A DNA stretch of 64,000 nt from Candidatus Poribacteria bacterium (GTDB taxonomy: Bacteria > Poribacteria > WGA-4E > WGA-3G), in the NCBI GenBank assembly GCA_965214095.1, contig OZ243938.1, forward strand, positions 2,016,001-2,080,000, read 5' to 3'. Under the pieces are notes generated by a model that had not been told where the DNA came from, did not search any database, and saw only the letters and a list, made by a program, of their open reading frames with translations. This document shows, one piece after another, positions 1-64,000 of this stretch. Made by a program: the position numbers and the translations under genes. Each line of letters opens with the position of its first letter. Position 1 is the first letter of the stretch.

Positions 1-1260
1 TCTCCACTTTAGCACAACATTGATGCCCCGTTTTTCCCATCTCATAGCTGCTTGTTTACACCTTTCTCCGACAACATGTTTACACGCACTTTCAATCACA
101 CCGCTTCCAATCATATACCCTTTTTCTCTAAACGCTTTATACTGCATGCGGTTGGCATGTTTTTCAAAATATCTTGCTTCTCTTTCTAAACTCTCTGACA
201 CCTCTGGGTGCTGTGTGGCTAAGGCACGAATACTTGAGGCAACTTCTGCGATGTTCCCATCATGCAGAAAACATTCTGTTTCTTTTGTCCACGCTTCAAA
301 CAACTCCGTTTCTGTCTCTTCAAACACAAGTTTCGCAACATCATACAGATGAGACACGGCGTGTGGATAATCCACAATCTGAACAGCATTAGGAAAGTAT
401 TCTTTACAAAGGTTCCAAATCCATGCAGCACCATCTCCGATAAATACAATCACTTGTGTATTTATATCTTTTTGATAGATGCCACTTTTTAGTGCTAACG
501 CATACAACTTCTTACCAAAAGCGGCGGCATTTTGACGACCCGCAACATACCGAATACTTTCTGTTCTCACACTCGGGGTCCCACCCGAAACAGGTTGTGG
601 ATAATCTCTGTAAATACACCCCACTTTCACCTCTTTCCACCCATCCGGAGAGTTCGTGTGGCACCCATCGCAACTCACATACCAACGCTGATTTTCCTTA
701 AGTTCTTGAGCCTCTACTTGTTCACATACATCCAAATCTTCTGCCAACTTACACACACTTTGATGAAGTGTCGTGTGACTCACTTCTATACCTTGATGAG
801 ACAACTCCTCTGATGCTTCCCTATAGTCAAGCCGCGCAGACAAACGACACATCGCTTCAGCGACACGATGCGTGTATTGATCCGATAACTTCTGTTTGAC
901 TTCCCACGGGGCATGCCTATGTCCGTGTTCACAACAATACACCCAACGCCTTATATTTATTTTGCCACAAAGAGTTGTTAGATGTTTCGCACGCTTGCGT
1001 AATGGACGGCAAGGTGCTTTACACTCTGGACATTCAACAGGTTCACTCTCTTGCTTACTTGCCTTTTTAGAGACACACATTTCTAAAAACTTTTGTTCAA
1101 GAGAACGAAATGCTTCAAAAACACGAACTTCAACATCATCTAAAGATAAACTCTCGTTAACATTGATGTCTCCATAGAGATCGTTTACTTCTTTAACAAT
1201 CTTTCTAAAATCATCTTCGTAATCGTTGCTTTCATGAACACTTAATGATATACTTGACAT
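1..1260 (-). CDS. ISKra4-family (UPF0236) DDE transposase, 3' end runs off the window
   Basis: Manually translated open frame from ATG at 1260 to base 1 (420 codons, no stop, hence absent from the ORF track): MSSISLSVHESNDY...CPECKAPC...VSCDG...FIGDGAAWIW...IVDYPHAVSHL...GYMIGSGVIESACKHVV. These are hallmark ISKra4 motifs. RBS AGGAG upstream. Confidence 0.9.
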   Translation of the reverse strand, partial: MSSISLSVHESNDYEDDFRKIVKEVNDLYGDINVNESLSLDDVEVRVFEAFRSLEQKFLEMCVSKKASKQESEPVECPECKAPCRPLRKRAKHLTTLCGKINIRRWVYCCEHGHRHAPWEVKQKLSDQYTHRVAEAMCRLSARLDYREASEELSHQGIEVSHTTLHQSVCKLAEDLDVCEQVEAQELKENQRWYVSCDGCHTNSPDGWKEVKVGCIYRDYPQPVSGGTPSVRTESIRYVAGRQNAAAFGKKLYALALKSGIYQKDINTQVIVFIGDGAAWIWNLCKEYFPNAVQIVDYPHAVSHLYDVAKLVFEETETELFEAWTKETECFLHDGNIAEVASSIRALATQHPEVSESLEREARYFEKHANRMQYKAFREKGYMIGSGVIESACKHVVGERCKQAAMRWEKRGINVVLKWR

Positions 1261-1372
1261 TGGTATCCTCTCCTAAACTTGTGATTTATTTATTAGGTTA
1301 GGATACCATGTGTATACATGCAAAGCAAGAACTCCATTCAAGGCAATTTCATGCCAAAAACTTTACACACCC
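1..1372 (-). mobile_element. ISKra4-family insertion sequence (partial); terminal inverted repeat at 1352-1372
   Basis: TGCCAAAAACTTTACACACCC (1352-1372) upstream of the transposase is identical to the terminus of the TSD-flanked element at 49976-49996. Confidence 0.85.
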
Positions 1373-1600
1373 GTATTTTGCTCCTGTTTTTGTGATTTTA
1401 TTGCTATTATTATAACTGGTTGGAAGTGGGGTGTGAATGGAATTTTGGGATTGAGGAGAATGGATTCACAATAGATTTCGCGTGGGAATTATTTGAATTG
1501 CGGGTTGGTTTGAGAATCGCGGATTATGTAGATTGAAGATATGTAACTTCATGCAATCCGAGAAGTAGGAATTATTTTATTTTCAGCCATACAGACATAC

Positions 1601-2911
1601 CTACGGAGGTGTCAGCATTACTGCGATGTCATCTGGTAGTTTTACATTAAGTTTCTGTTCAAAATCTTCAATGTTTGAATATGACTCTTGAAACAAAGTT
1701 ATGATATTTTCACCCATGTTTCTAATGTCTGTCATGTCTACTTTGGCTTTTTCCCACTCATGCGAATGTAATAGTGCCATAATGCGACTCTTATAGTACA
1801 GAACGTTTTCTGGTTTGAGTTGAATGGCTTGATCATAGTTCTCGGTTGCACGAGTAAAATCACCTTTTTTATAGTAAGCATAACCGAGATTGTGATAAGC
1901 ATCAGCAAAATTACTATTATACTTTAAAGCAAGGGTATAATCTTCTATAGCACGGTCCTCCTCGCCTTTTTCATCGTAAGCAACACCACGACTGAAATGG
2001 GCTACAGAAACTGTGGAAGTGTCTGCAGGTTCCGATTGTATGAATTCAGTATAGTATTCAATAGCAATGTCCCAATTTCCACTTTGATGTGCTTCAGTGC
2101 CGCGTTGTAAATAGTAATGCACATCAGGTTCACTATGTTTTTTATTGTGTGCATGTAAACGTGCGAATCCATCAAAATCAGGGTAAATACTACCTTCAGT
2201 GATACCAAATATTTGTTCCAAGAATATTAGGATCTCTTGTTTATAATCTTCCTCAATAACACATTCAGCTTCTGCTTCAATTTGAGCACCGCTAAATACA
2301 AAGATGGACTGTTGTGCGATAATACGGTTATTTTGAAGTTTAGGTGACCATTGATACTGCAAATATCTACCGTTTTCATCCGGTTGAAGAAAATAATAAA
2401 TATCTTTTTCCATCAACTTAGGATTAACTGTTTTCAAGCGAACCGTATCATCACAATTAATAGCAAATACTTTCCCATTTGTTTTCCCGTTTGCTTTTCT
2501 ATCTGAGCTTGTCTGGCATGCAAACCAAAGCGCAACCAGTGAATTACGCGAAAAATCTATCAGACATGTAGCTGCACCGAAGTGCTGAAGTTCCGCAAGC
2601 AGTTCCAGATCAGTTAGCTGCCTACCATTTCTTTGATCATGCCCCAAACCCCGTGCTTTATCTATCAATTCTTGGTTTATTTTCAGTAACTTACTCGGAT
2701 TATTTTGGTCCGCATCAGGTAAACGACGACAAGCAGACGCTTCAATCCCGTATGTTTCTTTCGTAACACCACGAAAAAGATATTGACCATTCTTAAATCG
2801 TTCTGCCCATTTTATAAACTCGTTTAAAGTTTTAACAATATCGTTATTATTTTCCAAGATGATTATTTGTCCGCATTTAAGTATTCCTTGTGTTTCAAAG
2901 TATGATGTCAT
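1601..2911 (-). CDS. FRG domain protein with C-terminal TPR repeats
   Basis: FRG motifs YLFRGV, LQHFGAATCLIDFS, ALWFAC, NNRIIAQQSIF; TPRs such as AHFSRGVAY...AIEDYTLAL and AYHNLGYAYYKKGD. Confidence 0.85.
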   Translation of the reverse strand: MTSYFETQGILKCGQIIILENNNDIVKTLNEFIKWAERFKNGQYLFRGVTKETYGIEASACRRLPDADQNNPSKLLKINQELIDKARGLGHDQRNGRQLTDLELLAELQHFGAATCLIDFSRNSLVALWFACQTSSDRKANGKTNGKVFAINCDDTVRLKTVNPKLMEKDIYYFLQPDENGRYLQYQWSPKLQNNRIIAQQSIFVFSGAQIEAEAECVIEEDYKQEILIFLEQIFGITEGSIYPDFDGFARLHAHNKKHSEPDVHYYLQRGTEAHQSGNWDIAIEYYTEFIQSEPADTSTVSVAHFSRGVAYDEKGEEDRAIEDYTLALKYNSNFADAYHNLGYAYYKKGDFTRATENYDQAIQLKPENVLYYKSRIMALLHSHEWEKAKVDMTDIRNMGENIITLFQESYSNIEDFEQKLNVKLPDDIAVMLTPP

Positions 2912-4116
2912 TCAGAGAGTTGGCAGATGCCATTAACTTCAAATTCATGGGGTATGCCGTTCACACACCGTCTGTGTCGACGTCCTTTAAATGTTATTTC
3001 TACCTCATTAGAATTCAAAAGTTTCAAATCAAATTGAAGTATCTCCTCAACTGTGTTTGAAAGTTTCAAATAAAGAATAGACGTTAAACGGGCATATTTT
3101 TCAAATTGAGTTTGTTTTTTACCGAAAATGCGATATAAGGGTGGAATGGGTGAAGCAGAAATATGAAATCCGTTTGAAGTCCCACGAACAAACATTTCCA
3201 ACGTAGCTTCGTTGAATAACCCCACGGTGCCCGTTCGGGTCTGAAAATCTGCTGGGAGTTCACCCAATTCCTTATCAAGCAAAATCCGTTTCGCACGCTC
3301 TTCCGCAATCTTTTCTGGTGTAAAGGATCCAAAGGTCATCTCACCAAGTGGATCGCTATTTTGTCTCTGTCTTTCCTCCTTGAAAACGACTTTCCAAACG
3401 TTTTGGGAACCGGACGTGGTTTCTACAATTTCTTGAGGCTTTATCCAGGCGGCATCTTCTCTAAGCGCAAATGCGATATTAACATCTCTTGCAAACGCGT
3501 CATTGATATGTCTTCTCAAGGTACGGAGAAAAGCAGTTTCTTCGGACGATACTGGAAGCAGTTCAAGCGAAATCTCTGTTGTATCCCAATGTGGATTTTG
3601 AAATGGAATAAAATACAGTTTTTCATCTTCAGAAATTAACAGAACATATTCGTTTGTATCAACCTCAACACTGGGAGTCGTTTGATCTGTTTCATCGGTT
3701 TTTGGTGTTGTACCTGACAACTTCTCATCTAAGATTTCATAAACCTGTTTAATAGTCATTTCCCGTAGATCAAGGTAACCAATCGTCTGTGTAATTCCTG
3801 GGATCTCTGTATCGTCAAGACGAACGGGAAGGATATATTCACGGTTTTCCTTAAATGCTCTTACTTGAGCATGTTGACGTTCATGGTTTGTCCATAACTT
3901 TTGTTGGTAGTGCTTAGACAAAAACATCACACAATAGCGCGCATTGTCTTTATAAACTGATGACAAGTAATCATAAAGGTTTTTGCCCCAAAGATTTGGC
4001 AACTCATTCCCATCATAAAAGCACGAATAGCCATTCGTACCAAGAAGTTCTGCTAACTCTTCGGCATACTTTCTATCTTCTCCAGCAAATGATAATGCTA
4101 CATCATATTCTTCCAT
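2908..4116 (-). CDS. TIR domain protein with uncharacterised C-terminal domain
   Basis: N-terminal YDVALSFAGEDR...CVMFLSKHY..KLWTNHE..ILPVRLDD (bacterial TIR with the catalytic-position Glu). ATG 4116 chosen for the GAGGTG RBS; the ORF track starts at 4125. Confidence 0.88.
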   Translation of the reverse strand: MEEYDVALSFAGEDRKYAEELAELLGTNGYSCFYDGNELPNLWGKNLYDYLSSVYKDNARYCVMFLSKHYQQKLWTNHERQHAQVRAFKENREYILPVRLDDTEIPGITQTIGYLDLREMTIKQVYEILDEKLSGTTPKTDETDQTTPSVEVDTNEYVLLISEDEKLYFIPFQNPHWDTTEISLELLPVSSEETAFLRTLRRHINDAFARDVNIAFALREDAAWIKPQEIVETTSGSQNVWKVVFKEERQRQNSDPLGEMTFGSFTPEKIAEERAKRILLDKELGELPADFQTRTGTVGLFNEATLEMFVRGTSNGFHISASPIPPLYRIFGKKQTQFEKYARLTSILYLKLSNTVEEILQFDLKLLNSNEVEITFKGRRHRRCVNGIPHEFEVNGICQLSE

Positions 4117-4219
4117 CCTTAACACCTCTTAAATCCTTGCAAACTTCGTTTCCACACATTCTCCAATACAGACGCTTTATTGTTCTTTACTTCTACTCTG
4201 AGTCTCTCTAATATGTTTA

Positions 4220-4248
4220 AGCGTATCATAAATAAGGTCATTTGTCAA
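4220..4248 (-). promoter_or_regulatory. Putative sigma70 promoter of the TIR-FRG operon
   Basis: Minus strand TTGACA-N17-TACGCT, with TG immediately upstream of the -10. Confidence 0.45.
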
Positions 4249-4423
4249 TTTCAAATATAATAACAATATTCAATCTATAATAGGATTTATAGAATTTTCT
4301 CATTTGCAGTTTTTATCAAAATCTCGGATTTCTCCGATTACTCGGAGGGCACAGAAGAAGGGGGGTACGCATAGGATTAGACTGCATTGAGATATTACGA
4401 AATATGGATAAATGTTAGGCAAA

Positions 4424-4639
4424 TAGTAGGCACACTCCGCCAATTGCCAAAAGCGTATTTGGTGTTGATTTGGTGTGCCGTAACCGTCCTTTAAGCATGG
4501 CACTCGGAGTGTGCCTACTACTTTTATAGTCAAATTTAGAAACAAATACACATAACTATGATTATACGTTTGTAGTGGTACAATTTGTGCTTCTTCTCTT
4601 TGAATGTAAGAGGCGCAATGAATTGCGCGACTACAAACC
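4424..4639. repeat. Cluster of GTAG-type REP-like palindromes
   Basis: 16-bp inverted repeat TAGTAGGCACACTCCG (4424-4439)/CGGAGTGTGCCTACTA (4505-4520), related to 35397-35463. GCGCAATGAATTGCGCGACTAC is related to copies near 35560 and 46553. Confidence 0.7.
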
Positions 4640-4659
4640 AGTTATTCCCTAAAGGTTTG

Positions 4660-7185
4660 TTATTTTTTGATATGGTACTCTTCAAGGGATTGCTTGAAAT
4701 TGCTGTCCAAGGGTTCTACTAACTGGATGATTTTGTCGCGTTTTTGGATGTCGTTGCGGGATTGATATGTGTTGGCAAGTTTTCTTCCTGTGTCAATTAG
4801 GCGTTTCAGGAATTCAGTGGAGTCAAGTTTGTTTTTCAATGCCTGTTCGTATTTTGATAAGGCATTCTTGGGTTGTCCACGATTAACTAAGCAGATTGCC
4901 AGTGAACATTGGGTATGAAGTAACTTCGTCTTTACTGCTATAATTTCGGGAGTGTCTAGTTTATCCTCCAGTGCTTCTGTTTCTTCACCTTCTGTTGTTT
5001 CCTCCTTTGGTGGTGCTAATTTTGTGAGTCTTGCTATGAGACGCGATTCAATAGCACGGATGTTCTGATATGCTACAGCGTTACGAGGTTCTTTGGTAAG
5101 TGTGGCTTCATAGGCAGTTATTGCTTTCAAGTAATCGGACTTAATAGTATAGAGATAGCCGATCATGTTGTGGATATTCGTGCTCTTCTTGGATTCTGGG
5201 ATGCTATCAAAGACTTCAATAGCAACAGTGTATTTCTTCTGCTGCACGAGTTCGTTTCCACGTTTGAGTTGCATATTAAAGAGGGCTGCTGTTGCTTGTA
5301 GGTGTTCGGGATGGTTTGCGAGTATATGCTCCAATTGGGTTTTTGCTTTGTCGAACTGGCTTGCGTGCTGATATGCTTGCGATAGATTCAGACGGAGATT
5401 GATGTCTTCTGAGAATAGTGTTACTGCTTTTTCAAGTTGATCAACTGCTGTGGTGTGGTTTTTTTGGTTTATCAGATGTTGTGCGTATTGTTGATAGACT
5501 GCGATAAGGTTATGTTGTGCCTGTTCGTCATCTTGTTTTTGGTTGTATACCTTTTGAAACGCTGATAATGCTGATTGATATTGCCCTTTCTTGAGGTATA
5601 AGTCACCGAGCAATGCGTGAATATCGGGTTCATCTGGCTGGAGTTTTTTGAGTTCAAGATATGCTTCAATCGCTGCATCTATGTTGCCTTCAGCACGTCG
5701 TGCGTTTGCTTTCTGCCAGATAGCATCTACCATGTTCGTAGTTGCGATTTCAAGTTTTGGGTCTAATTTGCGTGCTTGCTTGTAGGCAACGATGGCTTCA
5801 TCCCATTTTTTCTGTTCTTTCAATGATACGCCATAACCGACATAACATTTTGCAAACTCTTGTTGTGTTGACATATCTGTGGGTTGGATTTTGAGTGCTT
5901 TTTTGTAGTTCTCAATTGCTTTTGTGAACATTCCATTTATGGAATATCCGTTTGCTAAATACTGATAGATTGTGGGGTTCTGAGGTTCAAGTTGAATTGC
6001 TTTTTTGCTATATTGTTCAGCAGATGGGAAGTCTTTGGTTTTCAGTGCGTGGTGTGTTTTTTCAAGATAGATTTGATGCATGTTTCGTTTTGTGGCTTGG
6101 TGGTGGGGTGAGATTTCTAAAACTTTTTCAAACGCCTGAATTGCTTTGTCTACTTCCCCTTGCCGATAGTGTAGCACACCGAGATGGTTGTATGCTATGG
6201 CGTTGTCTTGCTGTGTTTTCCGCTTGTCCGGTCTAACGAGTTTGTTCTGTAGTAGATCAATTGCAAGGGTCTGATTTCCTGTTTTTTCATAAGCTTGGGC
6301 GAGTTTATGTGATGCGTTGATATTATTGGGTTCAAGTCGGAGACATTCCTGAAAACTCTGGATTGCGGATTCGATGTCACCTTTGTCAAAGTGTATGGTT
6401 CCAAGTAGGTAGTGCAGACGAGGATGATCTGGTGTGCTTTCTATTGTTTTCATTAGGAGACCGATAATAACATCATGCTGAGGTGTGTTGAGTGGCGTGT
6501 TGTAGAGTTTGCGGAGTGTGTTTATATCGCGTTCGGTTGGGTGTTGTGCTGATACTACTGCATAATTGACATCTCCTTCATAAGGACTGTGCCCCCATAA
6601 ACCGAGAGCGTGTCCTAACTCATGGAGACAAACCACTCGCATTTCTTGCTGTGTTATGTCGTCAATTGATCCATCGCTTTCAAGTAAGAGGATAATGTCT
6701 ACTTTAAAATCTATTTCATTTTTTGCATCGGTAGGTTGTTCTTGTTGATCTGTGACTGGATCGGTTCCTGGTTGCTGCTCTGTGGTGTCGGATGCGAAGA
6801 TTATTTGTGTGCTGTTGTCAATGCGCGTGAGTTCTGCACTGCCGAGACGTGTGTCAAGATGTGTTATCAAGGTGCTTTCTCCGGCACTGATACGGATGTC
6901 TGCTTCTTCGGATATGTCGGTTTCTTGAAATGTGATGAGTTGTTCGGTGGCAGTTTCCCATTCTTGCATTGCATACCGTAGTTCTGGTAGGTATGGACTG
7001 TCTTTTATTTTTTGCGAGATGTAGACTTGTATCGGCATTTCTGTGAATCGTGTGATTCTGCCGTCTGAGAAGAGTGTGATGTGGTTGAAGTAGTCAGATG
7101 CGGGGTTGGTGTGGTCGTGTGCAGTTAGGGGTGTTGTGGGGGTTAGGATGATGAAGGTGAGAAGGGGTAGTATCCTGAAAAACAC
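4660..7185 (-). CDS. Secreted matrixin-like zinc metallopeptidase with long TPR array
   Basis: Signal peptide; metzincin motif HELGHALGLWGHS; more than 10 TPR-like repeats. Confidence 0.8.
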   Translation of the reverse strand: MFFRILPLLTFIILTPTTPLTAHDHTNPASDYFNHITLFSDGRITRFTEMPIQVYISQKIKDSPYLPELRYAMQEWETATEQLITFQETDISEEADIRISAGESTLITHLDTRLGSAELTRIDNSTQIIFASDTTEQQPGTDPVTDQQEQPTDAKNEIDFKVDIILLLESDGSIDDITQQEMRVVCLHELGHALGLWGHSPYEGDVNYAVVSAQHPTERDINTLRKLYNTPLNTPQHDVIIGLLMKTIESTPDHPRLHYLLGTIHFDKGDIESAIQSFQECLRLEPNNINASHKLAQAYEKTGNQTLAIDLLQNKLVRPDKRKTQQDNAIAYNHLGVLHYRQGEVDKAIQAFEKVLEISPHHQATKRNMHQIYLEKTHHALKTKDFPSAEQYSKKAIQLEPQNPTIYQYLANGYSINGMFTKAIENYKKALKIQPTDMSTQQEFAKCYVGYGVSLKEQKKWDEAIVAYKQARKLDPKLEIATTNMVDAIWQKANARRAEGNIDAAIEAYLELKKLQPDEPDIHALLGDLYLKKGQYQSALSAFQKVYNQKQDDEQAQHNLIAVYQQYAQHLINQKNHTTAVDQLEKAVTLFSEDINLRLNLSQAYQHASQFDKAKTQLEHILANHPEHLQATAALFNMQLKRGNELVQQKKYTVAIEVFDSIPESKKSTNIHNMIGYLYTIKSDYLKAITAYEATLTKEPRNAVAYQNIRAIESRLIARLTKLAPPKEETTEGEETEALEDKLDTPEIIAVKTKLLHTQCSLAICLVNRGQPKNALSKYEQALKNKLDSTEFLKRLIDTGRKLANTYQSRNDIQKRDKIIQLVEPLDSNFKQSLEEYHIKK

Positions 7186-7291
7186 AACGGAATTCCTTAT
7201 GTGAAAAGATTTATGAATTCGGTAAAGAAGAAAACTAAGTCACATTATATTTCTCTCGTATATTCTGTCAAGTTTTGATTTGGTCGGGAAA

Positions 7292-8461
7292 CTAACTCCG
7301 ACTCGCCAGTTTATTTGCAAAAATGCTAATCAGCCCACCCAACATCAGATACCCGAAAATCACTTCCATCGTGACAAGGAAACGTGCTGTGGCATTGTCC
7401 GCAACGACATCACCGAAACCGAGTGTCGTAAAGGTAACAATGCTGAAATAGAAGGAATTCCAAAACGTTAATGACTCACCACTATATGTCCCCGTTGACT
7501 GATGAAACTGCGGTGACCAGTCCAGGATCCACTCTGGCAACCATGATGGAAACGGCATGTATGCGATAGCAAACAGTAATGCAAAGAAAAGGGACCAGAA
7601 CCCCCACAGACCAAGGTTGCGTCCATAATCCGAACTCCATCTCCATAGGCGCGCTAACAACGGATTCGCTTTTTTGAACGCACGGATAAACTGCTGGTCT
7701 GCAATATATCTCTTAAAAAACGGATTCGCGACTTCGTCCACATGCTGACTGTCTAAATAGAATTCAGTCGGTCTATTTAGATTCTTAGAGAACCGATTGA
7801 TAATTGATTGACGGATAGTGTTCGGGATGTAATGGACATCCCTGAAAGATGCGACAGCAGCAAATTTTGCAGCAGTAAAACGCGAGGTACCGATAAAGGT
7901 TGCACGATTAAAAACAGCTGCACCTGCGAAGTTTGTTCCTGTACTGTCAAGTGTCTGTTGGAATTGGACTTGACTGAAGTTTGCTTCCTTTTGAAATTGT
8001 GCCTCATGAAAGACAGCGTTCTGGTGGAAATGTGCTTGGTGGAAATCCGCTACATTGTGAAAATCCGCACGCCAGAAACTGACGCTTTTGTGGAAGATAG
8101 CACTATGGAAGTTAGCACGTCTCTGAAATGTAACTTCTCGAAATTCACATGGATTTTCAAGCATGGCTTCATCAAAATCAAGGTCTGCTTCAAAGATTGA
8201 CCGTCTGAAAGACATCTCTTTTTGAAAAACGACTGACCGAAAATTGACCACGTTTTTGAATATGCACCCGTTACAAGTGAGCGATTTGTTTAGAAAGATT
8301 CGGTCATTTTCGTCACGTTCAATTTCTGAAGAGAAAAGGTCAACAACACCTTCAATCTTACAATTGGTTAGTGTGATGTCAGTTACATCGCTTTCCAACA
8401 CATCAAGAAACTCTCGTGCATCAATTGTCTCACCTTGCTTTTCATACATTGATTTTGTCAT
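7292..8461 (-). CDS. Pentapeptide-repeat protein fused to a two-TM potassium-channel-like (Ion_trans_2) domain
   Basis: A(D/N)FxxAxF repeats; C-terminal FYFSIVTFTTLGFGD pore motif flanked by hydrophobic helices. Confidence 0.85.
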   Translation of the reverse strand: MTKSMYEKQGETIDAREFLDVLESDVTDITLTNCKIEGVVDLFSSEIERDENDRIFLNKSLTCNGCIFKNVVNFRSVVFQKEMSFRRSIFEADLDFDEAMLENPCEFREVTFQRRANFHSAIFHKSVSFWRADFHNVADFHQAHFHQNAVFHEAQFQKEANFSQVQFQQTLDSTGTNFAGAAVFNRATFIGTSRFTAAKFAAVASFRDVHYIPNTIRQSIINRFSKNLNRPTEFYLDSQHVDEVANPFFKRYIADQQFIRAFKKANPLLARLWRWSSDYGRNLGLWGFWSLFFALLFAIAYMPFPSWLPEWILDWSPQFHQSTGTYSGESLTFWNSFYFSIVTFTTLGFGDVVADNATARFLVTMEVIFGYLMLGGLISIFANKLASRS

Positions 8462-8563
8462 ATAGTAGATTTTGAAATTACTTGAACACCCAACATCGGC
8501 GAGGTTAGGAAACCTCGCCTACCGTGGGGCGAAAGTGTCAACTTATATTTATAATTCACTATA
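8461..8563. mobile_element. TATAGT-ended MITE carrying one REP hairpin
   Basis: Imperfect ~29-bp TIRs TATAGT...ACAC / GTGT...ACTATA; internal GGCGAGGTTAGGAAACCTCGCCTACCG (8498-8524). Confidence 0.65.
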
Positions 8564-8652
8564 ACATTTGTCAATAATGCCTTGAACGACGGCACAAACT
8601 GCCAGTTTGTGCTACAAAAATGCGGCGTTTTCAATTAGAAATGGTATTATAC

Positions 8653-9807
8653 TTATTCAGACATTTGTGACCAACCGGTGCTTGCGCGTATAGCATCAAT
8701 AGCTATTTGATAACGCCATCCGTCTTGGAATGTGAGATAGGGTTCATGGGGTCGGTCTTCAATATCTGCGAGTAAATCACGGACGAGGGCAGTCCATTTA
8801 TTCTGTATCTCATCTCCGATTTGTGGTAGGTCGTCTTGTAATTCCTGCGGAACAGAAAACTCCTCTACTTCTTCGCCTACATGTTTTGTGATGTGATGAA
8901 GGATGTGTCCGCCTCTACCGACGAGTGTGCCTTGTGTGCCGTAGAAGAACCAACCACCATCGGGTCTATGTGATGGCACACCGGGATGCGTTGCCATTGT
9001 CACAAGGATTGAGTTACCAGTGTCTTTGTTTGGTTTTCCTAACTTGAAGAAGGCAGTATAATCCCATTCAGCGTCACAATCTCGCCATTCAAGTTTTGAT
9101 GCTTCTTCTTGTGTGATCATGGTGCTTCGCCAGACTCGCCAGTCACGTATTTCAGGGACAACGGGGGCTTTTCTCGGATGGATTTTTGCCTCACCGACAG
9201 CTGCCGTAGTTTTCATACCGGTCATCCGCTCAAGCATACCGAGTCGATGTGTGAGTCCGTTGTTCAATGCGCCGCCACCGTGTGCGAGTGAACTCATCCA
9301 ATTCCACGGCTTAATCTTATCTGAAGGGGGACCGTGGATTCTGCGTGTATATCCGACATCAACTGCTGTCAACTCACCGATGATTTTCTTTTCTGTCAGC
9401 AGTTGGCGCACATAAGCAACACTCGGATCGTACCGGTGGGTGGCAGCGAAAGCGTGCTTTAGGTCCGTGTCTTTGATGAGGTTGTAGATATGAGTTGCGT
9501 CCTCTGCGTTGAGTGCGAGTGGTTTTTCACATACAATGTGGCATCCGAGTTCAACGACTAATTCAACTACCTCAGTGCGTAAAATAGCAGGAGTAGTGAT
9601 TGCGACGATATCTGGCTTATGTTCCAACAAACTCTTGCGCCAGTCAATTGAAGCATTTGGAACACCTAATTCGGTGGCGACTCTCCCAACGATTTCAGGT
9701 TTGCGCGCACAGATGGCAAGTACTTCTACACCGTAATGTTGGAATGCTTTTATGTGTCCTTCTGCTGACCATCCTGCACCGACAACGATGGCTGTTAGTT
9801 TTTTCAT
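8653..9807 (-). CDS. Gfo/Idh/MocA family oxidoreductase
   Basis: Rossmann VVGAGW motif, CEKPLA motif, GGGALNNGLTH. Confidence 0.88.
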   Translation of the reverse strand: MKKLTAIVVGAGWSAEGHIKAFQHYGVEVLAICARKPEIVGRVATELGVPNASIDWRKSLLEHKPDIVAITTPAILRTEVVELVVELGCHIVCEKPLALNAEDATHIYNLIKDTDLKHAFAATHRYDPSVAYVRQLLTEKKIIGELTAVDVGYTRRIHGPPSDKIKPWNWMSSLAHGGGALNNGLTHRLGMLERMTGMKTTAAVGEAKIHPRKAPVVPEIRDWRVWRSTMITQEEASKLEWRDCDAEWDYTAFFKLGKPNKDTGNSILVTMATHPGVPSHRPDGGWFFYGTQGTLVGRGGHILHHITKHVGEEVEEFSVPQELQDDLPQIGDEIQNKWTALVRDLLADIEDRPHEPYLTFQDGWRYQIAIDAIRASTGWSQMSE

Positions 9808-9842
9808 CTGATGATAGTTCCTAACGGACGAATTTGATATAC

Positions 9843-11531
9843 TTAATTCTCAATATACAAATTCGGAATTTTCTTCTTGAGTTTACGAATCTGGGTTTTG
9901 TCTTGAATTGAATTATCTTTGAGAAATAAATACCTTAACCGCTTACAATTTTCAATGGGACTAATGTTACGGATTTGATTTTCATGAAGATCCAAGTATC
10001 CAAGTTGTGTCAAACGAGAAAGCGGAGTGACATTGCTAATATGATTCTTATAAAGCGTTAAGTGCTTCAACTGCGTCAGATTAGTGAGTGGTGTTAGGTC
10101 GTTTATCTGATTTCCACCAAGCTTTAATTGTATCAGTCGCGTCAAATTGGTGAGTGGTGTAAGGTCGCTGATGTGAGTTATCGCGAGTCCTAAATATGTC
10201 AATTGTGTTAAATCAGCAATTGGAGTGAGGTCACTAATTTGATTACGAGAGAGCTTCAAGGTCTTCAACTGCTTTAAATCAGCGAGGGGTGTAAGGTTAC
10301 TAATTTGATTACGAGAAAGATCTAAGCGTTTAAGCTGCTTTAGACCGCTAACCGGTGTAAGATCACTAATTTGATTATCATCAAGCGATAACTCTGTCAA
10401 CTCTGTTAACTTATTGAGTATTGTAAGGTCGTGGATTTGAGTGCCAGAAAGTCTTAATCGCTTCAATGTTTTCACTTTAGACAAGAGCGTTGCAAGAGGT
10501 GATAGGTCATTAATTTGAAGGTTATCAACTACTAAATGCGTTAATTGTGTCAACTCCGCAAGTGGTGTGAGATCACTAATTGGATTGTTTTCAAGTCTCA
10601 AATCTGTCAATTGTGTCAACTCCGCAAGTGGTGTGAGATCATTGATTAGATTATCACCAAGACTTAAAAGCAGCAATTGCTTCAATTCTGTAAGCGGTGA
10701 AATGTCTTCAATTTTATTATCAGTGAGCCATAAGTAATCAAGTTGTGTTAATCCGGCGAGTGGTGAAATATCTTCAATTTTGTTAGAATTAAGTGCCAAG
10801 TGATTCAGTCTCGTCAAATTAGCCAATGGTGTGATGTCACGAATCTGATTAGCACGGAGGTTTAAATATCCGAGCTCCGTGAATCCTGTAAACTGTGACA
10901 GATCCTCTATTTTATTGAATTCAATAGTTAATGCTTTCAGTTGCTTTAACTCGGTGAGTGGTGTGATGTCGCTAATAGAATTCCTACCACTGAATTGATT
11001 CTGCCAAATATGTTGGCTTCCCGCAATTCTTAACTCGTTCAGTTCTGTTAATTCAGCAAGTGGTGTGAGACCTTTGTTTGAATAATTGCTAAGCCATAAG
11101 CGTTTTAGTTGTTTTAACTTAGCAAGCGGGAGAAAATCTTGAATTGGATTTTTCTCAAGTTTTAATTCTGTCAGGTGTACCAATCCGGATAAAGGTGTGA
11201 TGTCAAAGATTTCATTACTATATAGATCTAACGTTTCCAATTGTGTCAATTCTGCAAGAGGTGTGATATCATTTAGATGGTTATATGATAGTTTTAAAGT
11301 CGTTAAACCCGTTGCTTCTTCTAATCCATTTAAGTTCTTGATCTCTCTTGCTTCTGCAGAAAACTCTTTTAGTTCTTTCAGATTCTCTTTCGGAATTGGT
11401 TCGGTTTCCGCTATACCAAGCACTTCACGTACGGCAGCAGCTAAGTTAGGATCTGGTATTGCCACATTTTGGTTAGATGAGCAACTTAGGAAAACCGCAA
11501 GAAGTATAAGAATAGTAAAAGAATGTTTCAT
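9843..11531 (-). CDS. Internalin-like leucine-rich repeat lipoprotein
   Basis: Lipobox-like FLSC; cap IPDPNLAAAVREVLG; about 22 22-aa repeats LxxLxLxxNxIxDLxPL. Confidence 0.9.
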   Translation of the reverse strand: MKHSFTILILLAVFLSCSSNQNVAIPDPNLAAAVREVLGIAETEPIPKENLKELKEFSAEAREIKNLNGLEEATGLTTLKLSYNHLNDITPLAELTQLETLDLYSNEIFDITPLSGLVHLTELKLEKNPIQDFLPLAKLKQLKRLWLSNYSNKGLTPLAELTELNELRIAGSQHIWQNQFSGRNSISDITPLTELKQLKALTIEFNKIEDLSQFTGFTELGYLNLRANQIRDITPLANLTRLNHLALNSNKIEDISPLAGLTQLDYLWLTDNKIEDISPLTELKQLLLLSLGDNLINDLTPLAELTQLTDLRLENNPISDLTPLAELTQLTHLVVDNLQINDLSPLATLLSKVKTLKRLRLSGTQIHDLTILNKLTELTELSLDDNQISDLTPVSGLKQLKRLDLSRNQISNLTPLADLKQLKTLKLSRNQISDLTPIADLTQLTYLGLAITHISDLTPLTNLTRLIQLKLGGNQINDLTPLTNLTQLKHLTLYKNHISNVTPLSRLTQLGYLDLHENQIRNISPIENCKRLRYLFLKDNSIQDKTQIRKLKKKIPNLYIEN

Positions 11532-11614
11532 TGATTATACCTTGACATAAATTATAGCAAAAATGTGAGTTTTCAGCGCGCTTGCAAAACGCGCTTGCAT
11601 ATAATTATTTACAA

Positions 11615-13081
11615 TTATACCAAGATTTCGTTGACGACACGCGCTTTTTCTTCAACACCAGTCAACCGATGATCTAATCCTTGGAACTTGTATGTCAACC
11701 GTTCATGGTCAATACCGAGTTGGTTGAGGATAGTTGCGTTTAGGTCTCGGACAGAAACAGGGTCTTTGATGACGTTGTAACTGAAATCGTCAGTTTCACC
11801 GTAAACGATTCCGGGTTTGATACCAGCTCCTGCCATCCACATCGTAAAGCATTTCGGGTGATGGTCCCGTCCGTAGTTATCCTTTTTGAGTGCCCCTTGG
11901 CAGTAGACGGTGCGTCCGAATTCACCACCCCACACAACGAGTGTATCGTCAAGCATACCGCGCTGTTTTAGGTCTTGGACAAGTGCTGTAGAGGGTTGGT
12001 CAATGTCACGACACTGATTTCTTATATCGTTGGGTAGGTTCCCGTGCTGGTCCCAACCACGATGGAAGATTTGAACGAGTCGTACATCGCGTTCCATCAT
12101 CCGCCGTGCGAGGATACAACAATTTGCGAATGTGCCGGGTGTGTTGACATCGGGTCCGTACTTCTCCTTGATGTTGTCCGGTTCCTGATTTAGGTCTGTG
12201 AGTTCGGGAACAGAGGACTGCATGCGGAATGCCATTTCATACTGTGAGATACGCGCATGCGTTTCTGGATCGCCGACTTCTTCATAGATTTCTTCGTTGA
12301 GTTTGACTAACGTGTCAAGCATCCGTTTTCGTGTCTTTTCATTCATGCCTTTCGGATTAGATAGGAAAAGCACGGGATCACCTTGACTACGGAGCAGAAC
12401 ACCTTGATGCTCGGAAGGCAAGAATCCTGAACCCCAGAGGCGGTTATAGAGTGCTTGTGCAGATTTTCTCCCAGTCCATGTTGCGTTCATAACAATGAAA
12501 GCGGGAAGGTTTCTGTTTTCAGTGCCTAACCCGTAGCTAAGCCATGCGCCGAGACTTGGTTTGCCGGGAGTTTCATCACCTGTGCAAACAAAGGTGATCG
12601 CAGGGTCGTGGTTAATGGCATCAGTATGTACCGATTTGACGATAGCGATGTCCTTTACCATCGTTGCGGTATGTGGGAGCAATTCGCTGAGCCATGCGCC
12701 GTCACTACCGTTGTCGTGCTTTTTAAACTCAAAGATGGAAGGGGCAATTGGGAAACGTTTCTGTCCGGAGGTCATCGTAGTGAGACGTTGTCCCATCCGA
12801 ACGGTCTCAGGTAAGTCTTTATCAAAGAATTCACCCATCTTGGGTTTGTAGTCATACATATCCATCTGTGAGGGTGCGCCGGACATAAATAGGTAGATAG
12901 CGCGTTTTGCTTTTGGTGCGAAATGTGGAAGTTCAGATAATCCACCAGTTTGTTGTTCAAGGGCGCGGACGATGCTATTCGGTAGCAGCGAAGCGAGAGC
13001 AGCACCGCCAAGTCCCATCGCACATTTACCGAAAAATTGTCGGCGTGTTTCAAGCTGCAAATATTCTTTGATCGGGTCCAT
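11615..13081 (-). CDS. DUF1501 domain protein (Tat-exported, sulfatase-like), copy 2
   Basis: Tat motif TRRQFF; [36 protein letters not shown] motifs. Confidence 0.88.
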
Positions 13082-13144
13082 TGTCAGTCTCCTTTAGAAA
13101 AATTTCCTCATGATTCAGTGATGCTTTGTTATCCAATGCAGTTT

Positions 13145-13281
13145 TATAGTAAAACTACAATTATTTACACACTACGGTAGGTTCGGTTTCCTAACCGAAC
13201 CGGTGTTTGTTCAGTGTTATAGATGCGGTTAGGAAACCGCATCTACCGGGGAGTGTGCATGTATTTTTACATTTCACTATA
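13145..13281. mobile_element. 137-bp TATAGT-ended MITE with two inverted REP hairpins
   Basis: TATAGT...ACTATA ends; its reverse complement matches the two outer parts of the 40969-41471 element nearly base for base. Confidence 0.75.
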
Positions 13282-13323
13282 ATATTGTTCTACATCTGAA
13301 AGTTGTTTTATGGCACGTTAATC

Positions 13324-13491
13324 CTAACTTCGACTCGCAAGTTTATTGGCGAAAATACTGATTAGTCCACCGAGCATGACATATCCGAATATGACTTCAA
13401 GTGTAACGAGGATACGAGCCGCTGTATTATCCGCGACCACATCCCCGAATCCCAGTGTTGTAAAGGTTACGATACTGAAGTAAACTGACAT
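13324..13491 (-). pseudogene. 55-codon remnant or mini-ORF: pore loop plus last TM helix of the ion-channel gene at 7292-8461
   Basis: Translates to MSVYFSIVTFTTLGFGDVVADNTAARILVTLEVIFGYVMLGGLISIFANKLASRS*, nearly identical to the C-terminus of 7292-8461. Confidence 0.8.
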
Positions 13492-13546
13492 TCTATAAAT
13501 CTATGGATATTTGTATTACGTCAATAGAGAATTTCACAAAACTAAT

Positions 13547-15025
13547 TTATGCTAATATCTCATTAACAACACGTGCTTTTTCTTCAACGCCAGTTAATCG
13601 GTGGTCGAGTCCTTGGAACTTATAGGTTAACCGTTCGTGGTCAATCCCAAGTTGGTTGAGGATAGTTGCGTTTAGATCTCTGACAGGGACGGGGTCTTTT
13701 ACGATGTTGTAACTGAAGTCGTCCGTTTCACCGTAGACAATTCCGCCTTTGATGCCAGCACCTGCCATCCACATCGTGAAGCATTTCGGGTGATGGTCAC
13801 GTCCATAATTATCCTTCTTGAGAGCACCTTGGCAGTAAACGGTTCTTCCGAATTCACCACCCCACACAACGAGTGTATCGTCAAGCATACCGCGTTGTTT
13901 CAAGTCTTGGACGAGTGCGGTTGCGGGTTGGTCAATGTCGCGTGCTTGATTTCTAATGTTCTTGGGCAAATCACCGTGCTGGTCCCAACCGCGATGGAAG
14001 ATCTGTACCAGGCGGACATCGCGTTCCATCATTCTACGCGCAAGGATGCAGCAATTTGCAAAAGTGCCGGGTGTGTCAACTTCGGGACCATACATCTCCT
14101 TAACTTTGTCAGATTCCTGTTTTAAGTCTGTGAGTTCGGGAACTGAGGTCTGCATGCGATATGCCATCTCATATTGTGAGATACGGGCATGCGTTTCTGG
14201 ATCACCGACTTCTTCATAGATTTCCTCGTTGAGCTTGACTAACGTATCAAGCATCTGTTTGCGTGTCTTTTCATTCATTCCTTTCGGATTTGAGAGGAAC
14301 AGCACCGGATCGCCTTGACTGCGGAGTAGCACCCCTTGATGTTCTGATGGAAGGAAACCGGAACCCCAGAGACGGTTATAGAGTGCTTGTGCACCCTTTG
14401 GACCGCTCCATGTTGCGTTCATCACAATGAATGCGGGTAGGTTTTGGTTTTCACTACCGAGACCATAACTCAACCATGCACCGAGACTGGGTTTGCCGGG
14501 GGTTTCGTCTCCAGTACACACAAAGGTGATTGCTGGGTCGTGGTTGATCGCATCAGTATGTACCGATTTGACAATAGCAATGTCCTTTACCATAGATGCA
14601 GTATGAGGTAACAATTCGCTAAGCCATGCACCATCGCCACCGTTGTCATGCTTTTTGAACTCAAAGATAGAAGGCGCGATTGGAAAACGTGCTTGTCCGG
14701 AGGTCATCGTGGTGAGACGTTGTCCCATCCGAACGGTCTCAGGTAAGTCTTTATCGAAGAATTCACCCATTTTTGGTTTGTAGTCAAATAGGTCCATCTG
14801 TGATGGTGCCCCTGACATAAATAGGTAAATGGCGCGTTTTGCTTTTGGTGCGAAGTGCGGGAGTTCAGGTAAACCGCCAACTCGTACTCCTGCTTGCTGT
14901 TCAAGTGCAGTGGCAACGCTATTGGGCAGTAATGATGCGAGGGCTGCACCACCAAGTCCCATTGCACACTTGCCGAAGAATTGGCGACGTGTTTCAAGTT
15001 TTAAAAATTCCTTAATCGGGTCCAT
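13547..15025 (-). CDS. DUF1501 domain protein (Tat-exported, sulfatase-like), copy 1
   Basis: Same motifs as 11615-13081 and a highly similar protein; start MDPIKEF at 15025 follows an AAGGAGA RBS. Confidence 0.88.
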
Positions 15026-15075
15026 TATAATCTCCTTTTGCAATGCCTACTGCTAATTTAGGACATTGCTACGCT

Positions 15076-18036
15076 TTACCTATTTGCAGGTGGTGGTTGA
15101 ATATTCAGTTCCTCAGGTGCTGGAATATCCAGCTCTAAATCCGGCAGTTGTTCAAGTAATTTTTGAAACGGTTCCATATTCTGAATTGGATTTTGGCTTA
15201 CAGCTAAACGGTTTAGATTTGTAAGGTCTTCAATATAGCTAAAATCACTAATTTGATTAGTCGAGAGCACTAATTCATTTAATTTTGTTAATCCACCAAG
15301 CGGCTTTATGTCACTGATTTGGTTGCTGTTAAGATGCAATATCGTCAATTCTGTTAACTCAGTAAGTGGTGTAATGTCAGTAATTCGGTTTCCCCAAATC
15401 CATATCCAAGCCAATTGTTTCATGCCAGCGAGTGGTTTGATGTCACTAATTTCGTTCCTGCCGAGTGCTAAATCTGTCATCTCCGTTAACCCCGCGAGTG
15501 GTTTGATGTCACTGATCTGATTCTTTTGAAGATTCAGTGCCACTAATCCCTTCAATTTAGTGAGTGCGGTAATGCCACTAATCTGATTTTCCCCAAGATA
15601 TAAGTGCGTCAATTGTGTTAGATCCTTGAGTGGTACTATGTCACTGATTTGATTCCGCCAAACCCACAGCTTTGTCAATCGATTTAAATTAGCAAGCGGT
15701 TTTATGTCGGTGATCTGATTTCCGCCAAGGTTTAACTCTACTAACTGTTTCAATTCTGAGAGAGGGGTGATGTTATTGATCTGATTTCTATGAAGTCGTA
15801 ACTTCGTCAACTGCGTTAAGTTTTTGAGCGGTTTTATGTCGGTGATCTGATTAGTATTGAGCCGTAATTCAGACAATTGTGTCAGTCCACCGATTTGGCT
15901 AATATCACTAATCTGATTTCCCCAAAGCAGTAACTTTGATAGCTGTTTCAAGTTAGCAAGTGGTGAAATATCAGCAATCTGATTTCCGGCAAGGTTTAAC
16001 TCCACTAAGTCTGTCAAGTTAGCGAGTGGTGTGATGTCAGTAATCTGATTATCAATGAGGACAATCTCGCTTAATTGAGTCAATCCGGTGAGTGGTGTAA
16101 TGTCACTGATTTCATTGTCACGAGTATATAATTTGGTAAGTTTCGTTAAATTTGCAAGTGGTGTAAGATCACTGATCGGAGTATAGTGTAACCATAGTTC
16201 AGCGAGTTGTGTCAAACTTGCTATAGGTTTCAGATCACTTATCTGGTTTCTTATAATATTTAGTGTCTCTAAGTTTGTTGCATTTTCCAGACCAGTTAAG
16301 TCTTTTATGTTTTTGTTACTTACGTCTAATCTTTTTAGTGTTTTCAACTTCTCTATTGGAATAGGCTCGTTACGTTCAATATTAAGTTCATCTCTTATTG
16401 CGTCTGCTAAATTGACATCAGGAATTGTCGGATCTAATTTTGTTGAACTTGGAAGTTGTACCTTAATATCAGTATTTAAATTTGGATTTTGTTCCAATAG
16501 TTTTTCAAGTGGTTCCATATCTTGAATTGGATTTCCTGTAACACGTAAACGCGTTAAACTTGTCAGGTTTTCAACAGGACTAATATCCTTAATTTGATTG
16601 CCATACATCAATAATTCTGTCAACTTCGTTAATTCTGCGAGCGATTTGATGTCGTTGATCTGATTGGATGCAAGCCATAACTGTGTGAGTTCCGTCAACC
16701 CAGCAATTGGTGTGATGTTGTCAATTTCATTTCCGCTGAGCAATAAACTACGAAGTTTTGTTAGACCTTCAATTGGTTTAATGTCACTGATTCCATTATC
16801 GTAAAGGGATAATGATGTCAACTGTGTCAATCTTGATAAGGTTTTGATGTCGCTGATTTGATTTCCACTGAGGGATAAATATGTTAATTGTGTTAATCCC
16901 GTCAGTGGTGCGATGTCTTGGATCTGATTGCCGGAAAGATCTAGACGCGTCAATTGTGTTAGATTAGCAAGAGGCGTAATGTCAGAAATCTGATTATTTA
17001 AAAGTAATAAGGATGCCAACTGTTTCAAGTTAGCAAGTGGTGTGATGTTGCTAATCTGATTCCTCCAGATGCGCAACCATGTCAACTTCGTCAATCCAGA
17101 AAGTGATGTTATGTCACGAACTTGATTATCCATGAAAGTTAAGTCTGTCAGTTGTGTCAATCCAGCGAGTGGCGTAATGTCGCTGATTTGATTGTCGTCA
17201 AGCCATAATGTTGTAAGTTTGGTTAGTCCAGCAAGCGGGGTAATGTCGTTAATCTGATTTTCTATGAGGTATAACTTTTCCAGTTTCGTTAGTCCAGCAA
17301 GCGGGGTAATGTCATTGATAGGATTTTTCGTGAGGTATAAGTCTGTTAGCATAGTCAATCCAGCAAGCGGGGTAATGTCACTGATTTGACTTTCCCAAAG
17401 CCATAACTTCCTCAATTCTGTCATACCTGAGAATAGTGTTAAGTCGTTGATCAGATTTCCCCCAAGACTTAACTCTCTTAACTGTTTCATTCTTTCAAGC
17501 GGGGTAATGTCATTGAGTGGATTATTCCAAAGATATAATTGCGTCAGTTGCGTCAGTCCAGCAATTGGTTTTATATCACTGATTTGATTATTGTTACACC
17601 ATAGTTCTGTGAGTCTCGTCAAGCCAGCAAGCTGAGTGATGTCATTGATTTGGTTACCAGAAATTGATAGTTTTATGAGTTCAGTTAAGCTTGCCAATGT
17701 CTTGATGTCACTGATTTGATTATTTGTCAGGTATAGTTCTGTCAGTTTTGTTAGGTTTGCAAGGGGTGTAATGTCACTAATTTGATTGTCAGTAAGTTTT
17801 AAAGTCGTTAATCCTGTTGCTTTTTCTATACCTGTTAGGTCTTTTATACCTTTTTTTGTGACATCTAAACTTTCCAATTCTTCCAACTTATTTTGTGGGA
17901 TAGGATCAGTTGGATCTAATCCGAGCACCTCACGCACAGCGATGGCTAAGTTGGCATCCGGTATCGTTACGGCATCACTATATGAAAAACTAAGGGAAGC
18001 TATGAGAATAGTTAGTATAATGCAAAAATACTTCAT
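15076..18036 (-). CDS. Secreted internalin-like LRR protein with two cap+LRR modules
   Basis: Signal peptide MKYFCIILTILIASLSFS (GGAG RBS before 18036); caps IPDANLAIAVREVLG and IPDVNLADAIRDELN; many 22-aa LRRs. Confidence 0.9.
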   Translation of the reverse strand: MKYFCIILTILIASLSFSYSDAVTIPDANLAIAVREVLGLDPTDPIPQNKLEELESLDVTKKGIKDLTGIEKATGLTTLKLTDNQISDITPLANLTKLTELYLTNNQISDIKTLASLTELIKLSISGNQINDITQLAGLTRLTELWCNNNQISDIKPIAGLTQLTQLYLWNNPLNDITPLERMKQLRELSLGGNLINDLTLFSGMTELRKLWLWESQISDITPLAGLTMLTDLYLTKNPINDITPLAGLTKLEKLYLIENQINDITPLAGLTKLTTLWLDDNQISDITPLAGLTQLTDLTFMDNQVRDITSLSGLTKLTWLRIWRNQISNITPLANLKQLASLLLLNNQISDITPLANLTQLTRLDLSGNQIQDIAPLTGLTQLTYLSLSGNQISDIKTLSRLTQLTSLSLYDNGISDIKPIEGLTKLRSLLLSGNEIDNITPIAGLTELTQLWLASNQINDIKSLAELTKLTELLMYGNQIKDISPVENLTSLTRLRVTGNPIQDMEPLEKLLEQNPNLNTDIKVQLPSSTKLDPTIPDVNLADAIRDELNIERNEPIPIEKLKTLKRLDVSNKNIKDLTGLENATNLETLNIIRNQISDLKPIASLTQLAELWLHYTPISDLTPLANLTKLTKLYTRDNEISDITPLTGLTQLSEIVLIDNQITDITPLANLTDLVELNLAGNQIADISPLANLKQLSKLLLWGNQISDISQIGGLTQLSELRLNTNQITDIKPLKNLTQLTKLRLHRNQINNITPLSELKQLVELNLGGNQITDIKPLANLNRLTKLWVWRNQISDIVPLKDLTQLTHLYLGENQISGITALTKLKGLVALNLQKNQISDIKPLAGLTEMTDLALGRNEISDIKPLAGMKQLAWIWIWGNRITDITPLTELTELTILHLNSNQISDIKPLGGLTKLNELVLSTNQISDFSYIEDLTNLNRLAVSQNPIQNMEPFQKLLEQLPDLELDIPAPEELNIQPPPANR

Positions 18037-18047
18037 TTGAACTCCAT

Positions 18048-18147
18048 TATGGTAAATTATTGAATTAATTCTACACATTGATCAGGCGAAGTTAGGAAAC
18101 CTCGCCTACCGTTGATAGAAAGTGTAGATATAATTTGCTTCACCATA
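18048..18147. mobile_element. TATGGT-ended variant MITE with REP hairpin
   Basis: Imperfect TIRs TATGGT...TCTACAC / GTGTAGA...ACCATA; internal AGGCGAAGTTAGGAAACCTCGCCTACCG. Confidence 0.55.
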
Positions 18148-18219
18148 AATAACGGGCAGATGCACTCGTTGTAGATAATCGTGTTCTTGAATTACCAACC
18201 AACAAATTGAGGTGATTAA

Positions 18220-18951
18220 TTATTCGCTTGCTTCAATATCCAGTTCTAAATCCTTCCGTTTTTTGAGTAATCCCATGTCCTGAATCGGATTCTCATTGAT
18301 ACGTAAATGCGTTAAACTCGTTAGGTTAACTATAGGTTGAATAGAGTTGATTTGATTCTTATCCAAAGCCAAATGTGTCAACTCCGTCAGTCCACCCATA
18401 GTATCTATGTCTTTAATCTGATTTCCACTAAGCCATAGGTGCGTAATTTGCTTTAAGTTTGCAATTGGACTTATATCACTAAGTTGGTTTCGCCTGATGT
18501 TCAATAACTGCATCTGTGTTAAGTTTGCAAGTGGTGAAATATTGCTAAGTTGATTATCCCAAAGTCCTAATTCAGTGAGTTGCGTTAATTCTGAAATCGG
18601 CGTGATGTCAGTGATACAATTATCGCCAAGTCCTAACTTTGTAAGTTGCGTCAAGTTTGTTAGAGGCGTGATGTCACTAATTTGATTGTCCCAAAACTCT
18701 ATATAATGCAGATTCGTTAATCCTGCAATAGGCGTGATGTCGGTGATTTGATTCTTCTGAAGTTCTAAAACTTTTAGACCAATTGCTTTCTCCAATCCTG
18801 TCAGGTCTTTTATGTTTTTCTCTTCGGCATGAAGTTTCTCTAATTTTTCAAATTTGGTTAGCGGAATAGTTTGATCCGAATTCAAACCGAGTGCTTCTCG
18901 TACTGCTGTGAATAGGTTCTTATCGGGTATTGTTACAATAGTATCAGGCAT
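18220..18951 (-). CDS. Short internalin-like LRR protein, no signal peptide
   Basis: Cap IPDKNLFTAVREALG plus about 8 LRRs. Confidence 0.88.
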   Translation of the reverse strand: MPDTIVTIPDKNLFTAVREALGLNSDQTIPLTKFEKLEKLHAEEKNIKDLTGLEKAIGLKVLELQKNQITDITPIAGLTNLHYIEFWDNQISDITPLTNLTQLTKLGLGDNCITDITPISELTQLTELGLWDNQLSNISPLANLTQMQLLNIRRNQLSDISPIANLKQITHLWLSGNQIKDIDTMGGLTELTHLALDKNQINSIQPIVNLTSLTHLRINENPIQDMGLLKKRKDLELDIEASE

Positions 18952-18962
18952 AACGTTATGCG

Positions 18963-18990
18963 ATGGGTACTACTAAAAAGTAGTACCCAT
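18963..18990 (-). terminator. 12-bp perfect stem-loop downstream of the cytochrome-c/PSD1 gene
   Basis: ATGGGTACTACT-AAAA-AGTAGTACCCAT; no clear U-tract, so it may be a stabilising hairpin instead. Confidence 0.4.
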
Positions 18991-18999
18991 TAAGTTTTA

Positions 19000-21900
19000 T
19001 TACCCCTTATTCAAGACTTCGTCAAGATTGAGGATAAGGTTTGCGATCATTGTCCATGTAGCGACTTCAATCGGGTCTAATTTTTCATCAGGTTTGGATT
19101 CTCCAACGGCAATGAGTTCTTTGGCAGCTTCTGGATTTGCCTTCAATTCTTCAGCGTGAACCTTCATCGTATCAAGGATAAGTGTTGCTTCCGTAGCCTT
19201 CGGTTCGCGTGCGGTTGCCATCTCAAACATATATGCGATTCGTTCCTCAGGTGTATTGCCACCCAACTTAATCGTGCGTTCAGCGAAAACACGTGCCGCT
19301 TCAAAGAACTGCGGATCGTTCATCAACATCAACGCTTGCATTGGCGTGTTTGTGCGTTCACGACGGATAGTGCATGCCTCACGTGATGGTGCGTCCAAAA
19401 TGTTCATTTGCGGTGGTGGTGCTGTTCGCTTCCAGAACGTGTAAAGGCTCCTACGATATATCTTATCAGCACCAGCATCTTTCCTGAAGGTATCCGTATT
19501 AGATCCAGTAAACCCGACTGCTTTCCATAATCCACCCGGTTGCGGGGGTTTGACGCTTGGTCCACCGATCTTTTTGAACATCAACCCACTAAGAGCAAGT
19601 GCGTTGTCACGAACGATCTCAGCATCAAACCGATACCTTGGACCGCGTGAGAGCAACACATTATCCGCATCAAGTTCCAGCTTTTCAGGTGTAACCTTTG
19701 AACTCTGTCGGTATGTTGCAGAGGTGAGCATCAGTTTCTGCATAGCTTGCACATCCCAACCAGAAGCAATAAATTCGGTTGCGAGCCAATCAAGTAGTTC
19801 CGGATGCACTGGTGGCGTGCCTTGTGTTCCAAAGTCCTCTGATGTTCTGACAATACCTGTTCCAAAAACATGTTGCCAGAAACGGTTGATCGTGACACGA
19901 GCCGTGAGAGGGTGATTTGGTGAGACTAACCATTTTGCCAATGATAGTCTATTGGGTGGTGCACCTCTTACCATCGGTGGGAGCACAGCAGGGGTCTGTG
20001 GATAGACCTGTTCGCCTCTGTGTTCATACGCACCGCGTTCCAACACATAAGCACCACGTGGTTCTGAACGTTCTTGCATAACCAATGTTGTAGTGAACGA
20101 ATTGTTCAAGGAATTCCGCTTGTTTTGCGTATCAGAAATGTCGGCGTAAAGTTTCTTCAAATCCTTATCTGTTGTAACATTCCGACGGTAGTATTCGCGT
20201 ATTTGCGTCTGTTGATCTCCGTTGCGTTGTCCTCTATCAATAGCAATGGTGTCTACGATATTTGCTGTAACCATTGGGGTATCGGATTCCATACGGAAGT
20301 AGAATCCAGACGGACCGGAATAGTTGACAACCTTCAAGAGCAAAGCATTGTTGCCTGGGTTAAGTTGAATTTGCACCTTCTCAGTATCTGGCGCAGCATC
20401 ACGTTGGATATTGTTTGCAAGCACTTCCATCTGATTTACCCACACCTTCAACGCATCATTACTACTGAGGTATAACGTTGCTTTCTGTTTGGTTTCTGAG
20501 GAGATGTTACGATAGAGATAGGTTGCACTATTTTCCCCAACGATGTCATTATGCACCTCTCCATCTGTCCAATGTGTCTGCTGTTTCCATGTCAACTCCT
20601 GTGAATCGACACTGAATTTATCACTAGTGTTGACAGGTTTGGTTTCTGGTTCATACACATTATAGAAGGCGACGTTGCCGTGTTCAGCAGTGAATGGACC
20701 GACCGAATGCCATGTTGAAATGCCAACTTTAGAACCGATAGGATAGATTGTTGGTGCATTTGTGACAGCGAGTCTGAACCGACCAAAATGGTGTTTCGCG
20801 TGTTCAGATTCATGCTTGAGTCGGATTCTTACTAACCCACCTTCCGTGCCAAATGGATTGGAAACGAGGAAAATCGCTTGTCGACTGCTTCCACGATTAT
20901 TGTTGCTTTCTAATCCCCAACCAGTTTCAAGTTTATCGTCAATTACATTTGCAATGACGAAGTCGCTACCTGCCTGCTCTTTGTCTGCCCAAGCTTTGAC
21001 GATGGGAACTGCTGTCCAAGGGTCTTTTTCCTCCACTGGTTCAGCTGCATCTTCAGATGTTTCCTCAGTATCTTTGGTTTCATCTGTTTCTGGTGTTGTA
21101 ACTTCCTCAGCAGTCTCTGCTCCTTCAATTTCAGGAGGAGCCTCTTCCCCTTCAGTTTCAGGAGGAGCCTCTTCCCCTTCAGTTTCAGGAGGCGTGTCGG
21201 CATTTTCTGTTGGTGTCTCTTCAGCAGGTTTGTTAGCATTTTCTGTTGTCTCTTCAGCAGGTTTGTCAGCAGTTTCCTCTTCATCGGTTGCTGCTGCATT
21301 TTCTGGAGTCTCTTCAGCAGTATCCGCTTCTTCGCCTGCTTCTTCTGCAGCCTTAGCTTCTTCTGCAGCCTTAGCTTCTTCTGCAGCCTTAGCTTCCTCG
21401 GCTGCCTTTTTTGCTTCTTCGGCTGCTTTCTTTATTGCTTCAGCTGCCATCTTTGCTGCTTCCTGCGCCTCAGTAAGCATCTGTTCTGACATATCAGCAG
21501 GTAAGATGTCGACAGAAAATCCTGATAAAACCACATTGCTATTGTCTGATCTTCCGATACCACTTCCGGGTAAGGCTTTGTCTGGAATCCCTTCTAACCG
21601 TATAGCACTCCATTTTCCTTGAGGTAGTTTTGCGATAACTTCATATACCTCTTTGTCTGGATTTGTGCCGCTTGCTAAAACTGAATTATCGTCCTGTATT
21701 GCGAGTGTCGCGCCACCTTGTGATAGCACTACCTCTGGTTTGATAGTTGTCCATCGCGGCATTCTGTTTTCCCAAGCGGTTTGTGCAGCGTCTATATGTG
21801 GTATTGATCCCTTACTCTGTGCGTCTAATTCTTTGATTTTGTCGTCATATTTTGCGAGTTGTGCTTGCTGCTCTGACGTTGGTAACTTCACAACTGGGGG

Positions 21901-23058
21901 AGAATCTTTTCGATTGCCATCCATCGCATTTTCAGTGATATTGTTGAAATATGCGTAGAGTTGATAGTATTCCTTCTGCGAAATCGGATCGTATTTATGG
22001 TCGTGGCATTGTGCACAACCCGCAGTCAATCCCATCCAAACGGTTGCGGTTGTATTTGCTCTGTCAACTGCATATCGGACGTAGTATTCTTCAGCGATTG
22101 AGCCACCTTCACTTGTTGTAACGTGGCATCTGTTGAAACCTGTAGCAACCTGTTGCTCTACCGTCGGTTCGTGCAAGAGATCTCCTGCCAACTGTTCCAC
22201 GGTAAACTGGTCGAAAGGCATGTGATTGGTGAAGGCGTTTATAACCCAATCTCTGTAGGGCCACATCTCACGGTAGTTGTCCAAATGTAGCCCGTGTGTA
22301 TCGCCATAACGCGCGACATCCAACCAGAAACGTGTCATGTGTTCGCCGTATTCAGGCTTCGCCATGTAGGTATCAATCAGTTTATCGTAAGCATTGGGAG
22401 AATCGTCATTTAGGAATAGATGTATCTCATCAAGGGTCGGTGGTAGACCTGTAAGGTCAAAACTTAAGCGTCTGATGAGTGTGCGTTTGTCTGCTTCTTT
22501 CGCAGGTCGAAGTCCTTCTTTTTCAAGACGTGAGAGAATGAATGCATCAACTGGGTTTCGGACCCAATCTGCTTTTTTGACTTTGGGTGGTGTTGGTTGA
22601 ACAGGTGTTGTAAATGCCCAATGTTCTTCCCATTTTGCGCCATCTGTAATCCATTGCTTGATTGCTTCAATTTGCTCTGGTGTTAGCGTTTTATTGAAAT
22701 TCGCTGGTGGCATCTGATAGTTATCGTCTTCAGATATTATGCGTAGGTAGAGTTCGCTCTCATCTGGTTTTTTGGGGACGATAATCGGATATCCACTCGG
22801 TTCGGAAAACGCGCCTTCTTTTGTATCAAGTCGCAGATTTGCCTGTCTGGTCTTCTCGTCGGGACCGTGGCATGCGAAACAGTTATTTGATAGGATAGGA
22901 CGGATATCTTGGGTATAATCAACGGTCGTTTGTGCGGTCTCGTGGTTATCTGCGGATGCAAGGGGTACCCCTAACATCAAGATGCACAAACAGATTAACA
23001 ATGCAGTTAGTGGAACAGAACTTTTAGCACTTTTCACTGGTATCTTCTCCCTTTTCAA
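19000..23058 (-). CDS. Planctomycete cytochrome c + DUF1549 + DUF1553 (PSD1) protein
   Basis: [17 protein letters not shown] (CxxCH), [52 protein letters not shown]. Confidence 0.9.
21122..21396. repeat. In-frame tandem repeats forming an acidic low-complexity insert
   Basis: 18-bp GCTTCTTCTGCAGCCTTA x3 (21338-21391; KAAEEA) and 27-bp TTTCAGGAGGAGCCTCTTCCCCTTCAG x2+ (21129-21192; PPETEGEEA). Confidence 0.85.
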
Positions 23059-23241
23059 TTTGGTTTAGATGCACAAGTTTTCTATGACGAAATGTTATGT
23101 TATGTAACGTTACGACAATCATAAAGTTTAAAAGTGGTTATGCAATTTTAAGGTGTAATAGGTTTTGTTGTCAATACTTTTTTGAATTGAGATATAGTTT
23201 CAGTTGAGAATGTATCAAAATCATGGTAGAATCATAATCAA

Positions 23242-23595
23242 ATCGCTTATGATGATGTTCTAAGCGGCACACCAGATTATTTTATTTCAACCCGTTCTGA
23301 ATTGGGCAAACTTGTTGTCGGTACGCCGTTGATAATATTAGTTGAAGCAAAGAAGAACGATTTTGAGATTGGTTGGGGACAATGTCTGGCAGAATTAGTC
23401 GCCGCTCAAAAGATAAATGGGAATCCGGAACATCCAGTGTTCGGTATTGTTAGTGACTGAACACTCTGGCAGATTGGACACCTTGTTGGTGAAACCTTTA
23501 CCCAAAATCGTACAAGTTTTAGAGTGGATAATCTGCCTGTCCTATTTAGTGCTATTGATTCTGTCTTTAAAGCGGCAAAAAATTCAGTTCAGTAA
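23242..23595 (+). pseudogene. 5'-truncated PD-(D/E)XK-like hypothetical protein gene with internal stop
   Basis: Frame reads IAYDDVLSGTPDYFIS...LVEAKKNDFEIGWGQCLAELVAAQKIN...FGIVSD*TLWQIG...; TGA at 23458-23460; no start codon or RBS. Confidence 0.7.
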
Positions 23596-23624
23596 TCATT
23601 TTTACCGATTTGTGTAAAATCTAT

Positions 23625-24368
23625 CTATTCCCCTGCAACCTTCTCAAAAATAATCACATGCTGCCACGGCAGGTCATCATGTGTTGCTACCCAAGACAAC
23701 GGGTGCGGTGTTGCCTCTTTCATCACCTGTAACTGACTCATCTTGTGTAAACGTTTAATAGGCACATTGTCATCTTCCAAACGGTACTCAACAAATACTA
23801 CCCTACCACCTACTCTGAGTGCACTACAGATATTCTGCATCATCTGATATGGATGTGAAAATTCGTGGTAGACATCCACCATAATGACAAGGTCAACCGA
23901 ATTGGGAGGCAACTTCGGATCGGTAATTGTACCTAACACTCCTGTGATGTTAGTAATACCTTCTTCAGCCATTTTGTCGGCAAGAATGTCAAGCATCTCC
24001 TGCTGAATCTCGACACCGTAAACGACACCAGTATTGCCGATTTTTTGTGAAATGCGTCTGGCAATGTACCCTGTGCCTACACCAATATCCGCAACAATAT
24101 CACCCTCTTTTAGATTGAGTAGTTCTATGAGTTTATTCGGCATCTCTTCGCGTTCACGCTCAGGACGTTCTAACCAACCTGCAGCGAGATGACCCATCAC
24201 TTGCGATATTTCGCGCCCCATATAGATTTTGCCAATACCATCTCGGTGTGGCGTACGTTGTTCATAGCGCGTACTCGTTGGGCGTTGCGGGTTATCAGCA
24301 GTTGTGGCATAACCCAACAGAAGAAGCATGCCAAAAATGCTTACCATAACATAAAGGTTTTTACACAT
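23625..24368 (-). CDS. Class I SAM-dependent methyltransferase with signal peptide
   Basis: VADIGVGTG motif I, VYGVEIQ, DLVIMVDVYHEF. Confidence 0.88.
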   Translation of the reverse strand: MCKNLYVMVSIFGMLLLLGYATTADNPQRPTSTRYEQRTPHRDGIGKIYMGREISQVMGHLAAGWLERPEREREEMPNKLIELLNLKEGDIVADIGVGTGYIARRISQKIGNTGVVYGVEIQQEMLDILADKMAEEGITNITGVLGTITDPKLPPNSVDLVIMVDVYHEFSHPYQMMQNICSALRVGGRVVFVEYRLEDDNVPIKRLHKMSQLQVMKEATPHPLSWVATHDDLPWQHVIIFEKVAGE

Positions 24369-24406
24369 TGATTTGATCTCCTATATCTAATATTAGTTTG
24401 ATTCTT

Positions 24407-24754
24407 TTAAGTTCTAGCAGGCGGCAGCAGCATAAGTAATCCCCGATTAGGATCTTTCGTAAATCTTCTGATATCCGAGTAATGATTTCTCAAACTGTCT
24501 TCAACAGCACTTGTTGGACAATTCCCCAGTCGAAGCCAAATGACTTTTGGAGGATGGCCGTGAACAATACTTCTGTTACTGAAGTCTGCGTCCTTTGATA
24601 CAATTAGATGGTTATTTTTACGGGCGTAATCCCATAACTCAGTATCCGCTGCCGTATTCAGTCCAATCGTTTTGGCATGAATGGAATTGGGAAATAAGTC
24701 CGACAACCGCGTCACGAGCTGATCAGATAGATTCTGATCAAATAGAAGTTTCAT
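24407..24754 (-). CDS. DUF5615 PIN-like toxin
   Basis: MKLLFDQNLS...DTELWDYA...IVSKDADF...PPKVIWLRLGN; start placed at 24754. Confidence 0.85.
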   Translation of the reverse strand: MKLLFDQNLSDQLVTRLSDLFPNSIHAKTIGLNTAADTELWDYARKNNHLIVSKDADFSNRSIVHGHPPKVIWLRLGNCPTSAVEDSLRNHYSDIRRFTKDPNRGLLMLLPPART

Positions 24755-24980
24755 TCTTGTAAACGACCATTTGGGATTTTTCCTTGTCCGCGGCATACGC
24801 AAAACAGGCGCGAATGTCGGTCTCGGTTAATTCGGGGAAATCATTAAGAACTTCAGCTACTGTCATCCCTGATGCCAGATACTCAAAGACATCGTAAACA
24901 GTGATCCGCATTCCACGAATACACGGTTGTCCGCTGCGTTTGCCATGTTCAATAGTAATAATATCTCTGTAGTTGTTCAT
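24738..24980 (-). CDS. DUF433 antitoxin
   Basis: GKRSGQPCIRGMRITVYDVFEYLASGM...DFPELTETDIRAC; overlaps the PIN gene start. Confidence 0.88.
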   Translation of the reverse strand: MNNYRDIITIEHGKRSGQPCIRGMRITVYDVFEYLASGMTVAEVLNDFPELTETDIRACFAYAADKEKSQMVVYKNETSI

Positions 24981-25047
24981 TGCTGCACCTTCTAAGTATG
25001 GTTCCTTACACTTTCTCAGAGCATCTCTACAAGAGAGATCCAATAGT

Positions 25048-26091
25048 TTACCACCTTCCGAGGTAGAGACCTCGATTCTCCATCGGTATCGGCACACGCA
25101 TGCCTTTCTGACGTTGCGAGTCCACAATTGCGAAGACCATTTCGGTGCTCCGATGTGCAAGTTGAATGTTGCCTTGTGTTTCCGTATCTGTGTCAATTGC
25201 TTCAACAATGTCCTCAATACATCCTACGGTACCGCTTTTCCGCTCAAAAACAGGGAATTGTGTGTCTAATACTTCATTGAACTGCCCTTGACGTTTGCGT
25301 AGTTGAAAACCGAGTCCATTGTTGAGAGAACGGACTGTGCCTTCACTACAATTCACCTCAAATTCATAAGCGGTTCCGAGAATACTGATGCCGTGGATGC
25401 CGTTCTTAAAACGGATGTAACCCATCACGATTCCTGGATCCGAATCGGTTTGATTATCCTCAAAGTCGGCATCATCAACAGCGACATTGCCTTGGACGTA
25501 TTCTATCTCTGAATCGCTTGCCAAAAAGAGGATTAGGTCAGCAGCATGAGTATATCCCCATAAAGCGGAACCTCCCGTATAGGAGATGATAGAACGTCGG
25601 TCTCCTATTTCTCCACTTTCAAGGATTTCACGCATTTTTATGTATCCGGGTGTAAAGCGACGTTGTGTGCCGAGATTGAATTTGATGTTGTATTTTTCGC
25701 ACACATCAAGCATAGCGTCTGCCTCTTCCATAGAGGCACAAAGCGGTTTGTCGCAATAGATGCCTTTCACACCATTTTCTGCAGCAAATTCTGTGATTTC
25801 TGCATGGTTCCCCGGACGCGTGGCAATACTGATGATATCCGGTTTTTCCTGTGTTATCATCTCTTGATAGTCAAGATAGTATTTCGGAATGTCCCACTTA
25901 TCGCAAACATATTTTGCTTTATCTTCAACTACATCTGCCCCTGCGACAATTGTAGTTCGTTCATACGCGGTATAACCGGCTGCATGTGAATATGGTAACG
26001 CGCCGTGGGGTGATCCTTGAACTTCTTCATCTATCGTGCCACCCATCCTTCCACAGCCGATAATACAGACGCGGTATTGTGTGGTTTCCAT
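25048..26091 (-). CDS. Gfo/Idh/MocA family oxidoreductase
   Basis: IIGCGRMG, DIISIAT, YCDKPL. Confidence 0.85.
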   Translation of the reverse strand: METTQYRVCIIGCGRMGGTIDEEVQGSPHGALPYSHAAGYTAYERTTIVAGADVVEDKAKYVCDKWDIPKYYLDYQEMITQEKPDIISIATRPGNHAEITEFAAENGVKGIYCDKPLCASMEEADAMLDVCEKYNIKFNLGTQRRFTPGYIKMREILESGEIGDRRSIISYTGGSALWGYTHAADLILFLASDSEIEYVQGNVAVDDADFEDNQTDSDPGIVMGYIRFKNGIHGISILGTAYEFEVNCSEGTVRSLNNGLGFQLRKRQGQFNEVLDTQFPVFERKSGTVGCIEDIVEAIDTDTETQGNIQLAHRSTEMVFAIVDSQRQKGMRVPIPMENRGLYLGRW

Positions 26092-26132
26092 AGCTTTCCT
26101 CCATAAATCTGTCTCTGATGCAACTTATCCTG

Positions 26133-26972
26133 TTAAGTCGTTAATTGGACAACCTCTTGTTGAACAACTTCCTTTATTTTTCCATAAGATGCGGTTTTTG
26201 TTAATTCCTGCACCTCTGGTGACAAACGTTCAAAGATTGGTTCAGGCATGCCAGATCTACCTTCAAATTGTGGACGGTACCGAAGGATAAGGAAACGTCT
26301 ATCTCGATCCTTTGGTCTCCACTGTAGCACACCGTGGGTCAGAAGTTCAGAGATAACAAGAAAATCTCCTGCTTTAGGTGTTAGGTTGGTAAAAACATCG
26401 TCTGGTTCTGGATCAATACCGTCTGGTCCGGGTGTCAGTAGGTCTTCAGGTCGGTCAAATTGGCTTTTATGTGAACCGGGAATGACAATAAGTCCACCAT
26501 CACCAGGTTGTACATCTGTGAGGTAGAAAAACGCGACAAAGTCGTTGCAGTAGATTTGGCTATTCTTGACTTCATATCGTGTGAGCCAGTGCCGTCCTTC
26601 CCGAGCACAGTGTAGACCCGCAGGATTTGTTCCCATCGGCTGCCTATCAGGATTGTGCTGCTCAAGCGTGAGTGTGCCTGATACAAACCTTGGCATATCA
26701 AAGGTGAACTCTTTGACGAGAGGCCAAATAGCAGGATGTACCGTCATCGCTTCAAGTGAACGGTCAAAAGCGAATCCGTGTTCATATCTACCACCCTTAC
26801 CGGGTTCTAAATCACGAGGACGCGTTGTAAATCCCTCAGGACGTTCATCAAGTGGCATGTGGATATATCTATCAACTGCCTCTTGTGCTGTCTTCAGCGC
26901 ATCTCCTGTAACAGCAGATTTAATGTGTAAATAGCCTGTAACATCAAATAGATAACGTTGTTCTGGTGTCAT
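26133..26972 (-). CDS. PhyH-family Fe(II)/2-oxoglutarate oxygenase (HxA motif)
   Basis: YLFDVTGY, LHCARE, FFYLTDV..GDGGLIVIPGSHK, AGD...LLTHG...RR. Confidence 0.85.
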   Translation of the reverse strand: MTPEQRYLFDVTGYLHIKSAVTGDALKTAQEAVDRYIHMPLDERPEGFTTRPRDLEPGKGGRYEHGFAFDRSLEAMTVHPAIWPLVKEFTFDMPRFVSGTLTLEQHNPDRQPMGTNPAGLHCAREGRHWLTRYEVKNSQIYCNDFVAFFYLTDVQPGDGGLIVIPGSHKSQFDRPEDLLTPGPDGIDPEPDDVFTNLTPKAGDFLVISELLTHGVLQWRPKDRDRRFLILRYRPQFEGRSGMPEPIFERLSPEVQELTKTASYGKIKEVVQQEVVQLTT

Positions 26973-26984
26973 TCTATGTTCCTT

Positions 26985-27800
26985 TTAGGTTAACTGGACA
27001 TGTTCCTGTTTAACTATATCCTTAGTATGTGTATAGTGTCCGTGTTGTGCAAGTTCGCGTGTTTCAGGTGAAAGTCGCTCCATCACCTCAGGTGGAAATG
27101 GGTCTCTGTGTCCTCTATTATCTTGGAAAAACTGCGTCTTATAGCGTAGGATGAGAAATCTACGATACCGTTCCTTCGGTTTCCATATCAGAACACCGTG
27201 TGTCAGCAATTCAGACATGACGATTGCATCGCCTGCGCGTGCGGTAACATTAACGAGGGCAGGATGTAGTTCATCTGATGGATTCTCTGGGTCGGGGAAG
27301 AAGATACCTTCTGGTCTTTCAAAATTCGCTTTATGAGAGCCCGGTAAGACGACTAACCCGCCATCACCCGGACAAACATCAGTGAAATAGAAAAAGATGG
27401 CAAAATCGTTATTGTGAATATGTCCATTTTTAGCGACATATCTACGTGTCTGCCATCCGCAATCTTCGCGAGCACAGTGCAACTTCCCGAGAACCTGATC
27501 GTGCTCAGAACCTTTCGCAACCAGAGAACCCCGATTAAAACGTGGTCTATTGCTGGTCAATTCTTTTACAATTCCCCATGTTTTTGGATGAAGTGTGAGT
27601 GCCTCAAGCGATTTGTCAAACGAAAAACCGTTGGAAAACCCACCACCACCATAACTTATACCGGGTGGGAGTTGGTCTGCGGGTGTTTGGACGCACCGTT
27701 CAACAGCATCCTGAGCGTTTTCCAACTCCTCTTCACTGAGAACATTTTTTAGGTGGATATATCCCGTTAAATCAAAAAGGTATCGTTGTTTAGGAGTCAT
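26985..27800 (-). CDS. PhyH-family Fe(II)/2-oxoglutarate oxygenase (HxA motif), tandem paralog
   Basis: YLFDLTGY, LHCARE, GDGGLVVLPGSHK, AGD...LLTHG. Confidence 0.85.
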   Translation of the reverse strand: MTPKQRYLFDLTGYIHLKNVLSEEELENAQDAVERCVQTPADQLPPGISYGGGGFSNGFSFDKSLEALTLHPKTWGIVKELTSNRPRFNRGSLVAKGSEHDQVLGKLHCAREDCGWQTRRYVAKNGHIHNNDFAIFFYFTDVCPGDGGLVVLPGSHKANFERPEGIFFPDPENPSDELHPALVNVTARAGDAIVMSELLTHGVLIWKPKERYRRFLILRYKTQFFQDNRGHRDPFPPEVMERLSPETRELAQHGHYTHTKDIVKQEHVQLT

Positions 27801-27895
27801 TTTTTACACCATGTGTTCTTTTTAGGTGAATTGTATCATATTTTTGAAATTTTGAAACAAAATTCATTGCATATCATGGAATGAGGAAATATATA

Positions 27896-28738
27896 CTACG
27901 CAGTTACATCTTTCACACAACGAAAACCGAGGTTATACTCTGTATTCCAAGGCGGGTAGTTATTACGAAATGTAATACGCAAAAATCTTTCATCATCGTT
28001 CCATGCACCCCCACGCTGAACGCGTTCCGTTCTTATTTCTCTATGATTTTCCACGACATCAACTATTCTTTCTGCTCCTCCAATCGGATTACTTTTCGGT
28101 GAATTGGTGAAAGGATAGTGGTATGCATCCAAACACCACTCCCACACATTTCCAGCCATATCGTATAAACCGTATCCGTTGGCAGGATAACTTCCTACCG
28201 GGGCAGTCCACTTGTATCCATCATCTGCATCCATATTTGACCACTCATTGTCTGTATTTTTATCAGCGAAATTACACTGTGTGCCATCAGGCAAGGTGTT
28301 GCCCCACGGAAACTGTTTGCCTTCCAAGCCACCCCGAGCAGCCTTCTCCCATTCAGCCTCAGTAGGCAGGCGTTTTCCCAACCATTTTGCATACGCCATC
28401 GCTGCATGCCAACTCACAAAAGTAACCGGATGATCTGCATGTCCTTCTGGGTAGTTGTTATCACGCCAGAGTACCAAGTATCCTTCTGCGTATCCTTGGT
28501 AGATGCGATCCTTTCGCCAGTGTAGATTTGCATCTACGAACGTTTTATATGCTGCATTTGTCACTTCGTGCACATCCATATAAAACGCATCCGTATAAAC
28601 AGGGTGTAACGGGTGTCTATTGTCATTTGGATCTGCATCGGGACTCCCCATTTGGAATTCACCTGCTGGAATTAGGACCATCCCATCTAAAGAAGCATCA
28701 TCGTTATTTGCCGTATCAGTTGTTGTCGTATATGTCAT
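27896..28738 (-). CDS. FGE-sulfatase (SUMF1-like) domain protein
   Basis: MVLIPAGEFQMG, HEVTN, RLPTEAEWEKAARGG, GLYDMAGNVWEW, RGG..GFRC; lacks the FGE catalytic cysteines. Confidence 0.88.
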   Translation of the reverse strand: MTYTTTTDTANNDDASLDGMVLIPAGEFQMGSPDADPNDNRHPLHPVYTDAFYMDVHEVTNAAYKTFVDANLHWRKDRIYQGYAEGYLVLWRDNNYPEGHADHPVTFVSWHAAMAYAKWLGKRLPTEAEWEKAARGGLEGKQFPWGNTLPDGTQCNFADKNTDNEWSNMDADDGYKWTAPVGSYPANGYGLYDMAGNVWEWCLDAYHYPFTNSPKSNPIGGAERIVDVVENHREIRTERVQRGGAWNDDERFLRITFRNNYPPWNTEYNLGFRCVKDVTA

Positions 28739-29012
28739 TTTCAATTCCTATGATTTCTTTTGTTTCAATTTTATATTCTACTGTGCAGTTTGTCAATGAA
28801 AAGAGGGATGTAGTTTTCAGTCATCAGCAATCAGTTATCATTTTCTCTGTAAAACCGTTCCCATTAGATTGTATCCTATTTGTGCAAGTACCAAACACTT
28901 TTCAATCTTGTGTTTCAGAGAATAGTGGTTCATATACATTTCATTTACACAAAGACCTTTAAAAATAGCAAATTGCATAGTATAATATCTAAAAACGACA
29001 TGGAGGTAGTAT

Positions 29013-29927
29013 ATGAAACTCGGATTTGCAAGCGCAATTTTACCTGACCAAACATTAGCACAAGTCGTACAATTCGCCTCAAATACAGGCTATGATTGTG
29101 TTGAATTGATGTGTTGGCCGAAAGGAAAAGCGGAACGACGTTATGCTGGCGTTACTCATATTGATGTCGCAGCACTTACCAATGCGGAAGTTGACCTAAT
29201 TCTACAATGTCTGTCGGATGCGGAAATAACGATTAGCGGATTAGGCTATTATCCAAATCCACTAACACCAGATGAAACAGAAGCAAATATCTACAGCGAA
29301 CACCTTAAAAAACTGATATTGGCAGCAAAACGACTCTCAGTAGACATTGTAAATACATTCATCGGTAGAGATCAGACACGCACAATAGACGGCAATTGGG
29401 AAAGATTCAAACAAGTATGGAAACCGTTAATACAATTTGCAGAGGACAATGGAATTCGTATCGGCATTGAGAATTGTCCAATGTTCTTTACAGAAGATGA
29501 ATGGCCTGCTGGACAAAATCTTGCCTACAGTCCAGCGATTTGGGAACGGATGTTTAATGAGATTCCATCAGAGAATTTCGGACTCAACTTTGACCCGTCC
29601 CATTTTATCTGGCTTCAGATGGATTACCTGAAACCGCTTGTTACTTATGTTGATCGTATCTTTCATGTGCATGCAAAAGATGTGCGGTTAGATAGAGATA
29701 AACTTGATGAAGTAGGTATCCTCGCAACACCACTTGCATTTCACACACCGAAACTGCCGGGACTTGGCGATGTGGATTGGGGAAAATTCTTCTCTGTCCT
29801 GGGCGATACTGGGTATGATGGTTCGGTCTGCGTTGAAGTAGAGGATCGCGCGTATGAAGAAACATTGGAATCACGCCAACGTGCCTTAAGACAGAGTCAT
29901 ATCTACTTGAGACAGTTCATCGGATAG
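29013..29927 (+). CDS. Sugar phosphate isomerase/epimerase (xylose-isomerase-like TIM barrel)
   Basis: [34 protein letters not shown]; GGAGG RBS. Confidence 0.88.
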
Positions 29928-29931
29928 CAGT

Positions 29932-31107
29932 ATGAAGCAATTTGAGTGGCTGCAAACAGAGTATTCTGAGCTCGAAACGGCAGGATTAGCACGACACTTA
30001 CGCACCGTAACGAGTGCACCGACAGGCACAATCAACCTTGATGGACGCGATGTTGTGAACCTTGGTTCAAACAACTATTTGGGGTTAAGTACACACTCCG
30101 AAGTCATCGCTGCAGCAGTTGAAGCAACACAAGTTTATGGTACAGGTGCAAGTGGTTCCCGTCTTATATCTGGCAACACTGAACTCTATACAACTTTGGA
30201 AACTAACCTTGCAAAAATAAAAGGTGCTGAAGCTGCGCTTGTCTTTAGTTCGGGATATGCTGCCAATTTAAGCATCATTCCGGTGCTTGCTGGGGAAGAC
30301 GATCTCATCTTAAGCGATGCCTTGAATCACGCAAGTATCATTGACGGGTGCCGCCTCAGTCGCGCAACAAAAAAGGTCTATCAACATTGTGATGTGGAAC
30401 ACCTAAAGACACTATTAGCCGAGTCCTCTGAATATAGCCGTAAATTGATTATTACAGATGGCGTTTTCAGTATGGATGGAGATATTGCTCCGCTACAGGA
30501 TATTTACGATGTTGCCTTAAATTATAATGCAATGCTGTTAGTAGATGACGCACACGGTTTTGGGGTTTTAGGAAAAGATGGAAGTGGCACTGTCGCACAC
30601 TTCGGACTTCAAGATACAGATATTATTCAGATGGGTACGTTAAGTAAAGCAATAGGCGGTCTTGGTGGATATGTCGCGGGGAGTCGTGCGTTAATTGAAT
30701 TGCTCATTAACCGAGCGCGCGGTTTCATTTTCACCACAGGATTGCCACCCGCAACCTTAGCAGCAGCAGACGCAGCACTCAATGTTATACGTTCTTCATT
30801 GGATTTACGGCAACGTCTACTAAAACATGCAGATACATTGAAAACGGCTCTAACGAACATTGAATATACCTTATTACCGAGCCAAACACAGATTTTGCCT
30901 GTAGTATTAGGAGAACCGCAACGTGCAACTGACGTTGCTGAGGCACTCCTTATGAAAGGTGTATTCGCACCTGCAATTCGTCCACCTGCGGTGCCACCGG
31001 GGACAAGCCGTTTACGTGTAACTGTCATGGCAACGCATACAGATACTGAAATCCAAAAAGCAATAGATGGGTTTGCTTGTGTTACTCACCTTGCCTCTAA
31101 GAGGTAA
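29932..31107 (+). CDS. bioF: 8-amino-7-oxononanoate synthase
   Basis: SNNYLGL, GASGSRLISG, LNHASIIDG, DGVFSMDGD, DDAHG, GTLSKA (PLP Lys), AIRPPAVP. Confidence 0.88.
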   Translation: MKQFEWLQTEYSELETAGLARHLRTVTSAPTGTINLDGRDVVNLGSNNYLGLSTHSEVIAAAVEATQVYGTGASGSRLISGNTELYTTLETNLAKIKGAEAALVFSSGYAANLSIIPVLAGEDDLILSDALNHASIIDGCRLSRATKKVYQHCDVEHLKTLLAESSEYSRKLIITDGVFSMDGDIAPLQDIYDVALNYNAMLLVDDAHGFGVLGKDGSGTVAHFGLQDTDIIQMGTLSKAIGGLGGYVAGSRALIELLINRARGFIFTTGLPPATLAAADAALNVIRSSLDLRQRLLKHADTLKTALTNIEYTLLPSQTQILPVVLGEPQRATDVAEALLMKGVFAPAIRPPAVPPGTSRLRVTVMATHTDTEIQKAIDGFACVTHLASKR

Positions 31108-31186
31108 TATCACACCTTATTACTACTTGAAATTTTCATCAATATGTGTGAAAATATGATAAATCTAAACAGAGAGACCTACCAAA

Positions 31187-31600
31187 ATGAGCACAAAAGC
31201 ACATGTGATTGATTTTGACGAACAGAAACCCGTAGACCGAGGTACTGGTGTTAAGACAGTGCCTTTAGCAGGTAAATGGCTTGATTCTACATCACTGACC
31301 AACGGCATAACGATGTTTGAACCCGGCGCAGCGATTGCCCGTCACTACCATAACTGCGATGAGTCTGTCACGATACTTGAAGGTGAAGCAACTTGTGAAG
31401 TTGACGGGGAAGTCTTTACCATGAATACTTATGACACAACCTTTGTTCCTGCTGGTATCCCGCATCGGTTTTGGAATGAGAGCGATGTCCAGATGAAGAT
31501 TTTGTGGACGTATGCATCAGTTGAAGTCACTCGGACTTTCACTGAGACAGGTGAAACGGTTGGACATTTATCTGCAGGTGACCAGGCGGTTGTATCATAA
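31187..31600 (+). CDS. Cupin domain protein
   Basis: HYHNCDE...ILEG...VPAGIPHRFWN. Confidence 0.85.
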   Translation: MSTKAHVIDFDEQKPVDRGTGVKTVPLAGKWLDSTSLTNGITMFEPGAAIARHYHNCDESVTILEGEATCEVDGEVFTMNTYDTTFVPAGIPHRFWNESDVQMKILWTYASVEVTRTFTETGETVGHLSAGDQAVVS

Positions 31601-31616
31601 AACAGGAGATGTGAAA

Positions 31617-32855
31617 ATGTCCGTACAGACCTATATTAAGGACAATCAAGCAGCGTTGTGTAAGTTGCTGCAAGAACTTGTCAAGATTCCTACCGTCAAT
31701 CCACCAGGGGAAAACTATACCGAGATTGTTGAATTACTTGAAGAGAAGTGCAATGCGTTAGGAATGAAGACAAGAGTCGTTAAGGTTACCAAGCGACGGG
31801 CAGAACAAGTTATATCAAACGTCTCTACCCATCCGAGATTAAACCTAATTGCACGTTGGGATGTTGGTGCAGAAAAGACGGTGCATTTCAACGCACACTT
31901 TGATGTGGTACCAGTTGCAGGAGAGTGGCGATTTGATAATCCGTTCAGTGGGAAGATTGATGGGGAATGGCTTTACGGACGCGGTTCCGATGATATGAAA
32001 GATTCCATCGCTGCCTTGTTATTCGCAATTCAGGCAGTGCAGGCGAGTGGAAGTGAACCGAAGTTTAACATAGAATGCTCGTTCACGTGTGATGAAGAAA
32101 CTGGGGGACAGTTGGGGGCAGGTTATATCGTTGAGAAGGGATTGGTCAATGCGGATTATGTTGTCAATTGCGAAGGCGGTTCTGAAATGAACATTGGTAA
32201 TGGACATAACGGTGTTTTGTGGTGTGAAATTGATGTTCAAGGAAAAGCAGCACACGGATCTCAACCGGACAAAGGGATAAATGCTTTTGAGAAATCTGCG
32301 GAACTTGTATCAGCACTGCAACGGGTTAAACGGGATTTGAAGTCTCCTGATCGCGCATTTAAGTTGCCTGATGGTAGTGAACGTTTTCCAACTATGAACA
32401 TCGGTGGCACATTTCGCGGCACAGAAGGCGATAAAGTCAACACCGTGCCGGCACATCTCACATTTTCGATAGATAGACGTGTTACCCCGAATGAAAAACT
32501 GGAGTTTGCGGAACTTGAACTACGTGAAGCGATTGTAGGCGCGTGTGATTACTATCCTGACTTAAAAGCGGATGTACGTGCTATTTTACGAATTGAACCC
32601 TGTCTAACGGATCCCGAATCACCTTTAGCACAAGGTTTTGCTGATGCTGTGCGAACGGTTCGTTTTCATCAACCGCGGTTTAAGAGCACTGCTGGATTTA
32701 CAGATTTACACTATTTTGTAAATACAGGTCTACCGGGTATTGGCTATGGACCGAAGGGTGAGGGTGGACATGCAATAAATGAACGGGTCTTTATTCCTGA
32801 CTTGGTGCGGACATCTGCTATCTATGCCACCTTTATGACGCGTGCTGAACTATAA
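31617..32855 (+). CDS. M20-family metallopeptidase / ArgE-DapE-like deacylase
   Basis: HFNAHFDVVP, YGRGSDDMK, DEETGG, GKAAHGS, HAINE; start MSVQTY after AGGAG. Confidence 0.88.
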   Translation: MSVQTYIKDNQAALCKLLQELVKIPTVNPPGENYTEIVELLEEKCNALGMKTRVVKVTKRRAEQVISNVSTHPRLNLIARWDVGAEKTVHFNAHFDVVPVAGEWRFDNPFSGKIDGEWLYGRGSDDMKDSIAALLFAIQAVQASGSEPKFNIECSFTCDEETGGQLGAGYIVEKGLVNADYVVNCEGGSEMNIGNGHNGVLWCEIDVQGKAAHGSQPDKGINAFEKSAELVSALQRVKRDLKSPDRAFKLPDGSERFPTMNIGGTFRGTEGDKVNTVPAHLTFSIDRRVTPNEKLEFAELELREAIVGACDYYPDLKADVRAILRIEPCLTDPESPLAQGFADAVRTVRFHQPRFKSTAGFTDLHYFVNTGLPGIGYGPKGEGGHAINERVFIPDLVRTSAIYATFMTRAEL

Positions 32856-33078
32856 CCACAAGCAATTGTAGCACAAGATCTCCACTCCTCAACGATCTGT
32901 ATTGTAATAGCATATCTAAAAATGACTCAGGATTACCAAAGTATGTGTTCAATGTGAATGTCTTATGTACATTCAGCAAGCGTACTTCATTGCGCCTCGG
33001 ACATTCTTCACCTCAGTGTGAACCTATCATCTCATAATGAAGTCTTATTTTTCAGAAATAGTATAAGGATTGGTATAA

Positions 33079-35127
33079 ATGCCAGACCCAAAACCGGCTC
33101 CATTCAATTTCACCCCAAACGACCCTACAGGAACAACTTGGGCATTACCGGAAGGTGCAATTGTCCGCTTGGGAAAAGGATTCCAAAATCCTACTGACAC
33201 CCGAGAGATGGCACTTTCTCCTGATGAAACATGTTTCGCTGTCGGTACACGTATAGGACTCTGGTGGTATGACGTGGCTTCAATGACACCCATTGCATTG
33301 TGGGAAACAGAACGGGGATTGATCTCCATCGTTGAAATTTCACCTGATGGTAAACTAATTGCGTTAGCCAATTGGGATGCTATCATCAAAGTACGTGACA
33401 TTCAGAACGGTGAATGTGTATCAGAAATAAATCAATCGGAAATTCATCATACTTGTGGACATATCTCATTTTCTCCAGACAGTTGTTGGTTGTTCATCGT
33501 GAGTGCAGATAGTAATGTTAAAGTTCTTGATGTTCAAAGTGGTGAATGCATCGCTCAGATGGAGCAAGAAACAAATGATGTGCACGCAAGTCAAATTTCT
33601 AAACTTCGATTTTCGCCAGATGGACACCACGTCGCATCCACAATAGGTGATCAAACTTACTTGTGGGATCCTAAGACAGGGGTCATAACCGCTAAATTTA
33701 CTGGCAGGAATTTTGCTTTCTCTCCAGACAGTCGCCTGGTGGCGTGTGAGAATCCATATAAAACACCTGATTCTAATCCTGTTCGCTGGGCAAGCGATGT
33801 TTCAGTGTGGGATATAGGAACAGGTGAGCGCATTGCGTACATTAAGGACCACCAACATTTGGTAAACTCTATCAGATTTTCACCGTGTAATGAATATATG
33901 GTAACAAGTGATAGATATGGTTCTCTAAATATATGGAATCTAACGAAGGGTTGTCTGGATAAATCTGTTACTGACTATGAAAAGTCACGTGTAGTTCCTT
34001 ATTATTTACCGGATGGAACACTACTTGCGACCATTTTTAACCGTGAAATAATTGAGGTATGGAACATAGAACAGCATGAAAAAGTCCAATCTTATGAACT
34101 ACCCATTGAAAGTATTGGATATAGATGGTTTTCTAAATGTCCGAAGTTAGCGATAGCCAACTCCTCATCTAATAGACAGACCATATCCAAAAAGACACTT
34201 ACCTTTCCAACACTTACCGAACCAATCTGTTTTCCGCGTCCGGTTAAGTTTACTAACGAAGAAGAACTTGCCATCCGAGGAAATATACGAGATATTATAT
34301 TATGGGATATTAAAAGCGACCAGACACAGACAATATCTTACCCGACAGAATATAATGAAGGTATTAAGTCTTTTACTTTTCTACCGGCAGGGGATATACT
34401 CGTTGTTGACTGGAATCATAACCACAACGTCTACAGGGTGATTAAGATTAGTGAATCAGACGCTATTCCGATCACTGAGTTTACACCTCCTATTCAGTTA
34501 GGAAATGATACTTTTACACTTTTAAATGAACGTATAGCTTTTTCAGGTAAAGGCGGTGTAATCTATTTCTGGAATCTTAAGCACAGTGAAATACCAAGAC
34601 AATTTATAGGACATACCGATCATATTTGGTCGTTAGCCTTTTCTCCAGATGGAAAAAGACTCGTGAGCGGAGCAGGTGATAAAACCGCGCGGATATGGAA
34701 CTGCGAGACAGGCGAAGAAGTAGCTAGGTTACCTTTAGAAACACCTATAACAACAAGAGCATTAGCTTATTCACCGTGCGGCAGTATGATAGCTGGGGGA
34801 ATGTTTGGTAAAATCTACCTATGGTGTGGTGAAAAAATGACAATAACACGTGTAATACCCCAACCGGAAGACAGTCATAAACTTTATACTCTCGGTTTTT
34901 CTCCATGTGGACGATATCTTGTATCTGGCACTTGGTGGCAGGAAGGAATGAAGAAAATGGCAATACGATTATGGGAAGTTTCTACTGGTGCAAATATCCA
35001 TACATTCTGGGGACATACAACTGATAATGAATTTCTGGAGTTTTCACCAGATGGCACGATCCTTGTGAGTGGTAGTTTTGATGGTACCGTCCTATTGTGG
35101 GATGTGAAGCCGTTTATAGACACGTGA
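33079..35127 (+). CDS. WD40-repeat protein
   Basis: WALPEGAIVRLGKG N-terminus; GHTDHIWSLAFSPDG...IW, GHT...FSPDG...LWD. Confidence 0.9.
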   Translation: MPDPKPAPFNFTPNDPTGTTWALPEGAIVRLGKGFQNPTDTREMALSPDETCFAVGTRIGLWWYDVASMTPIALWETERGLISIVEISPDGKLIALANWDAIIKVRDIQNGECVSEINQSEIHHTCGHISFSPDSCWLFIVSADSNVKVLDVQSGECIAQMEQETNDVHASQISKLRFSPDGHHVASTIGDQTYLWDPKTGVITAKFTGRNFAFSPDSRLVACENPYKTPDSNPVRWASDVSVWDIGTGERIAYIKDHQHLVNSIRFSPCNEYMVTSDRYGSLNIWNLTKGCLDKSVTDYEKSRVVPYYLPDGTLLATIFNREIIEVWNIEQHEKVQSYELPIESIGYRWFSKCPKLAIANSSSNRQTISKKTLTFPTLTEPICFPRPVKFTNEEELAIRGNIRDIILWDIKSDQTQTISYPTEYNEGIKSFTFLPAGDILVVDWNHNHNVYRVIKISESDAIPITEFTPPIQLGNDTFTLLNERIAFSGKGGVIYFWNLKHSEIPRQFIGHTDHIWSLAFSPDGKRLVSGAGDKTARIWNCETGEEVARLPLETPITTRALAYSPCGSMIAGGMFGKIYLWCGEKMTITRVIPQPEDSHKLYTLGFSPCGRYLVSGTWWQEGMKKMAIRLWEVSTGANIHTFWGHTTDNEFLEFSPDGTILVSGSFDGTVLLWDVKPFIDT

Positions 35128-35242
35128 AGATTTAGAGACAAAATCATATCATAGCATTTCTGATAGACAATATCCAATTGAGAAATAAACCGTCAGGGTT
35201 ATTTAGATTTATAAATTGCTAGTTGATGAGTTTTACTAAGAG

Positions 35243-35374
35243 CTAGTGTTCTGTCTACACTAAAATTGTAGGTCGGGTAGAGGCACGAAACCCGACATGC
35301 AGCCATTTATCATCAATAAAGTCGGGTGTCGTGCCTCTACCCGACCTACAATATAAGAATGGACACTCCACTAG
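35243..35374. mobile_element. CTAG-ended MITE-like element containing an inverted REP pair
   Basis: Ends CTAGTG.../...CACTAG; internal 24-bp perfect inverted repeat ATTGTAGGTCGGGTAGAGGCACGA / TCGTGCCTCTACCCGACCTACAAT. Confidence 0.6.
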
Positions 35375-35396
35375 GTTTGAATTATAGCAATGCATA

Positions 35397-35463
35397 GTAG
35401 TAGGCACACTCCGTGTGCCGTAATCTTCTCTCAGGTGGACGACACGCGGAGCGTGCCTACTAC
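35397..35463. repeat. Inverted GTAG-type REP pair
   Basis: GTAGTAGGCACACTCCGTGTGCCG ... CGGAGCGTGCCTACTAC; same family as 4424-4520. Confidence 0.7.
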
Positions 35464-35728
35464 CATGATGAATTCGCAACTAACATGATTTACAATACAT
35501 TAACGGCTGTGATAAAATGCATCAAAAATATGGAAAACTAAATAACCTGATAAACCGTTCGTAGTCGCGCAATTCATTGCGCCTCGGACATTTCTGGTAT
35601 TTGAAGACAGCAGCACCAGCGGTGCGAAAGGTGTTTAGAAAACATATCGGACCAAAAGCGTGCATATATTTTGGATTTCACTCTAAAACGCACTTTGGAC
35701 CGACTCAGAACTCTTAAGAGAATAACCA

Positions 35729-36025
35729 ATGAACAAGAAATTCCAACGACACATTGAAGATTTTACCTGCGGTAATTGTGAAGTGTTTGTAAAGGGGAAT
35801 GGATACACCAATCACTGTCCAGAATGTCTATGGAGTCAACATGTAGATATTAATCCGGGGGATCGCGCTGAAAGTTGTAAAGGACTGATGGAACCGGTAG
35901 GATTTACTATGAAAAAAGGTGAATACATCCTGATCCATCGCTGTACCGTGTGCGGAACATCAAAGAACAATAAGACATCAAGAAATGATAGTTTTGAGGT
36001 AATACTCAGTTTACAAGGAGGATAA
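35729..36025 (+). CDS. RNHCP-domain zinc-ribbon protein
   Basis: FTCGNC...TNHCPECLWSQHVD..PGDRA..CKGLMEP...HRCTVCG. Confidence 0.85.
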   Translation: MNKKFQRHIEDFTCGNCEVFVKGNGYTNHCPECLWSQHVDINPGDRAESCKGLMEPVGFTMKKGEYILIHRCTVCGTSKNNKTSRNDSFEVILSLQGG

Positions 36026-36027
36026 CA

Positions 36028-36942
36028 ATGGACAAAAAAGGTATTGCAGCAGTTATTGCTATAGTGGTTTCTGTCATTGCAGCCATCGTTCTTGCGGTGC
36101 TGCTATATACAACATCTGACAAACTCAAGCAGACAGAATCAGACCTGTCTACTACTAAAACTAACTTAGAGACGACTCAAGCAACGCTACAAAAAACCGA
36201 GACTGCAAAAACAGGATTGGAAAAGAAGTTAGCTGAAACTGGGAAAACACTGACAGATACACAATCTGAATTAACCCAAACAAAAGAGATACTGGAGAAT
36301 GCAAGTGAAGCGGCGCGAAAAATCGCTGCTGATCGGAACAAACTCCAACAGGACAAGAGTAAGCTTGAAAGCGAAAAAGAAGGTCTCAGAGCACAACTTA
36401 ACAAAATTGAGTCTGAACTACAACGGATACGCGAGCAATCACAACGTTCAATTGCCGCAATCCAAGATAGATTCAAAGACTCAGTCGGTGCAGTATTAGA
36501 TGAAGCAGGACGATTGACCCTTGATGTAAAGGGAAAAATCCTGTTTGAAACAGGAAGTGCAATTCTTAGTAAAGAGGGAAAAGAACTACTTGATGCAATT
36601 GCGGAAGAGGTGTTGTTGAACAAAGACTATGCGGATTATGCGATTCGTGTTGAGGGACATACTGACAACAATCCTATTGCAGGCGATGAATTGCGAAACT
36701 GGGACTTATCAACGCAACGTTCAATCTCTGCGGTGAAATATTTGCAGGAAAATGCTAAAATTGATCCGAAACGTTTGTCTGGAACAGGGTATGCGTTCTA
36801 TCAACCGATAGATACCGCTGAAACTACGGAGGCAAAAGCAAAAAATAGACGGATTGAGATTATACTTGTGCCACCTCAAGATTTCTCTACAGAATTGCTC
36901 AAGTCATTACAAAAAGTAATGGAATCTATTGAGGCAAAGTAG
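36028..36942 (+). CDS. OmpA/MotB-family peptidoglycan-binding membrane protein with coiled coil
   Basis: N-terminal TM, heptad region, ILFETGSA, VEGHTDN, NWDLSTQR, NRRIEI. Confidence 0.88.
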   Translation: MDKKGIAAVIAIVVSVIAAIVLAVLLYTTSDKLKQTESDLSTTKTNLETTQATLQKTETAKTGLEKKLAETGKTLTDTQSELTQTKEILENASEAARKIAADRNKLQQDKSKLESEKEGLRAQLNKIESELQRIREQSQRSIAAIQDRFKDSVGAVLDEAGRLTLDVKGKILFETGSAILSKEGKELLDAIAEEVLLNKDYADYAIRVEGHTDNNPIAGDELRNWDLSTQRSISAVKYLQENAKIDPKRLSGTGYAFYQPIDTAETTEAKAKNRRIEIILVPPQDFSTELLKSLQKVMESIEAK

Positions 36943-36947
36943 CAAAC

Positions 36948-37057
36948 TATAGTGGAATTTACAATTAATAGGACACGCCTCAGAGGGCGAGGGAACCTCG
37001 CCCCTACGGCACTTGAAAGCGCATTGAAATGTCTTCTTAATTCTAAACTATACTATA
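36948..37057. mobile_element. TATAGT-ended MITE with REP hairpin between convergent genes
   Basis: Imperfect TIRs TATAGT...GACAC / TGTC...ACTATA; internal GGGCGAGGGAACCTCGCCCCTACG. Confidence 0.6.
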
Positions 37058-37100
37058 AAATAGTTAAATGTTGCTGAACTATGTTATCCATAGTTGCTTT

Positions 37101-37910
37101 CTACTCTGTCGTTTTCTCTGAACTTTTTGCTTGGCTTGCGAGTTTTGCTGCTTGCCTTGCCAACCTTTTTGCACCGTCAATCTGTTCCAGCATTTTTGCA
37201 TTTGACCACGAGATTGACAGGAGATAACGAATTTCATCGGGTTTGTTCAAGGTCTCAACACCCACAGCAATCTGAAGTCCACTATTGGCAGTATGTCGAA
37301 CACCAGCGTTAACACCGGTCCCATCATATTCCAGATTGAACCCTATATCGCCTCTGGCAAAAGCAGGAGATATTTCTGTGCTTACACCTGCAAAGAATCC
37401 AATAGGTTGTTCATCATCTGCAAATCGGTTATTGCCAATACCGATATGTCCCGATATCAGATGGATACGTGGCAGGTTGAACGTTTTACTGATGACAAGA
37501 TATGATGATTGGGATTGGTAGGTGTTCCACTTATAACTAACTTTATCACCGAGATTCTCTATACCTAACGCAACATTTGGAATTAATCCAGATTCAGTTA
37601 CAATGTGTGCTTTTACATGGGCTAAAAACGAACGAGAAGCGTCATTACTATGAGGTAATATATGTGTCGCTCCAAATTCTAATCTATCAAACATACCGAA
37701 GCTGACACGAAAAATGACAGTATTACGTTGAAATTGTGATACATCCTGGAAGGGAGCGTATACTCCTACCCCAAATATACCGTGTTTTAGGACTTTACCT
37801 GTCGGAATATCTACCAATCCGCTATCACTAAAGATTTCACTTCTAACGTTAGTTGAAAACATGCAGAAAATAGTAAACAGTAAAATTAACAACATCAGAT
37901 GTTTGGACAT
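37101..37910 (-). CDS. Exported beta-strand-rich protein, YjbH-like
   Basis: Signal peptide; SGLVDIPTG N-terminal motif; alternating beta-barrel-like segments; LEYDG. Confidence 0.5.
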   Translation of the reverse strand: MSKHLMLLILLFTIFCMFSTNVRSEIFSDSGLVDIPTGKVLKHGIFGVGVYAPFQDVSQFQRNTVIFRVSFGMFDRLEFGATHILPHSNDASRSFLAHVKAHIVTESGLIPNVALGIENLGDKVSYKWNTYQSQSSYLVISKTFNLPRIHLISGHIGIGNNRFADDEQPIGFFAGVSTEISPAFARGDIGFNLEYDGTGVNAGVRHTANSGLQIAVGVETLNKPDEIRYLLSISWSNAKMLEQIDGAKRLARQAAKLASQAKSSEKTTE

Positions 37911-37915
37911 AGATG

Positions 37916-38590
37916 TTACTCCATATAGCGGATACCATCGGGAGTACCGATGATAACCTTATCCGCACGATCTACAAAAATGCCGTTTTCTACGACACCA
38001 GGGATATTGTTCAATTGTAATTCAACCTTCTCTGGTTCTGTGATACCATCAAAATGACAGTCCAAGATATAGTTTCCGTTGTCTGTGATTAACGGATTCT
38101 GAATTCCGCCGCGCAATTCCGATTGTCCGCATATTTGGTCAACGACTCTCTTGGTTGCCTCCCACCCGAACTGCACGATTTCTACAGGTAAAGCGAACGA
38201 AGTGCCGAGTACCTGTGACACTTTGCTTTCATCAACGACAATCAAAATTCGTTGTGAAGCATTAGCGATAATCTTTTCTCTGACGAGTGCTGCACCACCC
38301 CCCTTAATTAAGTTTAGGTGTGCATCTACTTCGTCAGCACCGTCAATAGTTAACTCTATAATAGGATGTGCTGCAAGTGTGGAAAGTGGAATACCTTGTT
38401 CAGCGGCGATTTGCTCAGTGCCTGAAGATGTCGGAATCCCGATGATATTGAGTCCATCTCGAACCATCGTTCCAATCTTCAACAGTGCGTAATATACAGT
38501 TGAACCCGTACCTAATCCGACAACCATACCCTCTCGGATTTCTTCGGTGGCTTTTTCAGCTGCAATTTTTTTTAGTTGTTCAACGTTCAT
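37916..38590 (-). CDS. rpiA: Ribose-5-phosphate isomerase A
   Basis: VGLGTGST, DGADEVD, IKGGGAALVREK, TDNGNYILD, PGVVENG. Confidence 0.96.
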   Translation of the reverse strand: MNVEQLKKIAAEKATEEIREGMVVGLGTGSTVYYALLKIGTMVRDGLNIIGIPTSSGTEQIAAEQGIPLSTLAAHPIIELTIDGADEVDAHLNLIKGGGAALVREKIIANASQRILIVVDESKVSQVLGTSFALPVEIVQFGWEATKRVVDQICGQSELRGGIQNPLITDNGNYILDCHFDGITEPEKVELQLNNIPGVVENGIFVDRADKVIIGTPDGIRYME

Positions 38591-39561
38591 AATTCTATCC
38601 GTCTATTTTCTTGTATTGATTGTGCTGTGGCAAGACTTATTCGGATTGCAGAGAGTGCAACCTCTGCATCTACTAAACAAGGTTCGTGCTGTTCTGAGTT
38701 TTGAATTTCGGATATCCAAAGTTCCTGAATTGTGGGTTGACGGGTATTTGGAATTGTCAAGTCCATAACATTTGTCTGTGTTGAACATCTCCACCCGTTT
38801 CCATCATCGGATAATGTGCCTTCGGTGAGAACATATCGCTCATGCTGCTCTGCGGTGTTTATGGCAATGCCTCCTGTCCAACTCCACTGACCGATGCCAC
38901 CCTATTTGAATTCAACGGTGACGGTATTCACAAAGCGTTCATATTGTCCAGCATCGGTTAGTCCTTCATATTTTGCACCACCTTGCACCCATTTCGCACC
39001 ACCGAACAGATCAACGATAGGATATATATGGTAGACAAAGAAGTGTGCAGGTATTCCTGAGACAGGCAGGTTGAAGAGAATTTCAGGACGCGCACCACGA
39101 CCTGGTGTTAACCGGATAAATGATGTGAGAAGTAAATCACCCAATTCAGAAGCCTTTTGCTTGAGTGCAACGTGGGTGTTTGATACAACTTCAGGATGGG
39201 AAACTCGTAGGACTCGAGCGCGCGCTTTGGCAAGATGCAAAACCATCTCACCTTCATCAACACTGTTCGCAAGTGGATATTCCACAAAAACATGCTTGTC
39301 TGCTTGCAAAGCAGCGATTGCAATTTCACCGTGGCTGTTATTGTGTGTGCAGATTAGAACAGCATCAATATCGTCTTGTTCAACCAGTTGATTCCAATCA
39401 GAGATAAACGTAGCAGCCGATTCAGTCGCGAGTTGTTTTCCTGTTTGTGCGTTTCTGGAGGAAATAGCAACTACTTCTGCTGTTTCTAAAGATGATAATC
39501 GTGAAAAATGGTTCCGTGCCATACCTCCTGAGCCAACGATACCTATTTTTATATTCCTCAT
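38587..39561 (-). pseudogene. Gfo/Idh/MocA oxidoreductase interrupted by a single in-frame TAG (38902-38904)
   Basis: GIVGSGGM, HVFVEYPLA. Past the TAG the frame stays open about 104 codons (GGIGQWSWTGG...QENRRIEL*) and ends in an ATGA overlap with rpiA; the start is in an ATGA overlap with rhaI. Confidence 0.75.
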
Positions 39562-40775
39562 GCCCAACCTTGGCTCTCACCACCGACTCGTGCTTTGCTT
39601 ATCTTTTCATAGTAACCACTCTTCCGATATGCTGTGAGTGGATGTGGGTCTCGGTCCATCTCCAACCGCACCTGTTCAAGTAATGGATTCACATCTGTTT
39701 CATACGCACGTTGAAGGATACTCTCTGCTTCAACGAGGTCAGCAACACCTTGTGCTTCAGCCAATGCTTCTCGGTCAACTAATAATGCTTTTGCATACGC
39801 TTTCTGTAAGTTACACACGGATTGGATACTCGCTTCTACCTTTGGCTTCAAGTTGTGACTCTGGTCAATCATATAGGCGATATCAGTTTCAGTGTCAGGA
39901 TCAAGTTCTGCGGCGACAAGTTCAGTGTATATGAGGAAGAGTTCTTGTGGGTTGATAGACCCTACCGTAAGATCATCGTCTGCATATTTTCTACAGTTGA
40001 AGTGAAATCCACCAAGTTTACCTTCGTCAATTAAGTATGCAACAATGAATTCAATATTAGTACCTTGGGGATGGTGTCCAAGATCGACGAGGACTTGCGC
40101 TTTCGGACCGAGTTTGTTTGCCATCAGGTAAGCAGTACCCCAATCCGCTAAATCGGTGTGATAGAATGCTGGTTCAAAGAACTTATATTCAATCAACATA
40201 CGTGTAGCATCGGGCAATGCATCGTAGACCTCACTCAACGCTTCTGTCATCCACTGTTTACGTCTTCTGAAGTTGGCTTGCCCAGGAAAGTTAGTGCCAT
40301 CAGCAAACCACAAACTCAACAAGTCAGATCCCGTTCTTTTCATGATGTCCACACACTCTAACATGTGATCAATAGCAAGGCGACGTATTTCTACCTCCGG
40401 ATTGCAGACACTACCGAGTTTATATACTTGGTCTTGAAAAACGTTGGGATTGATTGCTCCGATTCCGATTCCAAGATCTGCAGCATATTGTTTCAATGCC
40501 CCCCAATCATCAGTTTTATCCCAAGGGATATGTAGTGCGACAGTAGGAGCAACACCGGTAAACCTATGAACGGTCGCTGCATCTTCTAAACGTTCCGCAG
40601 CATTCCTCGCAGCACCGGGTTGCTCAAAAACACCGAAGCGGGTGCCAGAATTTCCGTACCCCCACGAAGGAGTTTCAATATGTTGGCGTTTGAGGAGTGA
40701 CTTTACTGTCTCTATTTGGATGCCTTGTTTTTCTAATGTTTCGGCTAACAGATTATATGCTGGACTGTTGCTCAT
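39558..40775 (-). CDS. rhaI: L-rhamnose isomerase (RhaI type)
   Basis: [49 protein letters not shown]; start MSNSP after AGGAG. Confidence 0.88.
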
Positions 40776-40968
40776 ATATGTTTCTCCTGATTGCACTGCA
40801 TATTTCAAGTCCGTTATAATCCAACTCAGACTTGCAAAATGAAGAAAAATCATGCATGATTTATGAGATATTCTAACTAAAGACCCACAATCGTTTTCAT
40901 TAACATTGCTTGATATAGTTTTCAATTATATCATATATCATGCCATTTAACAAACACAATTTGCACAT

Positions 40969-41471
40969 TATAGTGGAATGTAAAAATACGTGTACATTCC
41001 TCGGTAGATGTGGTTTCCTAACCGCATCTATAACACTGAACAAACACCGGTTCGGTTAGGAAACCGAACCATAGGCGTCAATTTAGTGTAAATTAGGCGT
41101 TTTCCCCAGGCCGGTAGGTGCGGTTTCCTAACCGCACGGAACCTGTGCGAGAACCTCTATAAAGGTATTTGGCACAAAGCCGGTTCGGTTAGGAAACCGA
41201 ACCTACCAGTACTTGGAAGGATGCTAAATTGACGCTTATGGTTCGGTTAGGAAACCGAACCTACCGGTACTTGGAAGGACGCTAAATTGACGCATAAGGT
41301 TCGGTTAGGAAACCGAACCTACCGGTACTTGGAAGGACGCTAAATTGACGCATAAGGTTCGGTTAGGAAACCGAACCTACCGGTACTTGGAAGGACGCTA
41401 AATTGACGCATAAGGTTCGGTTAGGAAACCGAACCTACCGTAGTGTGTAAATAATTATGATTTTTGCTATA
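40969..41471. mobile_element. Composite MITE: copy of the 13145-13281 element with a nested ~170-bp insertion and tandem expansion
   Basis: Outer parts match the reverse complement of 13145-13281; inner element 41070-41240 has TIRs CATAGGCGTCAATTTAG / CTAAATTGACGCTTATG. Confidence 0.75.
41182..41440. repeat. 58-bp tandem repeat, 4 full copies plus a partial, each with a REP hairpin
   Basis: Unit GGTTCGGTTAGGAAACCGAACCTACCGGTACTTGGAAGGACGCTAAATTGACGCATAA starting at 41182, 41240, 41298, 41356 and 41414 (partial); the first unit has a few substitutions. Confidence 0.95.
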
Positions 41472-41477
41472 AAACAG

Positions 41478-41519
41478 GCAGGATAAATGGCAAATATTCA
41501 CAATAGCCATTTATCCTGC
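41478..41519 (-). terminator. Intrinsic terminator after the DUF1549/DUF1553 gene
   Basis: 14-bp stem GCAGGATAAATGGC/GCCATTTATCCTGC followed on the minus strand by CTGTTTT. Confidence 0.6.
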
Positions 41520-41548
41520 TCAATGTAGTATAATACTATACTCGAAAA

Positions 41549-43810
41549 TTACCTATTGAAAAGGAACGAACGCGATGAGATAAGTGCCCAAAGTAGATCC
41601 TCTGTATCTTCACGTCTCGTTTCTTCATTTTCCAGATATGTCGTTGCCGTATCAAGTTCCGATTCAGTCGGCAGACGGCTCAATGTCATTAGATACAGCT
41701 CTGTAGCCAATTCGGCAGGTTGCATCTTTTCCCCGGTCTTCGGTTCAAGAAGCTGTGTGATTGTTCCGTTTCTGCTTTTCAACTTTCCATTCACATAAGG
41801 TGAATTAATAATGTGCAGTGCTTGTGTGAGTGTTGGTTCAAGCAGAGGATCTAAGTTGCCTAAGAACTCCCTATCAGAACGCCCAAAAAGATTAAGAAAA
41901 CGCGAACTCACAGGAAGTGGTACTTCAACAGCACGTGTACCTTGTGGATAACGTCCATATTTCTCATTTGATCCCGTAACGTCGTTTAGCACATCAAGCA
42001 AAATCTGTGCCATCAAGGGGCGTGGCATAAATCGTGAGAAGAATCTATCATCTAACTCATTCGTTTCATTCGGTGCTGCAGAGAGTTGATATGTACGCGA
42101 GTTAAGGATCAATTTGATAATATGTTTGGTATCAAATTCGCTCCGTACAAATTCTTCTGCTAATGCATCTAAAAGACCTTCAACACTCGGTGGAGTCGTA
42201 GCGCGCATATCGTCAACTGGGTCAACAATTCCTCTGCCAAAGTAGTAACTCCACAGACGGTTGACAGTTGCTTTTGCGAAATATGGATTAGAATCAGCAG
42301 TCATCCAGTCAGCGAGGTGTTGTATTGCTTTTTCTCTATACGCTTCTGGGAGCGTCTCTCCGCCAAGGAATGTGGGTTGTGCAACTTGTCCACGATTTCC
42401 TTGAACAGACTGGTTTATGACTCTGCCGGTTGGATTGTTAAAGACTACTTGTTCTTGGTAGAGTTCTCCACCTCGGATGCCAACTTTTCCAGTAAATGCA
42501 GCGAAGTTCCAATAATCGTCAGTTGTCCATTCGTCAAATGGATGTTTATGACAACGTGCACAACTGAGTCGTATACCGAGGAACACCTGAGCAGTCGTTT
42601 CAGCTCTGCCAGAAGGTTGTCGTTCAATACGGTAATAGTTGGTCGGTCCATATTGATATGTACTACCAGTAGCAGTCAAGATTTGATTAACAAACTGGTC
42701 ATAAGGTTTGTTTTCCTTTACAGAATCATGAATAAACTCGTGGAAAAGCGTTGCGCCACGGTCACCGAATTCACCGTTACCTAATTGACGCGGATGAACA
42801 CGTAACATATCCGCCATTTTCAACGTCCGTAAATTACCCCATTCGTTCGTATCCATGAGTGTGTCTATCAGACGTGCACGTTTATCAGGTTTTGAATCAT
42901 CAAGAAATTCCTTAACCTCATCTGATGTAGGTAGTTTCCCGACAGTGTCCAGATAAATTCTGCGTATGAATTCTGAATCGGATGAGAGTTCAGACGGACG
43001 CACATTCAATTTTTTTAGTTTCGTTGTAACAAAATCATCAATAAAATTATTAGTGGAGATATCCGGGTACGGTTGACCATCATCTTCTCGCGGGACTGTA
43101 ATGAAAGATGACGAAACAACACCTAAAAATCTTGCTAAGATAGCAGTTCCACCCCAACGTGTGCTTGTTACCAACCCAGATTCTGTAACAGTAGCAACGG
43201 GTTCATCTTTTGATTCATATACAACTTGGTGTGTAACATCTTTCGTTGACCCGTCAGTGAAATAAGCGAGTACTTTCAGTTGCCTTGTTTCCCCAACGGT
43301 AGAAAACGTAGTTTCATTTGGTTCAATTTCAAGTTTCTCTAAACGTGGTTCGTCAGGTGAGAATGGCGCACCAGCAGATATCCATTGCAAGATAGTTTCT
43401 GCTTCATCAGAATTAGGCTCAAATCTCATTCCACCTTCATGAGGTATCTGTCCTGTCGGTTTGAGAAAAAGAAGGCTTTGCTCAGGTTCAAGTAGATTGA
43501 TACGCCGTCCTCGACTGTGATGTACAATCGGTTCATAATCACTTTCAGGATTGAGAGTGAGTAATGACAGGTTTAAGCCACCTTGTCCACCGAATTTACC
43601 GTGACAAAGACCAGCGGAACATCCCATCTTATCAAGGATAGGTGCAATATCTTTAAGAAAAAGCGGCGTACTTACTTCTGTCTTACCATCAGGTTGTTTT
43701 TCGTTGTCTGTACTTCCCCAACATATTGGAGCAGACAACAGGTATGTCAATGCTGTCATAGCACATACTATGAGGATAGGAACGAATTTGTTCCACCTTA
43801 CACTTTTCAT
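41549..43810 (-). CDS. DUF1549/DUF1553 protein with Ig-like domain and heme-type motifs
   Basis: GCSAGLCHG, SDSEFIRRIYLD, LSCARCHKHP, NPYFAKATVNRLW, GRGIVDPVDD. Confidence 0.88.
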   Translation of the reverse strand: MKSVRWNKFVPILIVCAMTALTYLLSAPICWGSTDNEKQPDGKTEVSTPLFLKDIAPILDKMGCSAGLCHGKFGGQGGLNLSLLTLNPESDYEPIVHHSRGRRINLLEPEQSLLFLKPTGQIPHEGGMRFEPNSDEAETILQWISAGAPFSPDEPRLEKLEIEPNETTFSTVGETRQLKVLAYFTDGSTKDVTHQVVYESKDEPVATVTESGLVTSTRWGGTAILARFLGVVSSSFITVPREDDGQPYPDISTNNFIDDFVTTKLKKLNVRPSELSSDSEFIRRIYLDTVGKLPTSDEVKEFLDDSKPDKRARLIDTLMDTNEWGNLRTLKMADMLRVHPRQLGNGEFGDRGATLFHEFIHDSVKENKPYDQFVNQILTATGSTYQYGPTNYYRIERQPSGRAETTAQVFLGIRLSCARCHKHPFDEWTTDDYWNFAAFTGKVGIRGGELYQEQVVFNNPTGRVINQSVQGNRGQVAQPTFLGGETLPEAYREKAIQHLADWMTADSNPYFAKATVNRLWSYYFGRGIVDPVDDMRATTPPSVEGLLDALAEEFVRSEFDTKHIIKLILNSRTYQLSAAPNETNELDDRFFSRFMPRPLMAQILLDVLNDVTGSNEKYGRYPQGTRAVEVPLPVSSRFLNLFGRSDREFLGNLDPLLEPTLTQALHIINSPYVNGKLKSRNGTITQLLEPKTGEKMQPAELATELYLMTLSRLPTESELDTATTYLENEETRREDTEDLLWALISSRSFLFNR

Positions 43811-43959
43811 ATTAGCTCCTTTTTATAACAAGGAATACATTGTGTTGTTGTGCTTACCATATTTACGAAGTTATGTAGTTTTTCATCCGTTCAAAGTTAT
43901 TCAAGATACTAACTTGGGGGTCAGTTAAAGTATTTTATGACTATTTGCATTAAAGAAGG

Positions 43960-46443
43960 TTATTCAAATAACTGAGAAAAAACATCATTCATAGTCTCAA
44001 CAAAGTGAAATGCGAGTCCTTCCTTGATGTCCTCTGGGATTTCAACAAAATCCTTTTGATTTGCATGTGGGACAATGATTTTTTTAATTCCGGCTTGTTT
44101 TGCAGCGAGGATTTTCTCCTTGACACCGCCAATGGGCAGAACTCTACCTCTTAAAGTCAACTCACCTGTCATAGCCACTTCTGGGTCAATTCCTCGTTTT
44201 GTAGCGATAGAGGCAAGTGCAGCTGCGATTGTAATTCCCGCAGAAGGTCCGTCCTTCGGAATAGCCCCCGCAGGAACATGTATATGAATGTCGTCTTGTA
44301 GTGCTGTTGTGTCAAATTCTAATGAAGAAGCCTGCGATTTTATATAAGTCAGAGCTGTTTGCGCGGATTCCTGCATCACATCACCTATCTGTCCAGTAAC
44401 ACGAAGATCGGCTTTGCTACCTTGCTTTTGGGTTGCAGTCGCTTCAATAAACAGGATTTCTCCACCAGCAGGTGTGACTGAAAGGCCTGTTGCGACACCG
44501 ACATCTGCTGTTCTCCCAGCAATTTCAGAATCGAATTTTGGTGGACCAAGATAAGTTGGCAGATCATCAAGTTCGATACCGGTTTGCTCGGATTCCCCTT
44601 CAGCAACACGACGGGCAGATTTTCGGCAAAGCGTGCCAAGTTCGCGTTCCAGATTCCGAACACCTGCCTCACGCGTATAGTCTCTGATCACTGTTTCAAC
44701 CACTATATCAGCGATCGTCAATTGTTCATCAGTTATCCCGTTTTCACTAAGTTGGCGTGGAATCAGATACTGCTTTGCTATCTGCATTTTCTCGTTTGAA
44801 GTGTAACCGGGTAACTCAATTGTCTCCATTCTGTCACGGAGCGGAGGTGGTATTGTATGGATTTGGTTCGCTGTTGTGATGAACATGATCTGCGACAGAT
44901 CAAAAGGGACATCCAGATAGTTATCTGTGAAAGAATTGTTCTGCTCCGGATCAAGTACTTCAAGCAATGCAGATGCAGGGTCTCCGCGAAAATCTGAACC
45001 GAGTTTATCAATTTCATCAAGCATAAAGACAGGATTGCTGGATTCTGCTTGACGAAGACCTTTGATGATACGTCCTGGCATTGAACCGATGTATGTGCGC
45101 CGATGTCCACGAATTTCAGCCTCATCGTGCATGCCACCTAAAGAGATACGAACAAATTTTCTACCGATGGCACGTGCAATAGACTTACCGAGTGAAGTTT
45201 TTCCCACACCAGGAGGTCCGACAAAACAGAAAATAGGTCCCTTCATGTCTGCCTTGAGAATTTTGACTGCAAGATGGTCAACAATACGTTCTTTAACTTT
45301 CACCAAGTTGTAGTGATCAGCGTCAAGAATATCCATTGCATCGGATAGGTCAATAGAATCCTCCGTACTCACCGACCACGGTAAATTAAGCAGCCAATCC
45401 AAATAATTTCGCGAAACGGTAGATTCTGGAGAGAAGGACTGCATTTTTGAAAGACGGTTCAGTTCTTTAGTAGCGGCTTTTTCAGCTTTAGGTGGCAATT
45501 TCCCTTCTTTCAATTGCTCCCGCATCTCGGCAATGTCGGCATCTAAATCATCTGCCTCACCGAGTTCTGTCTGAATCGCTTTCAGTTGTTCACGTAAATA
45601 GTATTCACGTTGACCTTTGTTGATCACCGCTTGCGCATCTGATTGAATTTTACTCTCCAGTTCATGAAGGTCTACCTCTTTCGCAAGAATAACAGCAAGT
45701 TTGTTCAACCTTTCAGGAATAGGAATTGTTTCAAGAACTTGTTGTTTCTCTTGCGGTTTTAGGTCTAAGACCGAGGTGATATAATCAGCCAAACGTCCAG
45801 GTGCCTCAATTCCTCTCGTAATCATGCCGTATTCATCTTGGTAACGTGAAGAAAGTTCAATAATCCTTTGGAACATTTCATCTACGCTGCGAACAAGTGC
45901 TTCTAATTCCAAATCTTGCCCGTCTTCATCTTCAGTCTCCTTATCCTTATCAAAATCTTCGTCATCAATATCTTCCTCATCTTGTAATAGACGAACCCGT
46001 GCTTTAATAAATGGCTCTGTTTGAAGGATCTCCTCAATCTGAACACGGGAACGGCCTTTTGCAAGAAACAACACATCCTCATCATCTTTTTTCACGCGCG
46101 GTATCTCTATTAGACTGCCGATAGTGCGTAATTCATCTATCTGCATGTCCTTCACTTCTTCTGGGTTAGTGTCAAGACTACGGCCCGAAGTAGTTTGGAA
46201 GATGCAGAGCACACGTTCTCCATTCAAGACCACCCCATTGTCAACAGCATCCATAACCATCTTACCTGTTAGTGCGACGTGATGTGGTGGAAACGGAGGG
46301 GATGGTGGCATATAAGGAAAAATAACAAGATCGTCTACTGGAAGTATAGGGACTTCTACCGTTTTTATTTCCTCTTCTTCTTCAATGTTCTCGTGCTCTT
46401 CACTGGTTTCCAGCTCTGCGGTGTTTTCGTGTTCATTTTCCAT
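43960..46443 (-). CDS. lon: ATP-dependent Lon protease
   Basis: GPPGVGKTS, LDEIDK, PKDGPSAG (catalytic Ser), GGVKEK. Confidence 0.96.
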   Translation of the reverse strand: MENEHENTAELETSEEHENIEEEEEIKTVEVPILPVDDLVIFPYMPPSPPFPPHHVALTGKMVMDAVDNGVVLNGERVLCIFQTTSGRSLDTNPEEVKDMQIDELRTIGSLIEIPRVKKDDEDVLFLAKGRSRVQIEEILQTEPFIKARVRLLQDEEDIDDEDFDKDKETEDEDGQDLELEALVRSVDEMFQRIIELSSRYQDEYGMITRGIEAPGRLADYITSVLDLKPQEKQQVLETIPIPERLNKLAVILAKEVDLHELESKIQSDAQAVINKGQREYYLREQLKAIQTELGEADDLDADIAEMREQLKEGKLPPKAEKAATKELNRLSKMQSFSPESTVSRNYLDWLLNLPWSVSTEDSIDLSDAMDILDADHYNLVKVKERIVDHLAVKILKADMKGPIFCFVGPPGVGKTSLGKSIARAIGRKFVRISLGGMHDEAEIRGHRRTYIGSMPGRIIKGLRQAESSNPVFMLDEIDKLGSDFRGDPASALLEVLDPEQNNSFTDNYLDVPFDLSQIMFITTANQIHTIPPPLRDRMETIELPGYTSNEKMQIAKQYLIPRQLSENGITDEQLTIADIVVETVIRDYTREAGVRNLERELGTLCRKSARRVAEGESEQTGIELDDLPTYLGPPKFDSEIAGRTADVGVATGLSVTPAGGEILFIEATATQKQGSKADLRVTGQIGDVMQESAQTALTYIKSQASSLEFDTTALQDDIHIHVPAGAIPKDGPSAGITIAAALASIATKRGIDPEVAMTGELTLRGRVLPIGGVKEKILAAKQAGIKKIIVPHANQKDFVEIPEDIKEGLAFHFVETMNDVFSQLFE

Positions 46444-46694
46444 CGTTATTTATTCTCCTTTGTTTAATCCACTCCTGTGCTTTGTATCGTTATTATAGAT
46501 AGTAATATTTTACCAGTTCTCAAGATAAAATCTCTTACAGATATATACTGTTCGTAGTCTCGCAATTCATTGTGCCTCTTAAGAATTGGTATCATGTATA
46601 TAGCATGTCCCAAAATAAGATGTATAGCAGTTTCCTATTTTCTGCCTGATATAACAGTGTATTTCTCATTTGATGACTTGCTATTTGAACAAAT

Positions 46695-47783
46695 CTACTG
46701 GGAAATATTGGCACTGTTTATCCAACCGCGTTCGCCTTCAATAACCACCTCGGTTTTTAAGGTGGCGCATCGTTTCTGATAGTCTTTCAGTGTATCTAAC
46801 GCCGTGTCTTCTAATTTCCGTTTTTCCGTGTCTTTTGTGGGTTCATACTCTTTCATAACAATCGGTTTCGGAAATGATGCCCTCGGATTGTCTACCAAAG
46901 TAGGGATTAGTTCAATAGATTTGAACGTGTCCTCTACAAAAGTAACTTTCGGAATAATTGTGCGCGCATACTGTAATGAATAGGTGTCGTAGATAAAATC
47001 TGCAAGACCATAGATTATCGGTTTTCCGTTATAGAGTTCAATACCTCCATAAGTATGTAGTTGTTGGCATAGGACTAAATCAGCTCCTACATCAATAAGT
47101 GCTTGTGCGAAAATGCGTTGGCGACCTATACTCGATTGTTGTGTATCTGTATTCGCTTCACTTTTTCCCCAGTGAAGCCACACAATAACAAGGTCAGCAG
47201 TATCGTCTACCTCACGCACAGTCCGTGTCATTTGGCTATAGGCAGCAGCAGCAACGACGTTCAGCGATGCCATATTGAATTCATTTCCGCGTAAAAATGC
47301 AAGTACTGCTATTTTCTTAGAATTAACCTCTAACCACGCTGGAGCATTTGCTGCACTTGGTGTAATACCTGCACCTATAGGTTTGACGTTATACCACTCC
47401 AAATGGGTTACTGTATCTTCAAGTGCCTGAACCCCAAAATCCATGATATGGGGTGTTGCTATAGTAACTACATCAAACCCAGCATTTGCGATTCCTCTTG
47501 CCAGATCAGGCGCAGCACGGAAACGCAGCTCGCGCTTATCATCTGGTTCACCTCTATCAGAAATGCTCGTGTTGAGGGATGCTGTGGCGACATCTGCGGA
47601 CTGAATGATAGCCGTTGTCCCTTCAAAAAAGACACCTGCACCATGCTTTTCAATAGTTGGTGTTAAATTACTACCAATTGTGATATCCCCCACGGCAACG
47701 ACAGTTATTTCTTCTGCATCTAATATGGAACTACTTTGTATCAATAGAAAGCAAAAAATGAGGACAGAAATGATTGTTTTCAT
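46695..47783 (-). CDS. CapA-family (PGA_cap) metallophosphatase-like exported protein, degenerate motifs
   Basis: AVGDI, GFDVVTIATPHIMDFG, WLHWG, GADLV, KPIIYGL. Confidence 0.75.
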   Translation of the reverse strand: MKTIISVLIFCFLLIQSSSILDAEEITVVAVGDITIGSNLTPTIEKHGAGVFFEGTTAIIQSADVATASLNTSISDRGEPDDKRELRFRAAPDLARGIANAGFDVVTIATPHIMDFGVQALEDTVTHLEWYNVKPIGAGITPSAANAPAWLEVNSKKIAVLAFLRGNEFNMASLNVVAAAAYSQMTRTVREVDDTADLVIVWLHWGKSEANTDTQQSSIGRQRIFAQALIDVGADLVLCQQLHTYGGIELYNGKPIIYGLADFIYDTYSLQYARTIIPKVTFVEDTFKSIELIPTLVDNPRASFPKPIVMKEYEPTKDTEKRKLEDTALDTLKDYQKRCATLKTEVVIEGERGWINSANISQ

Positions 47784-48250
47784 TGTTCGTTCTTCAGTTG
47801 TGTGCCGATTGCAATTAAAGCATCAGCTAATGTTTGGCGATTAGAGTACAAATTATTTTGAAGTGTTTGTGTTTCTGATTGCAGTCCACCAATTTGTTCT
47901 TGAAAGTCGGTTGCAAATTCATTGATGAGTGTTGATAACTTCTCAATATCGTTCTCAACACGACTGATGAGTTCATCAATACGATTATCAACTCGTTGTA
48001 CTATGTTGTCTGGTATATTGCTGTATTGTTCTTTAACGTCTGCAATTTCCTTTAATAACCTTGATTCAACATCAGAGATACTTTGTTCTGTATTTTCTAT
48101 TTCTTGTCTCAATTTGTCAAACTTTTCATCGTAATTGCGAAGGTCATCTCCAAAAATACTGTCTCTAAGATAGGATTCTAAGTTCTGCGTTTTAGATTGT
48201 TGTATTTCCTGTGTATCATCCATTACAAGTGGTTGCTGCTGTTCTTTCAT
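47780..48250 (-). CDS. Hypothetical coiled-coil protein
   Basis: Amphipathic heptads; AGGAG RBS; stop overlaps the next gene start. Confidence 0.65.
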   Translation of the reverse strand: MKEQQQPLVMDDTQEIQQSKTQNLESYLRDSIFGDDLRNYDEKFDKLRQEIENTEQSISDVESRLLKEIADVKEQYSNIPDNIVQRVDNRIDELISRVENDIEKLSTLINEFATDFQEQIGGLQSETQTLQNNLYSNRQTLADALIAIGTQLKNEQ

Positions 48251-48334
48251 AAAACATCTCCTCTGCAAATCTTAGCATGTATAGTTATTCATCCTATCAA
48301 ATTTAACGCGAAATAGATCTACTATCATAAAATA

Positions 48335-49402
48335 TCATGGATAATTGTATAGGTTCTCTGGTGTTCCATCCTCTATCTCTACATCTAATTGCTGAACTAA
48401 TGTGTCCTCTGTTGGTTCATCCTGACTTGCATTGAATTCACGAAGGATACAGTTGACGATCTCTTCGCTATATGCCTCAGCAGAAACTTGCCGTTGATTT
48501 GCTTCCCAAGCCATTCGTGCTACTGCTTCAAAATACTCAGCGTGTTTATATGCATCTAAAAGGTCTTTTCCGCGTGAGAACGTGCCATGGCCTATCCAGT
48601 AGAGGATGTGGCGCATCGGATCCGCGCCATTTTCAAAAAGTCGTAGACTTTCATAAGACAATTCTGGTATGCCAGGAACCCGTTCTTGAACGAAACCAAT
48701 TCCACCTGATGCGTCATAAATAATCGGTGTTTCAGGTTCATATCCTTTCAAGAAACTATAAAAGCGATCCGGGTGTCCGTATTCTGTACGAGAAATCAAA
48801 TTCAAAAATTTCGGCTGCAAATGAACTAATGCGTGAAATCCCTGTTTTTCTAACTGCTCAAAAATGAGTAGATAATGGAACATCTCACTGGTAGGTACAC
48901 ATCGGTTTTCCGATTTCTCTACTTCTGTTGCGTTATCTATTTCTGTTTGTGTTTGTGTGCCGTAACGCATCCGATAATGTGTTCCATCCGATTCCACTTC
49001 AATGACGGTGGCATTCAGTGCAGGATGCTCTATACCTACCATATCTAAACGAGAACCCGATTTTGTCAATAACACATGTCTACCTGCCAACCCTTTAACG
49101 ACAATGGCTGCAGGTAAGGCATATCGTGGTGAATCATCGTAGTCAATTAGGCATTTCGCATCTACTGATTCTGCCAATAACACCCCCATATTGCCTGCTG
49201 AAGCCCATAGATAATCGTGTGCGTGTGCATGTGCACCCACCCAACCCATTTGACCGATACATGTGCCTACTTCACTGTCCGGAGAAATAGGATGTAGACC
49301 TTGCTGATACCCTCTGGCACACCACTGTTGGTGTCGGTAACTATGTGCGGGTGGTGGTGTTTGCTGTCGCGTTAGGTAAGGATTGACTAATGAAAATTCC
49401 AC
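48335..49402 (-). CDS. Class II aldolase/adducin-like protein (rhamnulose-1-phosphate aldolase-like)
   Basis: WASAGNM, LLTKSGS, PTSEMFHY, HALVHLQP, YWIGHGTFS. Confidence 0.6.
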   Translation of the reverse strand: MEFSLVNPYLTRQQTPPPAHSYRHQQWCARGYQQGLHPISPDSEVGTCIGQMGWVGAHAHAHDYLWASAGNMGVLLAESVDAKCLIDYDDSPRYALPAAIVVKGLAGRHVLLTKSGSRLDMVGIEHPALNATVIEVESDGTHYRMRYGTQTQTEIDNATEVEKSENRCVPTSEMFHYLLIFEQLEKQGFHALVHLQPKFLNLISRTEYGHPDRFYSFLKGYEPETPIIYDASGGIGFVQERVPGIPELSYESLRLFENGADPMRHILYWIGHGTFSRGKDLLDAYKHAEYFEAVARMAWEANQRQVSAEAYSEEIVNCILREFNASQDEPTEDTLVQQLDVEIEDGTPENLYNYP

Positions 49403-49531
49403 GTTTGCCTTTTATTTTATATTATTTCAAAATCTATGTTGTTTTAATATAACATGTTTTAAAGGCATTAGCAAGTAAAAACGTAGGAGTAGTTAGGAGA
49501 ATTGTAACCCCGATTGTCTGAATCAGGATTC

Positions 49532-49702
49532 TTGTTTCAGAATCGCGTATTTTCATGAATTTCTCGGATTGCACGGATAAGACTCCCATCCAGCATAGCA
49601 TATCAAAGACAGATGGTCATTGTGCAAAGCCTTCTTCTCCGCATCATCTGGACCATCCGCGCAAATCCGAGATTCAGCACACATGCCGCGATTCAGAAAC
49701 AA
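49532..49702. repeat. 171-bp element bounded by 16-bp inverted repeats
   Basis: TTGTTTCAGAATCGCG / CGCGATTCAGAAACAA (15/16); related fragments near 1510 and 4315. Confidence 0.45.
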
Positions 49703-49727
49703 AAACCCACACCTATAGAATCCCAAT

Positions 49728-49996
49728 GGGTGTGTAAAGTTCTTGGCAAAACAGCAATTATTCAACGATTGAATACCTCTACGTATGTCATGAATGTTTG
49801 CATTAATTGCATTAATTTCTATTATAATTTGGATTTATTTATGAAAAAACCTTCGCGAAAAAATAGAGTTAGATTCAGTCATAATAAGAGATTATCAATG
49901 AGCTGGGTGTATTTCTGAGACTGAAAGAATGTGGGGCACGGAGACTCCGCAAGACAATGGTTGGTGAGAACTTAGTGCCAAAAACTTTACACACCC
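49728..49996. mobile_element. 269-bp MITE with ISKra4-type TIRs and 8-bp target duplication
   Basis: TIRs GGGTGTGTAAAGTTCTTGGCA / TGCCAAAAACTTTACACACCC (20/21); direct repeat ATCCCAAT at 49720-49727 and 49997-50004. Confidence 0.92.
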
Positions 49997-50676
49997 ATCC
50001 CAATAGATTTGCTTGACTTTTCTACATAGAATTTGTATAATGACACAGCATTTACATAATAACTTTGGAGCAAAACATGAGATGTTTTGGCACATTCGGT
50101 GATGCCATTCGTGGATTTCTACATACACTACGACAAATATATCTTTCAAATGCAAGCCTTAAGTGTCCATATAGTATCGGTATTGTTGGTGTAAAAAACA
50201 TCTCTCAACTTAACTATGATCGTTCCATTTCACCCTTTAACATTCAAGATGAGTTTCGGTTATCTAACTTTACACCCGCTCAAGTAGAAGAACTCTATTC
50301 ACAATACACAGAAGAAACTGGACAATCTTTGATCCCTGAGGTTATTGAAGCAGTCCACACTCAGACTGCAGGACAGCCGTTTCTTGTCAACAGATTCGGA
50401 CAAATTCTCACAGAAGAACTAAAAATACCGACATCTGAGACGATTCAGATGCATCACTTCAATAAGGCATACAAGAAAATTCTCAAAGAACGGAACACGA
50501 ATATCTCACACCTCATAACCAGCATACGCAGAGACCCACGTTTTGAGAAACTACTCATGCGTATCACATTCTATAAAAAACATATCAAGCAGTTAAACAG
50601 CAACTCGCTGCCTATTTAACACTCTTCCCGTCAAATCCCCATGCTTTAGCTTGCGGGATGTAGACGGGCAAAAAGG

Positions 50677-50705
50677 TTGACTTTGAGAAAGGAACACACT
50701 AGAAT
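50677..50705 (+). promoter_or_regulatory. Putative sigma70 promoter of tnpB
   Basis: TTGACT-N17-TAGAAT just inside the left-end hairpin. Confidence 0.6.
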
Positions 50706-50791
50706 ACGAATACCTTTTGAGTGGTGGATGTTGTTAGCATCTGCCACATTACTAACGATGGGTAAAGGGTTCTTTACCGAGAAGGCATACC

Positions 50792-51904
50792 ATGAGAAAA
50801 ACCTATAAATACAAGGGACAAAATCAAAAGAACACAATCAAGTTAGGCAATATGCTTGACGATATGCACCAGATTCATGTGCATATTATGCGATTGCAGT
50901 GCAGATATTACCGTATGTATGGCAAAAACATATCCGCCTATAGAATGAATGCACATGTTGCCAAACTAAAAAAGCGGACAAAGTCTCATTGGACAGACTT
51001 GCCGAGTCAAGTTGTGCAAGATGTTGTGCTGCGTATGGGCAAAGCTTATGATGCATTTTTCAGAAATATGAAAGATCGCAAGGCTGGCAAAACAACGTGC
51101 AAAGTCGGTAGACCGCACATCAAACCGCAACACAAATACAACTCTATGACATTTACACAGGCAGGCTATAAACTTGAAGGGAACCGTATCAAGATCAACT
51201 GTATAGATACGTGGTTCTCCTTTCACAAACATCGTGAAATAACAGGTGACATCAAAACAATAACCCTCAAGCGTGACAGGTGTGGCGATTATTGGATATG
51301 CTTTTCTTGTGATAACGTTGACGCACCGAAATCTTTTGCCAAGACAGGTGAAAGTGCTGGCTTTGATTTCGGATTGACAACCTTTCTCACAACTTCTAAT
51401 GGTAATAAGATTGTGTCTCCGCAGTTTTTGAAAAAGTCCTTGAACAAGTTGAGAACACTGAATAAAAGCGTGAGTCGTAAAGTCGAGGGATCAGGCAATT
51501 GGTATCGTGCTATCCGTGCGTTGTTGCGGCAGTATAGGAAGATAGCACGACAACGTCTTGACTGGCAGTGGAAACTTGCTACAGACCTTTGCCGGCATTT
51601 TGATACCTTGTGCTTTGAAACACTAAATATAGACGGCATGAAACGCCTCTGGGGACGCAAAATCAGTGATCTCGCTTGCTACCAGTTCATTCAAGTGTTG
51701 GCATTCAAGTGTGCTAAACACGATAAAACTTTCCTCAAAATCGGACAATGGACAGCTACAACAAAACCTTGTAGCAACTGCGGACACACAAACGATAAAC
51801 TAACACTTTCAGATAGACACTGGATATGTCCTTCGTGCAATACTGAACACGATAGAGACATCAATGCAGCTATCAATATCAAACAGGCAGGCTTAGCTGC
51901 CTAA
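50792..51904 (+). CDS. tnpB: RNA-guided endonuclease TnpB
   Basis: RuvC-I GFDFGL, RuvC-II FETLN, zinc finger CSNC...CPSC, RuvC-III DRDINAAINI; all three acidic residues present. Confidence 0.95.
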   Translation: MRKTYKYKGQNQKNTIKLGNMLDDMHQIHVHIMRLQCRYYRMYGKNISAYRMNAHVAKLKKRTKSHWTDLPSQVVQDVVLRMGKAYDAFFRNMKDRKAGKTTCKVGRPHIKPQHKYNSMTFTQAGYKLEGNRIKINCIDTWFSFHKHREITGDIKTITLKRDRCGDYWICFSCDNVDAPKSFAKTGESAGFDFGLTTFLTTSNGNKIVSPQFLKKSLNKLRTLNKSVSRKVEGSGNWYRAIRALLRQYRKIARQRLDWQWKLATDLCRHFDTLCFETLNIDGMKRLWGRKISDLACYQFIQVLAFKCAKHDKTFLKIGQWTATTKPCSNCGHTNDKLTLSDRHWICPSCNTEHDRDINAAINIKQAGLAA

Positions 51905-52017
51905 AGTGGAGATGACGTGAGATGGGTGATCCTTTTGGAGAAACGCTGTTGTCAAGGAAGCACAAGCCCCAACCTTTAGGTTGTGGGTCACTATGACAAC
52001 TGGAAAATGCAAGAGAG
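51850..52017 (+). ncRNA. Putative TnpB reRNA (omega-RNA) with flank-derived guide from 51998
   Basis: Inferred from standard TnpB biology: the RNA overlaps the tnpB 3' end and the right end, and the guide is the flank AACTGGAAAATGCAAGAGAG. The 5' boundary is approximate. Confidence 0.6.
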
Positions 52018-52022
52018 GGATT

Positions 52023-52276
52023 TTACGTCGTGTTTGATTATCTTCAGGTACCCAAGCCTAAAAGCATGGGATTGTGTTAATCTTCTGCCAGGCTTGATGT
52101 TCTTCGGTCTTGGCTCGTAACTTTACCTGTATGCCACCGAGGGGTCCCAGCGACCCACGATACAGAACCTCAGACACTTCCGACTTCGGAAGTTGTTCGA
52201 GCGAACTATCGTCTTCGAGTTACTTGGACACGGATATAATCAACGTGCCCGATGCAAGACACTTCCGACTTGCTTG
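52023..52276 (-). ncRNA. Putative stand-alone guide RNA transcribed from the 332-bp element
   Basis: Lies downstream of TTGACA-N17-TATTAT; no convincing ORF; internal hairpins; runs through the right-end hairpin into the flank. Function is inferred. Confidence 0.45.
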
Positions 52277-52374
52277 GACATATAATAACAGACTTGACGT
52301 TTTCTGTCAAGCAAAATATAGGAACGGGCATTCCTCCCACACCTAAAGAAGTGGGCTTCCTGTCTAAAACGTTG
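52043..52374 (-). mobile_element. 332-bp non-coding IS200/IS605-type element inserted 3' of TCAC (minus strand)
   Basis: Left hairpin CCCACTTCTTTAGGTGTGGG, right hairpin CCCATGCTTTTAGGCTTGGG then ...TGAA; clean removal restores the host codon CGT; no TSD and no transposase or TnpB ORF. Confidence 0.8.
52282..52310 (-). promoter_or_regulatory. Near-consensus sigma70 promoter inside the 332-bp element
   Basis: Minus strand TTGACA(52310-52305)-N17-TATTAT(52287-52282); the -35 lies within a CTTGAC-N7-GTCAAG palindrome. Confidence 0.7.
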
Positions 52375-52508
52375 GTGAGAATGCTATTTCAAAGGTTGAA
52401 ACAGATACGTATGATGGGTGTACCATACAGAGCTATGTTATTCCTGTCCTGCAACAACGACCATCCCAGGTGGTCTAATAATTTTCAAAGCAATATGCTG
52501 AGACAACT

Positions 52509-54551
52509 ATGAAACGAGAAAATATGCAAAAACAGATAATACAAGATAAGACTTTCACGAACTCAATCGGAATGCGGTTCGTAAGAATAGAATCCGGAAC
52601 CTATATGATGGGTTCTGCGGATGCGAACCTTTCAGATGAACTAACCTCAGGTAAAGAATACTTGAAAGATGGAGATTGGGATGAACAACCTGTACATCAG
52701 GTGACGCTCAGCACTCCCTTTCACATTGGAATCCATCAGGTAACGAATGCTCAGTATGAGGAATTCGATCCTTCACATAGCGAACAACGTGGAAAAATCG
52801 GCTTCTCAAAAGACGATGATGAGGCAGTTGTTTTTGTGGATTGGCACGAAGCGACACGTTTTTGCGAATGGCTCTCCGAAAAGGAGGGGCTCCCGTACCG
52901 TTTGCCAACAGAAGCGGAATGGGAATATGCATGCCGTGCAGGAACCATAACCCATTACCATATAGGTGATACTTTACCTGATGAATTTCATAAAAATGTT
53001 TGTGAGAGTTGGTATCCGGATGAGGGACGGAGTCGTGGTGCTGAGGAAATTGTGCCATTACACGTCGGCAAAACAACACCGAATGCATGGGGTATCTACG
53101 ACATGCACGGGAACGTTGAAGAGTGGTGTCGAGACTGGTATGGTCCCTATGAAGCACATCCACAGACCGATCCGAGTGGACGAGAATCAGGTTTATATCG
53201 TGTTACTCGGGGTGGTAGTCACTCAACTTTACTATGTTATCTGCGTTCTGCAAACCGTATGGGTGCTGTGCCTGAAGATAAACATTGGTATATTGGGTTT
53301 CGAGTTGTTTGTGGGGAGATGCCAGAAAAACCCAACCTATTGCCATCACCAAAGGTAGCGTTATGGGGACGTGATGTCAAGCAGGAGAAGACAGATGTTC
53401 CTGCCCCAGAAAAACCGCATTTTGCAGAACCGATTCCGTTTGTCCGTATTCCTGATGGTTCGAACGGTCCGCTATTTACAAATCATAACCATGTTCCTGC
53501 GATAGTAGAATGTCCGAATGGAGATATGTTTGCTGCGTGGTATTCGTGTGTAACTGAACGAGGAAGGGAATTGACAGTCGCTGCAAGTCGTTTGCGTTTG
53601 GGAGAATCGGAATGGGAGATAGCTGAACCGTTTTGGGGACCACCTGATAGAAACAACCATGCAACCTCGCTTTGGTGCAATGAAGATGGGAGGATTTACC
53701 ATTTCAACGGACTATCAGCAGCTGCGACGTGGGGTCCTTTAGCATTAGTGTTACGACATTCCGATGATAATGGGACAACATGGTCAAAACCACGTTTGAT
53801 CTCGCCTGAGCATAGACTGCGTCACATGCCTATCGCATCTGTTTTCCGAAGACAGGATGGTTCAATTCTCTTTGCTTGTGATGCTGTGAGTGGTGGAAAC
53901 GGCGGCACGGTCGTTTGGATAAGTGATGATGACGGAGAGACGTGGTATGAACCTGGTGCTGGTCAACCAATACCAGATTTTGCTGCGGGTAATAGTGGTG
54001 GATGGATTGCTGGTATTCACGGAGCTGTCGTGGAATTGTCTGATGGTCGATTGATGGGGTTTGGACGTGGTGATACGATTGATGGTCGCATGCCGAAAAG
54101 CATCTCTGAAGATGGTGGAAAAACATGGCAATATAGTGCAAGTTCGTTTCCACCTGTTTCTGGTGGACAACGGTGTGTATTCTTTCGACTTCAGGAAGGA
54201 CCGATTTTTCTTGCATCCTTCACAGGAAGCCGTAAAACACCCGAAACAATGCCTATCGTGGACGAATCGGGTAATGAACGCCATGTAACTGGACTATTTG
54301 GTGCACTCTCTTATGATGATGGAGAAACTTGGACAAATATTAGACTGATTTCAGACGACGGTGCTGACAGAGAAATTGAAACAATGGATGGTCGACCTTT
54401 TGTTATGGGATTGAATAGTGCAGAACCGGGTGGGTATCTTGGTGTTACCCAAGGAAGAAACGGTATCATTCATCTCATTAGCAGTAAACAGCACTATCGG
54501 TTTAACTATGCTTGGTTGAAGGAATCGCCACCCTCTCAACAGCAATCATAG
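52509..54551 (+). CDS. FGE-sulfatase-like domain fused to a BNR/sialidase-like propeller
   Basis: FTNSIGMRFVRI, RLPTEAEWEYACRAG, DMHGNVEEW; Asp-boxes SDDNGTTW, SDDDGETW, SEDGGKTW, SYDDGETW. Confidence 0.85.
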   Translation: MKRENMQKQIIQDKTFTNSIGMRFVRIESGTYMMGSADANLSDELTSGKEYLKDGDWDEQPVHQVTLSTPFHIGIHQVTNAQYEEFDPSHSEQRGKIGFSKDDDEAVVFVDWHEATRFCEWLSEKEGLPYRLPTEAEWEYACRAGTITHYHIGDTLPDEFHKNVCESWYPDEGRSRGAEEIVPLHVGKTTPNAWGIYDMHGNVEEWCRDWYGPYEAHPQTDPSGRESGLYRVTRGGSHSTLLCYLRSANRMGAVPEDKHWYIGFRVVCGEMPEKPNLLPSPKVALWGRDVKQEKTDVPAPEKPHFAEPIPFVRIPDGSNGPLFTNHNHVPAIVECPNGDMFAAWYSCVTERGRELTVAASRLRLGESEWEIAEPFWGPPDRNNHATSLWCNEDGRIYHFNGLSAAATWGPLALVLRHSDDNGTTWSKPRLISPEHRLRHMPIASVFRRQDGSILFACDAVSGGNGGTVVWISDDDGETWYEPGAGQPIPDFAAGNSGGWIAGIHGAVVELSDGRLMGFGRGDTIDGRMPKSISEDGGKTWQYSASSFPPVSGGQRCVFFRLQEGPIFLASFTGSRKTPETMPIVDESGNERHVTGLFGALSYDDGETWTNIRLISDDGADREIETMDGRPFVMGLNSAEPGGYLGVTQGRNGIIHLISSKQHYRFNYAWLKESPPSQQQS

Positions 54552-54613
54552 TTGCTATAAACCAATATTTGATGTCATAAGGCAATCTGTGGAGATCTTC
54601 AAATCACATGAAA

Positions 54614-55879
54614 TCACTCAATGTAGCCTAAGTTCCGCAACCTGTCCTCCAATATCTTCTTCTCCTCAGGTGTAGAAACTTGTGCCTGCAGGTGTTGGTA
54701 GTTGGAATTCATCAAGATCGCATCATAGGTATCGCGGAACTTATCTGAATTATCACAAGTAAGTTCTTCCCCGCTCATAACATGTCGATAAACATTATCT
54801 CCCGTTTGTTCATCTTCACGATACATATACTCACCGTCAGTTAGTGACCAAAGTCGCACACCTTCAGTATATCTGCTAATCTCCTCGTTATCAACCGTCG
54901 TGCGTGAAGTCACTCGATGGTGTGGCATCTCCAAGTTTTTCTGACTAAGAAAACCGATTCCATACAGACTATCCAATTCCGACAAAACCAAGCGGTTATC
55001 ATCAAATTCCGAGAGTGATAATAAATTTTGTCCATAACCATTATAGTCAGTATCAATACCCGCAAGGTTTGTTATAGTTGGAAACAGATCAATGGCAGAA
55101 ATCGGAACTTGTGGAAATTCTAATTTTTCTACACCGGGAATATGTGCTAACAACGGCACGTGCAGAACATTCTGATTTAGCGTGCTGCCGTGATCAATAA
55201 GTTCCTCACATATCCCTTCTCCGTGGTCTCCGAAGATAAAAACTGCCCATTCTGGCAAGTCAAGCTGCTTCAAGATTTCAACGAGTTTGAACTCAAGTAT
55301 ATGTGTTGCAGCGGCGTAGTAAAATCGCAGTGCTTCATCTGTTTTTCCACGTTTTACAAGTGATCCGAGACTTGGTGCCCCCGGTATGCCGCTCATCCCA
55401 TATCCACCGTGTGTATACCAAAAGTGCAGAAAACAGAACTGCGGTGTCTCTGAAGGTTGCTTCAAATGATGTATCATATCTTCCATAGAACCGAGTTGCT
55501 GTGCTTTCGCTTTCGGGTCAACAGGTGTGATGAAAGACTCATAATCAAGGAAACGAAATACTTCAGCACGTTCAGACCGTCCAGTGATATGATAACCTTC
55601 ATCCGCAAATATTTGGAATAAGTTCGGGATACCATCAAACATCTTCAGGTAGGTCTGTCCATAGACACCATGTTCAAACGGATAAAGTCCGGTAAAGTAT
55701 GAAGTATGGGAGGGACGTGTTGCAGGCGCAGCCACAAAGAACTTTTCTGCAAGTGAGAAATCTTTGGTCAGCAGATCGAACTTCGGTGTATTGAAGAGAG
55801 AATTAGTTCGACTTAGCGCATCATAACGCCAAGCATCTATTGAGATGAGAAGAAACTTATTGATAGACTTTGTTGCCAT
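54614..55879 (-). CDS. Sulfatase-like hydrolase (alkaline phosphatase superfamily), Thr at the nucleophile position
   Basis: LISIDAWRYD, TRPSHTSYFTGLYP..HG, FGDHGE, HVPL, C-terminal RLRNLGYI. Confidence 0.8.
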   Translation of the reverse strand: MATKSINKFLLISIDAWRYDALSRTNSLFNTPKFDLLTKDFSLAEKFFVAAPATRPSHTSYFTGLYPFEHGVYGQTYLKMFDGIPNLFQIFADEGYHITGRSERAEVFRFLDYESFITPVDPKAKAQQLGSMEDMIHHLKQPSETPQFCFLHFWYTHGGYGMSGIPGAPSLGSLVKRGKTDEALRFYYAAATHILEFKLVEILKQLDLPEWAVFIFGDHGEGICEELIDHGSTLNQNVLHVPLLAHIPGVEKLEFPQVPISAIDLFPTITNLAGIDTDYNGYGQNLLSLSEFDDNRLVLSELDSLYGIGFLSQKNLEMPHHRVTSRTTVDNEEISRYTEGVRLWSLTDGEYMYREDEQTGDNVYRHVMSGEELTCDNSDKFRDTYDAILMNSNYQHLQAQVSTPEEKKILEDRLRNLGYIE

Positions 55880-55883
55880 AAAG

Positions 55884-57251
55884 TTAATCCATTAATCGTG
55901 CATTGTATTGTCGTGGAGTGTGTTGGTATCCATCAAATTGGTCAGGGTGAAAAGGTTGCGGCGTGTAGATATACACAGCATCACTATACGGATCATAGAG
56001 GACCACCTCTTCGCGCGCATCACCACAGACATCTGCAGGAAAACAGTGATACCAACCCATTTTACCACCTGTCGGCGGTGGCAGATCGGGAAATGTAACA
56101 ACTTTGTTCCCTTCACTATCATAGAGGGCAGCAGGACTATAAATCAATTCCTGTTTACCATCAGCATGCCACCGTACGACCTCTAATCCCGTATTGTTAG
56201 GCGTTTCGTCAACACGAAAACGACTCTGAATCTGTCCACTGTTGTTAACTACAATTAAGTCAGGATGGTGACCGTTATATCGGATGACTAAATTAGGTTT
56301 TGCATCAGACAGCAAGTTTCCACATCGGATCTCTTGTCCATGCGGCACCTCCTCAAAACCGAGTGATAACACTGGGTTACCTTCGCCATCAAGCACTTGT
56401 CCACCGCCAGAGAGAATTGCCCGGGTTTGACCATCCCATTCCTGAACTAAGACAGAATCTATGTTGTCACCGAGGAAGTTGTCCCAAAGCACCGATCCAT
56501 CTGCCGCAAGACCAAAATTGCCACCATTGACTTCATCAAGTCCATCCCCATTGAAGTCGCCGACAGCAGGGATATATGCAGAATGTTTCGGATAGCGATA
56601 CCATCTGTCTGTATGCTGCCAAAGCAGTTCAAGTTCGTGGTTAAACGCCAGAACATTCACACCGACTTTCACAATGAAATCTTGCGGTTGTGGATTTCCA
56701 CAAAGGTTGGCAATCATCAAACGTTGATGGACATAATTTGGGATATGTAATTCACCATCTACATAAGCATCACATTGTCGCAATGTATCAGAAACAACAG
56801 TATGTTTAATCTCTCCAGTCGCACCATTCAATATCATCAAATGCACCGCAGACAAATCCCACTTACTTACCTCTGACACGTCGGTGTCCACCCAAAAACA
56901 GATTACTTCTGACTGTCCATCTGCATCAATATCATAGATAGCCACGGGGCCAGGTCTGTCCGGTGAGAGTGTCGTTAGAGAGGAATCCTTCACATCTGCG
57001 TCTTTAATTTCAAGGTGTTTATCACCGAGACACCACAACGGTTCTCCTTCGAGTGTAAATGCTCCGAGAAAACATGGATGGATACCACCAAGTGACTTAT
57101 AGACCAGAAAATCAACCGTTCCATTTCCTGTCAAATCACCAATGCGAATATCACCACCCCAAGAACGTCCAGCTGTCTCATTGAGAAACACGTCTGGAAT
57201 TGGAACCCGTTTATAAAAATGTGCTGCTTTTAGCATATTAAGTTTAACCAA
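55884..57251 (-). CDS. FG-GAP-like beta-propeller protein, rhamnogalacturonan lyase (PL11)-like
   Basis: Repeats GDLTGNG, YDIDADGQSEV, GDFNGDGLDEV, ADVCGDAREEVV; C-terminal RQYNARL. Confidence 0.55.
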   Translation of the reverse strand: MVKLNMLKAAHFYKRVPIPDVFLNETAGRSWGGDIRIGDLTGNGTVDFLVYKSLGGIHPCFLGAFTLEGEPLWCLGDKHLEIKDADVKDSSLTTLSPDRPGPVAIYDIDADGQSEVICFWVDTDVSEVSKWDLSAVHLMILNGATGEIKHTVVSDTLRQCDAYVDGELHIPNYVHQRLMIANLCGNPQPQDFIVKVGVNVLAFNHELELLWQHTDRWYRYPKHSAYIPAVGDFNGDGLDEVNGGNFGLAADGSVLWDNFLGDNIDSVLVQEWDGQTRAILSGGGQVLDGEGNPVLSLGFEEVPHGQEIRCGNLLSDAKPNLVIRYNGHHPDLIVVNNSGQIQSRFRVDETPNNTGLEVVRWHADGKQELIYSPAALYDSEGNKVVTFPDLPPPTGGKMGWYHCFPADVCGDAREEVVLYDPYSDAVYIYTPQPFHPDQFDGYQHTPRQYNARLMD

Positions 57252-57254
57252 AGA

Positions 57255-58265
57255 CTATTTTGTATTCTCTGATTTTAGTTCTCCCCAAACCGTAGTTACT
57301 CTATTTTCAGGTTCAACGGAGTATGCTCTACTTGACCAATCATAAATATAGTATCTGTTAGACATACCATCCAATTTTTTAGGCACACCCCCATTAAGGG
57401 GAACTGCAATGTTGCAATAAAGGGTAAGCCCTCTATTGTCCCTACCCCTTATTTGGTAAATAATAGACTTTCCATTAGGTGACCATTTAAGTCCTAAAAA
57501 CGACGAGTGCTCTTGAAGTTCTTTGAGGGTCCGCCAAGTACGCAGGTTATGAAGTGAAATAATACGAATTTCATCTGCAATCGTTACGAAGCTATGCAAG
57601 CGCACTGAGGAAAAAGCAAGTTTTTTTCCATCCGGTGAGAAAACAGGCATGCTACCTACTTTGCTGATATGTATAATTTTTTCAGTTTTGATATCAAAGA
57701 GAAAAACACCTTCAGCGGTGTCGTAAGCGATCTGTTTTCCATCCGGTGACCAAGCGACATTGGTCGCATTTACTTCCTTTAACAATGTAATCTTTGGTGA
57801 AGCTTTTTTCAATTCACGATGGGATATGAAATAGATACCTTTCTTTGGCAGTGGGTCTCTTTCGTGAATCAGACTGTTCACGAAAACGATATCTCCATTT
57901 GGTGAGATGTCCATATCGTAGACATCCTCAACTCGATTATGTGTTAGTTTACGCGGTTTTGCCGGAACTTCAGTTGTATCAATAAGGTATCCTTCATGCT
58001 CAAACGGAGAGATTCCCCTATCATCAACAGAAATGGCAATAAGAGGACCATTTCTTTGTACAGACAAATGCATAATATTAATAGGATCGTCACTTTCTAT
58101 CTTTAAAAGCAGACGGGCATTTTCTGTGTTGTTGATGTGAGTGATCCATAATTCGCTGGACCTAATGCCCATATCCGTTACATAGATGATTTCACTTGTA
58201 ATTTTTGTATCGCCTATGAGTGGAATGAAAAAGATCAAACAGAGACATGAAAGAAGGCACTTCAT
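57255..58265 (-). CDS. Exported TolB-like beta-propeller protein with C-terminal VEP...TTVWGELK tail
   Basis: Signal peptide; WSPDGKQIAY, FSPDGKKLAF, WSPNGKSII. Confidence 0.75.
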   Translation of the reverse strand: MKCLLSCLCLIFFIPLIGDTKITSEIIYVTDMGIRSSELWITHINNTENARLLLKIESDDPINIMHLSVQRNGPLIAISVDDRGISPFEHEGYLIDTTEVPAKPRKLTHNRVEDVYDMDISPNGDIVFVNSLIHERDPLPKKGIYFISHRELKKASPKITLLKEVNATNVAWSPDGKQIAYDTAEGVFLFDIKTEKIIHISKVGSMPVFSPDGKKLAFSSVRLHSFVTIADEIRIISLHNLRTWRTLKELQEHSSFLGLKWSPNGKSIIYQIRGRDNRGLTLYCNIAVPLNGGVPKKLDGMSNRYYIYDWSSRAYSVEPENRVTTVWGELKSENTK

Positions 58266-58413
58266 GAGAAATCCTATTATTCTGTGGGGGTTTTAGTAGG
58301 GTCTTCCATATCCATTGGGAATTCAAACGAGCCAAATACCTTTTCAGTGCATCCGGATGAAAGACCTGTAAGAACATACAGACTATAATTCCCTATAATC
58401 TTGTTTCATTCAT

Positions 58414-59178
58414 TTATACAAACGCCTTGAAAAGTCCAACGTAGAGTGCTAACACCTTCTCAGGATCAGGACCGGTATATGCACATTCGTTGGATATGTA
58501 ACCAGAGAAACCGATCCGACTGAACCATTCAAACATCTGTCGATAAAGTTCAAAGGTTTCTGGTATTTCAACTTTGTGTGTATGAACTGAAGTGATATGA
58601 GGTGCAACGCGTGAAAAGAGAGGCTCAATATTTCCATCATCGCAACCAACGAATTGGGAATTGAAGACAAAACCAACATTTGGTAACTGGACACCTTCAA
58701 CAACCTCCATTGCAGAATCCGGGTCTGTGAAGGAGCCGTGCATCTCAATTGAGACTGTAATACCCTTCTCACCAGCATAGTTGCCGAGTGCTTTCAAACC
58801 TTCCGTCACATAACCTACAACAGCGTCCCGGTTTTCCTCTGAATATCGGTCGCCAAGTACGCGAACATGGTCACATACCATGAATTCTGCCATGTCAATC
58901 ACACGGGAAACGCGTCGGACAGTTTCTTCTCGATCATCAGCATTTTCTGAATGGAAATTTTGGCAACTCGTGAGTGAAGAAATAACAACACCACTTGAAT
59001 CTACTTGCGATTTCAACCCATCCCAAGCATCTTTAGGTGTATCCCACTCAAACCCATGTTTCTGTTTGTAATCCATCAATAGTTCAACACCGTGATAACC
59101 AGTAGCCTCAGCGACATCAAGGATTCGCTTGAGTTCCCAATCTTGACATGTTTGATATGTATTTAACGCCCACTTCAT
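58414..59178 (-). CDS. Sugar phosphate isomerase/epimerase family TIM-barrel protein
   Basis: GYHGVEL, VSIEMHG, SVHTH, GFSGYISNE. Confidence 0.8.
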   Translation of the reverse strand: MKWALNTYQTCQDWELKRILDVAEATGYHGVELLMDYKQKHGFEWDTPKDAWDGLKSQVDSSGVVISSLTSCQNFHSENADDREETVRRVSRVIDMAEFMVCDHVRVLGDRYSEENRDAVVGYVTEGLKALGNYAGEKGITVSIEMHGSFTDPDSAMEVVEGVQLPNVGFVFNSQFVGCDDGNIEPLFSRVAPHITSVHTHKVEIPETFELYRQMFEWFSRIGFSGYISNECAYTGPDPEKVLALYVGLFKAFV

Positions 59179-59187
59179 AATAAATCT

Positions 59188-60264
59188 CTACTCCTGAATC
59201 GGTATCGGGTACCAGAGTCCACCTGTCTTAGTTGACAAAGCCCGATGTGTCGTATGATTAATGCCAATGACATCAACTGTGATCTTGTTTTGTTGACACT
59301 GACGTAGTACATCTAATAATTGAATAGATCCCTTACTTGCTTCATCTGTCACAAGCACAAAACGTCGATTAGCCTCTTCCCGAAATTTAACCCGTCGAAT
59401 TGCTTTCATGATCGCATCATGAGCACGTTCATCACCTGCTGCAGCGACAACATGTGTCGTCAATAGTCGTTTATATCTCTCTACGTCCCATGTCGGTTGA
59501 TGAACGATGGTGTCTCTATCAAGATACCTGAAAAGAACAATACCCAGTCTAAAGTCTATACCTTTCTCTTCAAAAACCGTAGCCATCTGGATTAGTTGTC
59601 TGCCAACAGCACGAATATTATCTATCATACTCCCGCTTATGTCAAGCAGAAAAACGACATCTACGACCCGTTCTGTTCTACTATCAGCGACACTTTCTGC
59701 GATACCTTCTAACGCTTCACCCATCTTTCCATCTCTGTCAATAGGCAGTGGCGCGTTTTCAGTCTGTTGTTGGATTGTGCCTGCTTGTTTCTGCACTTTT
59801 TCAGCGATTGGTGTGATGGTTGGTGACTTTGCATTCTCAATTGCTATTGATTTCCATTCTGGATTTTTAGACACAATTTCACTTAACGTTGTCTCTTCCA
59901 TCGGCAAATTTGCCTCTGTTCCGACTGCTGTCATGGATGTACCAGTGTTTATAGGACGCGTAGAGTTGATCGGTTGAGCAGCATTCTGTTTGGTTATTTC
60001 CGCCGCATTTGAAGACACAGGGCGACGTTTCGGCATTGAACGTTTGCGTTTGCTACTCATGTGGAAACGTTTTGGTGTAGACACTAACACAACATCCGAT
60101 ATCAAAGGGTCAGAAGTAAGTTGCGGACGATACCATCGGACATAGCTTATACTTACAAGCGCAATCATAACGCCGTGTAATATCAACGACATCAGAAACG
60201 CGCGATGCATTTTTATGCGTTTTTGCTTAAGTGTTTTTGAATATATCTCAAAAAGCATGTCCAT
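59188..60264 (-). CDS. Membrane-anchored von Willebrand factor A domain protein
   Basis: TM segment SLILHG; MIDAS DVVFLLDISGSM; VLVTDE. Confidence 0.85.
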   Translation of the reverse strand: MDMLFEIYSKTLKQKRIKMHRAFLMSLILHGVMIALVSISYVRWYRPQLTSDPLISDVVLVSTPKRFHMSSKRKRSMPKRRPVSSNAAEITKQNAAQPINSTRPINTGTSMTAVGTEANLPMEETTLSEIVSKNPEWKSIAIENAKSPTITPIAEKVQKQAGTIQQQTENAPLPIDRDGKMGEALEGIAESVADSRTERVVDVVFLLDISGSMIDNIRAVGRQLIQMATVFEEKGIDFRLGIVLFRYLDRDTIVHQPTWDVERYKRLLTTHVVAAAGDERAHDAIMKAIRRVKFREEANRRFVLVTDEASKGSIQLLDVLRQCQQNKITVDVIGINHTTHRALSTKTGGLWYPIPIQE

Positions 60265-60270
60265 CTCCTA

Positions 60271-62820
60271 CTAAGGTGTCTCAGAAAGTATAGAAACTGT
60301 CCCCTTGTTTCCATCGACCTCAATCATCTGTCCATCAACGATATTATCGGTGGCGTTTGGTATGTTAGCAACTGCTGGCACACCATATTCTCTTGCCACT
60401 ACCGCTCCATGAGAAAGCAACCCACCGCGTTCCATTACTAATCCTGCAGCATGCAGGAACAAAGGTGTCCATGCGGGATCTGTAGATGGACATACAAGAA
60501 TGTAATCGCGTTCATCAGGTCGCATATCGGTAGGGTTCAAAAGCACCCGTGCGTTTCCCTTTGCAACTCCTGCCGAAACACTCACGCCTATATAAGTATC
60601 CGCTACTTCAGTTGACTGCGATGTGCCGATATCATCCAATGAATCGCTAAAAATCACATCCGGCAGAGAAATCTGTAGCAAAAGTTCACGTTGTGCCTTA
60701 CGTTCAGCAATAACATCACCGAAACCTTCACCATTAATTAGTTGAGACAGTTCATCTGGCACAAGATAGAAAATTCCATCGTTTAGTTGATAACGTCTAT
60801 CCAATTCCACCAAAGCACGTCGTATCTGTTCATATCCGAGCATAAGGTGAAATTTCGCTGTTTCACGAAAAGGCATATACCGCCTTGTAAAATCCAACTC
60901 ACTCTCTACCTGCTTCCGTAATCCTACCTTTTTATTTAATATCTCATTGAGTTCTTTTTCTGCTGTATCCCGTTGCTCAATTTGTCGTGTGTGATATTGA
61001 CTATTATCTTCGTTGTCCACATCCGTTTGTTGAGAAAGAGATGTAATTATCTGTTCTATGTATTCTGTATCTTCTCGCCACCGTGGTTGTGCCAATTCAA
61101 ACTCATTCACCGCACGGTGTCCATAGTCCTTCAGAAAATCAGAAAGCGATATATCACCAGTTCCTACCTCTCGTAATCTCTCATTGGTTTCAACTGTGAG
61201 ATTACCGGAACCACCGCTAATCAGTCTACTTGCAAGGTTCTTTGCTGCTGTTTCATCAACACATTTTAGTAGGGCTGCTTCCAACCGTTGAAGTGAAAAA
61301 GCAGCAAGGACAGTGGCAATAAGTGCCTTCGGAGCAAAATCATCCAATGTTTTCTCACACCATCCTTCAAACTTTGTGACCAATTCTTCATCTGAAAGTT
61401 TAGTATAATCCAGTTTTTGTTCTATCTGGACATCTACTTGAAACTGTGGAAAGACCTCTGTTGTCAACTCCTGATCAAAATCTGAGCGAAACTTTCTCAA
61501 ACGTAATTCTGCATTTGTCATACGTATGATGTAGAGAGGAAGTTTGAACCAGAATGCGGGAGTGCTATACTTAATATTCAATGCTGCTTGTGCATACATC
61601 GCTGTTTGTGGGTGCTCCTTCAGAGCTGCAAAATCATGCACCAACGGACAGCCCTCAAAGAAAAGTTCTGACTCACGGTTCAGGTTAACATAGATTCTGC
61701 CGCAAATCAGGTCCAGTATACCCAATCTGTCTACCTGTTTACTTGGAAAAAACCCTAAATCACGGTATGCTTTGCCTAAGCCACCGATCCCCGACATGAA
61801 ACGATTCATTATTTCCCATGTCATCGGCAACGGAGTAGGTAATACCTCAGCAAGATTATGATGACTCCAGACTGTTCCGTGAGGATCAATGAGTGTTTTC
61901 AGTGCCTGAATCTCAGACTCCTGGAGTTTTGCGATTTCTTCCTCACTGTTTTCTTCTGAAATCTGTTGCTGTGGATGTGTTGTGATTGACCTTGCTTGTA
62001 ATAAAACAAACTTTCCATCCGAAAGTGCCCACTCTATATCCATCGGCTGTCCATAGAGCCGTTCAACTTTAAGACCGAGTTGTGTCAATTCTTCTAACTG
62101 TAAATCGTTTAGACTTGGCATATCCTGCTGCTCAGTTGATACTTCACTCACACCAGATGACGTTATCATCTCATGTTTTGTTGCGACAGTTCTCTGCAAT
62201 ACCTCACCAGTTTCCCGTGAGATTAGGAAACTGTCCGGTGTGATGTCTCCTGATACAACCGATTCCCCTAATCCCCAATTCGACTCAACAATACTGGCGT
62301 TTTCATTGAAGGGACTGACAGTGAAAAGCACACCGGAAACATCCGCCTGACACATCTCTTGGATAACAACCGCCATCGCCAAACCCTCATCGGAAATACC
62401 TTGTGTGCGACGGTAAGCAATTGCACGTTCTGACCAAAGCGATGCCCAACACCCCTTTACAGCCTCTAATAGTCCGTCTGTTTGGACATTCAAAAAGGTA
62501 TCTTGTTGTCCAGCAAAACTTGCCGTTTCCAAATCCTCAGCAGTCGCACTGGAACGTACTGCAACAGTATCAGTTAACAGTTCTTCACGCGCTTGCTGAA
62601 TGGATTCAATCACATCTGTTTCTAACGTTATTGCTTTTACACTACTAACATTCTGTTTAGATAAGTTCTCAACAGAACTACGGTAAGCATCTGTCGTGAT
62701 GCAGAAACCTGATGGAACTTGGAAGCCAGCCTTCGTCAATTTCCCAAGATTTAGACCTTTACCACCGACAAGCAGCAAGTCATCTTCGTCAATCTCTGAG
62801 AATCGTTTGATAAATTGCAT
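60271..62820 (-). CDS. PEP-utilising dikinase-like protein (ATP-grasp, central domain, His swivel; rifamycin-phosphotransferase-like layout)
   Basis: VGGKGLNL, AVRSSATAED..SFAGQQDT, DIEWA..LLQAR, C-terminal GGLLSHGAVVAREYGVP; start placed at MQFIKRF (the ORF track extends to 62919). Confidence 0.85.
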   Translation of the reverse strand: MQFIKRFSEIDEDDLLLVGGKGLNLGKLTKAGFQVPSGFCITTDAYRSSVENLSKQNVSSVKAITLETDVIESIQQAREELLTDTVAVRSSATAEDLETASFAGQQDTFLNVQTDGLLEAVKGCWASLWSERAIAYRRTQGISDEGLAMAVVIQEMCQADVSGVLFTVSPFNENASIVESNWGLGESVVSGDITPDSFLISRETGEVLQRTVATKHEMITSSGVSEVSTEQQDMPSLNDLQLEELTQLGLKVERLYGQPMDIEWALSDGKFVLLQARSITTHPQQQISEENSEEEIAKLQESEIQALKTLIDPHGTVWSHHNLAEVLPTPLPMTWEIMNRFMSGIGGLGKAYRDLGFFPSKQVDRLGILDLICGRIYVNLNRESELFFEGCPLVHDFAALKEHPQTAMYAQAALNIKYSTPAFWFKLPLYIIRMTNAELRLRKFRSDFDQELTTEVFPQFQVDVQIEQKLDYTKLSDEELVTKFEGWCEKTLDDFAPKALIATVLAAFSLQRLEAALLKCVDETAAKNLASRLISGGSGNLTVETNERLREVGTGDISLSDFLKDYGHRAVNEFELAQPRWREDTEYIEQIITSLSQQTDVDNEDNSQYHTRQIEQRDTAEKELNEILNKKVGLRKQVESELDFTRRYMPFRETAKFHLMLGYEQIRRALVELDRRYQLNDGIFYLVPDELSQLINGEGFGDVIAERKAQRELLLQISLPDVIFSDSLDDIGTSQSTEVADTYIGVSVSAGVAKGNARVLLNPTDMRPDERDYILVCPSTDPAWTPLFLHAAGLVMERGGLLSHGAVVAREYGVPAVANIPNATDNIVDGQMIEVDGNKGTVSILSETP

Positions 62821-62921
62821 ATTCTTAGAATACCTACTGAAGATGGAGATAAGTTGCATTAGTATAGCAGCGTCATTGTGATGGACGCAAGTGGGATTTG
62901 AAGGTTCATAATCATCCAAAT

Positions 62922-62950
62922 TTGCAATACCCTTTCAGATATGTTAAAAT
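62922..62950 (+). promoter_or_regulatory. Putative promoter of leuB
   Basis: TTGCAA-N17-TAAAAT with extended -10 TG. Confidence 0.4.
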
Positions 62951-62992
62951 ATATGGAGTCCATTAGTCTGACACAATCTTTGGAGGGAATAT

Positions 62993-64000
62993 ATGTATAA
63001 AATAGGTCTTATCCCAGGAGACGGAATTGGCCCCGAAGTGACACGCGAAGCAATGAAAGTCTTCGGGGCGGCTGCACAACAAGAAGGCATACAATACGAA
63101 ACAGTTGAATACGATGTCGGTGGAGAAAGATATCTGGCGACAGGAGAAGTCCTACCTAATTCCGTACTTGAAGAACTACGTGAACTTGATGCAATTTATC
63201 TTGGAGCCATCGGACATCCCGATGTTAAACCGGGGATTTTGGAAGAAGGTATATTACTAAAAGTTCGATTTGAACTTGATCTCTACATCAATCTACGTCC
63301 TGTTAAACTCTATCCAGGCGTTCCAACACCTTTGAAGGACAAAGGACCAGAAGATATTGATTTCATCATCGTCCGTGAAAATACAGAAGGACTTTACGCA
63401 GGAATCGGTGGGTTTTTGAAGCGCGGCACTAAAGATGAAGTCGTAATGCAAGAGATGATCAACACATATAAAGGTGTTGAGCGATGTGTCCGCTATGCGT
63501 ATGAACTCACGCAAAAAAGGAACAAGACGAATACACTAACTCTCTGTGATAAAGCGAACGTCCTAACTTATGCTCATGATCTGTGGAGACGAGTCTTTGA
63601 CGAAGTCGGAGAAGATTACCCAGATATTAAAAAAGAATACGCTTTCGTTGATGCAACGACAATGTGGATGGTCAAAAATCCTGAATGGTTTGATGTGATT
63701 GTCACTTGTAACATGTTTGGTGACATCATCACGGACCTTGGCGCAATGATACAAGGCGGTATGGGGGTTGCAGCTTCCGGTAATCTAAACCCTGAGAGCG
63801 TTGCGATGTTTGAACCGATCCACGGTTCTGCCCCACGTTACACCGGCAAGAACCAGATTAACCCTATTGCAGCCATAGGTGCAGCTGGAATGATGCTTGA
63901 CCATCTTGGTCACGCGGACGCAGCAAATAGAGTCGAAAAATCTATCTCAGACTTACTCGCAAGTGGAAAAATAAAAGACCTCGGAGCTGGCAGAATGGGT
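62993..64000 (+). CDS. leuB: 3-isopropylmalate dehydrogenase (isocitrate/isopropylmalate family), runs off the window
   Basis: Manual translation [16 protein letters not shown]...NLRPVKL...VRENTEG...NMFGDIITD...FEPIHGSAP; GGAGGG RBS; not in the ORF track because no stop falls in the window. Confidence 0.8.

Follow-up and report, generated by a model that had tools for sequence, protein, structure and literature searches.

Gene-less members of the IS200/IS605 group that carry an RNA gene have been described before. According to the preprint of Meers et al. (2023, PMC10055086), PATEs of this group 'often encode omegaRNAs', which can only be used in trans, and the elements move as top-strand single-stranded DNA. 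Cutting of the empty joint, so that the element is restored, is the published logic of elements with TnpB and is extended to PATEs by the authors. The omegaRNA PATEs of the ISGst families of Geobacillus stearothermophilus share several properties with the element reported here. Both are gene-less, have IS605-type ends and rely, or would rely, on a TnpA in trans, and both carry a non-coding RNA by the right end that would need a TnpB in trans. However, the RNA of the ISGst PATEs is a recognisable scaffold of resident tnpB elements, whereas the RNA core found here in Poribacteria matches no resident TnpB 3' end. It has a pseudoknotted fold of its own, which is conserved over two families, and no relative linked to tnpB was found for it in the loci examined. 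A gene-less IS200/IS605 element whose RNA would be used in trans is a kind of element already in print, and the initial annotation of the locus had pointed to related non-autonomous elements and stand-alone omega-RNAs as known.

Two further published systems are close enough for a comparison. Guide RNAs of TnpB and Cas12 characteristically contain a pseudoknot, which in ISDra2 forms between three nucleotides right in front of the guide (nt -5..-3) and a loop further upstream (Nakagawa et al. 2023, PMC10097598). As described there, the ISDra2 omegaRNA is a long structured top-strand RNA whose scaffold stops at the right end of the transposon and whose guide lies beyond it; several stems and a pseudoknot are present, and the guide-adjacent hairpin is also the right-end hairpin of the transposon. 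The RNA reported here resembles this description in its stems, its pseudoknot and its strand, and would do so in the position of its guide. In contrast, the ISDra2 RNA overlaps the 3' end of tnpB, whereas the element reported here has no tnpB and its helices P4 and P6 lie about 100 nt upstream of the end. The second system is a PATE with IStron ends in Clostridioides difficile (Zedaveinyte et al. 2023, preprint, 10.1101/2023.11.20.567912), which is also gene-less, has IS605-type ends and carries RNA-level functions only. These IStron derivatives contain parts of a group I intron and depend on host transcription, whereas the element reported here shows no match to an intron family and has its own promoter.

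No paper joining Poribacteria and TnpB was found by literature search. Stand-alone omegaRNA loci of OMEGA systems, which have no adjacent effector gene and are presumed to act in trans, were reportedly described by Altae-Tran and colleagues in 2021 and are said to have been recognised by their likeness to effector-linked omegaRNAs. Unlike these, the RNA reported here could not be linked to any effector by likeness. What sets the present case apart is the lack of a traceable parent, a pseudoknotted fold backed by covariation, conservation across two families, and ends that have been re-fitted to the local IS605 family.

The locus lies in a window of 64,000 nucleotides, which is the whole stretch of DNA analysed, from contig OZ243938.1 of a sponge-symbiont member of the Poribacteria. 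Its features are collected in Table 1. The preferred reading, to which a probability of roughly 0.5 is assigned, is that of a gene-less, PATE-type member of the IS200/IS605 group whose sole cargo is an RNA gene, with the RNA acting in trans as a guide of the TnpB type. Membership in the IS200/IS605 group as a PATE is well supported, and a guide-RNA function, which the layout of the element suggests, is plausible.

Table 1. Positions of the features of the element and its surroundings within the window.
Feature	Position	Strand	Remarks
Gene-less IS200/IS605-type element	52043..52374	minus	332 bp; borders placed where the likeness of the 5 copies stops
Would-be TAM/target TCAC (CTCAC here)	52375..52378	minus	directly 5' of the left end
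Left end	52336..52374	minus	19 nt ending GGAAG, then imperfect hairpin
Left-end hairpin CCCAC..GTGGG, TTTAG-type loop	52355-52336	minus	arms change in step between relatives
Promoter TTGACA-17-TATTAT	52282..52310	minus	TTGACA 52310-52305, TATTAT 52287-52282
5' accessory hairpins P1 (52273-52254) and P2 (52250-52226)	52226..52273	minus	arms co-vary by eye; replaced or absent in some relatives
Word AAGTCGGAAGTGTCT, twice	52271-52257 and 52186-52172	minus	read from the sequence
Conserved RNA core	52100..52225	minus	covariation counts; R1 146 bits
Hairpin CTTCCGAAGTCGGAAG	52192-52177	minus	read from the sequence
Variable linker / helix P7, ending ACAAT	52071..52099	minus	pairing of P7 with the 3' arm of the right hairpin by eye only
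Right end	52043..52070	minus	hairpin and tail
Right-end hairpin CCCATGC..GCTTGGG, T-T mismatch	52070-52051	minus	judged by eye
Right-end tail TACCTGAA	52050-52043	minus	last 8 nt of the element
3' flank GATAATCAAACACGACGTAA	52023..52042	minus	20 nt; would-be guide if the RNA reads through
Part of the neighbouring tnpB element (not part of the mini-element)	50792..51997	plus	ORF 50792-51904 (370 aa) and 93-nt 3' region/right end

The initial annotation had described a minus-strand insert of 332 bp with subterminal hairpins at both ends, located after TCAC without a target duplication, and an interior with a repeated word and a hairpin. The insert is present as described and all five copies agree with it, the word and the hairpin were both located in the element, and in every detail that was checked this description of the sequence is correct. 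The interval of 52023-52374 given there includes the right flank of 20 nt (52023-52042), and the element proper runs from 52374 to 52043. The genome contains five full-length copies with 96-100 % identity, so the element is not single-copy. TCAC precedes all of them (CTCAC in three, TTCAC in two), CCTGAA is their common terminus, and their likeness is lost at once on both sides. The five flanks are unrelated, flank sequence is not repeated and a target duplication is absent; all copies are intergenic. The copy number, the fixed target and the unrelated flanks bear out the proposal of a mobile, protein-free IS200/IS605-type element. The same applies to the proposal that a different would-be guide is gained with each insertion, since the 3' flank differs from copy to copy and each is unique in the genome. 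For the copy in the window, the first 14, 16 and 20 nt of this flank each occur only once in the chromosome. In a contig of run X17, the likeness to the element ends exactly at 52043. A clean empty site was not found with the flanks of the copy at C1:3328842-3329176 in about 40 genomes of the genus, where the neighbouring genes are conserved and the spacer is too diverged.

Terminal inverted repeats are absent, and the imperfect subterminal hairpins at both ends have arms that co-vary among relatives. Base complementarity just 5' of the hairpins is how the TnpA of IS608 picks its cleavage sites. The relatives, whose target is TTCAT or TCAC, were compared by eye in an alignment in which some rows are poorly or doubtfully aligned. 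At the left end, the last target base and the base preceding the hairpin are complementary in 20 of 23 readable rows (C with G in 7/7, T with A in 13/16). At the right end, the same holds for the final base of the element and the base preceding the hairpin in 21 of 26 rows. The copy in the window shows complementarity at both ends, between the last target base and the G of GGAAG that precedes the left hairpin, and between the final base of the element and the last base of ACAAT, which precedes the right hairpin.

Only one family of Y1 transposases occurs in the genome, with four full Y1_Tnp genes and a partial one. All four full tnpA genes reside in elements that also encode a TnpB of 421 aa, and the target of these elements is TTCAC in four of four cases. 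Their right end, GGGTAGTTGAA versus GGGTACCTGAA in the mini-element, is 82-88 % alike over 33-34 nt. This fits the suggestion in the initial annotation that TnpA is provided in trans, as the only Y1 family of the genome sits on four elements with the same target and a similar right end. The left-end hairpin context and the promoter layout are also common to gene-less and 421-type elements. TCAC is likewise paired with TGAA ends in the gene-less and the tnpA+tnpB elements of G020, which belongs to the same genus. Gene-less elements in other genera use TTCAT or TCAC and terminate with TTGAC; in those genera, the right ends of 421-like tnpB elements terminate with TTGAC at 10 of 10 loci, and their targets, readable at 7 of the 10, are TTCAT in four and (T/A)TCAC in three. 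Since the ends, the promoter layout and the target co-vary with the 421-aa IS605 family between genomes, the Y1 TnpA of this family is likely the mobiliser, and the 421-type family the likely source of the transposase. In G138, the one tnpA+tnpB element that was read has a different end type, TTTAT ... GTATGTCAA. The ends that the mini-element has in common with the 421-aa family are fully and equally well explained by a shared TnpA alone.

The promoter just inside the left end, which the initial annotation had called near-perfect, scores 11 of 12 as a sigma-70-type promoter, has a TG ahead of the -10 box and is conserved in relatives. A promoter score of at least 10 of 13 was reached by 35 of 61 distinct family members, compared to 6 of 183 control windows. 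Transcription would be expected to begin near 52275, and about 233 nt without a conserved reading frame follow the promoter. The spacing between promoter and core falls into three discrete classes, which are about 60 nt in combination with P1 and P2, about 42 nt where a different 5' stem is present, and 4-6 nt in the absence of either. Because three promoter distances occur and the accessory hairpins are variable, the core together with the 3' part looks like the functional unit. On the minus strand, no terminator-like site was found between the core and the 3' flank, so the RNA would run through the right end into the flank. In each of five RNA-labelled runs, available as assembled contigs, the fraction of sampled words present was 0.04. 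Contigs that are 80-95 % alike to the core segment 52111-52273 occur in the RNA libraries X17 and X16, although such contigs do not establish transcription, strand or ends. Likewise, pieces of the left end (52313-52362) are present in contigs of all four RNA libraries examined, which is no evidence for transcription.

The fold of the core comprises a long-range helix (GUAAC/GUUAC), a three-way junction of P3, P3a and P3b, the hairpin P5, and the helices P4 and P6, which are interleaved as a pseudoknot. Relatives found by DNA search are 68-97 % identical, with an interior that is better preserved than the ends. In a first, unfitted alignment of 34 sequences, 95.8 % of the cells pair, versus 32-46 % in slid controls, and 15 of 40 pairs are compensatory. 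The covariance model R1 added a second family of Poribacteria. In the resulting alignment of 62 distinct sequences, whose nested helices were fitted to R1 and lean towards it, 94.5 % of the cells pair, versus 30-45 % in slid controls, and 24 of 40 pairs are compensatory; none of 500 shuffles of this alignment reached any of five structure measures. All six pairs of the pseudoknot helix P4, which lies outside of R1, changed on both sides, and the long-range helix has two independent compensatory changes. P1, P2, P7 and the hairpin of the right end were assessed by eye, outside these counts. As G-U cells number 140 and A-C cells 47, the folded strand is the strand behind the promoter. On this comparative evidence, the interior is regarded as a real, conserved pseudoknotted RNA encoded on the promoter strand. 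The statement of the initial annotation that about 230 nt of structured non-coding sequence fill the interior is upheld by the pairing and the compensatory changes, with slid and shuffled controls being far lower.

The tail could form a pairing UACCUG/CAGGUA in the element in the window, which competes with P4 and, judged by eye, is not retained in the UAGUUGAC subgroup. A covarying ISDra2-like pairing of the tail with an upstream loop was not found here. The RNA has no counterpart among the families of Rfam 15, with zero matches at E<=10 for positions 52000-52400 and zero at E<=1 for 50000-53500. For four diverse relatives, the same search returned an unrelated match of 19.8 bits elsewhere in one locus and nothing else. 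A survey from 2017 reportedly contains an RNA motif named 'Poribacteria-1'. If this motif is part of Rfam 15, it does not match these elements, and nothing was found by a literature search on that name.

These data bear on three explanations in which the interior would not act as an RNA gene. One possibility is an inert deletion remnant, an ordinary MITE or PATE, whose conserved interior would reflect nothing but the young age of the copies. The five copies are indeed 96-100 % alike, and conservation within the genome therefore says little. However, the 24 compensatory pairs extend across two families of Poribacteria with identities down to below 70 %, the slid and shuffled controls argue against covariation as an alignment artefact, the interior is better conserved than the ends, and no parent from which a deletion could have arisen was found in the loci and genomes searched. 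This explanation is considered very improbable. A small protein encoded on the bottom strand of the interior, where stop-free frames of 60-90 codons are frequent, would explain the stop-free bottom-strand frame of 42-91 codons that most of 34 relatives have. Against this, the block GGTGGC..GTAAAG is read in different frames in the 'mini' element and in L017, a conserved start is absent, insertions of 11, 23-24 and 3 nt occur among relatives, and the changes are compensatory in helices rather than synonymous. A coding interior was rejected, as the open frame is not kept between subfamilies, a start is not conserved and the substitutions are of the structure type; it is the most remote of the explanations considered.

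The third explanation is that the fold acts as DNA, in the excised top-strand single-stranded circle, for example by helping TnpA or second-strand synthesis. The folded strand is the top strand, which is the strand that moves (PMC10055086). Covariation alone does not separate DNA from RNA. However, a sigma-70-type promoter precedes the fold at a fixed short distance in three 5' arrangements, and pairs of the G-U type, which are weak in DNA, are frequent. Furthermore, TnpA is not known to require pseudoknotted multi-helix folds as large as this one, and in published work it makes use of the end hairpins only. A function of the fold in the excised circle is therefore regarded as improbable.

The distribution of the RNA was surveyed with R1 in two samples of 151 genomes each, in which kin are not independent of one another. 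It was found in 44 of 151 genomes of the order, in 3 of 17 genera, and in 44 of 151 genomes of a phylum-wide Poribacteria sample, in 3 of 22 genera. In the three genera, 5/37, 27/57 and 11/20 genomes bear the RNA. The number of R1 matches per genome reaches 49 in G138, and G143 has 23. The conservation of the RNA spans two families of Poribacteria. An exact two-motif pattern was additionally searched in one genome per species for 185,579 species and yielded 30 stretches, all of which are gene-less Poribacteria loci. In JGI metagenome contigs, zero matches and then two chance matches of 7.2 bits were obtained, i.e. nothing real, and viral contigs gave zero matches. The scans of species genomes, JGI contigs and viral contigs used exact words, which diverged relatives would escape.

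A longer parent containing tnpB, which the initial annotation had led one to expect, was not found in any of the sets of loci examined. An adjoining tnpB was absent from all 29 loci of relatives within 1.5 kb on either side, from all 16 further loci within 2 kb (one of these loci being only 169 bases long), and from all 30 stretches of 8 kb, of which only one has any tnpB, at a distance of 1.7 kb. The genome itself has 22 TnpB-type matches. With the filters switched off, R1 scored no more than 9.1 bits on 12 TnpB-bearing loci, one per tnpB family of the genome, compared to 146 bits on the mini-element itself. A sequence profile of the family matched only the last 40 nt or so, i.e. the right end, in ten of eleven 421-type 3' ends and the last 65 nt or so in the eleventh (L165); after removal of the last 45 nt of these 3' ends, there was no match. 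Pairwise comparisons with 421-type 3' ends gave z values of 2.6 and 0.5 for two pairs, which are marginal and nil, respectively. Shared words noticed by eye in the 421-type 3' ends (a GC hairpin with a GCUG loop, GGUGG, GUUAC, CGAAG) were discarded as candidates because they were marginal in one of these pairs and no better than shuffles in the other. In G138, all 45 matches to the 3' module of the element lie at most 200 nt from a match to the core, which means that the module is not part of any tnpB element in that genome. Co-occurrence cannot discriminate a partner either, since the 421-aa-type TnpB is present in 118 of 151 genomes, among them genomes that have the RNA and genomes that lack it. 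A close 421-type TnpB is missing from three genomes in which the RNA occurs (G018, G013 and G099), of which two are fragmented drafts; the single copy in G099 looks decayed. The proposal of a guide-RNA cassette that works in trans has thus stood in part: mobility, promoter, structured RNA, fixed target and a TnpA in trans agree with it, but no tnpB parent was found in the loci examined and the core is unlike the 12 TnpB loci.

The main rival is a true mini-transposon whose RNA is guide-independent cargo that would hitch-hike on the IS605 ends and the promoter. Such a cargo might be a ribozyme, an RNA with a regulatory or scaffold role, or the RNA part of a particle without TnpB. This is possible, although somewhat unlikely, and it gains its weight from the searches for a similar TnpB guide scaffold, which gave none. 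The core is unlike every resident TnpB 3' region searched and every Rfam family, and the RNA was never joined to tnpB in the loci examined, as would suit such a cargo. In addition, the ends are swapped around a constant core among relatives, and the best-conserved part (52100-52225) stops about 57 nt short of the right end, with a variable stretch between. However, the core occurs only inside such elements and always points from the left to the right end behind the left-end promoter. The lack of a terminator between core and right end and the fixed layout would have no obvious reason for guide-independent cargo, and neither would the constant proximity of 3' module and core in all 45 instances in G138. 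Furthermore, the copy number and the patchy spread within the three genera look selfish rather than host-serving.

In the preferred reading, the RNA as a trans-acting guide, the promoter at the left end would make an RNA of about 233 nt that runs through the right end into the flank. The scaffold together with some 16-20 nt of flank would then be a guide (omega) RNA of the TnpB type. Directed by it, a TnpB encoded at another locus could cut the empty joint of TCAC and flank that excision leaves behind, and recombination with a sister copy would restore the element at the cut joint. Under these assumptions, the element would be a selfish gene for a guide RNA, dependent on borrowed TnpA and TnpB. 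The best candidate for the TnpB partner is the 421-aa clade, as it shares the target motif TTCAY, a guide-proximal hairpin with tail, and the host range, although a shared TnpA would account for all of these equally well.

Alternatively, the RNA may not be a leftover of any TnpB element, and the element may belong to an independent and ancient Poribacteria lineage of RNA-only transposons, in which a pseudoknotted RNA gene of about 180-230 nt captured IS605 ends and a promoter and was repeatedly re-fitted to the local TnpA. This is a doubtful possibility. The RNA of such a lineage would either be a guide scaffold that hijacks an unrelated resident TnpB or work with an unrecognised effector. If it were true, the element would represent either a free-living guide-RNA parasite or a new RNA-protein system on IS605 ends.

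Mini-transposons with a guide RNA are the simplest test of whether TnpA, TnpB and guide RNA are separable modules. The RNA module described here is old, with strong covariation in two families, and abundant, with up to 49 matches per genome; it is gene-less in all loci examined and untraceable to a nuclease gene. If the RNA uses a resident TnpB, this would show that a TnpB can still serve a scaffold that has diverged widely from its parent or was taken over from another source, which would be useful for the design of guide scaffolds. If it does not use TnpB, a new RNA function rides on IS605 ends. The interest would rise sharply if the partner were an unrelated TnpB or not a TnpB. In both cases, bench tests can build on the covariance model of the family, on its defined ends and natural promoter, and on the small number of candidate partners.

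Two other types of element in the same genome provide a comparison. The neighbouring tnpB element, with the Pfam domains PF07282 and PF01385, lies tail to tail with the mini-element at a distance of 45 bp, and its right end at 51997 was defined from three copies. It has a TTTAAC-type target and a different right end, as the initial annotation had noted in stating that interior and target of the mini-element differ from those of the adjacent tnpB element. The other type, family B, is also gene-less and has four copies of about 400 bp (C1:781029-781440 and three more) with the target TTCAT, and its left end and promoter layout are like those of the mini-element. In contrast to the mini-element family, for which no such parent was found in the loci examined, family B is traceable to resident tnpB 3' ends, as is typical of an ordinary guide-bearing PATE in this genome. 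Its last 107 nt or so are 77-78 % identical to the 3' ends of the tnpB elements encoding proteins of 378, 382 and 341 aa, and on this likeness family B is classified as an ordinary deletion-type PATE with a known parent.

The conserved core of the RNA predicted for the mini-element, a gene-less 332-bp IS200/IS605-type unit, is preceded by accessory hairpins, and the loop of the first of these (P1) is a copy of the 3' strands of the core helices P3b and P3. As such a duplicate, the P1 loop could compete for the 5' strand of P3b and give rise to an alternative fold. This second copy of the 15-mer is absent in relatives that have a different P1 or lack this hairpin. An identical 11-nt insertion is found in the P3b loop of two relatives (loci L048 and L061), and a TTT insertion is found in helix P6b of three or four relatives; both are sites at which insertions are tolerated in the fold.

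The neighbouring tnpB element has a TTTAAC-type target and a right end terminating in GGGTCACTATGAC. Since it and the mini-element are arranged tail to tail, the 45-bp spacer between them (window 51998-52042) is common to both would-be guides, which would be read from opposite strands.

A second gene-less IS605-type family of about 400 bp (family B; n=4 in the own genome) has the target TTCAT, and its left end and promoter are arranged like those of the mini-element. Over its last ~107 nt it shares 77-78% identity with the 3' ends of tnpB elements whose ORFs are 378, 382 and 341 aa long. Because of this resemblance, family B is classed as an ordinary guide-bearing palindrome-associated transposable element (PATE).

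Locations of the features (C1, own-genome chromosome coordinates)
Feature	Location	Strand	Remarks
Intact tnpB element, 370/382-aa ORF	window 50792-51997	plus	3 copies in genome
15-mer AAGTCGGAAGTGTCT	window 52172-52186 and 52257-52271	minus	two occurrences
Family B copies	C1:781029-781440; 5082174..; 959180-959560 (-); 3279140-3279527 (-)		own genome, outside window
Large TnpB-like ORF, 528-568 aa	C1:3413998-3415704; 2451771-2453366; 2759589-2761175; 3207780-3209375		four copies
Large TnpB-like ORF, fifth copy	C1:3362215-3363663		broken

The 528-568-aa TnpB-like copies share a conserved 3' tail of ~50 nt with the terminus ...TCATCGG, and their left border is GGTTGAG. In the own-genome IS605 family encoding TnpA and a 421-aa TnpB, one copy (locus L071) carries, in the region C1:4229750-4230080, an extra insert of ~130 nt in the loop of its left-end hairpin; this insert is missing from the remaining three copies.

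Small repeats were also observed near or inside the RNA-only elements. A repeat of ~140-150 bp, present in dozens of copies across the genus, adjoins copy 4 of the mini-element (L004:1931-2080, about C1:3329272-3329421). In the Poribacteria genus g11, a short palindromic insert (…TTCACTAGTGAA…) is nested in the RNA-only elements at loci L114, L118, L124 and L125.
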